A DNA stretch of 64,000 bases from Mobula hypostoma (lineage: Eukaryota). The notes beneath the pieces are model-generated. The model saw only the letters and a program-made list of their open reading frames with translations, made no database searches and had not been told where the DNA came from. The stretch's first letter is position 1; the number at the start of each line of letters is the position of its first letter. Made by a program: the position numbers and the translations under genes. The stretch covers positions 25,854,001 through 25,918,000 of the forward strand of contig NC_086108.1 of the NCBI RefSeq assembly GCF_963921235.1, in the 5' to 3' direction. Shown one piece after another: positions 1-64,000 of the stretch.

Positions 1-118
1 ACTTCTGATCCCTCGATGAGGACTGGTGTCTGTTCACTCGTCTTACTCTTTCTGAAGTCCACAATCAATTCCTTGGCCTTACTGACATTGAATGCAAGGT
101 TGTTGCTGTGACACCGCT
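1..118 (-). mobile_element. Rex1/Babar LINE RT fragment
   Basis: Minus strand reads CHSNNLAFNVSKAKELIVDFRKSKTSEQTPVLIEGSE, the same motif as the other Rex1-type copies in the window. Confidence 0.75.
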
Positions 119-162
119 CAATTATATGCCTTTTTGTCATCATCTGAATGTCCGTTTGGTGC

Positions 163-365
163 TTCCTGCTCCTTCCCCTTTCCCTTCTCCTATTTCCAAT
201 TATGATTCCCCTCTCCCTTCCCCCTTCCCACTCGCAGTTCACATAGAGATCCTGATCTCCGGTTTATCATTACTCACATGTCATGAAATTTGACTTTTTT
301 GTGGCAGCAGTACTGTGCAATACATAAAATTACTACAGTACTTCGGAAAAGTCAGGCAGCCTACA
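163..365. mobile_element. Partial copy of the Tc1-like MITE at 16826-17284
   Basis: Shares GATTCCCCTCTCCC...GCAGCAGTAC.GTGCAATACATAAAATTACTACA with 17060-17240. Confidence 0.55.
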
Positions 366-771
366 TATAATTCTAATATCCATCATTTAACATTGTGAGA
401 TACAGATATTTAATACCAAAATATCCTAGCAATCTGATAAGTATTTAATAGAACTGGGCACATTGACCAAAACAGATCAACCAACTTGTAATTCATTTCT
501 ATGAAAATTTGACCATCCATTCTTTTGACAGAACCTGATGACTTGCCAACCATAATTTCACTTCAGTTAGCATTTTTATCTTTGTAAAATATCTGTATTT
601 GTGAACTCAATGCAGATAAACACTCGGCTCTCTAGGTATGGCTCCTCGTTCGACCTTGCAGTGGTCAAGATGCCATTGTGACTAGACTGCTGAATGCTGA
701 GTACTTTCAGGAAATCATGGGTTCTAACACTGAAACTATGCCAGTTGTAAAGGTGACTCACACAGTAGGTA

Positions 772-1283
772 TCAACATGGCCAGTTTGAGCTTTGACTGC
801 CATGGCCCACACACTCCTGTTTTGGGTCAAGTGGATCAATTCATTGGTATTCATTTCCAGTTCTCTGGCTGCTGTCTCCATCATCATTTGTCTTTGTCTT
901 CCTCTTGCTTTCTTCCCTTCAATCGTTCCCATAATTACCGTGCATTTTTCTTTCCTAATCACATGTTCAATGAAGTTACGTTGCCTTTTCATGATCTCAT
1001 ACATTATTTCTCTTTTTGTATTTGCTCTGTTCATGACATCCTTGTTAGATATTCATTTCATCCATAATATTCTTTGCATCCTCCTCAAAAACCACATCTC
1101 TGCTGCTTCAATTCATTTCCTCATGTTACTAGATACTGTCAAACATTCTGAGCCATATAACATAACTGGATAAACGTAACATTTCAGTACTCTGAGGCGG
1201 GTTGTCATGCCTAGTTTAGTATTGGTCAGTATACTCTTCATTCTCGTAAAGATGTCTTTTGTTATCCCTATTCTTCTTTTGAC
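772..1283 (-). mobile_element. RTE-clade LINE 3' fragment
   Basis: ORF 576..1034 contains HVIRKE...MGTIEGKKARGRQR...NRSVW, the typical RTE C-terminus (G.I.GKR.RGRPR...DR..W). Confidence 0.75.
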
Positions 1284-1605
1284 AAATGGCCTTTCATTGC
1301 TAAAAACAATAACATATTGACAACCATACTGTTAATAATAAAAAACTTCAGTGCATAAGTCACTCAGTCTCTGAACTTTGGTTCAAATAACCCTTACCAT
1401 ATGTGGCTAATTATAATTTTTAGAACCACCGATCTCAAAATTCCCTCTTTCTTGCAATGATTACTTTAGAACCTCAACTCACTGATTTCAATCCTCTAGT
1501 AAAATCAGTGCAAAGAATAAAACTCTAATAATATTTTTGCATGTTCATTAAAGATATCACAGCCAACTGACAACGATTTAAAATTTTAAAAAAAAGGAAG
1601 CTGAC

Positions 1606-1793
1606 CATCACAGAAATGTGAAGGATTCGGAGTTCTTCCTCAGCAGAGTCTGATTCTGAGTAGATAGTTGGGATCAGGCCTGGTAAGCGATGAGCGATAT
1701 TTTGATGGTGAACATGGAAAAGCAAGGTCCCATTTTCCAGCCATTGTTGCCTCCAGCGAACATGGGGGATCTCGTCGGCATAGCCAGATATCT
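1606..1793 (-). CDS. ASTN1: Astrotactin-1 internal coding exon (second coding exon by homology)
   Basis: Encodes (E)[30 protein letters not shown]...[14 protein letters not shown]. This matches ASTN1 as recalled ([31 protein letters not shown]...[14 protein letters not shown]) better than ASTN2. Polypyrimidine tract plus TGCAG acceptor (AG at 1795-1794, phase 1); ATG|GTCAGC donor (GT at 1605-1604, phase 0); 188 bp. Confidence 0.95.
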
Positions 1794-2577
1794 CTGCAAG
1801 CAAAAAAAAAACAAAGATATTGATTGAGAATTTCATTGAAGAAAGTGGAAAGCCCAAAGCATGTTGAAAGCAATTTCAAATTTAATAATATAACAACACT
1901 TCAGCAAATGCAATAATATGTAATCTTTCCCCTGTACTCATGGTAACTTATTTATTGATTCAAACAAAAGAGAAGCTGGAAGCATCCCTGAACTTCAATT
2001 AAATTTCAATCAAAAACAAGTAAAAGATATTGAACTTTCAAATTACAGATTAGATGAGGTAAGAATTAATGGGCACTTGCATACTTCATTCAGCTAGTTG
2101 TCAACCCAAATCATGAAATAATAATGGGTAGTTCGATTATCATGAATAATATTCCTATAATAGGAAGAAATATTCAATCATGGCAGTGCTTTTCATTGCA
2201 ATAAGTAGAACATTAACTGTACACCCAAATCCATCATGTGAAATACACTCCAAGCACATTACTGGGCTATGTATCAACCAAGCAATATTCATGATGAGAC
2301 ATTGCAACAAGTTCCTTCAATTCCCCTCTATAGTGAAAATTCTACAGATTCTGCTCTGCACCTCTTCTGTACTGCCAAGTCCTAAATGTATATTTAATTT
2401 AATTCTAGGTACAAATAATAAAGTAAACATTTAGTTCAATATTGATGGACTCAGAAGTGTTCGATTTGTGCAGAGGTCAAGCATTGCAAGTTGTTAATTT
2501 GCTGAACATACAACATGCAAAATCTATACATATTTTAATAATCTTAATTGTAATGCACAATCCTATGGGAATCCAGA

Positions 2578-3075
2578 AGACCATAAGATATCGGAGCAAA
2601 ATTAGGCCATTTGGCCCATTGAGCCTGCTCTGCCATTTCATCATGGCTGATCCAATTTTCCTCTCAGCCCCAATCTCCTGTCTTCTCCCTGTATCCCCTC
2701 ATGCCCTGACCAATCAAGAATCTATCAACCTCGGCCTTAAGTATACAGTACATACAAACTTCGCTTCCACAGCTGCCTGTGGCAAAGAATTCCACTGATT
2801 CGCCACTCTCTGGCTAAAGAAATTCCTCCTCATCTCTATTCTAAAAGGACGTTCTCCTCTGAGACTGTGTCCCCTGGTCTGAGACTCTTCCACCATAGGA
2901 AACATCCTCTCCACATCCATCCTATCAAGGACTTTCACCATTCAATAGGTTTCAATGAAGTCACCTCCCATTCTTCTGAATTCTAGTGAATACAGCCCTA
3001 GAGCCATCAGATGCTGTTCACATGACAAGCTATTCAATCCTGGAATCATATTTGTGAACCTCCTCTGAACCCTTA
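2578..3075 (-). mobile_element. CR1 LINE 3' end
   Basis: Reads RVQRRFTNMIPGL...LGLYSLEFRRMGGDFIETY / TRGHSL...RRNFFSQRVANQWNSLP, followed by the 3' UTR and a TATGG-type tail. Confidence 0.9.
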
Positions 3076-3169
3076 TTAAAGTTACATATGATGGAATGAA
3101 ATCAAAAGGAGAGAATAGAAAGGACTTCAGGCTTTTAGGTGGTGAAAAGAGAACAATGCGGAATCTGAA

Positions 3170-3312
3170 ACACAAGAAACTCTGCAGATGCTGGAAATCT
3201 AAAACAACATACACACGCACACACAGAATGCTGGAGGAACTCAGCAGGTCAGGAACCATCTGTGGAAATGATAGTCAACATTCTGGGCTGAGACCCTTCT
3301 TCAGGACTGGAC
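3170..3312 (-). mobile_element. Penelope-like terminal repeat, decayed hammerhead
   Basis: Minus strand CAGTC-CTGAAGA-AGGGTCTCAGCCC-AGAA-TG-TT-GACTA; same family as 36269-36408, with the GAAA box mutated. Confidence 0.75.
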
Positions 3313-3786
3313 TAAGGAATCTTTCCTTTTTTTTTGGAATGATTCAGTACCTATTCTAAAATTAAATGTATGTCAAAGGCTTTTAATTCAGTAAAAAAAA
3401 GTAATTTAATGACAAATGATTTTCTGGAAGACGATTATATAGAGACAAAATTATAAAACGAGTCTCAACAATGGGGACTAATTTGAAACTATTTATGCAT
3501 CTGAAATTAAAAAATCAATAGTCAGATCAATGTGCAAATGGAAGAATTAAACAAAACTCAGCAAATTCATAATAATTCAGTAAAGATTCAATTGGCAATT
3601 ATTTTCTCCTTGTCTCTACCAGAGACACATACCAGAAACATTAGAGAAGATAAGATGGACACTATTGTGATACACTGCAATTTGTCAATCAGGCAACAGT
3701 CTTCATCAAAACTCACATAAAAATGGGAGCTATTTGTACTAAGTACATGCTTATTCACCCATTTCAACTACAGAAGGACCTACTCT

Positions 3787-6573
3787 TGGATACATACATG
3801 GAATTATGATGTAGTGGCCAATACAGAGACTTGGCTGGCACCAGGGCAGGAATGGATTCTCAATATTCCTGGATTTCAGTGCTTTAAAAGGGATAGAGAG
3901 GGCGGAAAAAGGGGAGGAGGTGTGGCATTACTGGTCAGGGATACTACTACAGCTACAGAAAGGGTGGGTAATGTAGCAGGATCCTCTTTTGAGTCAATAT
4001 GGGTGGAATTTAGGGACAGGAAGGGAGCAGTTACTCTATTGGGGTATTCTATAGACCCCCTGGTATCAGCAGAGATACAGAGTAGCAGATTGGGAGGCAG
4101 ATTTTGGAAAGGTGAAAAAATAACAGGGTTGTTATCATGGGTGACTCTAACTTCCCTAATATTGATTGGCACCTAATTAGTTCCAAGGGTTTAGATGGTG
4201 CAGAGTTTGTTAAGTGTGTCCAGGACGGATTCCTGTCACAGTATGTGGACAGGCCGACTGGGGGGAATGCCATACTAGATCTAGTACGAGGTAATGTACT
4301 GGGTCAGGTCACAGTTCTCTCAGTGGGTGAGCATCTGGGTGACAGTGACCATCGCTCCCTGGCCTTTAGCATTATCATGGAAAAGGATAGAATCAGAGAG
4401 GGTAGGAACATTTTTAATTGGGGAAGGGCAAATTATGAGGCTATAAGGCTAGAACTTGCGGGTATGAATTGGGATGATGTTTTTGCAGGGAAATGTACTA
4501 TGGACATGTCAATGTTTGGAGATCTCTTGCAGGATGTTAGGGGTAAATTTGTCCCGGTGAGGAAGATAAAGAATGGTAGGATGAAAGAAGCATGGGTGAC
4601 AAGTGAGGTGAAAAATCTAGTCAGGTGGAAGAAGGCAGCATACATGAGGTTTAGGAAGCAAGGATCAGATGGGTCTATTGAGGAATATAGGGAAGCAAGA
4701 AAGAAGCTTAAGAAGGGGCTGAGAAGAGCAAGAAGGGGGCATGAGAAGGCCTTGGTGAGTAGGGCAAAGGAAAACCCCAAGGAATTCTTCAATTATGTGA
4801 ATAAAAAAAGGATGACAGGAGTGAAGGTAGGACTAATTAGAGATAAAGGTGGGAAGATGTGCCTGGACGCTGTGGAAGAGAGCGAGGTCCTCAATGAATA
4901 CTTCTCTTCGATATTCACCAATGAGAGGGAATTTGATGATGGTGAGGACAATATGGATGAGGTTGATGTTGTGGAGCATGTTGATATTAAGGGAGAGGAG
5001 GTGTTGGAGCTGTTAAAATACATTAGGACGAATAAGTCCCCGGGGCCTGACAGAATATTCCTCAGGCTGCTCCACGAGGCGAGGGAAGAGATTGCTGAGC
5101 CTCTGGCTAGGGTCTTTATGTCCTCGTTGTCCACGGGAATGGTACCAGAGGATTGGAGGGAGGCGAATGTTGTCACCTTGTTCAAAAAAGTTAGTAGGGA
5201 TAGTCTGGGTGATTATAGACCAGTGAGCCTTATGTCTGTGGTGGGAAAGCTGTTGGAAAAGATTCTTAGAGATAGGATCTATGGGCATTTAGAGAATCAT
5301 GGTCAGAACAGGGACAGTGAGCATGGCTTTGTGAAAGGCAGATCCTCTCCAACAAGCCTGATAGAGTTTTTTGAGGAGGTGACCAGGCATATAGATGAGG
5401 GTAGTGCAGTGGATGTGATCAATATGGATTTTAGTAAGGCATTTGTCAAGGTTCCACACAGTAGGCTTATTCAGAAAGTCAGAAGGCATGGGATCCAGGG
5501 AAGTTTGGCCAGGTGGATTCAGAATTGGCTTGCCTGCAGAAGGCAGAGGGTGGTGGTGGAAGGGGTACATTCAGATTGGAGGATTGTGACTAGTGGTGTC
5601 CCACAAGGATCTGTTCTGGGACCTCTACTTTTTGTGATTTTTATTAATGACCTGGATGTTGGGGTAGAAGGGCGGGTTGGCAAGTTTGCAGACGACACAA
5701 AGGTTGGTTGTGTTGTAGATCGTGTAGAGGATTGTCAAAGATTGCAGAGGGACATTGATAGGATGCAAAAGTGCCAGATGGAGTTCAACCCGGAGAAGTG
5801 TGAGGTGGTACATTTTGAAAGGATAAACTCCAAGGCAGAGTACAAAGTAAATGGCTGGATACTTGGTAGTGTGGAGGAGCAGAGGGATCTGGGGGTACAT
5901 GTCCACAGATCCCTGAAAGTTGCCTCACAGGTGGATAGGGTAGTTAAGAAAGCTTATGGGGTGTTAGCTTTCATAAGTCGAGGGATAGAGTTTAAGAGTC
6001 GCGATGTAATGATGCAGCTCTATAAAACTCTGGTTAGGCCACACTTGGAGTACTGTGTCCAGTTCTGGTCACCTCACTATAGGAAGGATGTGGAAGCATT
6101 GGAAAGGGTACAGAGGAGATTTACCAGGATGCTGCCTGGTTTAGAGAGTATGCATTATGATCAGAGATTAAGGGAGCTAAAGCTTTACTCTTTGGAGAGA
6201 AGGAGGATGAGAGGAGACATGATAGAAGTGTACAAGATAATAAGAGGAATAGATAGAGTGGATAGCCAGTGCCTCTTCCCCAGGGCACCACTGCTCAATA
6301 CAAGAGGACATGGCTTTAAGGTAAGGGGTAGGAAGTTCAAAGGGGATATTAGAGGAAGGTTTTTTACTCAGAGAGTGGTTGGTGCGTGGAATGCACTGCC
6401 TGAGTCAATGGTGGAGGCAGATACACTAGTGAAGTTTAAGAGACTACTGGACAGGTATATGGAGGAATTTAAGTTGGGGGGCTTATATGGGAGGCAGGGT
6501 TTGAGGGTCGACACAAAATTGTGGGCCGAAGGGCCTGTACTGTGCTGTACTGTTCTATGTTCTATGTTCTATG
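3787..6573 (+). mobile_element. 5'-truncated CR1 LINE (APE endonuclease + RT)
   Basis: EN motifs (TETW, RDREGGKRGGGVALLV, GDSNFP, SDH), RT domain, (TTCTATG)n tail; possible TSD TACTCT at 3781-3786 and 6574-6579. Confidence 0.95.
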
Positions 6574-6584
6574 TACTCTCATGA
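4137..6584 (+). pseudogene. CR1 ORF2 remnant, 815-aa open frame
   Basis: Contains KSPGPD, YRPVSL, GVPQGSVLGP and KFADDTK. The EN N-terminus is in another frame (3814..4176), and the normal stop is lost by read-through into the tail. Confidence 0.9.
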
Positions 6585-9026
6585 GAAGAGGATAGGTTAG
6601 AAAATCTTTGGGAAAATAAAGACAAAAGAGTCTAAAGCTGATTGACAAAATATTCAAACAAATAATCATAAACCCAGTTTCATTTTCAACCAGATGGTTT
6701 GTGCCTTTCAGCCTTTTTTTCTGTTGATCTAAGTCAAAACTTACTGTTGAACTATTTTACAAAATGTTATGTTGAAAATATTAACGAGAATCATCTAATG
6801 CGGTCAGCTTTATAACAAACTTTAGTCATTTGCTCATAGAGTATGCTAGAATAAGTGTTTATATTTTCAGATCTATTAAATAACATAATGAAGAAAATCA
6901 TGCCTTATGGAATTTATTATAAGGCAGGATTTTCTGCAAGAACAAGGCTGAGCCAATTTTTTGTACCACAACATAGAGAAAATTGACTTACTGATGTAAA
7001 CTGACTTTAAATAAGTTTCTTTTTCTTAAAATAAATAAATTAATTTACTGCATATATAACGTCTCAGTGTGCAATGGGTAGCGCAACATTAAATAAATCT
7101 GTAGGGTTACTTTCAATTACTAAGTTAAGTGACCTTAGTCAGAACTGTAATCTTTAATTCTCTTGTTGGCCTGTAATATCCTTATCAGTTCTCAGGGTAG
7201 TAATCCCAATCATTCCATTTTCCTCTGCTTATTTTCCTTGACCTCTAGAACTCTTGGAAACATGGAAGAATGAAGATGCTGCAATCTGGAACTAGAACCA
7301 AAATTCTGGAGGAATTGTGTGGTACCTGACCCACTGAGTTCCTCCAGCATCTTGTTCCTTTCTCCTGGAACTCATAGAGGACGTACAAATCTATGGGCTA
7401 GGCAGAATGAGCAGAGATGAAAATAAGCTTAAATTCTAATAACCATAGTTGAATAAGGGAATTAACTTTATTATTTGCCTTTCACTTCAAGAGCTTCGGG
7501 GTCAAATGACAGTCTGAGTAATGGAACGGAAGCGTTTTCTGCAAAGTTGTAGAATGCTTGGGAATGCTGGGTAAAGGCAGGTTGTGTTTAAGAGGTGAAT
7601 TTCTTTGTGACCTTCACTGTGTGAGATTATGCACTTAAATTGATCACTTAAGTGAATTTGTTGGCCATCAGCAGTTGAGAAGCTGTCAATACTTACAGCA
7701 GGTGACTGAAGAAAATATAAAGCCGAAGTAGAAATCAAAAGTCTGTTGTTTCCACAAAATAATTAATCATATTATTTGATTATTTCTCTTGAGTTCAGAC
7801 ATAATCCTCATTTCAAAAGTTTTCATAATTTTTCATGTCATTAGTCATAGGTTTTCATAATTACAGCAATAAAGATAATTGTATTAAATACTAGCATTAT
7901 AATTTTACAATGACTAGGTCACATACAATTAAAGAAAATGCTATATTCCCGTCCAGTATTATTGAATACCACCATTAACAAAGAATGCAGATGAGAATTA
8001 TTGTTTCTTGAAATGCAGAAGTACCAATATCTGTTTGTACCATTACAGCATCATAAAGAGCTAAAACATGCAGACATGCCTTTCAGCCCACCATGTCTTC
8101 AATAGCCATCAACTACCCTCTTGTACCGATCCTACATTAACCCTACTTGTTATTCACCACACTCACATCAACTCGCCCCAGATCCTACCGCTCAGCAACA
8201 CACCAGGGACACTATATAGTATCCAATTATTCTACAAACCACACTGTCTTTGAGATATGGGAGGAAATTGGAGCTTTGGTGCTGTGAGACAGTGGCTCAA
8301 CTAACTGTGCCTCTGTATGACAAAACAATGAAGGAGAATGGAGAAGACAAGAGTTCTACTGGTCTCTCTAAACCTACTGAGCTCAAACAGATATATTCCA
8401 CTGATAGTAAAGGATCATTCCAAACAATAAAATAAGAAATTGTCTTGTTCTGTCTTTTATGGTTGACAGTCAGATGTTTTTGCATCCACAAAGAATATTA
8501 ACAAGTATGAAAGGATAAGATAAAAATCAGTTTCTATTTGTTTCAGAGATGTCGTTTTCATTTGATCCAGTGGAAGGATTAATGTTGATCTGCCCAGTGC
8601 CATGACATCCAACAAAATGATCTAAAGAAAGGATTTATTATTACTATAGACAGGACAAATGGAACTGCTTGAACTTGTCACAACTAAAGGTAGAACAAAA
8701 TCAAACGTAGGCCATCCAATCACTAATTCCGGTGACGAGCTGGTGGTGATTTAGTTTCCAATTATTGACAAGCTGGAAAAAGCCTCATCAAATCCAATTA
8801 CAAGGAGAATGGAAACAATTGGCTGAGGACTTACTGAGATATGACGTTTCAAATACTGATCTTTTATCTTGACAAAATTAGATCATTCTAAACCCTAACT
8901 GTCCATATTGGGTAAAAAATGTAATTGTAATGCTGCCGCTGTAAATACATTAAAAGTTCAAAGTAAGTTCATTATGAAAGTACTTATACGTCACTATGTG
9001 AAACCTGAGATTTATTTTCTTGCGGG

Positions 9027-9990
9027 TGTAATGCTCTGGTTAAGATTTCTACTGCTATACTGTGAGGTAGTTTATATCAGCAGTTTTCTGTAAAAGCAGT
9101 GTGCCATGCTGGAAAGCGTCTTTTGGCTTCGGCTAGGACCCAGGTTGTCCAACTTAGGAATGTAATTCAGCCAGTCAAGGTTGTGGGATGTGAGAGAAGG
9201 TTCTAGAGAGCAGTGAGGAAGAGTTTTCTAAAGGACAGTGGTCTGGTTTGAAGTCTTTTAGGCAGTAGTTGAAGAGGAGGGACAGAAGGGAAGATGTTGC
9301 AGAATGCTGTTGGACGGACAGGCAGCTGATTGGCCCCAAGCAGGAAGGGCCCATACTACAGAGAGAGAGAGAGAGAGCCAGTTTGTTTGAGATGGTCTTT
9401 GAGGGGAGTTCAAAATTTGGTGGGTGTTTTCGCGCAGACCATGAGTCCAGCGTATGAGTAAGAGATACACCCCTGAATACTCCAGTATGAGCTCCAATGT
9501 TTACGTGCACATTTTCCCTTCTGTCCTGGTCCTCAGCTCCCATCAAAAAGACCCCAAACCAGACCACTATCCTTTAGAAAACTCTTCCCCACAGCTCTCT
9601 GGAACCTTCTCTCACATCCCACAACCTTGATTGGCTGACTCACATTCCTAAGTTGGACAACGTGGTTTAACTGTAATGGGACTTTTTCTTTTCTTTTCTT
9701 TTTCCTATTAACTTTTGATAAAGCTGAAGGTGGTGAATACAGTTTCCTTGTAATTTTATACGGTGTGCAATCTGTTACTTCTTGTCACCTGATAATTGTA
9801 TTATGGCAGTACTTATACAGCATTTGCTTAAATGGAGGTTCCATTAATTGGAACATCCCAACTTTCTTGATCAGCTGAACCCAAATCATACTGGCCTTAG
9901 ACGGATAGTGTTTTATAAAGCTGGCCTTCTCACCGCTGAATCCCACGGCTGTTAGCCAAGTTTGCATACAAGCTCGGTGAGAGGGTTATA
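9027..9990. mobile_element. Solo LTR (Gypsy-like) with an internal inverted duplication
   Basis: TGTAA...TTATA (decayed TTACA) termini; flanks CGGG/CAGG (3 of 4 match); interrupts the Rex1 tail sequence TTCTTGC.GGCATAC. Confidence 0.65.
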
Positions 9991-10081
9991 CAGGCATACA
10001 CATTAGATCCAAGAAACATAATAGAATCAACAAAAACCACACCAAATAGCACGGGCAAACAACCAATGTGTAAATGACAAC

Positions 10082-10938
10082 TGTTACGTACCCCGTAACT
10101 GGGTTGCCAAACCAGCAGAAATGGATCACTCAGTTGGAGTCTGGAGTACTAGAACTAAGAAAGTTTTATTAAAGAAACAAGCAACACAGTAATCGAAAGG
10201 ATAATAAATGCAACAATTCAACAATGATAACCACACATGTGCACAGAATTAAGATAACAGCATCAATCAAGCTCTATCGTTGTCTAGGGGTAAATGACCA
10301 ATTTCAAAATTACTCAAAGTTCAGTCCAGTTAGTAGTTCAGTTCGCAGTAATCATTGCCATGGCGGTGGACAACGTGGGGGAAGAGAGAGATAGAATAGG
10401 AACAACTGATCATTCAGAACGGCTTCACTCACAGACCAGCGGGATGGCTCACAAACAGCATTTGGGCGGGTCCTTGGTGATGTCACCTGAGGTCACCGAC
10501 TGTGACCCCTCCTCCAGATGCGGTCGATCCTCTGCAGTGAACCCGGCACCCAGGCAAGGGCGGACACACACCGGGTTCCCGCTGATCGTACCTTTCCACC
10601 CTTGTCGTTGTCTGGCACTTCTCACCCACTCGTGAGAGGCGCACCGCTTCCAGGGTCTCGTTACCTCGGGTGGCGTGTGTGTCGCCTTAGCGAACCTGTC
10701 CCTTTTTATCCCCCTGCTGGGGTATCGCCTGTCCATCACTTCAAACAGTTCAGGGTTCAAAGGGGGAGCCGCTCCAGACAGCTCCCTCTCCCACGTCCCT
10801 CCATTACACATCTCCAGACGCTGCTCCATTGTTCCTTATCTCTCCTTCCCCTGAGGGCAGGTGGCAGACCAACTGCTGATGCCACTGATGCTAGCCCAGG
10901 CCAGCAAACATCTTAATTTTAGGTGTATTCTCGTAACA
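10082..10938 (-). mobile_element. Solo LTR (Gypsy-like), 857 bp
   Basis: TGTTACG...CGTAACA inverted termini; perfect 4-bp TSD CAAC (10078-10081, 10939-10942); minus-strand AATAAA near 10165; CpG-rich. Confidence 0.85.
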
Positions 10939-11764
10939 CAACAAACTGTGCAAACAGAAAAGAGAAAATGTAATAATAATAAACAAATATACAGTATATT
11001 TATATATTTATATATCAAGAAAATGAGATGAAGAGTCCTTGAAAAAGAGTCTCTAGGTTGTGGGAACAGTTCAGTGATGGGGCTGGTAAAGCTGAGTGAG
11101 GCTACCCTCTCTGGATCAAGAGCATGATGGCTAACTGTTCCTGAACCTGGTGATGCGGGTCCGAAGGATTCTGTACCTTCTTCTTGACGGAAGCATCCAG
11201 AGGATGATGGATGCTGCTTTCCTGTGATAGCGTTCCGTGTAGCTGTCTTAATGGTGGGGTGGACTTCACCCAGGATGAACTGGGCTGTATCCACTACTTT
11301 TTTTTAGGATTTTCTGTTCAAGGACTTTGGTGCTTCCTTACCAGGCCATGATGCAACCAACCAAGATCCTGACTATCACACATTTATCAAAGTTTGTCTA
11401 AGTTTTAGATGTTATATCGAATCTGAGCAAACTTCTCTGGAAGTCGAGGCAGTACCATGCTTTTGTTGTAATTGCACTTACATGCTGTTCCCAGGACATA
11501 TCCTATGAAATGATAACACCAAGGAATTTAAAGTTGCTGACCTTCTCCATCTCTAATCCCCACTGAGGACTGTCTGATGGACCTCCAGTTTGCTCCTCCT
11601 GTTGTCAATAATCAGCTTCTTGGTCTTGCTAGCATTGAATTAGAGATTGTTGTGGTACTACTCAGCTTGTCACCAGCTTTGACTCAGCCAATGACAATGG
11701 TGTCATCATGAAACTTAAATATGAAGGATACTCGATAACTGTAGCACAGCTTGAATGCTATTAC

Positions 11765-12500
11765 CTCTTACAAAGTGAAACCAAGTGACATAAGTGACAA
11801 CAAAGTTTTGCTCCAGATGAGCTCAATGCTTTTATGCATGATTGGACCGTTGAAATGTACAAGAAACTTCATGACCTCCCACAGCCCTCAGTGACTCTGA
11901 TATTTCAGTCTCTGAGGCTGATGAGAGAACATGCTTCAAGAGGTGAACCCGCAGAAAACATCTGACCCAGATTACTAAAGACCAGTGTTGATCAACTGAC
12001 GGGAGTGTTCACTGATATCCTTAACCTCTCGCTTCGTCAATCTCAGGTACGCACCTGCTTCAAGTAGGCTTCAATTGGACTGGTGTCCAAGAAGAATATG
12101 GTAATCTGCCTCAATGACTATTGTCCAGTAGCACTGACATCCACAGTGATGAAGTGCTTTACGAGGCCGGTGATGAAACATATCAACCCCTGCCTGAGCA
12201 GCAACTTGGATCCATTCCAATTTGCCAACTGTCACAACAGGTTCACACCAGATGCCATTTCATTGGCTCTTCACTCAACACTGGAACATCTGGACAGCAA
12301 AGATGCCTACATCAGGATGTTCTTTAAGGACTACAGCTCAGCATTCAATGCCATCATCCCCTCATCCTCTCAAAACTAAGCTTCAGGACCTTGACCTCAA
12401 TACCTCCTTGTGCAATTGGGTTCTTGATTTCTTCACTTGCAGCCCCCAACCTGCTTGGATTGGCAAGAGCATCTCTTCCACAATTTTAATCAGCAAAGGT
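11765..12500 (+). mobile_element. Rex1/Babar LINE RT fragment
   Basis: Reads [18 protein letters not shown]...LDPFQFA...[15 protein letters not shown]...[14 protein letters not shown]. Confidence 0.85.
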
Positions 12501-13633
12501 TCACCCCCTGCAGTACTCACTTTATACTTCTGCATATATGTTGAAGTACAAACCACTGAATGGGGAGACATACAATCTAGCAATTGTTTGTATTATTCCC
12601 AACTGAGCTTAGTGAGTTCAGAATCAATTCTTGAACTAAAATTTAAGGAATGAAAAGTTCAAAGGTTCATTTTATTATTACGGTATACAACTCTGAAATT
12701 ATTCAATTCTCCAAGTTATACAGAAGTTAAACAGAAATTGATTCAATATTGCCTCAACATCACTACTCTATTGTTCTGGATTGTAGCTTACATCAGAAGA
12801 TATTTCAATGGGAAGATACAAGGTATATTTCAATTCAATACAATTATGCCATAAATTGCATCCAGGAGAAGCATTAATTTTCAAGGGTGCAAAATGCTGT
12901 TAATGGCATAATAAATATGTGCTCCTCTTTATGTCCAATTCCTAGCAGTTTATTTGAATATTTTTAAATATTTCTCCAGGAGTTTGAAGCTGGTAAGTTG
13001 TTTCACCAGGTAGATTCTCCTTTAATTAATGTCATGATGATAAGCATTATCATGTTGCAATTTTTTTTAAGAAGCAGCTAAATTAGATAAAAATACTAAT
13101 GCTTCAGTAAAATCTGTCAAGGGACTGTGAAATGCTGTGTGACAATGGGATGAGTTTGCATTCTTTCACATTTGGAAATTGGGTTCAATACGGTCAGAAT
13201 GGTGAAATGAAAATCTCTTCTCTCTGCATGTCGTACAATGTCAATCCAATTTGCCTGAACTTCAGCAATTTTGAAATTGAATCCCACTCTTTCTTGTTTG
13301 GTGTTTAGTGGGTCCCATGGCGGTCTCAGAAAGATTTTAAATCAGTGGAAGTCAACACCAGTAGTTTGGAAGCTGATATGAAGCTGAAATGAGGAATTTC
13401 CATGAAGAACAAAGCAAATTCAGAAACATGGACCTGAGAGCAATATGAATAACTATTGGATTCCTAGATGTAACTTTGAGAAAGCTGGTCTATAGACTAT
13501 AAAGTTTTATATTACAATCATTAGGGTTACAGATATTCACCATTGCAGAGTTCACAAATCAACATGCAAAAAAGGGAGTATGGAGTAAAACTGGATCTTA
13601 AGGAATTTGTTGGGGGAGAAAAGTAAATAAATA

Positions 13634-13860
13634 GACACAAACAAAATGCTGGAGGAACTCAGCAGGTCAGGCAGCATCGATGGAGAGGAGGTTTAAAAAA
13701 TAATAATGCTTCAGGCTGAGATCTTTTATCAAGACCTGATGAAATATCTCAGTCTGAAATGTCAACTCTTTATTCCTCTCCATAGATGCTGCCTGGCCTG
13801 CTCAGTTCCTCTAGCATTTTGTGTGTGTTCATCTGTATTTCCAGCATCTACAGGATCTCT
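13634..13860. mobile_element. Inverted (head-to-head) pair of Penelope-like terminal repeats
   Basis: 13634-13735 is the approximate reverse complement of 13736-13828; junction ...TCAAGAC|CTGATGAA... Confidence 0.75.
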
Positions 13861-14409
13861 TCTCTTCTTAAATTGTTATGATTCTTTTTAACTTGCATAT
13901 CTTGCAGCTTGCATTATGGAAAATTACGATACTGATCTTTCACTAGGAACACAAGCTACTCCTTGGGACATCATGCTGCATTTGTACCGAACATTGCTTA
14001 GACTTTACTGAGACTATTGTGTAGAGTTCTGGTAGAAAGCTTGTGGTAGCAAGAGAGATTGCATAGAAGATGTGCTCATACAGTGTCTCCCTTGCCATGA
14101 AAATCTGCAAAGTGAGCTCCAGCTGTATCTCAGTTAAGTGGTCCAGCTTCTCCTCACCTATTGCACTTATCATGGAAGCACGATGCACTACAACACAAAT
14201 CATTAGGAGATGGAGTAAAAGTTAGAAGTAATCCACAATAAATACAATATGAGGTGAATAACATTTGCAATCTCTCCTTTTTCTTTCTTGGATGAATGGT
14301 GGAACTCCAATCCATCAGAGTTCATACGCAAATAGATAAGCCCTCAAATTTCTTTCTATGCATATTTCATGGGTTATGTCTGATTTAATGTACTGTGGGT
14401 GAGTGAATG

Positions 14410-14745
14410 GTGTGGTAGTGTAATGGTTAAATTACTGGTCTACATTAAAATTTGAGTTAGGCTTGACTAACTTACATTCAAACTTCACCAATGCATTGGG
14501 TAAGTTAAAATCTGTCATGAAACAAACCTGAAATTGAAAATTTATCAACAAAAATGTCAAGCACTGGGTTTTTGTAAAGGAAGCATATCATTTAATCTTA
14601 ACGTTGAGGGAAGAAATCCATTATCCTTCATTATCTGATGTAGAAGTGGCTCAAGACCGACAGGTCAACTTATAACTTCCTTCTGAAATGGCTGAGCGAG
14701 GTATTAAATTCAGGGGCAACTAGGGATTGGTAATAAATAGTCATT
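14410..14745 (+). mobile_element. Old, degenerate tRNA-derived SINE
   Basis: A-box-like GGTAGTGTAATGGT; 3' part CTGAAATGGC...TTCAGGGGCAACTAGGGATTGG resembles a common shark/ray SINE (from recall). Confidence 0.5.
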
Positions 14746-15774
14746 CTAAGTAAGCATTTAGCATAACCATATTAAGATGTCATATGGAGTTTTCCTTCAA
14801 AGTGTCTTTCTGTATCATGACATAATAATAATAGCAATCTCTTCAGTAATTCACAATGCCTTCCGGTTCTAAATTGTCCAATGATCTATTTGGTATGTAC
14901 TGTTACATGAAAGTGCTTTCTATCCAGCTTAGTGTCAGTCACTGCAGCTTGGTATATTGATGACTGAAGGCAAAGGGTAGGGAGAAAATGCTCTTTTCCC
15001 CTTACCCATTTATTGGAGTCTCTGACTTTAACCTGACACCACTTCGGCGAAAGCTTCTCTGTGGATATCATGGCCTGCTGGAGCTCGAGTTGAAAACAGA
15101 TGCAAGAGGTTTGGCACAGTAGGCATTAGTCAGAACAGCTGAAAAATCAAATGCTTTTGACATCACTTTAAACAATGCTCCTGGATCCATCAGAATAATC
15201 CTGTTATACTCCTTGACAACTCATGCACTGCTGTCATTAAACACAATCATTACAATATCCTGAACAGCTTGACAAGCTGCAATCTACAAACCCAATGCTA
15301 ACCCCATCCTTTCTCTTCTCCATAGCTGTAAGGACCAGGCAGTAAGAAAAAGAACATTATTGTTTGCTGAGGCATATTCAGGAGTGAGTTACACTTGACT
15401 GAATCAATCCTGCTGGGCACCCATTGACAGGTCCACCCTGTCTCGACTCCAACTGAGCATTGTTCTGCCAGATGACGTACACTGAAATCCAGAAATGGAG
15501 ATTATAGACCTAGAGTGACAGGTTTATTATGAACAACCAATTGGAGATTACACCAGCATGAGAAAAAGGAGAATAAAACATGTACTTATTGCATAATGGA
15601 TAGAATTTAGAAATGGGGAAGCGTTGTAACAATTGTTCAGTATACTTTTGTGGTCATGCCCAGAGTACTGTGCACAATTTTAGTTTGTGTATTTAAGAAA
15701 AGATGCACTAATAGTGGAGGCAGTACTCCATAAGAGATTCACTGGGCTAATTACTGAAATATCGGTTTCAACGT

Positions 15775-16290
15775 ACATTCAAAATATGTGTACATTACAA
15801 CCTTGAGATTTGTCTCCTAACAGGCAGCCATGAAACAAAGAAACCCAAAAGAACCCATTAAAAAAAAGAAAATTGTCAAACACCCAATGTGCAGAGAGAA
15901 GAAAAACAAATCGTGCAAAAATAAATGCAAGCAAATAACATTCTGAACTGAAGTCCACAAAGGGAGTCTGCCCACAGACCCTTAGTTCAGCACAGAGGGG
16001 AGCAGTGAGTTGAACCAGCCTGTCCCTCCCTTCGGGCCCAGACACCCTGACTTTTTCAATCTGACCCGGCAACTAAATTGTGATCCAAACGTTGGGCTCT
16101 TCGATATGCTCTGGGGCCTGGACCCTGCCACCTCGATCCAGCCTGTACCCGTCCTTTCTGATTTGGCCCAGCTCTTACATTAATCAAATCTCAGGTCTTG
16201 CTCGCTCTTGGCAACAGGCCTGCTGCCTCACCTCAGATCAATCGTGCCACACAAAATTGCCTCCAAGTTCAAAGGGAAGTCACAGGGAAA
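15775..16290 (-). mobile_element. Non-autonomous retroposon with Rex1-like 3' tail
   Basis: Near-copy at 18835-19160 (CAACCTTGAGATTTGTCTCCT...ACAAAGAAAC...AACCCATTAAAAAA); non-coding. Confidence 0.55.
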
Positions 16291-16419
16291 TAAGTTCTAA
16301 TGATTGTTTTACCCTATCAGAGAACTTAAGGAAATTAGATCCATATTCTTTGGAGTCTGGAATAATGAAAAGTGATCTTACTGAAACATAAACCCAAAAG
16401 GGGCATGGTGCATTCCTTT

Positions 16420-17535
16420 CTGCACTGCTCATTCAAGTATCAGTCAAGATAGCTCTTAAATGATGCTACTGTTCCTGTCTCCATCACCTCCTCTGGTAGA
16501 TTATTCCACTAATCAACTACATGTTGTTTAAATACGTGGTCCTTAGATCTCCTTTAAACCTTCTCCCTCTCACCTTAAACCTCTGACAACCAGTTTTAGA
16601 TAAGCATAACACAGTATATGGGCTATATACGTGTATATAGGTACTTACAGGAAACTCTCATAATTTTATGCACCTCTATTATGTCACCTCAATTGCTCTA
16701 GATTTAGCCGATCCAGTCTCTCCTAATATTCCCAAGCCCTCCAATCCATATAATATCCTAATGAATCCTTTACACTCCTGCTCTCACTTAACCACAACCA
16801 TCATAATATATTGTAACCAGAACTACAGTATCATGTAAAAGTCTTAGGCATGTATTTGTCAACATGGAGCAGAGAGTGAGTTTATTAATCTGGCAGGAGC
16901 AAAGGAATTTGGGAAGGATGTGGGACAGGTGGCAGAGGATTACCAGGGGTGGCGGGGGTGGCACAGGTGCAGACACACCCAGCCCTGAGACACCAGGCAA
17001 GGTCACTTGGTTCCAACCAATTGGTTTATTGATTGTTACAGAATATTTTGCAGGTGCTTCCCGCTCCCTTCCCTTTTCCTTTCCCTTTCCCCAACCATGA
17101 TTCCCTTCTCCCTGCCCCCTTTCCACTTCCAGTCCACAACAGAGACTCACATCAAGATCAGGTTTATTTGTTTTTTTATATAGCAGCAGCAGTACAGTGC
17201 AATAGATAAAATTACTACATTAATGAGCAAAGGTCTTTGGCACCCTAACTATATATATGTGGCAAAGACTTTTGCATAGTACTATGCATACAATACACCA
17301 AGTATTGCCCTACTACTATTTCGTACAATTGCAATATAACATCCCAACTTCTATACTCAGAGCTTTGGCTAATGAAGTAAATGAGGTCATACAGGTTCCT
17401 TACCATCCTGTCTGACTGTTTTCTCAATTTCTTGGAACTATGTACTTGTATCCCAAGGTCTGGCTGTCCATAAAGTCTGTCACTCCCTAGGGCACAGCCA
17501 TTCTCAATGTATGCCCTGCTCTGGGTTAATTAACC
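16420..17535 (-). mobile_element. Degenerate CR1 3' fragment hosting a MITE
   Basis: CR1-like sequence on both sides of 16826-17284 (ORF 17245..17427: SSEYRSWDVILQLYEIVVGQYLVYC). Confidence 0.65.
16826..17284. mobile_element. Tc1/mariner-like MITE
   Basis: Left end TA|CAGTATCATGTAAAAGTCTTAGGCA; right end GGCAAAGACTTTTGCATAGTACTA is its degenerate reverse complement; extra internal TIR copy at ~17215-17243. Confidence 0.6.
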
Positions 17536-17539
17536 AGGA

Positions 17540-17770
17540 ATTGCTTCTTGCAGAGGACGGTGAATCTCTGGGTGTGGAAGTTAGATTACTGGAGTACTTA
17601 AAGTTGAGATAGATACATTTTTGAGAGATCACGGGACTGAGGGCTTCGAAAACTGTCACGGAAGAGAAGTTGAGACCTATGGCAGATTAGCAATGATCAG
17701 ATTGAATGACAAGTTCGGTTTGAGGAACTGAGTGGCCCAATCCTACTCCTATTTACTTGTGTCTTCACAT
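17540..17770 (+). mobile_element. CR1 3' end fragment
   Basis: Reads RNCFLQRTVNLW...LKVEIDTFL, followed by a CR1-like 3' UTR. Confidence 0.6.
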
Positions 17771-17914
17771 TCCTATAGTACCCCTTTCACAACCTCAGGA
17801 TATTTCAAACCACATTACAGTCTTGAATTAATACTACCTATCTAATGCCGATCTGAAACTCAATTGAAACTGCTCGGTTGCATGTCTCTTTGAAACCAAT
17901 GCTCACCAGCACAG

Positions 17915-18090
17915 CAAAAACACCAAAGGTTCTGCAGATTCTGAGCAGCATACACCAAGTGCTGGAGGAACTTCACAATGAAGGTTTTCAATGAAGATTT
18001 TTTTTCCCCAAAACATCGACTGTTCAGTCACTTCTGTTGATGCTGCATGACCTGCTGAATTGCGCCAACACTTTGTGTGGATGTTGCTCA
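17915..18090. mobile_element. Degenerate inverted pair of Penelope-like terminal repeats
   Basis: TCTGCAGAT...GCTGGAGGAACT, then in the opposite orientation ATGAAG...AAACATCGACTG...GATGCTGCATGACCTGCTGA. Confidence 0.55.
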
Positions 18091-19844
18091 CCAGCATAGA
18101 ATGGATTTCAACTTAGGACCCAGAAGTACATCACATTGTTTATCTTTCCCAGTAAAATCATCCTGAATATGTCCTTCCGCGTAGCAGGAACCATTGGAGT
18201 GTAAACCCTGTTGGTGTGAAGGAAATGTAGTAATGATATTGCTCACAGCAAACTTCCAAAAACAATGGGATCATGATTAAGTCGTCTTTTCTTATGATGT
18301 TGATTGGGAGATGAATAATGGTAAGGAGAACACTAATAATACTTCTGCTTGTCTTCATAATACAGTTCTTTGTCTTAAAAATTATAGCAATTGGTTTAAT
18401 ACATCACCCAAATAATGTGGAAATTTCTTTTGTCCTGTTGTGGATTAAAATGCCAACATCTGTTAAAATGAAGGACTTTTCACGCCCAACCAGCTCCGTT
18501 GGATGAGCCACATTTTAGCATCATAGAGTCCTTCAGCATGGAAGCAAGCCTTTCAGCCCACCAAGTCTGCACTGGCCATTAATCACTCATCTGGTCATAA
18601 TTCTACACTAATTCATGTTATTCTCCCTACACCCCTGCAATTCAGAGTGGCCAGTTAACATTCCACACATCTTTGGGATACAGATGGAATCATGGTCACA
18701 GTGAATGATGTGCAAACTGCACACAGTTAGCTTGGGAGGTCAGAATTGAACCCATATTTCTGGAACTGTGAGGCAAGATATTTCTGGTGGACATAGATGA
18801 AATATCAAATTAATACTCACTGACTCATCGAACAAAGCACAAAGTATATTTATTATCAACCTTGAGATTTGTCTCCTTACAGACAGCCACAAAACAAAGA
18901 AACTCAATCGAACCCATTAAAAAAGAAAATCAAACATCAATGCGCAGAAAAAAAAACAAATCATGCAAAAAATAAAAGTAAGCAACTAACATTCAGACCT
19001 GCAGTTCACAAAAGTGAGTCAACAGCCACTAAGCCAGTCATTATGGCAGCTGGCCCAGGAGCCTGTTAGTTGCAAACCACAGCCTCAGTTCAGCGCAGAG
19101 ATGAGTAAATTTCACCAAGTAGTGAGCTGAATACCAGCTCTTCTCTTGCTTCCGGCCCTTCTTGAATACTCCTTGCCAATTCATAGGAATTCTCAGCTAA
19201 TAAAAGTCCAAACTGCAGAAAGACATTGAACCTCTCTGGTCTCTATGTTAATTGCAAGGAGGCCAAGCACAAGCAACAGAAGGAGCTCATGCCATCCTAA
19301 ACAGCCCAGCCTACTCTCTATTCCATTCAAACATGTCCAGTCCTAACACTGGCATTTGTAGACAATATCTTGCAGGACAATGAGGAAAAAAGTAGAAAAT
19401 TAAACATTATGGATTGTTCTATAAAAGTTATGAGAGGAATTACTCTTGAAATAGTTTTAATTCTGGACTCCCTGATTCTGAAGGATTAGGAATTATTTGT
19501 ACCTTCACAGACAAAGGAAATATGTGATGTAGGCTCAAGAAAAAGCAATTACTGCTGACATGATTATTATGTCTACACAGTAGATGACTCAGAATCTGGT
19601 TGCAGATAAAACCAAAGGTGATAGGGCTCATTATACTAACTAGCAATTGCTGGGTCCATTGAAATCAAATCACAGAACACAAGAAATCAACATAATGAAT
19701 TGTATAGTTAGCTATGTTGAGGAGATTTACTTTAGGTTAAGCTAAGATTTCACAACAGCTCACCTTTGAACTGTTACTGTGATTATGTTTTAGGGCAAGT
19801 CATTAAAATACTGCAAAAAGAGATAGTAATTTATTATTAACTGC

Positions 19845-20775
19845 TTTGGGGTGCATGGCTGCACTGCTAGATCCAGTTTAAACTGAATCATCAGCTTCAC
19901 TGATGACACAACGGCGAATGGCCTCATCAACGACGACAACGAGTCGGCGTGTAGAGAGGATGTAGAGTGGCTGGTAGAACGGTGTGAGCACAGCAGTTTG
20001 AGTCACCACGTGGACAAGACGAAAGAGATGATTGTGGACTTTAGGAAGGTGCAGATGCACATATACAGCTGCTCCCTGGAGAGAGTTAGGGGTACCAAGT
20101 TTCTGCAAGTGCGCAAAACAGACAATCTCAACAGGTCCATCAACACTATCTCTTTGGTCAAGAAAGCGCAGCAGCGGCTCCTCTTCCTGAGGACATTGAG
20201 GTAAGTCTGGCTTCACTCCCCCACCCTCCATTCTAGCCATTGAGCACCATCGGGAGTATCCCGACCAGCTGCATTACTGCCTGGTCACCTGGAAAGGGAA
20301 TTGCAAAGCATCTGACCACAAGTCCTACAGACTGCTGAGAGGATCATTATTGTCTCTCTTCCACCCATCAGAGATATTTATTGGGAGTGCTGTGTACGTA
20401 GGGCCCTTAGCATTATCATTCATCCCTCCCATCTGTCCAACAATCTCTTTAAACTTCTACCATCAGTAACCATAACCATATAACCATATAACAATTACTG
20501 TCTTATCAGGACAAGAACTGTTTGAATGGGAAATAGCCTCTTCTTCCAGGCTGTAAGTCTACTGAACTCCCTACCACCACCTCAGTCTCATCACACATGA
20601 AGCGTCAGTAGCATTATAATGTTCACTTTTTAACTTGTGTCGTAAATACACTTGTGATTTGTTAATTTACTCGTGGTAATATTAGTTTATGTATAATGTG
20701 TGTGAGTTATAGGTACTGTGTTGTGCACCTTGGTGCAGAGGAAAGTTGTTTCATTTGGCAGTATACATGCTTATT
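19845..20775 (+). mobile_element. Rex1/Babar LINE 3' part
   Basis: FTDDT-like RT motif, KTKEMIVDFRK, KKAQQRLLFLRTL and 3' UTR. Confidence 0.8.
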
Positions 20776-23700
20776 AAAGAGGACAGATTTTTCTTTCTTC
20801 AGGAATAATGAAATTTATGGATGTTTAATTGGCATAATCCCAAAATTTGTCCCAAGGGTAACAAGTCTCTTTGGGCATCACTCCTCAATTCATTCATTCT
20901 TTCCTAGTATTCAACATATATTTGTTTGTGTGTATATATATATATATATAATATAAACTACTATTCATTGTGTTGCTGATAAATCTCGATTGAAAGGTTC
21001 TTTTGCATCAAAGGCTACCAAAGAGTTTCACTTCAGTAATTTTAACGCTTAATTTTATTCTCAGTTAACAGGCATTGTTTCCAGGGTCGCCCCTGAATTG
21101 AAAACCATTCTGCCTCCATAGTATATCACTATTCTTCATTAATAGTTAGTGTTAATCCAGAAACACTCAGCAATAATGGTCATGTATTTCACAAAGTCTT
21201 ATTTACAACATGTGAAATATTAAGTAATCTAATGACGCCATATGGGCAGACATGATGGGCCAAGTGGCCCAATTCTGCTCCTAAGATTTATGGATTATAT
21301 TTATGTGCTCATATAGGCCTCACATTCAAACTGTAATGTCAAGGAGAGGCAGAGTAAGGCATCTCTAAGTTTCTCAGCCAAAGCATCATTATATTCATGG
21401 CTAACATCTCAATAAATAATGAATGTTTTAAAAATATACTGACATATACATAAAATATTCTGAATTATTCTATTTCAATGACAAAAATATCTATTAATTC
21501 TTTTACAGATTGTGTTAATTATGCTACGAGGAGCAGAGGGTAATATGTTTGCACATATACTATTATTTGACATGGGATAATCAACATCTTGTTGAAAGCT
21601 GTTTAATTAGTGAAGGCATCGTATACCAAAAATAAACCAGTTTCTAGTCTGATCACAACTATTCTGATGGTGAATAAACTGAAGAAGGAATGAGGGAAAA
21701 GTTTAATTATGTACATTTTTGCCAGTAAATGAAATATTTTGTTTTCTTATTCTAATACCCTGTATCAACGTCAAAAACTCTGAAACCGGAATACAACTCA
21801 TGGACAGGGAGATGAGCATATTTATTAGTTGCTCATTGGAGCACCCCTTAATGCACCAGTACAATGTTTACTGTACTTCCTATCATAGCAACCTTGTAGT
21901 TTGGAGTATTGCTGTTAATTTAAAAATTAGTACAAATTATATTAGTTCAATTAGATTAGTCCAATTAGTTCAGACCCACTTATTAAAGAAGCTGATGCCC
22001 ATGTATTTATGACCCAAGACCCAATAGTGAAAGTTATAATTTTAATTTTTACTATGTTGTCATCTTGAAAATATCTTTCTGTGCTTCAAGAAATAATTAA
22101 ACATGATAAACATGAATGAATCTTAGTACAAGTGTTTTCCCAGTCACACTAGGAAGATCAAATCGTGATGTATCATATTTGCTGCAACTACCATCTTGAA
22201 TGAACAAAAATCTTGGTCTCCAATTGGAAATGGATCTTGTATAAAAAGCCCATCAGAAAGTGGCTCCAGCTACAATGTCAAAGAAGCCAAAGAGGTCAAA
22301 ATCCAACAACAGAAACTTATAGCACAAAGGAGACCATTCAACTTAAGTTAGCCAAAAATACAAGCTACTTAGACTCACTGCAGTCATGGCCTTTGGTTCA
22401 AGGCCCTGTGTGTTTTTGGCGCATCAAGTGCACTTCAAGTTACATTTTAAATGGCAGTAGGGCTTATACTCCAACGCTGTTTCAGTCAGATTCCAGATTC
22501 ATGGCTGTCTTTGAGTAAAAGGATATTTTTCTCAATTTTCCGTTCACCTGTGTACTGTATTTACCTGTCTGTTGTGGGCCTTGGAATTTTCCTGGTTATC
22601 TAGACCTCTCAATATTCTATTTCATGGAATACAATCACAAATACAGATTTCTTCTCACAGAGGTTCCTCTGATCTGATAACATCCTCAGATGCTCCCTCC
22701 TGACCCTCCCTACTGCTGTCTACAGCATGCTAGTCAGAACATTAAACTATACCCTACCTGTGGTCAAGTGGTTGTTTTATATACAGTATATATTTATACT
22801 TTTCTTTTTGCATGACTGTATGTGTACCCATGAACTTGAGTGTGCTGTGTGCCTTATGCTATGTACCTTTTTCTTGGCTCCAGAGGAACGCTGGGTGTTT
22901 GGGTGTATTCATGTGTGGTTGAATGATAATTAAACTTGAACTTGATTTGAATTTTGATTTGATATTATATAAAAAAAATAAATATATGTACACATATTTA
23001 GATACACACATATTTAATAGTATCTTAATACAGTATGTATTTATATTATATAAATACATATTTAAAAATGCTAGAAATACCCAGTATGTAAGCTTATATC
23101 TCTGAGGAGAGAAGTGGAGATAACATATCAGCTCGGTGACCCATCGTTTGTTGTCTTGAATAGACTTATCATTTATTGTGTATTCCCAGTTCTCCTCAAA
23201 TAGTTTACCTTATACTTCTCTAAATTGATTTCCATTTGCCATATTTCTGTCCAAACGATATAGGTATTTTACTATTCACAGTTTTGTTCCTTGTCATCAG
23301 TTTTCTGGACACTTTTTCTGAAGTTGCACACTTCCAAATGATCCCTCCATCGACCAAATCACAGTACAGGGGACCATACACAATGCCCAGCAAACTTCAC
23401 TAAAAACAGCCTTCCAGTCAATAAAACAGTTGTTGACCAATTCCCTTGTGAGTTACTACTGAGTTAATATTAGCTTGCTTGACGCCGGCCCCCTAGGCCT
23501 GAGTCAACATAGTAGTCGTAGTAATATTAGTTCCACTGTGTACATTTCCTTTGATTGTATGGACTTCTGCTTCAGCCAATCGCGTCTGCCAGATTACACA
23601 AATGATGCAAATCCGCCAGACTTGCAGTGCTTCAAATCATGGAAAAGCTGATCCATATTTGGCAGAAAGAGGAAGTTGTATTGCACAACATCAGCACATT

Positions 23701-24535
23701 GATAAAAGGTAACTGAGATTATTTCAACTTTAAAACATGCTGAGTCATATACTGTATAAGAACTGATTTATCTCTTATGAATATCTATAAAGTATGTACA
23801 CTTCAAATGAATTCATACTTGGCGATATATATATATATATAAACATTCATGCTTATGAGTAAATCCATTTTATAATACATACACAATACAAACAATATGA
23901 TGAAATATTGACTTTGATTTGCTGATTTTGTTTTGTAAATATTGTTGAAATAATCACTTTTTCTCTCTTCCTGAAAACTACCTGTGGATCTAGTGCCTCA
24001 GAAGACATGTTACTTCTCTGCCTGATTTTCATCTCGCGGTCACCACCACCTCTGCTTCAATGCAGTTTCTTCATCTCCGCCTCTCCATTCTTATCCTTGC
24101 ACTGACTTGGTTGAATACAGCTCCAGCAATGACCAAGAAGCCCAAAAGTGGAGAAAGCAGCCTACTTGACTTGCATCTCATCCACCAATCACTCCCATTA
24201 CACTGCCACCCCTGCCTTTTGCCAATTGTTCCAATACTGCTGTTTTTAAACACTGGACAAAATTAATGGTTAAGAGTAAAATAATCCCTATTTCTTGCCC
24301 CAATGAAACCATATAGAAAGGAGACTGCAAATAGGCCTGAAAAATAACAGTATTGTGAAGTTAGCATCTCAGTTCTCAGGGCTCGCAGCTCTACAAAAGA
24401 GAACAATGCTGGGCAGAAGGTAGACAGATGACAAGTCCATTTCCCCCTCACCCACCAACATAAACATACACACACATAAAAGAAGTGACACAAAATTATA
24501 CTTAGAAATATTTTGATTCTTTCTTTAAACAGAAA

Positions 24536-25870
24536 TTCAGAATCAGAATCAGATTTATTATCCCTGGCACGTGATGTGAAATTTGTTAACTTAGCAGCAG
24601 CAGTTCAATGCAATACATAATCTAGCAGAAAAAAAAGATAATAATAATAAATAACTAAATCAATTACAGTCTACGTATAATCAATAGACTAAAAGTCGTG
24701 CAAACTACAGAAATACTATATATTTAAAAAAGGGAGGTAGTGTCCAAGGGTTCAATGTCAATTTAGAAATTGGATGACAGAGGGGAAGAAGCTGTTCTTG
24801 AATCACTGAGTATGTGCTTTCAGGCTTCTGTACGTCCTACCTGATGGTAACAGTGCGAAAAGCGCATGCCCTGGGTGCTGGAGGTCCTTAATAATGGACG
24901 CAGCCTTTCTGAGACACTGCTCCCTGAAGATGTCCTGGGTACTTTGTAGGCTAGTACCCAAGATGGAGCTGACTAGATTTACATACTTCTGCAGCTTCCT
25001 TTGGTCCTGTGTAGTAGCCCCCCCTCCCCCACCCCGCCGCAATAACAGACAGTGATGCAGCCGGTCGGAATGCTCTCCACTGTACATCTATAGAAGTTTT
25101 TGAGTATATTTGTTGACATGCCAAATCCCTTCAAACTCCTAATAAAGGATAGCTGCTGTTTTGCCTTCTTTATAACTGCATCAATATGTTGGGACCAGGT
25201 TAAATCCTTAGAGATCTTGACACCCAGGAACTTGAAAATGCTCACTCTCTCCACTTCTGATTCCTTTATGAGCATTAGTATGTGTTCCTTCGTCTTACCC
25301 TTCCTGAAGTCCACAATCAGCTCCTTCATCTTACTGACGTTGAGTGCAGGTTGTTGCTGTGACACCACTCCACTCGTTGGCTTATTTCACTCCTGTATGC
25401 CCTCTTGTCACCACCTGAGATTCTACCAACAATGGTTGTATTGTCAGCAAATTTATAGATGGTATTTGAGCTATGCTTAGCCACGCAGTCATGTGTATAG
25501 AGAGAGTAGAGCAATGGGCTAAGCACACACCCCTGAGGTGCACCAGTGTTGATCATCAGCAAGGAGAATATGTTATCACCAACGTGCACAGATTGTGGTC
25601 ATTTGGTTAGGAAGTCAAGGATCCAATTGCAGAGGGAGATATAGAGGCAACTTCAACAGTTCTCCAACTTTTCAATCAGGATTGTGGGAATGATGGTATT
25701 AAATGCTGAGCTATAATCGATGAACAGCATTCCTGACATGGGTGTTTGTGTTGTCCAGGTGATCTAAAGCTGTGTGGAGAGCCATTGAGATTGCATCTGC
25801 CATTGACCTATTGTGGCGATAGGCAAATTGCGATGGGTCCAGGTCCTTGCTGAGGCAGGGGCTCTCCTCA
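24536..25870 (-). mobile_element. Rex1/Babar LINE 3' part
   Basis: Reads NTGAPQGCVLSPLLYSLYTHDC...KFADNTT...KELIVDFRK...FKFLGV; AATAAA and (CTGATT)n tail. Confidence 0.9.
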
Positions 25871-26965
25871 TGAACTGCAACATACTGTATAGGAATGCCA
25901 TATTATTCTGTTGGTTGGTAATTTCTGTTTTTCTTTGACCAAACACTCAGGAAGAAGCAGCAGAGCATTCCGAGTCAGGTCAATGTAGAAACCTGCTGCC
26001 CCTGCCCATTGTGGCAGGTTTGGGGTGTTGTTCTGCTACAGGAAAATGCAACAGTTTGGAGAGAGTGGTTAGAGAATGAGATGCTGATCAAATGGGCTGC
26101 TTTATCCAGAGTTAGACTTCTTAGATCTTGTTATAGTTGCATTCATCCATGGAAGTGGAGAATGTTTCATCACACTCCTATTATGTGCTGAAGGAAATTA
26201 TGTAGTGAGCCACTGGCCACATGATATCCAACTTCAGAACTTCTTTGGCAGCTGCATGATTTATGTGGCTGTTTCCGTGATGTTTCCAGTTAATACTGAC
26301 AGCAGGATATTGTTTGTGTTGAGATTCAATGAAGGGAATGGCACTGAATGCAAGGGTGATTCGATAGACTTCACTTGTTCTATGTGATCATTCCCTGGCC
26401 CTTCTGTTGTACAAATGTTATCTTTGGTAAGCAGACCAAGGTGGGTCTTTTTCCAACGCTTATTTTGTGAGTGTGAGCTGAGGAGAGCAAATGCAAGTCA
26501 CACAGTTCAATCATCCTCAACTTAAGATGGAAGGAAGGCCATTGATGAAGGAGTGGAAGGTGGTTGGGGCTAAAATACTTTTTCATTCTTCTGAAACCCT
26601 GTAGAAATGTTTGTATGTTTTATGGACATCGCCTCCCATTTTGCTGAAATCAAGCAACAAATCAAGGGTCTAATTAATCTCTCCTCAAACTACAAAGCTG
26701 CCATCCCAGAAATCAATCCACAAGTAAATCCTTCCTTTGGTAAGGAGACCATCATAGTGAAAATTACATCTTTTTCTCTCTGGCAGTATTTCTACATATC
26801 AGTTGTCTTCCTCATTGACCACTGTACTTGTATTTACTCAAATGTATACACAGGACACTCTAAATCACAACACCTTCAATCTCTCACTGTTTAAAAAAAA
26901 CATTATGGCCTTTGAACTTCTCTCTGGAAATGGATGACCTCACATTTTTATGCTATACTTAATTT

Positions 26966-27539
26966 GTTAAATAGGGTACCGTGCACAATTCTGATTTGAT
27001 GGAGACAGCTGTGAGAAGCACGGAGGAACATCTGGAGAAACTTCTGAAATGTCCGGTTCGCTGCCGCAGCTACTGTGTGATCGAGAACCTCCGGAGGGAA
27101 GGCCCCAAATCCTCAGCTTTTCCTGCTGCTGGCGGCCGGGGCTGGGGTCGAAGTGTTTGGCAGAGATGGTGCTCGGTGCTTGGTGTCGGAGGGCTGGTCG
27201 GAGGATCAAGGTTTTCGGATGACTCAGAGTCGGACTGTGGTCGGGCATGGCAGGAAGAGTTTTCTTCCTTCTCCCATCTGCGTGAGATGTGGGACTTTCG
27301 AGAGACTTTGAACTTTTTTTTACCGTGCCCATGGCCTGTTCTTCATCAAGTTAGGGTACTGCTTGCACTGTTGTATCTATATGTTATAATTATGTGTTTT
27401 TTGTCAGTTTTTCAGTCTTGGTCGGTCCTGTGTTTCTGTGACATGACACCGGAGAAATATTGTATAATTTCTTAATGCATGCATTACGAAATGACAATAA
27501 AAGAGCACTGCGTGTCCTCATAATCTAATCTAATCTAAT
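26966..27539 (+). mobile_element. Non-coding bipartite retroposon, 5'-truncated copy
   Basis: CpG-rich body, AATAAA and (AATCT)n tail; inverted near-copy at 29067-29700. Confidence 0.75.
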
Positions 27540-28964
27540 TGGTCATGATTCATTATTTTTAACTACCAATGAGCTATTGCATGTACTCAGTAGCACCATC
27601 TTATTTTTAATTTTTTTTCTTTAATTAGGTTTGTTTGGTTTTCTTGCTTTGTGGCTACCTATAAGTGCACAAATCTCAAGGTTGTATAATTTATACATTC
27701 TTTGATAATAAATGTTTATTTTGAATCTTTGAATGACTGTTCCTCACCTTCCTCACACTCACACTTCCACCTGGTTCAGTATCATAGCAGACTTGGTTAT
27801 ATTATTCCTGGTCTTTTCATATAAATCATTGATCTACATCCCTGTAGAATGTCCCTAATCAGCGACTCCCAATCCAAAAATGATCTGTGTGTTCCAGTTC
27901 ATTGTCTTTCCACAGTTCCCAGTCTATGCCAGGAAATTACACTCCATCTGTTTAATATTCTCATGGATCATACCTTATTGAAGGCTTTCTGCCATCCAAT
28001 TCACCAAATCTATTGATTCCTTTAGAATATCTAAAATCTCTAACAGTTTGTAGCATATGATTTTCCTTTCATAAATCTGAAATTGCTCAAATTTAATTAT
28101 TATTTTTGAGGTTCCATGTCATGACATCATTCAGAAAAAACTGATTTTATGTTCATCCTTGTACGGGCCTGTGGTTCCCGAACCCTATTTTTCTCCCTGA
28201 AATCAAATATTTCTAATTGCTACCTCCCAGTCTGTGGCATCCATTCCAGAATCTGAGACAGTTTGGAAGATGGCAGTCAATTTATCCACTCACTCCATTG
28301 CCCTGCCATATCTATACAGAACTAAATATGACTCAAAAATTTATCTTTTTTATCCTAATAAGTTCTTCAAAACTTTTCTTTTACATATGTCAACTTATTT
28401 TCATCTCTTCATTCACTCCAAACATATTGTTCTCCATTGTTTCTGAGAAGCATTCCATCCTTTTCTGTGAAGGTAGAGTTAAAAAAATCCCTGTCAATGA
28501 TACTTTGCTGGTTATTTTGGCTGGTGATAAGTCAGATTCCATGTGAACAGAACATAGCAGAGCACAGCAACATTCATTGCTTCACTTATTTTTAAATGCT
28601 GATATTTTAAATAAAATGTTATCTCAACATACATTGCTAGACTCTTTTATGTGGTAAAGCTGTTTAACATTTATCTCTATTTATAGCATATTATTTCTGC
28701 TATGAATCAGCTTGCTGTAGATATGGTTTCCAACCACTCTTTAACATAGTACAGTTGTAGACCAGTTCACAACATTTATCACCATCTTTCACAAGTTTGT
28801 CTTGCCCTTGTGTATTTAACATTTTAATTTATTCTGTGTTGTCAAAAGTCTGAAGACACAAATCTAGTGTAACACGGAAAACAAGAGATCTGAACCAGAG
28901 TTGGAATGGTGAAATGATGGAGCAGAGGTTGGGACTTAGAGTGGGCAAATTCTTGTTGAAGGTC

Positions 28965-30270
28965 AAAGTCAAAGTTCAAAGTTAATTAGTTTTCAAAGTA
29001 CATAATTGTCACCATACACAACCCTGAGATTCATTTTCTTTTGGGCATACTCAACAAGTCCATAATTAGATTATTAGGACACGCAGTACTCTTTTATTGT
29101 CATTTAGTAATGCATGCATTAAGAAATGATACAATGTTCCTCCAGTATGATATCACAGAAACACAAGACAGACCAAGACTGAAAAACTGACAAAAACCAC
29201 ATAATTATAACATATAGTTACAACAGTGCATAGCAATACCATAATTTGATAAAGAACAGACCATGGACACAGTAAAAAAAAGTCTCAAAGTCTCTTGAAA
29301 GTCCCATCATCTCATGCAGACGGTAGAAGGAAGAAAACCTCCAGCACCACAAACTTGCCGATACAGCACCCTGGAAGGTCCCGAACACAGCCGACTCTTG
29401 AGTCCGTCCGAAAACTTCGAGCCTCTGACACCGAGCACCATCTCTGCCAAGCACTTCGACCCCGGCCACCAAACAACAGGCAAAGCCGAGGACTTGGGGC
29501 CTGCCCCTCCGGAGATTCTCGATCGCACAGTAGCAATGGCAGCAAAGCGGGCATTTCAGAAGTTTTTCCAGATGTTCCTCCGTGCTTCTCATGTCTGTCT
29601 CCATCAAATCAGAATTGTGCACGGTACCCTACTTAACAAATACAGATATCATTCACCAGAGAGGCCGTGCGCACTGCGTCGCACCGCCATCTTCTCCTCT
29701 TAGAATAATAACCATAAAAGAATCAATGAAAAAAAACACAACAACTTGGGCATTCAAGCAGTTTGCAAAAGACACAAACTGTGTAAAGGAAAGAAATAAT
29801 AATAATAAATGAATAAGCAATAAGTATCAAGAACATGAGGTGAAGAATCCTTGAAAATGTGTCTATAAGTTGTGGGAACATTTCAATGATGAGGCAAATG
29901 AAGTTGAGTGATTATCCCTTTTGGTTCAAGAGCCTAATAGTTGAGAGGTAATAATTGTTCCTGAATCTGGTAGTGTGGGTCCTGAGGCTCCCAAACCTTC
30001 TTCCTGATGGCAGCAGTGAGAAGAAAACCTGCTCTGGATCGTGGTGCTCCCCAATAATTGATGCTGTTTCTCTGTGACAACATTTCATGTAGATGTGCTC
30101 AATGCTGGGAAAGGCTTTTCCCATGACTGGGCCTTATCCACTACTTGCAGGATTTTCCATTTAAGGGCATTGGAGTTTCTAAACCAGGCCGTGATGCAGT
30201 CAGTCAATATACTCTCCACCACACATCTATAGAAGTTTGTCAAAGTTTTAGACAGCTTCTTGCCAAATCC
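28965..30270 (-). mobile_element. Rex1/Babar LINE 3' part hosting the 29067-29700 insertion
   Basis: AAAGTTCAAAG tail; reads FSLLPSGRRFGSLRTHTTRFRNNYYLSTIRLLN. Confidence 0.8.
29067..29700 (-). mobile_element. Non-coding bipartite retroposon, apparently full length
   Basis: Minus strand begins AGAGGAGAAGATGGCGG (YY1-type motif) and ends AATAAA...TAATCTA; it splits the host Rex1 tail. Confidence 0.75.
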
Positions 30271-32113
30271 TGTAATAAGATGCTACCAGGTGTTGGAGTC
30301 CAAAAGATTTAGTGGACTCTTGTCACATTGACTTTGCCTATTTTTTACTTAGCTTTCCACCTGCTTCCTATGATTGTACATCAGGCTGAGCAGCCAGTCA
30401 GACTGCAGATCTTACACAGTGAACAGGGATGGGGAATTTTGGAAGAAGTGCCATGAAAATCTATGTTACACATCTAAAATGGCTTCATACTTTCCAAAAT
30501 GAGAAGATGTTGAAGAAATGTTGAAGTTCTTGTAAAATCAATCATTTTGTGGAGGAGTATCCCGGAAGATTGTCTGCAAAGAAGGAAAAGTATCACTGAC
30601 TGTAACTCCCAGATTCCTATGTTTAAGCACATATATATAGTGGCCAGAAGGAATAATGTCATCTGTTGATTGTTTCACAGTCATTACAATGACAAATTGT
30701 GTGCAGTTATAAATGCAGGTAGAGCAAAATAAGAGGGTAGAATGAAAGGTTGAGAAAAAAAGAGACAGAAAGGAAAAGCAAAGCAAATGGTGTTGTTAAA
30801 TACTCTTTACGATTAAAGCCTGGATGAATGAGACTCTATACCAGTTTATTTTTAGTACCTAAGAAGCTGATGACAATTACCACATTATCAAATCTAGCAG
30901 CAGTTCAGAGGGGGCCACCAGGCAAACAGTGGGACAGTACTGAGGAAGTGCACAAGCAGTGGAGGTGCAGCACCAAGGGAATTCTTTGGCTGATGAAAAG
31001 TCAGCACGGAGAGCGCTGGGGTGGACATTTGATTAAATGGTATTCTTGATTGAACAGACCATGACAAGTTTGGCAGGTGCAGATGAACAAAAATTTAATT
31101 GTATGTCTACCTCACAGAAACACACTTCATAACATCTGATGCATTCCACTGGTGAGACAGACAAGAGCATCCTATTTTTTGTAAATCCCGCAGATGGAGC
31201 AATGCCATTCAGCAGAGCTTTTGGATTTTTACTTTAAACCGGTACGTGTGCCTCACCAGAAAGGGATCTGCAGCTGCCTTGCTGTTATTTTGACAGGAGA
31301 ATGTTTTCTACGTTGAACTGTGTGTAAATATTAAACTTATTTTTTTTCCTTCTGCTTCCACATCAGTTTTAATCATCGCTTTCACTTCTGTTGTAGGTAA
31401 TAAATTTTCCTTATGGCATGCAAAGCCAGTTATTAATGGACACAATTGAATAATCCAGCAAAGATACTGTCCAGCTGATTGAAGATACCAACTGTACATA
31501 TATAGAAATGTAATTTACCTTTGTGCGTTGACTGGCTGCAGATGTTTGATGAAAAATTCCTTAAATGTTTGTTTTATGTGCAATCTGGTTGGGCATTATT
31601 GGAGCATGTAACTCTTTCTCTACATGTTGCCACAAACCAATATGTCCCAGCTGTCTAAGTGTCCTCTAACAAACAAAGCATGACAACAGCGAGCTTCTTT
31701 CATGAAAATGCAGAGCATTGAACACACTTATCACAGCGAGATCTATTTGTTTCCTACTGATTCCCTTTCAGTGAAAATAATGGACATAAATTCTACTTAT
31801 GCTCCATAAAAAAATGCATTTTCAGGCCAGCTAGTCTGATTCTTTAGCTGTTTCAATTCTCTGATTTATTGGAAGAGAGCAGAGGTGGATGGTGGGAGAA
31901 CTGCTTGATCTCGGTTGTAGCAAGGACTGGTGCTGCCTGTTTGCAGCTGCCAGGAACAAGGGGATGAAGCCAATGTTGGAGCAGTCCTGCCCACACCCCT
32001 CCCAGTTTTCTCTTAGTGGGAGATGGGTTCTATTGTGGTTAACTGATGATTTTGATGGGATGAGTGCTGTCTGGATTATACGTATGTATATTCTGTGTCA
32101 TTGTATTTTACTG

Positions 32114-32850
32114 TGTAACGCACTGGTAAAGGTTTCGCTGCCAATATTATTGGATAGTTCATGCAGTGTGTGGGTTATTGTTAGAGATAATGGGACTGAG
32201 GAATGTGAGCCATCCAATCAGGAGAGAGTGCTGGAGGAGTGTTTTTTTGTGTGCCTGATACTGGTGTGAGCCGGGGTCTTTGTTCAGTGGGAGACGAAAA
32301 GAGAAGATGCTGGAGAGAACCAAATGTAAGATTTGATCCAGTGGGGCTGTGATTCAATGGAGCAAAGTGCAGGAGTCTACTGAGGATCAGTAAATATGAC
32401 TATTGGAATAGTTGGGTTCCAACCTGTGCACATTTGACTGTTTAATTACAATGGCCCTTTTTGTTTTTTTTCTTTCTTTTCTTTACTAACCCTTCAGTTA
32501 AGTTAATATTCATAAATATACTTCCTTTAATTATATGCAGCGTGCAGTCTGTTATCTCTTAGCAACGAGTTGTAAGAAGGTAGAAAATCATGCAGCATTC
32601 ACACAAACTGGGGCTTGGACGGGAGAGACATCCTAATCTCACAGATTTGGTGGGACTGTTGTGTGTGTTCCCTTGACGTACGTGGGACGAGAACAGTGGG
32701 TCTTCTGGTGCAGAGGTGGGGGACTGCCAGTGAGCGCTAACGAGTCGTCTCCTGGGTCGCCCTAGAAGAAGGGCAGGGTGTGCAGCTGATACTCTGTATG
32801 TGTTTGTTTTCTTGTATGTGTGAAGGCTGGGCCTCAAGTCATGGTGTCAC
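32114..32850. mobile_element. LTR-like element related to 9027-9990
   Basis: Starts TGTAACGCACTGGTAAAGGTTT (compare TGTAATGCTCTGGTTAAGATTT) and shares GGAATGTGAGCCA..CAATCA; 3' end and TSD not resolved. Confidence 0.45.
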
Positions 32851-35800
32851 AGGAGAAGGGGTGGCGGCAGGGGTCAAGTGTCAGGGCCAGCGCACTCCAT
32901 CGGGTGTGGTGCCCAGGCTGGAGTTGCACCCCCCCTCCCACCCCTAGTGTTCATCTGGCAAGAGACAGGCTCTATTCTGGTCGACTGTGGATTGATGGTT
33001 TGAGTTTTGGGACTCTTCTATTGTGTGATTGTGATACACTTTGTACCTGCTATCTTGTGTGTGCCTTGTGCTGTGTGTGACTGTTGGTGCTGTGTTTTGC
33101 ACCTTGGCCCTGGAGTAATGCTGTCTCATTTGGCTGTGTTCATGTAGGGTTGGATCACAATTAAACCTGAATTGAATATCAAGGGCCTCAAGTGCAGGAA
33201 TCCCAGACAGAGAGAGAAGGGTAAGAATTTTCCCGAAAGTAGATTATCCATAAATTATAAATTCAATGTTCAGTCTAAATTGTATCTTGAAGTTTCATTC
33301 AATCTTCTCAATCTTTTAATTGTGATAGGAATCAGTATCTAATAAAAATCAATTCTTTCAGGATATTAGGATATGTTAAAAAAGCATGGGGTTTAGGATC
33401 TGGGCTCCAGAAACAGAGGAGGTATATAATGCGAAAGCCATGAATGCACAGGTAATACAGGTATAAATGCTAATTTTAGCTATTCTGTTGTGACCAATAG
33501 GAGAAGGAAAACTTTGATTTCAAATCTCTGCTGCCTTGTGGTTATACCCACTCATGGGTAAAGCTTCAGGAATAAACTCCAAGGGAAAAATCCAGAACTG
33601 GGGTCCCTAAGGCAGTCCTACATTGAGTTCAATGTTGACTGGCAACTCCTGCAATGCTGCTGGCATCTCTGCCGTTCCTTTGAGCTTATCAGATATGTGG
33701 AAAGGGGGAGCTAGCTACATGGGCAACAGCTTGCTCCCCATATCATACTGCCCTGGCTTGCACACCTAGACAGATAGGATGCAACTCTGACCAACAGAGG
33801 CCTCAGCTCAGTGCAGTTGTGACCAGTTTTCCAAAATGCAACACTTGAGAAGAATGTGAGAGTTTAGGAAAGGATACCAAGGAGATGTACTGGTTTGATG
33901 GCAGAGATGAGGAGTCATACACATGGTAAAGTGGAATAGCCAGATCTCCATTGTTCTGAGAAGACCCAAAGGGACTCTGGCAAAGCAGTTTGAAAAATGT
34001 GGTGTTTAGATATACTAAATGAAGGGAATCTATTTCCAATTACAAATCAGGCAAGATCTATGGACAGGGGTCAGAGCTAATATTGACACTTTATCAGAAT
34101 GGGAAATGTGGGAAAACAAGGGAGCAAAAGGAATGTTTGTGATTGGGTGGAAACTCAGTTGTCTCGGTGACCCCATTGATTCTGCTGCTGTTTCATTCAA
34201 ACACATCAGCTCATGAGTAATTGATATTCAATCCCCTTTTCTAGATAGCATGACCTATGTTAAATTAGTTTCAAGAATTGCACAGCATTTGTGTGATGAT
34301 TTGGACTTAATAGGTGATAATGGTGAAAAAATTGTGAATGATTAGCATCTCCTAAGTACAGGCAATGAGACAAATGTGTAAAACTAATGCAGCAACTCTT
34401 GAAGGCTAAACTGGTGTAAATCCCACAGATAGTGGCATTTAAGTACGTGTTATTATGGGAAACTGAATTTCCAAGTCCCTCTTCACAGAGAGGTTAGAGC
34501 TTGGAATGGAATACCAGATGGAACATTGGATATACGTAGATTCAATTGTTACCTTTAAAAGAAAATTGAGACAGTATCTGGAATAAAATAAATTTTGTTC
34601 TCTACTCCATTTTCGAAATACATACTGCAAATGTCTTATTTCTGTTGATGGATGTTATTCTGTACCCGTTATCCATTAGGATTAAAAGTGACATAGTCAA
34701 TAAAGAACAGCAGCAGTAATTGGTATTGTTTATCACTGTACATGCCAAATTATCATTTGCTGAATCAACACGTTTGTATTAAGGCAATTTCTATTTATTT
34801 TGTATCTAGAGTTTGCAGAGTTTACTAATAACGTCCAAGTACTATATTTCCATCACATCCTCAAATCAAACAAATGTTTCCATCTCAGTCCAGTAGTAAA
34901 ATGAATATTATGCTCTGTTGATTCCCTGCACTATTAAAGAAGGTTGAATGAACCATATGCATGTGTTTCAAGAAAAGTCAGATGGAGCTGTGTCATATGG
35001 AGGGATAGAGAAAAATACAAAAAAAAAAGACTTCTTTGTGTCTTAGTTTTCTGCTTGTCTCCACTGAATATTTTTGCAACAATGCACAATACATCACTCA
35101 ACCATCAGGGTCTCAAACCAGAGAAGGTAACTTCCCTCAACATCACTTGTCCCATTCACCGAAATGTCCCCACAACCTATAGACACAGTTTCAAGGACTC
35201 TTCATCTCGTGTTCTCTCTAGTTATTGCTTATGTATCTACTTTTATTACTTCTTTCTTTTTGTATTTGCACAGTTTGTTTTTTTTTGCATACTGGTCAAA
35301 GCCCCCCAAAATTGGTGTAGTCTTCCATTGTTTCTAATATGGTTATTATTCTATTATGGATTTATTGAGTATGCTTGCAAGAAAATGAATCACAGGGTTG
35401 TATATTTAACATGTACGTATCTACTTTGATAATAAATCGACCTGAATTTTTTTTTTCCTTGAAGAAGCAGTATTCTACTGTTTGCTGTTTGTCCTGTGCA
35501 CATGCATTGACCCTAAAGATTACAATTGCTTGTCCAATTGTTCGTAGGAGTGTGATGCTGAGATAGATCATAGTAAACAGTGCTCCACTGAATTAGTGAA
35601 CCTGACTTTGTTATTTACTGAACATCAAACTTGAAGAATTAATGTGAAGACCACTTCTGAAGAAAGCAGTACCTTATACTGTCCTAGTACATTATGCTCA
35701 GGTGTTTCAATTTGAGTTTTTTGCTAATGAGTCAATGGAAGGTTTAACTATTAGATGTTGATACTGTAAGAATGTTTCTGATAAAAAGGATGCACTCAAA

Positions 35801-36268
35801 ACCCTCAATTGTATTATCTTTTCAGAGGTTAACAAATTTAGTAACTGTACTTGGTATTATTGTAATTGTAGTTAATCAGCTCTCGCATTTTGAGTGTGTG
35901 AACAGATTTCCCATTTTATATGCTGTTTCAGCAATTCCCATCTCTTTCAGCACCAACATGCTCTGTATCCCATTTGCTGTAGACCTCATTCGGTTACAGA
36001 GCTTTAGGGTATTTTCAGTTAGAAGTGTTACCACTGGAATGAAGGACAGAGAATGATTTTAAGATACTGTAATCAGCAAAAAAAAATGGGGGAGAAAGAA
36101 GAATACCACTTAAGATGCAACAGAAATAGACTATATAATTCTTCAAGCCCTTTCCACCATTCAGAAAACTTCTACACAAGATCCAAACTCCTAAAAATCC
36201 CACAATAATTGATACTCTTTGTGGCCATCAAGCAGTTTAGGCTTTGAATACACTGATCAGCCAAGTAC

Positions 36269-36408
36269 ACTTCGTCTGACGAAGGGTCTCAAGCCCGAAA
36301 CGTCGACTGTACCTCTTCCTAGAGATGCTGCCTGGCCTGCTGCGTTCACCAGCAACTGTGATGTGTGTTGCTTGAATTTCCAGCATCTGCAGAATTCCTC
36401 GTGTTTGC
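36269..36408 (+). mobile_element. Solo Penelope-like terminal repeat starting at the hammerhead core
   Basis: CTGACGA-AGGGTCTCAAGCCC-GAAA-CG-TC-GACTG at 36276-36309; the 5' strand of stem I is replaced by a 7-bp inverted duplication, CTTCGTC-T-GACGAAG. Confidence 0.85.
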
Positions 36409-36839
36409 GGCTCCAATTAAGAGACCATTTTTCGTAGAAGAGGAGTCTCCAACCTAAGGAAATAGCCTTAAAAAAGAATCTGCCCTGTAAATTCCTCCAA
36501 GAATTTTATGTTTCAGCGAGACTTCTCAGATATTCAAGCCACACAATATAGGCCCATAGTATTTAATCTCACTTCATAACACATCCTCTTATCACAGAAA
36601 TCAATCTCATGATTCTCACTGCATCCAGCCAAGTATATCTTTCCTTAGAAAATATGAGCAATGCCTTGGGTTTGATCTCGTTAATCCCCCAAAATATTTG
36701 CAACAAGACTTATCATTCTTGTGTTCCAATTATGTGAAACAAAAACCACTTGCCCTTTGCTCTACCTGCATGTTAATTAAGTAGCTGATGACCAGCATTA
36801 AAAATACACAACTTTCCTGTTTTCCTAACTGAGATTTTA

Positions 36840-37150
36840 AGAGTAAATAATAGGTTTAATTGTCACATGTACAAGGAAACATCGACACACAGTGAAATAC
36901 AGCATTTGCATCAAATCAAATCAGCAAGGATTGCGTTGGACAGCCCACAAGTGTCACCATTCTTCCAGAACCAACATAGCAAGCCCAATACTCACTAAGA
37001 CTAACAGTACATCTTTGGGATGTAGGCAAAAACCAGAGCACCTGGAGGAAACCCACATGACCACAGGGAGAATGCATGAATTCCTTACAGACAGTGGCAG
37101 GAATTAATCCCTGATCTTACAGATGATGCTATAAAGTAATGTGCTTACTG
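36840..37150 (-). mobile_element. SINE (HE1-like family); related decayed copies near 8045-8300, 18520-18780, 38450-38640, 46455-46760 and 55720-55978
   Basis: Shared motif TCTTTGGGATG...GGAGGAAACCCAC...CACAGGGAGAA...CAAACTCC..ACAGACAG. Confidence 0.6.
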
Positions 37151-37156
37151 ATACCA

Positions 37157-38368
37157 GCAACACACATCAAAGTTGCTGGTGAACGCAGCAGGCCAAGCAG
37201 CATCTGTAGGAAGAGGTGCAGTCGACGTTTCAGGCCGAGACCCTTCGTCAGGACTAACTGAAGGAAGAGTAAGGGATTTGAAAGTTGGAGGGGGAGGGGG
37301 AGATCCAAAATGATAGGAGAAGACAGGAGGGGGAGGGATAGAGCCAAGAGCTGGACAGGTGATAGGCAAAAGGGGATACGAGAGGATCATGGGACAGGAG
37401 GTCTGGGAAGAAAGACAAGGGGGGGGGGACTCAGAGGATAGGCAAGAGGTATATTCAGAGGGACAGAGGGAGAAAAAGGAGAGTAAGAGAAAGAATGTGT
37501 GCATAAAAATAAGTAACAGATGGGGTACGAGGGGGAGGTGGGGCCTAGCGGAAGTTAGAGAAGTCTATGTTCATGTCATCAGGTTGGAGGCTACCCAGAC
37601 GGAATATAAGATGTTGTTCCTCCAACCTGAGTGTGGCTTCATCTTTACAGTAGAGGAGGCCGTGGATAGACATGTCAGAATGGGAATGGGATGTGGAATT
37701 AAAATGTGTGGCCACTGGGAGATCCTGCTTTCTCTGGCGGACAGAGCGTGGATGTTCAGCAAAACGGTCTCCCAGTCTGCGTCAGGTCTCGCCAATATAT
37801 AAAAGGCCATATCGGGAGCACCGGATGCAGTATATCACCCCAGTCGACTCACAGGTGAAGTGATGCCTCACCTGGAAGGACTGTTTGGGGCCCTGAATGG
37901 TGGTAAGGGAGGAAGTGTAAGGGCATGTGTAGCACTTGTTCCGCTTACATGGATAAGTGCCAGGAGGGAGATCGGTGGGGAGGGATGGGGGGGACGAATG
38001 GACAAGGGAGTTATGTAGGGAGCAATCCCTGCGGAATGCAGAGAGAGCGGGGGAGGGAAAGATGTGCTTAGTGGTGGGATACCGTTGGAGGTGGCAGAAG
38101 TTACGGAGAATAATATGTTGGACACGGAGGCTGGTGGGGTGGTAGGTGAGGACCAGGGGAAGCCTATTCCTAGTGGAGTGGTGGGAGGATGGAGAGAGAG
38201 CAGATGTACGTGAAATGGGAGAGATGTGTTTAAGAGCAGAGTTGATAGTGGAGGAAGGGAAGCCCCTTTCTTTAAAAAAGGAAGACATCTCCCTCGTCCT
38301 AGAATGAAAAGCCTCATCCTGAGAGCAGATGCGGCGGAGACGGAGGAATTGCGAGAAGGGGATGGCAT
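37157..38368 (-). mobile_element. 5'-truncated Penelope-like element (Neptune-type) with GIY-YIG endonuclease and 3' terminal repeat
   Basis: ORF 37782..38288: FKERGFP...PLVLTYHP...CKRNKCYTC (Cys linker)...FTCESTGVIYCIRCSRYGLLYIGET; continues past a stop to RLGDRFAEH...VATHFN...LQPDDMNIDF. Confidence 0.92.
37219..37256 (-). ncRNA. Minimal type I hammerhead ribozyme motif, core intact
   Basis: Minus strand TAGTC CTGACGA A GGGT-CTCG-GCCT GAAA CG TC^GACTG; stem I UAGUC/GACUG. Confidence 0.8.
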
Positions 38369-40009
38369 TAGGACCAAGCCAGCTCCCAGGGGTGGAATCT
38401 CATTAGTTCCTGGAAAATAACCAGCACGATCGGGTAAAGGGTGCCATGCTGGAGTAGCAGATAGTTCTGCAATTACACAGTTCTGGGGGCTCAGGTTCAA
38501 TCCAAACTTCAGCTCCTATCTGTGAAGAGTTGGCATACTAGTTATAGATTAGAGTTCTACATCAAGGACACATTCTCCATTTGACTCTATGGGCTTCCTC
38601 CAGAGATTCTGGTTTTGTCCTACATCTCAAAAATGCTGATAGATTAATTAATAAATTACCCCTTACTGAGGTTAATGACAAAAAAGAATCAAAGTTGATT
38701 TGATGAGCATGATAGAGAGAACAAATTGTATGATACAAGGAAATAAGGAGAAGGGGAATAGGACTTGTGGGATTGTTCTCCTGTGAGCTAGCATAGACCA
38801 GTTATACTCCTTCAATATCATGACAAATTTAAGAAAGGAGGTAAATTAGTCAGTACAGCCAAGAAGGTGGGGGAAGTTAAAATGAAGGTGGCAGTGGCAG
38901 TCACCCAAAGGTAATTTTTCCTTAATAAATTCAGCTGAACTCACAAATGTACGTTTGTATATTGGCCAGGAGGTCACCTCATCAGTACCATTTGGACAAA
39001 ACGTGGAGTAGTACCAAAGATGAAGGATATATTGCAAACTAAAAGAGGGTCTGTTATATATGATAGATGGAGGCTCCAGGCCCACCAGTGTCCTTATTAG
39101 ATGCTTGAAAAGATAGGTTGAGCCTTTGGCAACTCACTTCAACTCTCTTTAATCTGTTAGGTGTGGTGTGTGAACCACTTGCCTCTAGACTAAGACATCC
39201 ATCAAGGTTTCAAGAATATGCTTTAATTTGTCAAAATGAGATATGTCACAGCTTCACAACAGGAAAATGAAAAGGGTATAGGCCAAAAATTAAAAAGGGC
39301 CATAGAGCAAGGGAAGACACACTGTGAAATTCCTCAGCAATGACTGCAGTTTTGAAGGTAGATGGTGCTGAATAAAGAACTGGAACTATACTTGTTATTT
39401 AATATATGAACAGGTATCACAAAGCTGTGGAAAGCTAACTTTCAGTGCGGCTAGATGTCATAAATATTTAATGACCTGTGTTGCAGCAGCAACTCTGTAG
39501 AGATGATGCTGCTAGCAACAGTCAGCCTTAGCTTGGAGTTCCTTCCTCCCACAGATACGAAGTTGAAATGATGCTGCTTTGAAGTAATGAAAAGCTCACA
39601 GTTAATTCCAGCCAATTTGGAAAGTGCAATCCTTCTTTTCAAAGAAAAGAGCAAATGTCAAAAACAATAAAACCCTCCAAATGCTGATTGGAATAATTAA
39701 GACTTAATGTGTCTAATGTGATTTGCTTCTCCGCATTATGCAATAATGCTCATTTTATTTTGTGCTGTGTTAGGATTAACTGAATTTGCAATTACATTTT
39801 TACTAGGTTTATTCCTGGAAAGAAAAGGTTAATATTTAAAGAGATCAGCCCAGTTTGGGCTAATACACATCTGTGTGTACAAGAACAAGAGCTGATTGAG
39901 GTATTCAGACAGTATATTAAGAACTTTTAAAAGGCACTTGAACAAGTACTTCTTTACATACTGCTCGTAATGCCACTGGCAGGAATGAAGTTCCTCCATT
40001 TTAGAAGGA

Positions 40010-40255
40010 ACCTTCATCGCCGTTTCCGTAACAATTTTATTTTTGACCCGTCAGGGTTGTTAGCCCCAGACTGAACCCCTGAACCTGGAGGACCAGTGGA
40101 CCACTCTTATCTGGCCAATACCCTTTGACCTGTTTGGCATGGGTGACCCTACCAATAGCCAAAGAACAAGGCCCTGACTGCAGCGAATATAGCTTTCTGG
40201 GTTACTGAGGCATGCAAGTCTGAAATCCCTACGACAAGGCTGTGGTCCTGTTGGA
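40010..40255 (-). mobile_element. RTE-related non-coding repeat
   Basis: Minus strand GGTAGGGTCACCCATGCCAAACAGGTCAAAGGG...GGGGTT...GGGCTAACAACCC...TGTTACGGAAAC, typical of RTE 5'-UTR derivatives. Confidence 0.55.
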
Positions 40256-40431
40256 GAACTTGAACAGGTACATGGATAGGACAAGCTTCAAGGCATTATA
40301 TGAGTGAATGAGCTAGCTTAATGACAATCTTGGTGAGCACGGACCATCTAGGCCAAAGGCCTGTTTCTATGCTCTATGTCTACGACTACGACAATTAACT
40401 TCTCCTCTCCTGCATTCTATAGTAGCTAAAA

Positions 40432-40830
40432 TGAGAAATTCTACAGATGCTGGAAATCCAAATCAACACACACAGAATGCTGAGGAACTCAATAGGTCAG
40501 GCAGCATCTATGGAAAAGAGTAAACAGTTGATATTTCAGGCCAAGACCCTTCTTCAGGACTGGAAGGGAAGGGAAAGTGTCAGAATAAAAAAAGGTGGTC
40601 AGGAGGCGAAGGAGGATAGCAAGAAGGTGATAGGTGAAACCAGGTGGGTAGGAAAGGTAAAGGGCTCGGGGGTAGAGAGGAAAAAGGAATCTGATGAGAG
40701 GAGAGTGGAGCCTAGGAGAAAGTGCAGGAAGAGGGGACACAGGGGAATGTTGTAGGCTGGTGAGAAGAGGTAAGAGGTCAGAGTGGGGAATTGAAGAAGG
40801 GAGGAGGGGGAGAGACACATTTTTTGCTGG
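40432..40830 (-). mobile_element. Penelope-like 3' end, older subfamily
   Basis: Minus strand CAGTC-CTGAAGA-AGGGTCTTGGCCT-GAAA-TA-TC-AACTG with an upstream pyrimidine-rich UTR. Confidence 0.75.
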
Positions 40831-41524
40831 AAAGAGAAATAATACCTATTATACCTTATGTTTCTAGAAATACTCTTTGTCCACATCATTCCCAAATGCC
40901 TTAGTTAGCTCATTGTCAATCTTTGTCTCCTACTAGTTTCCTGACTTACATTACTTTCTTAAAAATACAACAGGAAAGAAAATCAATATTTTGATTTGCA
41001 GTTTTGGTTACCCATTCTCAACAGGTGTTCTGTCTTTCCTTTGATGTTTTGTTTCCCATCATACTTGCAACTACCCTAGAATATTTGATCCTGGGCCCGG
41101 CCCAGTGCACTTTAATATTTGATCACGAGCTCTTGCTTCACACCAAGTTGCATAACCCTGGGACTGGTCATTTGGGTCATAGAGGGAGGCACTGAGACCT
41201 TTTAGTGGGTTAATGCAAAAGCCGATGTTTGTGAGAGCAAGGCACAAGATGTTGGAGGAATTCAGATAGCCTCTATGGAGGGGAATACAGTCGACATCTT
41301 GGAACAATACCCTTCATCAGGACTGGAAAGTAAGGGGCAAGAAGCTTCTGTTTGTCACATTGTATCTTAAGGTGCATTATATAGGACCAATTACAGATAA
41401 AGTGATGTCAAAGTCACACAGTGTGCATAGGGTAGTGAGTACAAAGAAGATCTCAAACGTTGCTGCTTTGATCCTACTCTTGCTCTTAACAGATAAACTT
41501 TCTGGAGATCCCATCATCCACACA

Positions 41525-41888
41525 GTCATTATCATCATTATGTGCCATGTCATATGACGTAGGCGATCATGGCCTCATGATCATAATTGTTCTTGACAAT
41601 TCTTTTACAGAAGAAGTTTGCCATTGCCTTCTTCTGGGCAGAGTCTTTACAAGACAGATGACTTCACCCATTAAAAATATTCTTCAGAGGTTGTCAGTAG
41701 TCGCATAACTGACATGATATGCACCAGCTGCTCATATGACCATCCACAACCACTCCAATGGCTGCACATGACTTGGATGGAGGGGCTAAGCAGGTGCTAC
41801 ACCTTGCCCAAGGGCAACCTGCAGGCTTGCAGAGGGAAGGAGTGCCTTTCACATCCCTTGGTAGAGACGTATCTCTACCTCACCATCC
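41525..41888 (-). mobile_element. RTE/BovB-related bipartite SINE-like element
   Basis: Minus strand AGAAGAAGGCAATGGCAAAC (BovB/Bov-A-like motif) and (ATG)n tail. Confidence 0.6.
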
Positions 41889-42306
41889 AATGTTAAATTC
41901 AATGCCACATAGATCTGGTGCATGACCTCCGACCTCCAATACTGTCAAAAACACTGTGCGAAAGCCGACAAGTTGCACTAACCTATGAATAAAGTGCAAA
42001 CCAGAGGACCAACAAGGGATAGTATTGTACAAGTCAATTCAGTAGTATAACTCAATGCAGAACATTACCCAAGGCACTTGAGCCTATGAATTGCTCTGTC
42101 ATATAATTCTTTATACAATATCCATCACATTGATGTAAGGTAAACAAAAGAATGCTCTGCCAGTTTCCGATTTATATCCTTAAGCTTTACAGAACCCCCT
42201 TGTATTATCCTCTAAGTTTTAAATTACAGTAAGCCCCCTCTGTTATGTTTACGAATTTGTTACATTCTATTTAGGTTGAGCACTAAACTCTTATTAATTT
42301 CTAGAG

Positions 42307-45235
42307 CAGTGATTCCCAGTGGGGTCAGCACTGCCCCACAAGTGGTCAGTTGCATTTCCTAAGGGGGCATTAAGGGAAATAAATAGTCAAGATTCTTGGG
42401 GGTGGGGGTGGTGGTAAGCATCATAATGAGGCACAAGACCTGACTGACCACGTCAATTCACTGCCGTCATCAACATCAGGCAGGCATTCCCAGTTTGTGT
42501 TAATTTTTCATTTTAATTTACCCTTGTTATTTATGTATAAATATGTACAATGTGATCTTATCCTATTAAGGAACAGAAACTACAGAAAGTATGCCAATAC
42601 AATGTTATATACCTAGAGTAAGTTTTTTTTCTGTTTCTGTCAGATGAGCAACATAATACTGTACTGTCTAATGAAGCCATGAAACCATCAAGATTGCAGG
42701 AACACTTCCAAAAAAGACACCCTGAATATACTCCAAAATGATAGCATAGTGTGGAAAATCTCATACAATTGGTGAAATATTAATAATGCCTGCTGTATCT
42801 GAAGTGCTCACCACTGTTCTCAAAATGGATACCAATATTTTAAAACCAATCCTCTAAGTAATAACTCTGTAGCTCATCCTATTGATGAAATGAGTGAAGA
42901 GATTGAGTATCAACTATTCACAGAACTACACAAAGCAGAATTTGGGATACAACTGGATGATTCAACTGTGAGGATGGTTTACATGAGGCATCGCTAATGG
43001 CATATGTATAGTTTAACAAAAATTGGAGAAGTTTATGAAGAGATTCTTTTTTGTAAAAAGTTAAAATCAAATATCAACAGAGAATCAATCTCAACAAGCT
43101 CAAAATGTATATTGAAGATATAAGTACTCTGATGAGGAACATGATTTCTGGTGCAACGGATGGAGCACCATGTATGTTGACAGGTCACCATGCTGGTTTA
43201 GAGGCATTTATGAAAAAATAAATTCCAAGTCTGTTTCCAATCCATCATCAACACCTCACAGCCAAAAACCTCAGCCAGACTTTTTTCGAGGATGACTCTT
43301 GTAATATCTACTTTTAACAACATTAAAGTTCATTCATTAAAAAGCAGAATGTTTCACCAAGATAATGATTAAGTGTTTAAGCACTTGACTCTTTTCACAC
43401 TGTGGATGAGTGTGTGCCCACAAAGATTTGCTGTACATTCCCAAACCAAAAGCCGTGGATGAACCAGGAGGTATGACATCTGCTGACATTCAAGTCTGGC
43501 AACCCAGGCCTTTACCAGAAAACCAGGTATGATTTGCAGAGGGCTATTTGAAGGGTGAAGAGACAATTTAGAATGAAGTTGGAGGCGACAGCGGATACAC
43601 GGCAACTCTAGCAGGGTCTACAAGACATTTTCCCTACAAAGCAAAATCCAATAGTATGAATGGCAACGATGCTTCACTACCAGATGATCTCAATGCCTTC
43701 TATGCATGCTTTCAAAGGAAGAATATAACCTCACCTGTGAAGATCCCTGCTGCACCTGATGACCCTGTGATCTCTGTCTTAGAGGCCGATATTAGGCTGT
43801 TTTTGAAGAGAGTGAACCCTTGCAAGGCATAAGGTCCCGAAGGAGTACCTGGTAAAGGCTCTGAAAACCTATGCCAACCAACTAGGTGGAGTGTTTAAGG
43901 ACATTTTCAACTTCTCACTACCAGGGGCAGAAGCTCCCACTTGATTCAAAAGGGCAACAATTACACCAGTGCCTAAGAAGAATAATGTGGGCTCCTTAAC
44001 GACTATTGCCTGGTAGCACTCACATCCACAGTGATGAAATGCTTTGAGAGGTTGGTCATGACTAGACTGAACTCACACCTCAGCAAGGACCTGGACCCAT
44101 TGCAATTTGCCTATTACCACAATATATCAATGGCAGACGCAATCTCAATGGCTCCCAACATGGCTTTAGACCACCTGCACAACACAAACACCTATGTTAG
44201 GATGCTGTTCATCGACAGTAGCTCAGCATTTAATACCATCGTTCCCACAATCCTAATTGAGAAGTCGCAGTACCTGGGTCTCTGGACCTCTGCAATTGGA
44301 TCCTGGACTTCCTAACCAGAAGACCATAATCTGTGTGGATTGGTGATAACACCTCCTCCTCCCTGTCGATCAACACTGGTGAACCTCAGGGTTGTGTGCT
44401 TAGCCCACTGCTTTACTATCTATATACACATGACTGTATGGCTAGGCACAGCTCAAATACCATCTATAAATTTGCTGAAGGTACCACCATTGTTGGTAGA
44501 ATCTCAGGTGGTGACAAGAGGGTGTAGGGTGCCACAACAACAACCTGGAACTCAATATCAGTAAGACGAAAGAGCTGGTTGTGGACTTCAGGAAGGGTAA
44601 GCCGGAGGAACACATACCAATCCTCATAGAGGGATCAGGAGTGGAGAGAGTGAGCAGCTTCAAGTTCCTGGGTGTCAAGATCTCTGAGGATCTAACCTGG
44701 TCCCAACATATTGATGTAGTTATAAAGAAGGCAAGACGGTGGCTATACTTTATAAGGAGTTTGAAGAGATTTGGCATGTCAATAAATACACTCAAAAACT
44801 TCTATAGCTGTACCGTAAAGAGCATTCTAACAGGCTGCATCACCGTTTGGTATTGGGAGAGGCTACTGCACAGGACCGAAAGAAGCTGCTGAAGGTTGTA
44901 AATCTAGTTAGTTCCATCTTGTGTACTGACAAAGTACCCAGGACATCTGTAGGGAGCAGTGTCTCAGAAAAGTGGTGTCCGTTATTAAGGACCTCTAGCT
45001 CCCAGGGCATTCCCTTTCCTCACTGTTACCATCAGGTAGGAGGTACAGAAGCTTGAAGGCACACACTCAGTGATTCAGGAACAGCTTCTTCCCCTCTGCC
45101 ATGCCATTCCTAAATGGACATTGAATCTTTGGACACTACCTCAATTTTTTTTAATACACAGTATTTCTGTTTTTGCATTTTTAAAAAATCTATTTAATAT
45201 ACATAATTGATTTACTTGTTTATTGATTATTATTA

Positions 45236-45269
<34 letters not shown>

Positions 45270-46323
45270 TTTTTTTCTCTGCTAGATTAAGTATTGCATT
45301 GAACTGCTGCTGCTAAGTTAACAAATTTCACGTCATGTGCCGGTGATAATAAACCTGATTCTGATTCTGAAGTACATTGGCTCTCAAAAGGCTACTGCTT
45401 AAGATGCTTCTTTGATCTTTTTGACACCGTGGTTGAATATTTGCTCGGTCGACAATATTGAACTTCCACACGGAGATGTGGTGTACTTCGTCAATCTGTG
45501 TGACAAAATGAACATTCTAAAGATGAACTGAAAGGTGAGAATTTCAATTTAATCCAGGCAAGTGTGCAACATCCACTTTTATCAGAAAATTAGAAATATA
45601 TAATCAAAAGGTTAGGAGAAGAATTTTCTCACAGTTTCCCTACATGGAAAGTATGGCAGTCTCTTTCACAGATGATGATTTGCAAGAGTACTGCTCATAC
45701 CTGAAGCCACTGAAGTAGGATTTTCAAAATCAATTCAAGCATTTGAATGACCTTGGAATTCCGGACTGGGTAAATAACCCATTTCTTTGCAAGGTGGAAG
45801 ACCAGGAAGAGAACTTACAAGAAAACAATTATTGAAATTCAGAATGATGAAGAAGCAAAAATATTTTTCAACAAAGTTGGCTTTTGTGGTATGTGGCTAC
45901 ACTGTCATACGAAGTTTCCCAGTCTTTGGAGAAGAGCCAAACTGCTCTTCATTGCATTTCCATCCTCCTATCTTGTTGAAAGAGGCAGTGAACCACATAC
46001 TCACAAAAAACAGAAACAGCTTGAACATAGTTATGCGTGAGGACTTAAGACTTTTGCTGTCACAACTTGAACCAAGTATTTCAACTCTTGATAAAAACCA
46101 CTAAGCTCAAGGATTACATTGATGTCAAAGCTGCTGTACAGTGTACAGGTACTTTATAAGCTAGGTTTAATGCTGAATGAGTATTTAAAGCTGAAAAATC
46201 TAATATCATAGATATATTTTCACACTATGGTGGTGCTGTAAAGTATATTGTGCCTAAGAGGGACAATGGCAAGTATGAACGTGCTTTGCGGGTGTTGGGC
46301 TAAAAAAAAGCTATGAAACACTG
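42307..46323 (+). mobile_element. hAT DNA transposon (Charlie/Buster group), decayed transposase
   Basis: CAGTG...CACTG ends; 8-bp TSD TTCTAGAG/CTCTAGAG (Charlie-type NTCTAGAN target); remnants LSNEAMKPSRLQEH, HTIGEILIMPA, IPLSNNSV, IQLDDST, HT|EVHWLSKG. Confidence 0.88.
43403..45370 (+). mobile_element. Rex1/Babar LINE inserted into the hAT transposase
   Basis: Reads FPNQKPWMN...LDPLQFAY...GEPQGCVLSPLL...FKFLGVKISEDLTWS; AATAAA plus (CTGATT)n tail; splits the hAT HT|EV motif. Confidence 0.9.
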
Positions 46324-46999
46324 CTCTAGAGCTTCAGAACTGAAATTTCAGGTAAATATAAAAGTTGTATTTTAGAACTACATATTTTACTGTTTCCAAT
46401 AATGTTCCAATCTCTTAAGACCTACCTCTGGTGATGGAGCACATACTTCATCATCATAGAGTTATAGAGATAGATACAGCAAGGAAGCAGGCCCTTCAGC
46501 CCATCGACTCCATGCCAACCATCAACTACCCATTGCATCATTCCTGTATCAGCTCCAGTTTTATTGTCCCCATGTCCTCATTAACTCTGCACATCTACTG
46601 TGTACACAATGGGGTAGTATACAATGGTCAATTAATCTAGCAACTCACATGTTTGTGAATAGAGTTGAAACCGGAGCTCTCGGAGTCGCAGGGAGAATAT
46701 GCAGACCCCACACAGATAGCTTTACAAGTTAGGAATGAACACAGATCTCTGGCCAGCTGAAGCTAGAGAATTGGTAGACGACAATGCAATATCTTAGGAT
46801 CTACAGATTACTCTTCATAGAAGTCTGGTGCTAACTTAAAGCAGCAACAGCATCTCTTGCTATGTTAGGCATGCTGTAGTTTTCCTTACTCTACGCAGAG
46901 GATTTTCATTGGTGTCCTCTGGAGCAATGAGGAAGCTCACTGTCTACTGAGCTCTCAGGCTAAGACACCCAAGTGGTAAAATAGGCATTTACCATTAAC

Positions 47000-47420
47000 C
47001 TTGACTATCCCCGCTTCATCATTCCACCATTCCTGTTTCCCTCTCTCACCTTAGCTGCTCATCACCTCACTCTGGTGCTCCTCACCGTTGCCTTTCTTCC
47101 AGAGTTTCCTGTCTTCCCCTGTCAGATTCCCCTTTCTCCAGCCCTTTATCTATTTCACATATCAATTTCAGTGCTCTTTATTTCACCCCTTCCCCCATCC
47201 TAGTTTCACCTATGACCTACCACCTTGTACTTCTTACTCCCCTTCCCCCCCCCCACTATTTTGCTGTAACTTTTCTTCTTTTTTTTCCAGTCCTGGTGAA
47301 GGGTCTTGGCCCAGAACATCGACTATTTACTCTTTCCTATAGATGCTGCCTGGTCTTGCTGAAGTCCTTCAGCATTTTGCGTGTTTTGGTTGGATTTCCA
47401 GCATCTGAAGATTTTCTTGA
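47000..47420 (+). mobile_element. Penelope-like 3' end, decayed hammerhead
   Basis: CAGTC-CTGGTGA-AGGGTCTTGGCCC-AGAA-CA-TC-GACTA, followed by ATAGATGCTGCCTGG...CCAGCATCTG. Confidence 0.7.
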
Positions 47421-48635
47421 CTATGAGGTAAATTAGCCCACTGTGCATGCTGACATTTCACCCAGGAATAAGTCTATTGAAAGTAATCAGGGAGTAAGGC
47501 ATAGATCAAAGATCATAGAAATTATGTGTTTAGCACAGTACAGACCCTTGGGCTCATGATGATATACCCCCTTTTAATTTACAGCACAATTTATCTTACC
47601 CTTCTATTCCATGTCGTCATCCATTTTTCATTCATTCATGTGCCAGTATATTAAATGTCACTAATGTACATTGTGAGAAAAATTTACTTCTGATATTCCC
47701 CTATATTTTACGACAATCACCTTCAATCTATGCCCTGTTATATTAGCCATATCCACCCTGGGAGGAAAGGTACTGGCTGTCCACTCTAGCTATGCCTTTT
47801 ATCATTGTCTACACATCCATCAAGTCACCTCTTGTTCTCCTTCACTCCAAAGACAAAAGCCCTAGCTCACTCAGTCTATCCTTATAAGACATGCTCTCTA
47901 GTCCAGGCAACATCTTTTAAATCTCCTCTGCACCTGCTCTAAAGTTCTCACATTCTTCTATAATGATGTGACCAGAACTGAACATAATACTCCAAGTGTG
48001 GTCTAACGAGAGTTTTGGAGAGCTCTTGAACTCGATGCCCCAACTAGTGAGTCAATACACCATAATCCTTCTGAACAACCCTATAAATTTGCGTAGCAAC
48101 TTTGAGGGATCTATGACTTGGACCACAAGATCCCTCTGTTCCTCCATTCTGCTCAGAATCCTGCCATTATGCCTGCACTCTGCCTTCACACTTCTCTGGA
48201 TTGAAGTCCATCTTTTCAGCCCAGCATCACATCTTATCAATAACCCATTGTAATCTACAGCAAGTCCACACGATCCACAATACTACCAATCTTTGGGTCA
48301 TCTGCAAACTTAGTAACCCATCTTTCCACTTCCTCATCCAAGTCACAAAGATCAGGGGCCCCAGAACAGACCCTTGCAGAAAACCACTGGTCCGCAGTCT
48401 CCAGTCAGTATCTGCTCCATCTGCTGCCACCCTCTGCCATTTGTGGGCAAGCTGATTCGGAATCCATGCAGTAGAAATTTCCTTCATCCCATGGCACATG
48501 ACGTTCTGAATGAGTCTACCATGGGAAACCTTGTGGAATGCCTTATTAAAATCCATATTCACCACACTCACTGCTGAACCTTCATCAATATGTTTTGTCA
48601 CTTCTTCAAAGAATTCAATCAAGCTTGTGAGGTCT

Positions 48636-49456
48636 GGTGGCATGGTGCGAAGACAATAACCTATCCCTCAACGTCAGCAAGATGAAGGAATTAGTTGTTG
48701 ACTTCAGAAGGAGTAGCGGACCACATGACCCAATTTACATCGGTAGTGCGCAAGTGGAACAGGTCAAAAGCTTTAAGTTCCTCAGGGTCAATATCACAAA
48801 TGACCCCCTGACTTGGTCCAACCAAGCAGAGTCCACTGCCAAGAAGGCCCACCAGCACCTTTACTTCCTGAGAAAACTAAAGAAATTTGGCCTGTCCCCT
48901 AAAACCCTCACTAATTTTTATAGATGCACCGTAGAAAGCATTCTTCTAGGGTGCATCACAACTTGGTATGGAAGATGTCCTGTCCAAGACTGGAAGAAGC
49001 TGCAGAAGATCGTGAACACGGCGCAGCACATCACATAAACCAATCTTCCATCCTTGGACTCACTTTACACCACACGCTGTCGGAGCAGTGCTGCCAGGAT
49101 AATCAAGGACACAACCCACCCAGCCAACACACTTTTCGTCCCTCTTCCCTCTGGGCAAGGCTCAGGAGCTTGAAGACTCATATGGCCAGATTTGGGAACT
49201 GCTTCTTTCCAACAGTGATAAGATTGCTGAACGGATCCTGACCCGGATCTGGACCGTACCCTCCAAATATCCGGACCTGCATCTCGGTTTTTTTGCACTA
49301 CCTTACTTTCCATTTTTCTATTTATGATTTATAATTTAAATTTTTAATATTTACTATTGATTTGTAATCCAGGGAGTGGGAAGTGCAGAATCAAGTATTG
49401 CTATGATGATTGTATGTTCTAGTATCAATTGTTTGGTGACAATAAAGTATAAAGTA
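48636..49456 (+). mobile_element. Rex1/Babar LINE 3' part
   Basis: Reads WCEDNNLSLNVSKMKELVVDFRR...KKAHQHLYFLRKLKKF; AATAAAGTATAAAGTA tail. Confidence 0.9.
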
Positions 49457-49537
49457 TGATCTGTCTCTCACAATGCCATGCTGGCTATCTCTGATCAAAC
49501 TGTGCTTATTCAAATGTTCATAAATCCTGTCTAGTCA

Positions 49538-50010
49538 CTTCAAGTTTAGTTGTTATTCAACCATACACGAATACCCATGAACACAGCCAAACGAGACGGC
49601 GTTACTCCGGGGTAAGGTGCAAAACACAGTACCAACAGTCACACACAGCACAAAGCACACATAGCACATATAAGAGAGAAAAGCTACAGCCACTCAATAA
49701 AAGATACCAAACTTAAGCCATCTAACACTGCTCAAATCTGCAGACAGCCACAACAGAGCTTGTCTTTTGCCAAACGAACATTTGGGGGTTGGGGGGGGAA
49801 CGTGAAGGGGAATGGTGGCAGCATTGACTCCAGACTGGACAACATGCCACACTACCCCGGGTGGAGGACGCACTGATTTTGATGCCTCTCTCTCCCCACA
49901 GGCGATACCACAGCTTGATACCATACAAGATAGCAAGCATATATAGGATATCAGTAAAATACAATCACTCCAGTCCGAATGTTGCACCACACTGTCCCCA
50001 GTGGAGCAGA
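49538..50010 (-). mobile_element. Non-coding retroposon with Rex1-like tail
   Basis: Tail matches 22850-22945 and 33050-33175 (...TAAACTTGA) in reverse; it interrupts the CR1. Confidence 0.55.
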
Positions 50011-50340
50011 GGACTCTAAGAATCCTCTCCAATACTTTGACCATTCACCAACTGTGTTTCCCAGGATTATTCCTATCATCTTTTTTGAACAAAGGAATAA
50101 CGTTAGTCACCCTCTGTTGACCAGTGAGAGATGCAAAGATCATCACCAAAGGCACACCAATCTCTTCTTCCTCTTCCTGTCCAACCTGTCCTGGCCCCAG
50201 GGACTTACTTTTCTTAAGGCTTTTCGAAAGTTCTAGTACATCTTCTTCCTTAATATTGACAAGTTACAGCATTTTGACCTGTTCTATGCTGTCCACACAT
50301 CTGTCAAGGCCCTTCTCAATGGTGAACACTAAAGCAAAGT

Positions 50341-50584
50341 CCGGCTGGTGGTGCAGTGAGATCAGCGCCAGACTCCAGAGTGAAGGTTCCCGAGTTCGAA
50401 TCCAGGTCGGGCCACCCCTGAGCACACTTTCCATCCGTGCCAGGTTGAGAGTCGAGCTAGCCACTTGGCCTCGTAAAAAGATACAAGGGTTGAGACAGGA
50501 AGGTTCGTAACGTGACCCGGTTAATCCTGACACCACGTGCCAGACAAGAATGGCTGACTGTCTGGTGGACACGCTTAAAGAAAA
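50341..50584 (+). mobile_element. tRNA-derived SINE
   Basis: A box TGGTGCAGTGAG, B box GTTCGAATCC, A-rich tail; perfect 13-bp TSD ACTAAAGCAAAGT (50328-50340, 50585-50597). Confidence 0.9.
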
Positions 50585-51957
50585 ACTAAAGCAAAGTATT
50601 CATTAAGGACCTCCCTACCTCCAGGCACATTTCCTCTTTATCGTTGATCGGTCCAAACCTCAATCGTGTCATCGTCTTGTTCAAAGTTCAAAATTCAAAG
50701 TAAATTTATTATCAAAGTACATATATGTCCCCGCATACAACCCTGAGAATTGTTTTCTAGTGAGCATACTCAGTAAATCCAAGAAACATAATAGAATCAA
50801 TGTGGGATTGCACCCAAAAGGATGGAAAAACAACCAATGTGCAAAAGACAACGAACTGCAAATATAAAAGAAAAATAAATAAATAAAGAAAGAAGCAATG
50901 AATATCGAGAACAGGGGATGAAGAGTCCTTGAAAGTGAGTCCACAGGTTGTGGAAGCAGTTCAATGATGGGGCGAGTAAAATAATCACCACTAGTTCAAG
51001 AGCCTGATGGTTGAAGAGTAATAATTGTTCCTGAACCTGTTGAAGCAGGTCCTGAGGCTATTGTACCTTTTTCCTGATGGCAGCAGTGAGAAGTGATCAT
51101 GTCCTGGATGGTGGGGGTCCTTGATGATAGATGCTGCTTTCTTGCAACTGTACTCCGTATAGATGTGCTCTGTGGTGGGAAGGACTTTACATATGATGGA
51201 CTGGACGATATTCAGTACTTTTCGTGGTTTCCATACCAGGCCATGTGCAACCAGTCAATATACACTCCACCACACATCTATCAAAGTTTGTCAAAGTTTT
51301 AGATATCATGCTGAATCTTTGCAAATTTCTAAGGAAGTAGAGGCAATGCTAAGCTTTCTTCTTAATTGCTTGTGTGCTGGGCCCAGGAGAGATCCTCCGA
51401 AATGATAACAATGAGGCATTTAAAGTTGCTGAACCTCTCTACTTTAGCTCCCCGGCTCATGGACATCCGGTTTCCTCCTCCTGAAGTTAATAATCAGCTC
51501 CATGGTCTTGCTGACATTGAGTGAGAGGTTGTTGTTTGGCACCAGTCAGCTATATTTTCAATCTCTCTCCCATTTGCTGATTTGTCACCACTTTTGATTC
51601 AACCAACAGTGGTGTCGTCAGCAAACTTAAATATGGCATTGGAGCTGTGTGTAGCCTCTCAGTCCTGAGTATAAAGCAAGGAGAGCGGGAGATGAAGCAC
51701 ACAACCTTGTTGAAGGAAATTGTGGAGATGTTATTGCCAATCCAAACTGACTGGGGTCTGCAAGTGAGGAGGTACTGAGGCCAAAATCTTGCAGCTTATT
51801 GATTAGTTTTGAAGGGATGGTGGTATTGAATGTTGAGCTGTAGTTAATACACAGCATCTTGATGTATATACCTTTGCTGTCCAGATGCTCTAGGGTTGAG
51901 TAAAAAGCCAATAAAAAGGTGTCTGCTGTGGACCTGTTGTGCTGGTAGACAAATTGA

Positions 51958-52460
51958 ACTGTAAAGATGAAGCCACACTCAGGTTGGAGGAACAACACCT
52001 TATATTCCGTCTGGGTAGCCTCCAACCTGATGGCATGAACATTGACTTCTCTAACTTCCGCTAGGCCCCACCTCCCCCTCGTACCCCATCTGTTACTCTT
52101 TTTAATGCACACATTCTTTCTCTCACTCTCCTTTTTCTCCCTCTGTCCCTCTGAATATACCTCTTGCCCATCCTCTGGGTCACCCCCCCCCCGTCTTTCT
52201 TCCCGGACCTCCTGTCCCATGATCCTCTCGTATCCCCTTCTGCCTATCACCTGTCCAGCTCTCGACTCCATCCCTCCCCCTCCTGTCTTCTCCTATCATT
52301 TTGCATCTCCCCCTCCCCCTCCAGCTTTCAAATCCCTTACTCACTCTTCCTTCAGTTAGTCCTGACGAAGGGTCTCGGCCTGAAACGTCGACTGCGCCTC
52401 TTCCTATAGATGCTGCCTGGCCTGCTGCGTTCACCAGCAACTTTGATGTATGTTGCTTGA
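51958..52460 (+). mobile_element. Young Penelope-like 3' fragment, same subfamily as 37157-38368
   Basis: Near-identical inverted copy of 37157-37651; CKDEATLRLEEQHLIFRLGSLQPDGMNIDF plus terminal repeat; TTGAA at both junctions. Confidence 0.9.
52357..52394 (+). ncRNA. Minimal type I hammerhead ribozyme motif, core intact
   Basis: TAGTC CTGACGA A GGGT-CTCG-GCCT GAAA CG TC^GACTG. Confidence 0.8.
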
Positions 52461-53047
52461 AGTGGATCCCGGTCATTTCACAGGCAGGAGTTGATATGTT
52501 TCATTACCAATCTCTCAAAACACTTCATCACTGTGGATGTAAGTGCAACTGGGCAATATTCATTGATGCAGGTTACCACATTCCCTTAGGCATCAGCATA
52601 ATTGAAGCCTGCTCGAAGCAGGTGGGTACCTCAGACTGCCAAAGCAAGAGTTTAAAGATATTGGTGAAGATATGTTTAGGACATCTTGAATTTCCCTTGA
52701 TCCTACTCTCCAAGGTCTTCTCATGTCCAGTTCTTCTAATTCCCTTCTTCCTGGCTACCTTATTACTTTTGAGACTCCTGTCTGATCTTTGCTTCCTTAA
52801 CCTTAAGTATGCTTCCTTCTTTCTCTTGACTAGAAATTTCACATCTCTTCTCAACCATGGTCCCTTCACCTTCCTTGCCTCAGTGGGGCAAACTTATCCA
52901 GAACATCATGCTCCCTAAACAACCTCCACATCTCTGTTGTGCATTTCCCAGAGTGCATTTGTTCCCAATTTATGATTTTCCCTCCCTTATTTAAATATTT
53001 TTCTATACTATTTGTTCCTATGCCTATCCAAGGCTATAATAAAGGTT

Positions 53048-53368
53048 TCCCATGGCGGTAAGAACGAGGGTGACAAAGAACAATCCAACCAAGAGCTCAA
53101 TCGTGGAACAGGCGAACTAAGTTACTTCGAACTTGACGGCTGTGAAGGTAGACGAAGGTTGCAACAAATCCATCAGCTCCAGTCGTCGTGGTTTCCATGC
53201 CATTGGAATCAGTTGGTTGATTTGTGAAGTATCATGTGCTTCTCGGAGTGCAACATCAAGTACATGTTAAACAAATACACGCTAAACATCTTTACTCTGT
53301 GGGCCACTTCTTCAGAACGAAGACCATCATCCTCAACCTCGAGGGATAGCCATGAAGATGATGGATGG
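53048..53368 (+). mobile_element. Unclassified non-LTR retroposon 3' fragment
   Basis: 8-bp TSD TAAAGGTT (53040-53047, 53369-53376); GATG-like tail; interrupts the CR1. Confidence 0.65.
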
Positions 53369-53583
53369 TAAAGGTTAGGGATTTGTAGTCACGCTCTTTG
53401 AAATGTTCACCCATCGAGAGTTCTGAAACCTAATCTGCTTCATGCTAAGCACTAAATCCAGGATGGCCTCTCCTCTAGTCAGCCTGCCTACATACTGCCC
53501 CGTCTAAGGAGGAACCAAGGAGGAATCAAGGAAGTTAAAGTCACCTATGACAGAATCCTTACTAGCTAATCTCTTCCTTCAGT

Positions 53584-53621
53584 TAGTCCTGACGAAGGGT
53601 TTTGGCCTGAAACGTCGACTG
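53584..53621 (+). ncRNA. Minimal hammerhead ribozyme, unit 1, core intact
   Basis: TAGTC CTGACGA A GGGT-TTTG-GCCT GAAA CG TC^GACTG; predicted cleavage after C53616. Confidence 0.8.
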
Positions 53622-53641
53622 CACCTCCCTCTTCCTTCAGT

Positions 53642-53679
53642 TAGTCCTGACGAAGGGTTTCGGCCTGAAACGTCGACTG
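53642..53679 (+). ncRNA. Minimal hammerhead ribozyme, unit 2, core intact
   Basis: TAGTC CTGACGA A GGGT-TTCG-GCCT GAAA CG TC^GACTG; UUCG loop in stem II; predicted cleavage after C53674. Confidence 0.8.
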
Positions 53680-53768
53680 CACCTCTTCCTTGAGATGCTG
53701 CCTGGCCTGCTGCGTTCACCAGCAACTTTTATGTGTGTAGCTAATCTCTTACTAGCTCTTCTTTCAGT

Positions 53769-53806
53769 TAGTCCTGATGAAGGGTCTCGGCCCCAAACAT
53801 CAACTG
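53769..53806 (+). ncRNA. Hammerhead unit 3, probably inactive
   Basis: TAGTC CTGATGA AGGGTCTCGGCCC CAAA CA TC AACTG: GAAA changed to CAAA, and the palindrome and first stem I pair are lost. Confidence 0.65.
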
Positions 53807-54304
53807 TACCTCTTCCTAGAGATGCTGACTGGCCTGCTGCGTTCACCAGCAACTTTGATGTGTATTGCTATGACAGAATCCTGTTATTTTTGCATTTTTC
53901 CAAAATCCGCCTCCTGATCTGCAGCTCAGTGTGTCTGTTGCTATGGGCGGTGGGGAGAGGATCGTAGAGTCCTTCAATAAGTGATCGCTCCCTTCTGTTT
54001 CTGACTTCAACACATATTGACTCAGTAGACAATCCCTCCACGATGTTCTCCATTTCTGCTGCAGTGATACTATCCCTGATTTTCAATGCCACTCCCTCAC
54101 CTCTTCTACCTCCCTCTCTGTTGCTTTTGAAATATCTCAACCCCTGAACATCCAGCAACATTCCTGGCTTGTGACAGCCAAGTCTCTTTAATGGCCAGAA
54201 CATTGTTGTTCTACGTATATACTGATCCATGCTCTGATTTAATCTCCCTTCTTCCTGGTACTTCTTACATTAGAATAGAGACATCAACTCTATTCGTGCT
54301 TCAG

Positions 54305-55282
54305 ATCAGGTACAGGTATCAATTTTAACCGATGTTCCAATGACATTCTCTGCCACCTTCATCTACTGCTGCTGATTTCTCTGGATAACCCAAACATATA
54401 CACCTCCTATGCTTCTTGACGAGCATTTCAACTGTGCATCCCACCTGGCCGATATAGGCTGCTCCGCATTCACAGGGAATCTTGTAAATGCCAACAGTTC
54501 AGACCCGGAGTCTCCACGAGGAATTAAGTCAATTATGCACGGCGTTTCTACAGGATGGTGAAGGAAAATCAATCGAACCCTTAAAAGGGCTGATGGAAAA
54601 ACTAGGAAACCTAACAATGAAGAGGAACCCATCTCCCTCACCTGTCTTCACTATATTTCCACGATTTCCAGAAGGATCACCAGAATCCTGAGGAAATACA
54701 TTAGTACCATCCATAAACCTGTAAAGAAGCTCAAATCACAGCTTCTGTGGGTCAAAGGTGATTTGTGGCACAGGACAGCTTGCTTTTACAGGATTCCCTG
54801 TGAATGCAGAGCTGCGTATCTCTGCCAGACGGGACGCATGGTGGACCCACATTAAGGAGCACGGGGGATGTATCCATTTGCATTACCTGGAGAAATCAGT
54901 GGTAGCAGAGCATTACATTCACAATGGCCACAGGATTGACTTTGACGGCACAAAACTACTGTGCCTGGCTTTTGGGACTGCCTGGTGAAGAAAGCCATTG
55001 GAAACAAAACTAGAGGAAAATAATTTTAACAAAGACGAGGTCTCGCTCTAAGTAAGAACTGGAGTTTGATTGTAAACAAGGTGGCACAGCGGAAACCTGA
55101 TTAGATGTGGACCAATCAGGAGGGACGGATGGTAGGGGTATAAATACCACCAGACTGGACTTATCCAGGCTTCATCCCTGTTGAAGATAGCAGAGCGCAT
55201 CAGTTAAAATCGATAACTGTATCCGGCTGGTAGCCCAAGAAGAATTTATTTGTCATATACACCAGGAAAGGACTAGATCCTT
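54305..55282 (+). mobile_element. Penelope/Poseidon-type PLE with an inverted 5' segment
   Basis: Plus strand FYRIPCECRAAYLCQTGR...IKEH...EKSVVAEHYIHNGHRIDFDGTKLL (GIY-YIG domain, no Cys linker); 54305-54510 is an inverted copy of the terminal repeat and the GIYKIPCECGAAYIGQ region. Confidence 0.8.
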
Positions 55283-56534
55283 AAAACAGACACGTTTCAA
55301 CTCATCCAACTGACCATACTTATAGACTATCTGCTGCTGTCCTATCTCACAGTGTCTGTACACATTACATCTAACTTTACACCAAGTGCTTCATCCTCTG
55401 ACCTATCCTCTGGCCAACTAGTTGAAATCCTCCCCTAGATTTGAAACTTCCCCAGCCTCTCTGGCCAGATAATTTTACTTGATTTATTCCCATTAGTTAT
55501 AAATGTATCTGATTTATTTAAATACATATTTCTTCATGACATGAAAGAAAAGAAAAAGAAACTTTCATTTTTCATATTTTATTATTTGAGTGTCGAAGAG
55601 CAGAATTTCAGTCACAGCGAGAGGCAGCATGGGAACAGGGATTAATAGTGGATTAGTGGAAGTTGAGTGATTCATAGTCGGCATGGATTCGGTGATCTAT
55701 TGCATCCATAATGACCATCACCACCCATTTACACTGATTCCATATTCACCCCAATTTCATTCTTCGCACTTATCACTCTGTTAGGATTCAGCTCCTCACC
55801 TGAACTCTAGGGGCAATTTGCAATCACTGGGGTGCTGGAGGAAACGAGAGCACTCAGAGTAAATATAGATAGTTACAAGGAAAATGTGCAGACTCCACAA
55901 AGACAGCACCAGAGCTCAGGGTTGAACCTGGGTCTCTGATGCTGCAAGACAGCATCTCCAAGAGTTGCACCACTGTGCTTTTCAGTGTGTCAGTGATAGT
56001 TTGTAACAGCTGCAAACCTGATGCCAGGACCTTTTCAAAGATGCTCTTGCTTGGCAAGAAGTGTGATGATTGAATGCATCACAAGGGGTCATGCTGCCAA
56101 CTGACCTCCCATTAGACGGCTGCATTCAAGAATTACACTTTAAGGTAGATTGTGAGAGAAGTGTAGGCTGTTGATGATTCCATGGCTAGTGGATGATCTG
56201 CCCCCTATACCATCGCCTTCAGATCATTAAATGTCCCTGGACACTTCATTACAAGAGCATTATCTCATGAAATATAAGGGCACCCAGGTTAATTGTAGAA
56301 TGAGGACTGCGAACAGATTATTGAACATGGGTCTATCATTGAACCTGTGATCTCAGTTCAGCCATCCAGTAAAACAAGTGGGAGTGCGAAGTTTCTCTGC
56401 CAAATGAATAAACAGTGAACCCTTGGCCCTTTTTCACTACGCTGTCCACCAGTCATTCTTTATCCATTCTGGTTCTCTTCAGTTTATTCATCTAAGAAAT
56501 CAACTCTGGCTGATGGAGGAAGAAAGAATGATAG

Positions 56535-56620
56535 ATAGAGAGAAAGGGAGAGAAGAGAGAACAGAAAGAGAGAGTGAGAGGGAGGGAGAGAGAGAGAGAG
56601 AGAGAGAGCGAACGAGAGAA
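56535..56620. repeat. (GA)n-rich microsatellite
   Basis: Directly visible GA tract. Confidence 0.9.
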
Positions 56621-57644
56621 ACTCTTAAATGCTTCTTCTGCTTTTGTTGATTGAGTATGCCATCTTCTCTTTTAAGTCTCTGACCCAGAGGCACAGAAGA
56701 ACATCTCAGTAACTCACGAAATTCTGATAAATGTGCCCTGAGCCAAACACACAAGTGTTTTCATGCAGTACGATATTACAAAAGATGGAAAGTGAACAGT
56801 GGAAGTTGCAGTGGGCTACGACGTCATCCCTTTTTATATGCAGCTGGAATCCATATATTGATAGGCAGGATGCAGATTTCCACTGACCAACAGTGGTAGA
56901 TGTCTGAAGGCATTCTCTTTACTCTTTGCCTGTAAAGAATCAGTTCACAAGGACTCTGAAACTTTGCATTAATTGAGTTCCTCCTGGAAGCATCTGAATG
57001 GAAATTATTGCACAGGGGACTGGACAGAGATTGGGATTGAAGCATTCAGCTGGGATGAATTTAAAACCACATTGACTTCTAGCAGCTGACATGACAGGGA
57101 ATTTGTAACAGGTGATGGAAAGAAACTACACTGCATAAAATATAGGGTTGTGATCAGAAGGAAAAAGTTCTCATACATTTCAAAGATTTATTTTGAGGCA
57201 AACAATGGATAGCATTTTGGAGAAGCTGTGCACACTTTCACGTAGGTTAGGTTTTGTCCAATTTATTTTTTGCTTTTAGTAACCAATACGATGTGTCAGA
57301 CAGGGAGTGAGGAATCTCAAATGATTAAACCAATAGCATGTGAAGGACAATATGTAGCCTCACTCCAGGACCAGGTTCTCCTGTCTTGAGGATGTTGCCC
57401 TTTGGGCTCTCCATGATCTTCACAATATATGACTTGTATATTCCATACCTCCTTAATTTTTGTTTGCCTTCCAGGTACTGGAGTGTTTCCAGCAGATCTG
57501 TGTAGAAGTTTTCCTCACTTAGTTTGTGGATGGGCTCACAGTGTAATGCACAGATGTACAATGGATATTTGAACTGGGTCATGGATTCAGAGTTGCCTGT
57601 CTGTGTGTAATGTATAATTGGTTTAAGAGATGTTGCTGCCCCTA

Positions 57645-58480
57645 TTTAAAATACAATGTTGGAAAATGCATGGTCATGCACTTTGGTAGTAGAAATAAAT
57701 GTGCAGACTATTTTCGAAATGGGGAGAAAATCCAGGAATTTGAGATGCAGAGGGACTTGAGAGTCCTTGTGCAGAACACCCAGAAGGTTATCTTGCAGTT
57801 TGAGTTGGTGGTGAGGAAGGCAAATGTCATGTTAGTATTTATTTCAAGAGGTCTAGAATGCAAGAGCAAGGATATGATGCTGAGAATTTATAAGGCACTG
57901 GTGAGGCCTGACCTTTAGTATTGTGAACAGTTTTGGGCAGCTTATCTTAGAAAAGGTGCTGGCATTGGAGAGGGTCCAGAGGAGGTTCACAAGGATGGTT
58001 CTTGGAATGAAAGGGTTATCATCTGAGGAACAGTTGATGGCTATGGGTCTGTACTCGCTGGATTTCAGAAGGATGAGGGGGGATCTCATTGAAACCTTTC
58101 GAATGTTGAAAGGCCTAGACAGTGTAGATGTGGAAAGGATATTTCCCATGATAGGAGAGTTTAGGACAAGAGGGCACAGCCTCAGGAGAGAGAGGCACCC
58201 TTTCAAAACAGAGATGCAGAGAAATTTCTTTAGCCAAAGGGTGGTGAATTTGTGGAATTTGTTGCCACATGCAGCTGTGGAGGCCAGGTCACTGGGTGTA
58301 TTGAAGGCAGAGATTGATAGGTTCTTGATTGGACATGACATTAAAGTTTATGGGGAGAACCTGGGAACTGGGATTGAGGAGGAGATAGAAAAGAAGGATC
58401 AGCCATGATTGAATGGCAGAGCAGACTCGATGGGCCAGATGGCCTAATTCTGCTGCTATGCCTTATGGTTTTATGGTCTT
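57645..58480 (+). mobile_element. CR1 LINE 3' part
   Basis: Reads NVGKCMVMHFG...ERVQRRFTRM...TRGHSL...FFSQRVVNLWNLLP; TTATGG tail. Confidence 0.9.
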
Positions 58481-60759
58481 ATTTCATAACATGATGTGCT
58501 GCTTCTCATATTCTGGTGACAATTCTGTCCTACTATTCAGGTGCTAAGGGGCAGTGGGACAACAGACTTCCTAAATGCGTGCCTCCTGGGGTTGGTTTAT
58601 GTGGCCACTCACAAGTTCAGGCAGTAGGCCTTCAAAGAGTCTATCCATCCTGACTGTCTAATCCTCGTTAGGACTTCTTTCTTGCCCAGGATTCATTCAT
58701 CTGGGAGCTTGTGGTATACTTGAGGTGCATGACTTTGAGCTTGGATTACAAAGTGAACACTAAGTTAAGATTATAAGGTCACAGAGTCATTGAGTCATGC
58801 TTCCTGGAAGCAGAGCCTTCAGCCTAGTTGTTCCATGTCAACCTAGATGCCCTATCCAAGATAGACCAAGGGTTTGGCCCATAAACTTCAAATCTTTCCA
58901 ATCCATATGTGTGCCTAACAAGATTCTAATGTTTATTTATTTAGAATATTGTTCCTCAAGCTGATGAGTAGAAGACTCAGTTCTCTTGTTCCTCTGCCAA
59001 AGTTAAACTGTTACTCTATAATCAAAAATCAGATTGGATTCAGATTCTCAATAGCTCAAGCACTTTTCATGAATAATGAGAATTGATTGGAAATAAAACT
59101 TAGCATTGAAGATGTGTCATTCTCTCTGTATTAAACGTAATATGAGTTAAGAACAATAGTTGTTATTGTTTGAAAATTTAAAAAAATAACTGCAGATGTT
59201 GGAAATCTGAAATAAAAACAGCAAGGCCATTATCAATTGTTATTTTATGTTTGGCACTCATTTAAGAATTGTGCTGTGTTACTAACTGCTCTCTGGACTG
59301 TTAAAAAAAATGGAATGTTCTGAAGGCAACCTTTGAAGGGTGCTGGACTAAACAACTCAGAGTTTGAGCTCCATGTGTCTCATGTCTATAAGGCTGTAAA
59401 CTCTGCAGTGCAAATTACACTGGCAAATCAAAGCTACAATCATGTTGTGTACCACACTGTGTCAGGAATCATTCACAGCATCAGTAATTGAGGGGGAAAG
59501 GCAGTAATCACACTTAAAACAGCTTTCAAGCACTTGTCAACTGTGACTCACAATCTAAGATACATGAAAACATTACTATGCAAACAAAGGTAGAGTTCAG
59601 GCAGAGGACAGATACTTAACACAGTTTTCATCCTTTCTGTTAAACCTATTTTTCTATCACTTGGACGTAACAGTAGTATATGGTTCCCGAATGGTGCAAA
59701 TATTCTGCAGTGCCATTTGAGTGTCCTTGTAGAACCAAAAGATTTTCTTCAGATCTTTAAATTTTCAGAAAACCATCTTTTGTAGTTGGTGAGAGGACCT
59801 AATAGCTATTTCTTGTTCCTGTCTTCAATAGACCAGCTGCCTGCATGTCAGACAAACCCCAAACCATTGAATTAATAGAAATGACAGTGCTACCATTCCA
59901 AGCACAGTTTCACATGATGCTTTATTACCAATATTATCGTTATTCTCAACTCAACCAATTCAGCTAATTGGAGAGTAAACTGCTGAACATCTCCTCGGTC
60001 ACTGCCAATGCCAATCCCTGTTTATGATCTTCCCTAAAATAGTTTGGCATTTATGTCCTGAAAACCAATCTGGTGTCTGAGGCAGAACAACTGGATAGCT
60101 TGATGCCTTCATCCAGACCAGAGATGGCATGTTGCTAAAAATAGGACTTCAGTGTACAATATCAGCATGAGCAAGAATCAAAAGTGGAGAGCCAACTGCA
60201 CTTTCAGTTACTTGATTATTATTGTAGTTTTGGTTCCTTTCAATGATGTGCCTTCAGTATAGAAATAACGTTGTTGGTTTTCCTGCCATCATCTCCAGGA
60301 CGCTTCTAAGCGGCTAGCCGCCAACATAACAACTGTGTTCCAACTTAACTTGGATCCTAAGAGATAAGACGTATTTCCAATAACCATGTGTAGTTGCCAA
60401 GAGACTATTTCACTGGCTGCAAATTATCTAAAGATTTATACAACATGCAGTATAGAAGCTGCCACCATCAACAGCTCGCAATGTTCAGTGCCGGTCACCC
60501 TGCTAACTATCAGCTCCACAGTCTGGAGGTGTCCTAGCAACAAAGTGAAGAGCAATGATGCCCAGGGAGACAATTAGGATCATAAAGAATTTTAAACAAT
60601 TGGAAAGCATAAAACTGTGTAACCCTTAGTTAGCTTTAATCAGAAATAACAGAGCTCCTAGTTGTATTAATTTTGATTCTCCAGTACTTGGTCTTATGAG
60701 CAGTAGTAGTGAGTACAATACATTGGAGTATATTTCAATCTTTTGTGAGTGTACAAACA

Positions 60760-61075
60760 TTAAAATGGGGAAGGAATGTGACCTAAGTGACTTTGATTGT
60801 GAAATCATCTTGGTGCCAGATTGGGTGGTTTGAGTATCTCAGTAACAGCTGATCTTCTGAGATTTTCACACAACAGTCTCTAGAGTTTACAGAGAATGGT
60901 ATGAAAACCGAAAAAAAAAATTGTGAGCAGCAGTTCTGTGGGCGAAAATGTCTTATTAATGAAAGAATGGCCAGACTGGTTCAAGCAGACAGGAAGATGA
61001 CAATAAATCAAATGACCACGCATTACAACAGTGGTGTGCAGAAGAGTACCTAATGAAGTGGCCACACAGTACAGG
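60760..61075 (+). mobile_element. Internally deleted Tc1 transposon
   Basis: MGKECDLSDFD...LSISVTADLL.FS..TVSRVYREW paired-type HTH, then the TIR-like ACCTAATGAAGTGGCCAC. Confidence 0.8.
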
Positions 61076-62082
61076 TGCAGCAAAGACACTGGAGTCTATG
61101 GTCTCATATTTGTACTACCCACAAATACGGAGGTATTTTCACAGTAGCTATGATTGAATGTGAGAAACATTTTCGGTCCACATTGATTGAACTTTAACCA
61201 TCAGACCTAACTCTCCTGGCACCTGGTCCTTCTCCCCAAGATCCAGTTCAAATAAAATACCTCAGATTTTGGACTTAACCCAATTAAATTTGGTGCCGTG
61301 ACTACAGCTTCTCTTCCAAACTGCTCTGTAAGGCTGCACCAATGATGCAAACAAGGGAAGATGCTCCAGGGATCACAGTTAGAGCTTGATGGGGAAGTAG
61401 GGGTCGAAACACAGCTGGTAGAGTAATGGGGGTGGGGGAGTAAGATAAAGATTGGGACATAGCAAGGCTGAAATAGCAGTGCCATTTATGTTAATTGATA
61501 GTTCTGTGTGATAGTTCACATTGTAGGTTATCAAGGACGGAGATAATTGATATATGATGAGGTGTAGGCAAGCAGTGGTAAAATGAGCTGAAATGTGTAA
61601 GGATGGAGAAAACGAAGCCCGGCAGGAGAGCTTTGGAGTAGTTGGGTTTAAATGTGACCATGTATGGATTGGCTACTAATAACAGATAGATGTGGGAGGA
61701 CAGGGGCAGACAATATTGAGGGTATCATGGCTGTCAGCATCTGCCCTTGCCATTTCCACCAGGTAATTTCTACTTCTGCACTTATATGGAAATTAACCTT
61801 AGATTTGGGTTTTAGTTTTCACCTTTTCTTCACAGTCTCTGGTTCAGCACTGACTTCTTCCTTTTTTTCTTCAACTTATCTACCTCCAGTATTGAGGCTG
61901 CCAGTGACTATTTCCTGCTCTAAGACTGGTGACTCCCAGGGCTAACTTGAATATAGTTTTCCCATTCAGCATCTGTAGGGATTCTGATTCATCTCCATTT
62001 TCTATGATTTCACGCTGAGTGTACCAACGATACTACCAACTGTACCCATGTTTATGTTAGATCTTCCTGTTTCCTTACCAAG

Positions 62083-62371
62083 AATTTTCCACCACTCTGC
62101 TAGTCATACCATTGACCGTGTCCATTCACAATTCTCCACCACTCTGCTGGTTGGGCCTTTGAGCATGTCCATTTACAATTCTTCACCACTCTTCTGGCCA
62201 GGCCTTGACTGTGTCCAGTTACAATTCTCCACCACTCTGCTAGTCATGCCATCAAACATGTTCATTTACAATCCTCCACCACTCTGCTGATCGTATCCTT
62301 GACTATGTTCATTTACAATTTTCCTGCACTCTGCTGGTTGGGCCCTTGACAATGTCCACGGCCAACTTACA
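62083..62371. repeat. ~47-bp minisatellite, six diverged units
   Basis: Repeating AATTCTCCACCACTCTGCT...TTGAC..TGTCCATTTAC with unit lengths 47, 47, 46, 47, 47 and ~54. Confidence 0.9.
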
Positions 62372-62637
62372 ACCTTTTCCCTCTCCCATCGAGAACTGCA
62401 GCAGGTTTTCCCTTATCCTTTCTCTCCACCACATTCCACAGATGCTATGTGCACCAAATATACTTTCCTCTTTCTTTCTCTTACAGCATTTTAATGTACT
62501 GTTTATTGCTGGCGTAGGTTGCTGCTCGGTTATAACCAACAGTCTGTCCTCACATATCCCCTGCATGCACAAGTCGCTCATTCTGGATTCCAAACAGTCC
62601 TTCCACATCAGACAGCAATTTGGCATTTACTTCTTTC

Positions 62638-63215
62638 CAGAATCAGAATCAGGTTTAATATCACCAGCATATGTCATGATATTTATTGTCTTTGTGGCTG
62701 CAATATAATGCAATGCATAATAATAGAGAAAAGACTGTGAATTACAGCAAGTATAGATTTTAAACAGTTAAGTTGAATAAGTAGTGGAAGAATTTTAAAA
62801 AGTAGTGCGGTAGTGTTCATGGGTTCATACTCCATTGAAAAGTCGGATATCTGAGGGGAAGAGCTGTTCCTGAATCAATGAGTGTGTGTCTTCCTGTACC
62901 TCCTTCCTGGTGGTAGTAATGAGAACAAGGCATGGCCTGGGTGATGGGGGTCATGATGGATGCCACCCTTCTGAGGCATCGCTCCTTGCAGGTGTCCTGC
63001 ATACCTTGGAGGCTAGTGCCCATGATGGAGCCAACTAATTTTATAACTCTCTACAGCTTATTTCAATCCTGTGCAGTAGACCCCCAACCCCACATACCAG
63101 ACAATGATGCAACCAGTTAGAATTCTCTCCACGGTACATCAGTAAAATTTTTTGAATGTTTTTGTTGGCATACCAAATCTCCTCAAACTCTCAGTGAAAT
63201 ATAGCTGCTGTTGTG
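62638..63215 (-). mobile_element. Rex1/Babar LINE 3' part
   Basis: (CAGAAT)n tail; reads QDTCKERCLRRVASI. Confidence 0.8.
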
Positions 63216-63669
63216 TCCATGTTGACCATTTCATTTATTATTCATATTTCTGTCTTTTCCACAAAAGGAAAACCAAATGCAAATGTGGTTATTGTTCTTT
63301 CTAAATGTATCCGTTCTGTCTGGCCCTGACATTCCAGTGCTGACATTTTTCCCCAGTAACAGATCTGAGAGTATTTCTGCTACTTTCATTTACACTTCCT
63401 GAAAAACTCACTTTTGCCTCTTTTGAATTGAATGGCCTTTACCTTTGTCAGTTCATCACTGCAGTTCTTCTGTTCGATTTTCTCTTCTTCTCACCCCTTT
63501 CCCTTTCTCTGCACTTGAGTAAAACTTGATGTACATCTCACATTTCCCCAGTTCTGATGCAAAGTTATTAATCTGAAATTTAAATCTGTTTTCCCTCCAC
63601 AGAGACTGAGGGATCCATTAAGTATTTCAAAAATTTGCAATGCTCTTCTGTATATTTCCTTCTGACAGC

Positions 63670-63925
63670 TTTTCTTTCTCCATCTCCCTCTCTCTCTCTC
63701 TCTGGTACTTCAAGTTTTTGAGTCTCTCTGTCTCTCTCGGTTGATGCATGGCATTCTATATTAAAATATAGGTCTCTCTATCTTTTTTTACAGCTCTCCT
63801 TTGTTCCCCTCCAACTACTTGAATCTCAATCTCTCTCTCTCTCTCTTCCCCCTTCTCCCTCTCCCTGTCCCTCTGTCCCTTTCTCTCTCTCTCTCTCTCT
63901 ATCTCTCCACATGTAGCTCTCTCAG
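63670..63925. repeat. (CT)n-rich simple repeats
   Basis: Several directly visible CT tracts. Confidence 0.85.
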
Positions 63926-64000
63926 TCATTGTACAGTTCTGCTTTTGTGTCGAGGGTAGCCATTACTATCTGTGTGTGGGTGGCTTGCCTAATAATATGT

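Follow-up and report, generated by a model that had tools for sequence, protein, structure and literature searches.

A tandem of minimal hammerheads in what is very probably Penelope-like pLTR debris in the genome of Mobula hypostoma

The closest described relatives of the locus analyzed here are the EN+ Penelope-like elements, the minimal hammerheads that these elements carry in metazoa, and the non-LTR retrozymes. As far as the available text of the reports goes, EN+ Penelope-like elements have hammerhead-bearing pLTRs, encode a reverse transcriptase (RT) with a C-terminal GIY-YIG domain, show 5' truncation and inverted partners, end at two 3' sites and form composite insertions (PMC8557442, PMC11167929); a CX2-5CxxC linker between RT and EN is given for the Neptune clade and is common to Nematis (PMC8557442), and the Anolis element is described as having two internal priming sites and a 30-40-bp tail (PMC11167929). 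The metazoan minimal hammerheads, in the accessible part of PMC4209133, have a type I core with an extra base between positions 9 and 10.1, a palindromic 15.2-16.2 segment without loop III, a short stem I and a G-C pair at 10.1-11.1 reported as highly conserved, and their copies lie about 3 kb apart. Non-LTR retrozymes combine head-to-tail type I hammerheads, target-site duplications (TSDs) longer than 4 bp and a pLTR origin (PMC7229834, bioRxiv 10.64898/2026.07.22.740005, both in excerpt); they are described as multi-locus families of repeats of about 300 bp with canonical type I hammerheads and a GC content below 45-50%, expressed as RNA that processes itself into linear and circular forms (PMC7229834). 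The portion of the preprint available to us gives retrozyme units of 51 to 972 bp, lists one cartilaginous fish and derives animal retrozymes from Penelope pLTRs by phylogeny, leaving the first step open (bioRxiv 10.64898/2026.07.22.740005).

The locus lies in a 64,000-nt stretch of contig NC_086108.1 of Mobula hypostoma (hereafter, the window). It is similar to EN+ Penelope-like elements in its hammerhead pLTR, in the RT and C-terminal GIY-YIG of related copies, in their CX4CX2C linker (Neptune/Nematis), in the two 3' end sites and in its composite structure, but it consists of non-coding end-pieces only, and its 58-nt hammerhead stutter at a 5' junction is not among the features described in the accessible text of those reports. 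Its hammerheads have the type I core, the extra base, the palindrome without loop III and the short stem I of the metazoan minimal hammerheads, but their stem II is of 4 bp with G.U at 10.1-11.1, and the copies are 58 nt apart. It has the head-to-tail type I hammerheads, the TSD longer than 4 bp and the pLTR origin of the retrozymes, but its ribozyme is minimal, and the unit is 58 nt long and of 55% GC, with one match in the genome at up to one mismatch. We consider it very probable that the insert is Penelope pLTR debris rather than an independently spreading element. The literature, of which coverage is incomplete, yielded no account of junction-coupled hammerhead stutters, which is weak evidence of novelty.

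The insert, its hammerhead units and the LINE host site

The insert (53560-53867, 308 bp, GC 49.7%) contains no open reading frame and is bounded by identical 15-mers at 53545-53559 and 53868-53882 (+ strand, as are all parts of the insert), as the first-pass annotation of this DNA had claimed; a second direct repeat, a 13-mer at 53563-53575 and 53738-53750, was likewise confirmed and behaves as a true TSD. The chance of such a repeat pair at one site is about 3e-7 for the 15-mer and about 4e-6 for the 13-mer. None of 14 LINE paralogues shows a duplication or an insert at the host site, which supports the outer 15-bp TSD as real; the 15-mer is single copy in the paralogues, and in four of the 14 the left-flank alignment passes uninterrupted across the insertion site. 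The host sequence, a LINE fragment that has decayed, lies on the minus strand (53883-54269, resuming left of the insert to ~53525); it has at least 3,411 candidate paralogues, the best of them 81% identical. The minus strand of the host flank reads VIGDFNF and the paralogues contain TETW, GDFN and SDH, all of which we take to be AP-endonuclease motifs. Of the proposed CR1 endonuclease host, the decayed LINE and the endonuclease-like motifs of its paralogues stand, but Pfam is silent (no match to the 133-aa frame of the host LINE) and the label CR1 is presumed.

Within the outer TSD, the left edge (53560-53575) is the 5' junction of an older insertion, formed by a short element-derived duplication (53558-53567; similar 5'-junction micro-duplications occur in copies L020 and L030) and the start of a pLTR piece, and it includes the left copy of the 13-mer. 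Next comes a younger insertion of 162 bp (53576-53737), derived from a subfamily-A pLTR that lacks its 5' part; it opens with 58 nt duplicated head to tail and stops at the first of the two 3' ends common in the family. The right copy of the 13-mer (53738-53750), recognized by the TSD starts of other copies ending in TAGCT, leads into the rest of the older insertion (53743-53867), which is a piece of a solo pLTR from subfamily B.

Three hammerhead units are present, with CTGAnGA at 53589, 53647 and 53774; a distance of 58 nt separates the first from the second, and TRF reports 53571-53685 as period 58 x 2.0 with 98% matches. Units 1 (53584-53621) and 2 (53642-53679) are minimal type I hammerheads by their core letters and predicted stems I and II; both contain GAAACGTC, at 53609 and 53667, with predicted cuts after 53616 and 53674. 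Inspection of the letters confirms that they keep CUGANGA, GAAA, UH and the palindromic 15.2-16.2. The stems annotated for them are borne out in part: stem I has five pairs (four Watson-Crick and one G.U), but only two pairs of the 4-bp stem II are Watson-Crick, the 10.1-11.1 pair and the closing pair being G.U. Unit 3 (53769-53806, with CAAACATC at 53794) is decayed, as had been noted from CAAA in place of GAAA, and has lost the palindrome as well (ACAT). A single base, at a CpG, distinguishes unit 1 from unit 2, and both have a rare loop-II T (frequency 0.01 among 69 subfamily-A copies). An Rfam search of 52500-55000 at E<=10 gave no hammerhead and two weak unrelated matches. The G10.1-C11.1 pair is replaced by G.U not only in units 1 and 2 but in 68 of 70 subfamily-A copies, which indicates that subfamily A amplified with a possibly weakened ribozyme; the younger subfamily A, including the intact-frame copies L140-L144, has G.U in place of the conserved pair. 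Stem variants across distant families are mostly decay variants.

Both outer junctions are bridged by contigs that carry a second organism label (two runs of one sample); these contigs reach 25 letters beyond the inner left junction (the bar being 31 letters). The sample, X1, may be the assembly's own. For organism B, the matches of the 453-455-nt contigs are confined to 53456-53600, with the record orientation inferred, which suggests that the left flank beyond 53456 differs between the two organism labels; the site is not covered by the contigs of organism D. That the tandem is an assembly artefact appears extremely improbable: among the matches listed, no contig spans the dimer junction, and the region is flooded by repeats, but units 1 and 2 differ at a base, the outer junctions are bridged under the second label, and comparable tandems exist at 28 other loci, most of those examined with clean TSDs.

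The parent Penelope-like family and how its copies insert

A degenerate 34-nt core pattern has 59,983 exact matches in the 3.48-Gb genome, and long frames were numerous among the 138 scored matches of a protein search. Six long-frame copies were fetched, chosen for length; in five of them (L140-L144) the frame is 1,043 aa long, and the hammerhead motif flanks the frame on both sides in four of the six, as it also does in L090. The two frames scanned both match RVT_1 (E 4e-5) and GIY-YIG (E 0.004), both below the curated Pfam cut-offs; Pfam searches with three broken L090 frames and a PDB sequence search with one L090 frame gave no matches. The RT-EN linker of L141 reads CKRNKCYTC, that is, CX4CX2C, which by its sequence would be the Neptune/Nematis type. 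Unit 2 agrees with the pLTRs of the long copies at 99-102 of 108 positions (100-102 where the ORF is intact), and with those of the dispersed copy L026 at 107 of the 108. Unit 3 agrees with the dispersed copy L007 at 113 of 117. These pLTR matches, together with the motif-flanked RT/GIY-YIG frames, identify the insert as pLTR sequence of an autonomous Penelope-like family. The recognition of the units as Penelope-type minimal hammerheads is thereby supported both by their core letters and by their pLTR origin, and so is the distinction of two variants, unit 2 belonging to subfamily A and unit 3 to subfamily B.

Other close copies of the family in the window lie at 37156-38370 (-), ~51955-52457 (+) and 36276-~36410 (+); two of the three comprise the end of a GIY-YIG-like frame with the pLTR directly behind it, and one is a solo pLTR with a tail. 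More distant relatives occur near 3218, 13635-13828, 40478, 41271 and 47274. Elsewhere, an open frame of 1,625 codons at L145:1691-6565 joins the Penelope ORF, without a change of frame, to ~580 codons upstream that have another origin. Three LINE fragments, L045, L046 and L054 (C96), are nearly identical and share one Penelope insertion together with its TSD; they probably reflect a segmental duplication.

Insertion behavior was surveyed with the 3' part of the element as anchor. The 70 rows come from 54 ten-kb stretches picked by position (two of which adjoin the window), from the window and from loci examined earlier; they contain some duplicates, inverted insertions can contribute both of their arms, and copies in the window itself are among them. 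The parent family shows 5' truncation, an inverted partner and an optional 30-40-bp tail. TSDs of 10-15 bp were detected in 47 of the 70 rows, with a mode of 13-14, so that both duplications at the locus are of a length usual for the family. The 31 rows that were not chosen by their 3' end fall into two clusters, with 17 ending at +91..102 and 13 at +123..142 as counted from C3, which fits the two priming sites and the tail of the Anolis element in the available part of its description (PMC11167929); units 2 and 3 both stop at the first site. The 5' ends fall at -30..+16 of the hammerhead core in 33 of the 70 rows, five of them at -30, where unit 3 also starts; this clustering possibly reflects the RNA 5' end or an RT stop. 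Hammerhead cleavage was rejected as the origin of the 5' ends, only one of the 70 being located at the predicted cut (+28).

Probable nested insertions and the duplication at the 5' junction

The first-pass annotation proposed that a younger piece had inserted into an older one with a second TSD of its own, and this part is supported by the TSD-like behavior of the 13-mer and by the stronger decay of unit 3. The genome contains 512 copies ending in TAGCT, of which 30 were examined: five run into the tail, seven (mostly long copies) have no detected TSD, and among the 18 non-tail copies with a detected TSD, 16 begin it at (T)AGCT. An origin of the 13-mer as mere TAGCT-subfamily sequence was rejected, given that only five of the 30 copies run into the tail and 16 have TSDs there. 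Unit 3 keeps two of six CpGs and unit 2 five of five, and unit 3 has five differences from the commonest letters of its subfamily; at the subfamily level, CpG retention is 0.69 for B vs 0.91 for A in 142 copies, a sample picked in part by CpG-containing patterns and hence biased towards retention. The old look of unit 3 could reflect an old template. The junction between units 2 and 3 was matched by the window alone, with a pattern that omitted a common G variant. Penelope-like elements tend to insert into or beside earlier copies, according to the consulted part of PMC6765202.

A single integration, in which RT jumped from a subfamily-B RNA to a subfamily-A RNA and stuttered, leaving the 13-mer as a junction by-product, would account for the common orientation of all pieces and for the eight of 13 bases of the 13-mer that come from the element; a comparable composite, L002, lies within a single TSD, the five tail-running copies show that TAGCT can be element-borne, and no intermediate allele with unit 3 alone was seen in the second-label contigs (one sample, two runs). 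We nevertheless regard a single event as distinctly unlikely: the 13-mer is absent, at up to one mismatch, from all six long elements, it has the modal TSD length and starts where the TSDs of TAGCT copies start, and unit 3 is more decayed than units 1 and 2. Nesting is the better reading of the two duplications, and two target-primed insertions in sequence are likely to have occurred.

The 58-nt duplication was followed through the genome. Dispersed copies of the dimer, which the first-pass annotation expected and whose absence it counted against itself, were not found in 3.48 Gb: at up to one mismatch the 58-nt junction occurs once, and in a separate search it was one of 11. The scan for dimers with their own TSDs did recover tandems, but these are ordinary Penelope insertions, mostly with different junctions. 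The tandem search asked for two exact 17-mers recurring with a period of 47-72 nt. It returned 40 matches, from 29 loci, where single anchors numbered 67,335; because of the exact 17-mers this is a lower bound. The periods are 48-71 nt. Of 33 loci, 32 were parsed, with four rows distorted by mismatches or mixed periods. The tandem starts within 8 nt of the 5' edge of the insertion at 27 of the 32 loci, an inverted partner adjoins 20, and the insertion edge is within 40 nt of the core at 28, compared with 15 of 45 comparable rows of the general sample; most tandem loci examined have TSDs of their own, 12-16 bp long. At eight of the 29 loci the junction removes the cleavage site or the 3' strand of stem I, two adjacent intact hammerheads are kept at 11 of 32, and only two of 32 junction intervals include the cut position, one of which (L173) is explained by 4 nt of microhomology.

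Longer arrays also exist. L184, L191, L193 and L194 hold 3-6 hammerhead units: L184 is a six-unit array of two alternating 61-nt types, L191 mixes 33- and 71-nt units, which break off just after GAAA, L194 mixes 46 and 71 nt, and L193 has four intact 67-nt units. A fixed RNA circle was rejected as the template of the arrays, given the variable junctions and the periods mixed within one array; the mixed periods of L191 and L194 are better fit by repeated stop-and-restart. Two loci on C12, L168 (66737108) and L169 (73089602), 6.35 Mb apart, have a common 62-nt dimer junction and a private base, so that this dimer, located inside a pLTR, was probably copied more than once; the tail of L169 extends beyond that of L168, suggesting a third source copy. 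This pair is the only sign of dimer re-copying. A wider 62-nt lineage was rejected: only these two loci are exact, and the third match, L200, is a solo copy with a TSD that happens to look like the junction.

Later slippage or unequal crossing-over between the CTCTTCC-type repeats that flank the hammerhead, following two nested insertions, would explain the rare base common to units 1 and 2 and their single difference, at a CpG. Such events do happen, given that in L168, L180 and L192 the duplication is inside a longer copy; L163 and L181 both have a 54-nt period that rests on 8-9 nt of microhomology, and the alternation of two types in L184 is what local amplification would give. For the present locus we find slippage unlikely, because the period is 58 with ~3 nt of microhomology, where the perfect repeat would give 54, and because the repeat starts at the insertion edge, as at 27 of 32 loci. 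A restart at the 5' junction of the younger insertion is the likely alternative, by analogy with the microhomology-primed second-strand synthesis at R1/R2 5' junctions (PMC2718515, in excerpt), which are not Penelope-like elements.

The history that we favor, with moderate confidence in the three steps taken together, thus combines two nested insertions with a restart at the 5' junction. The element's protein would have nicked the LINE fragment with a 15-nt stagger, and priming inside the pLTR, ~95 nt past the hammerhead core, would have led to the copying of ~125 nt (unit 3, subfamily B). Later, reverse transcription of a subfamily-A RNA would have been primed at the TAGCT that the older copy carries immediately inside its 5' junction, producing the 13-bp duplication. 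Synthesis across the new 5' junction would have halted after ~58 nt and begun again on that cDNA end through 3-5 nt of microhomology, doubling the hammerhead; the ribozyme cut would have no part in making or moving the tandem.

Cleavage potential and the origin of hammerhead arrays

The first-pass annotation further proposed a non-autonomous retrozyme-like dimer that cleaves itself in cis, releases a 58-nt RNA that might circularise, and is mobilised as such. Both cores are intact, and the proposed pairing of the two ACGU palindromes in cis is topologically possible, the double hammerhead being nested and free of pseudoknots; one other dimer is present at two loci, and 3-6-unit arrays exist. 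In its tandem and energy terms, the operational definition of a retrozyme in the accessible part of the 2026 preprint (a TRF tandem with two consecutive complete hammerheads, each below -5 kcal/mol; bioRxiv 10.64898/2026.07.22.740005) fits the locus, with period 58 x 2.0 under slightly different TRF settings and -11 kcal/mol for each unit, although each unit reaches this energy outside the active fold. The cis pairing is, however, predicted to be barely populated: helix III pair probabilities are 0.000 in the predicted dimer ensemble, and the active cis-dimer fold lies 17.1 kcal/mol (core only) or 23.1 kcal/mol (with context) above the ensemble, in a folding model that ignores Mg2+, tertiary contacts and proteins and was run without a positive control. 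In the same terms, 11 other natural hammerhead pairs lie 18-24 kcal/mol above their ensembles. The active fold competes with a hairpin that hides CUGACGA, predicted both in the insert and in the pLTR of an intact element.

The bases upstream of stem I (53576-53599), in every pLTR folded, are predicted to pair with CUGACGAAGG, masking the core. By the 3' splice-site consensus, the same bases resemble a 3' splice site, with a pyrimidine tract and AG, and with TACTAAC upstream in some copies. Judged from the sequence, splicing would take away the strand that blocks the hammerhead core. A 3' splice site has been reported for the D. virilis Penelope (PMC4209133, available portion).

Experiments on related hammerheads point to low activity: in the parts of the reports available, minimal hammerheads show no activity as monomers and low activity as dimers (PMC4209133), one of nine Xenopus dimers cleaved (bioRxiv 10.64898/2026.07.22.740005), and the Anolis hammerhead requires protein and is dispensable for insertion in vitro (PMC11167929). 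The dimer would cleave weakly at best, and clear cis cleavage by it is doubtful. Its mobilization as a retrozyme-like dimer appears very unlikely to us, given also the single-copy junction and the 3' end of the insert at a normal Penelope priming site outside the 58-nt circle: the inner insert ends ~60 nt past the proposed circle, so that the circle cannot have been its template. The mini-element interpretation is not supported, the units being ordinary pLTR ends with a unique junction, and the mostly different junctions of the other tandems avoiding the cleavage site.

The insert works like an ordinary composite Penelope insertion, of a known kind, and its tandem is probably a one-off by-product. 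The locus itself is ordinary retrotransposon debris, and its use lies in the genome-wide tandem series to which it leads. Judging by the roughly 30 independent short tandems, such repeats usually arise at the 5' junction of the insertion and not at the ribozyme cut, and the 11 of 32 loci with two adjacent intact hammerheads form a natural panel for the study of close cis-dimer cleavage. A broader proposal, which we put forward as speculative and rather improbable, is that Penelope integration makes hammerhead arrays (2-6 units of 46-71 nt) by 5'-junction restart, some of which self-cleave in cis and are copied again. Self-cleavage would then perhaps be aided by the element's protein, and re-copying is hinted at by the 62-nt dimer of L168 and L169; if the proposal is true, the locus would be a snapshot of the birth of an animal retrozyme from pLTRs.
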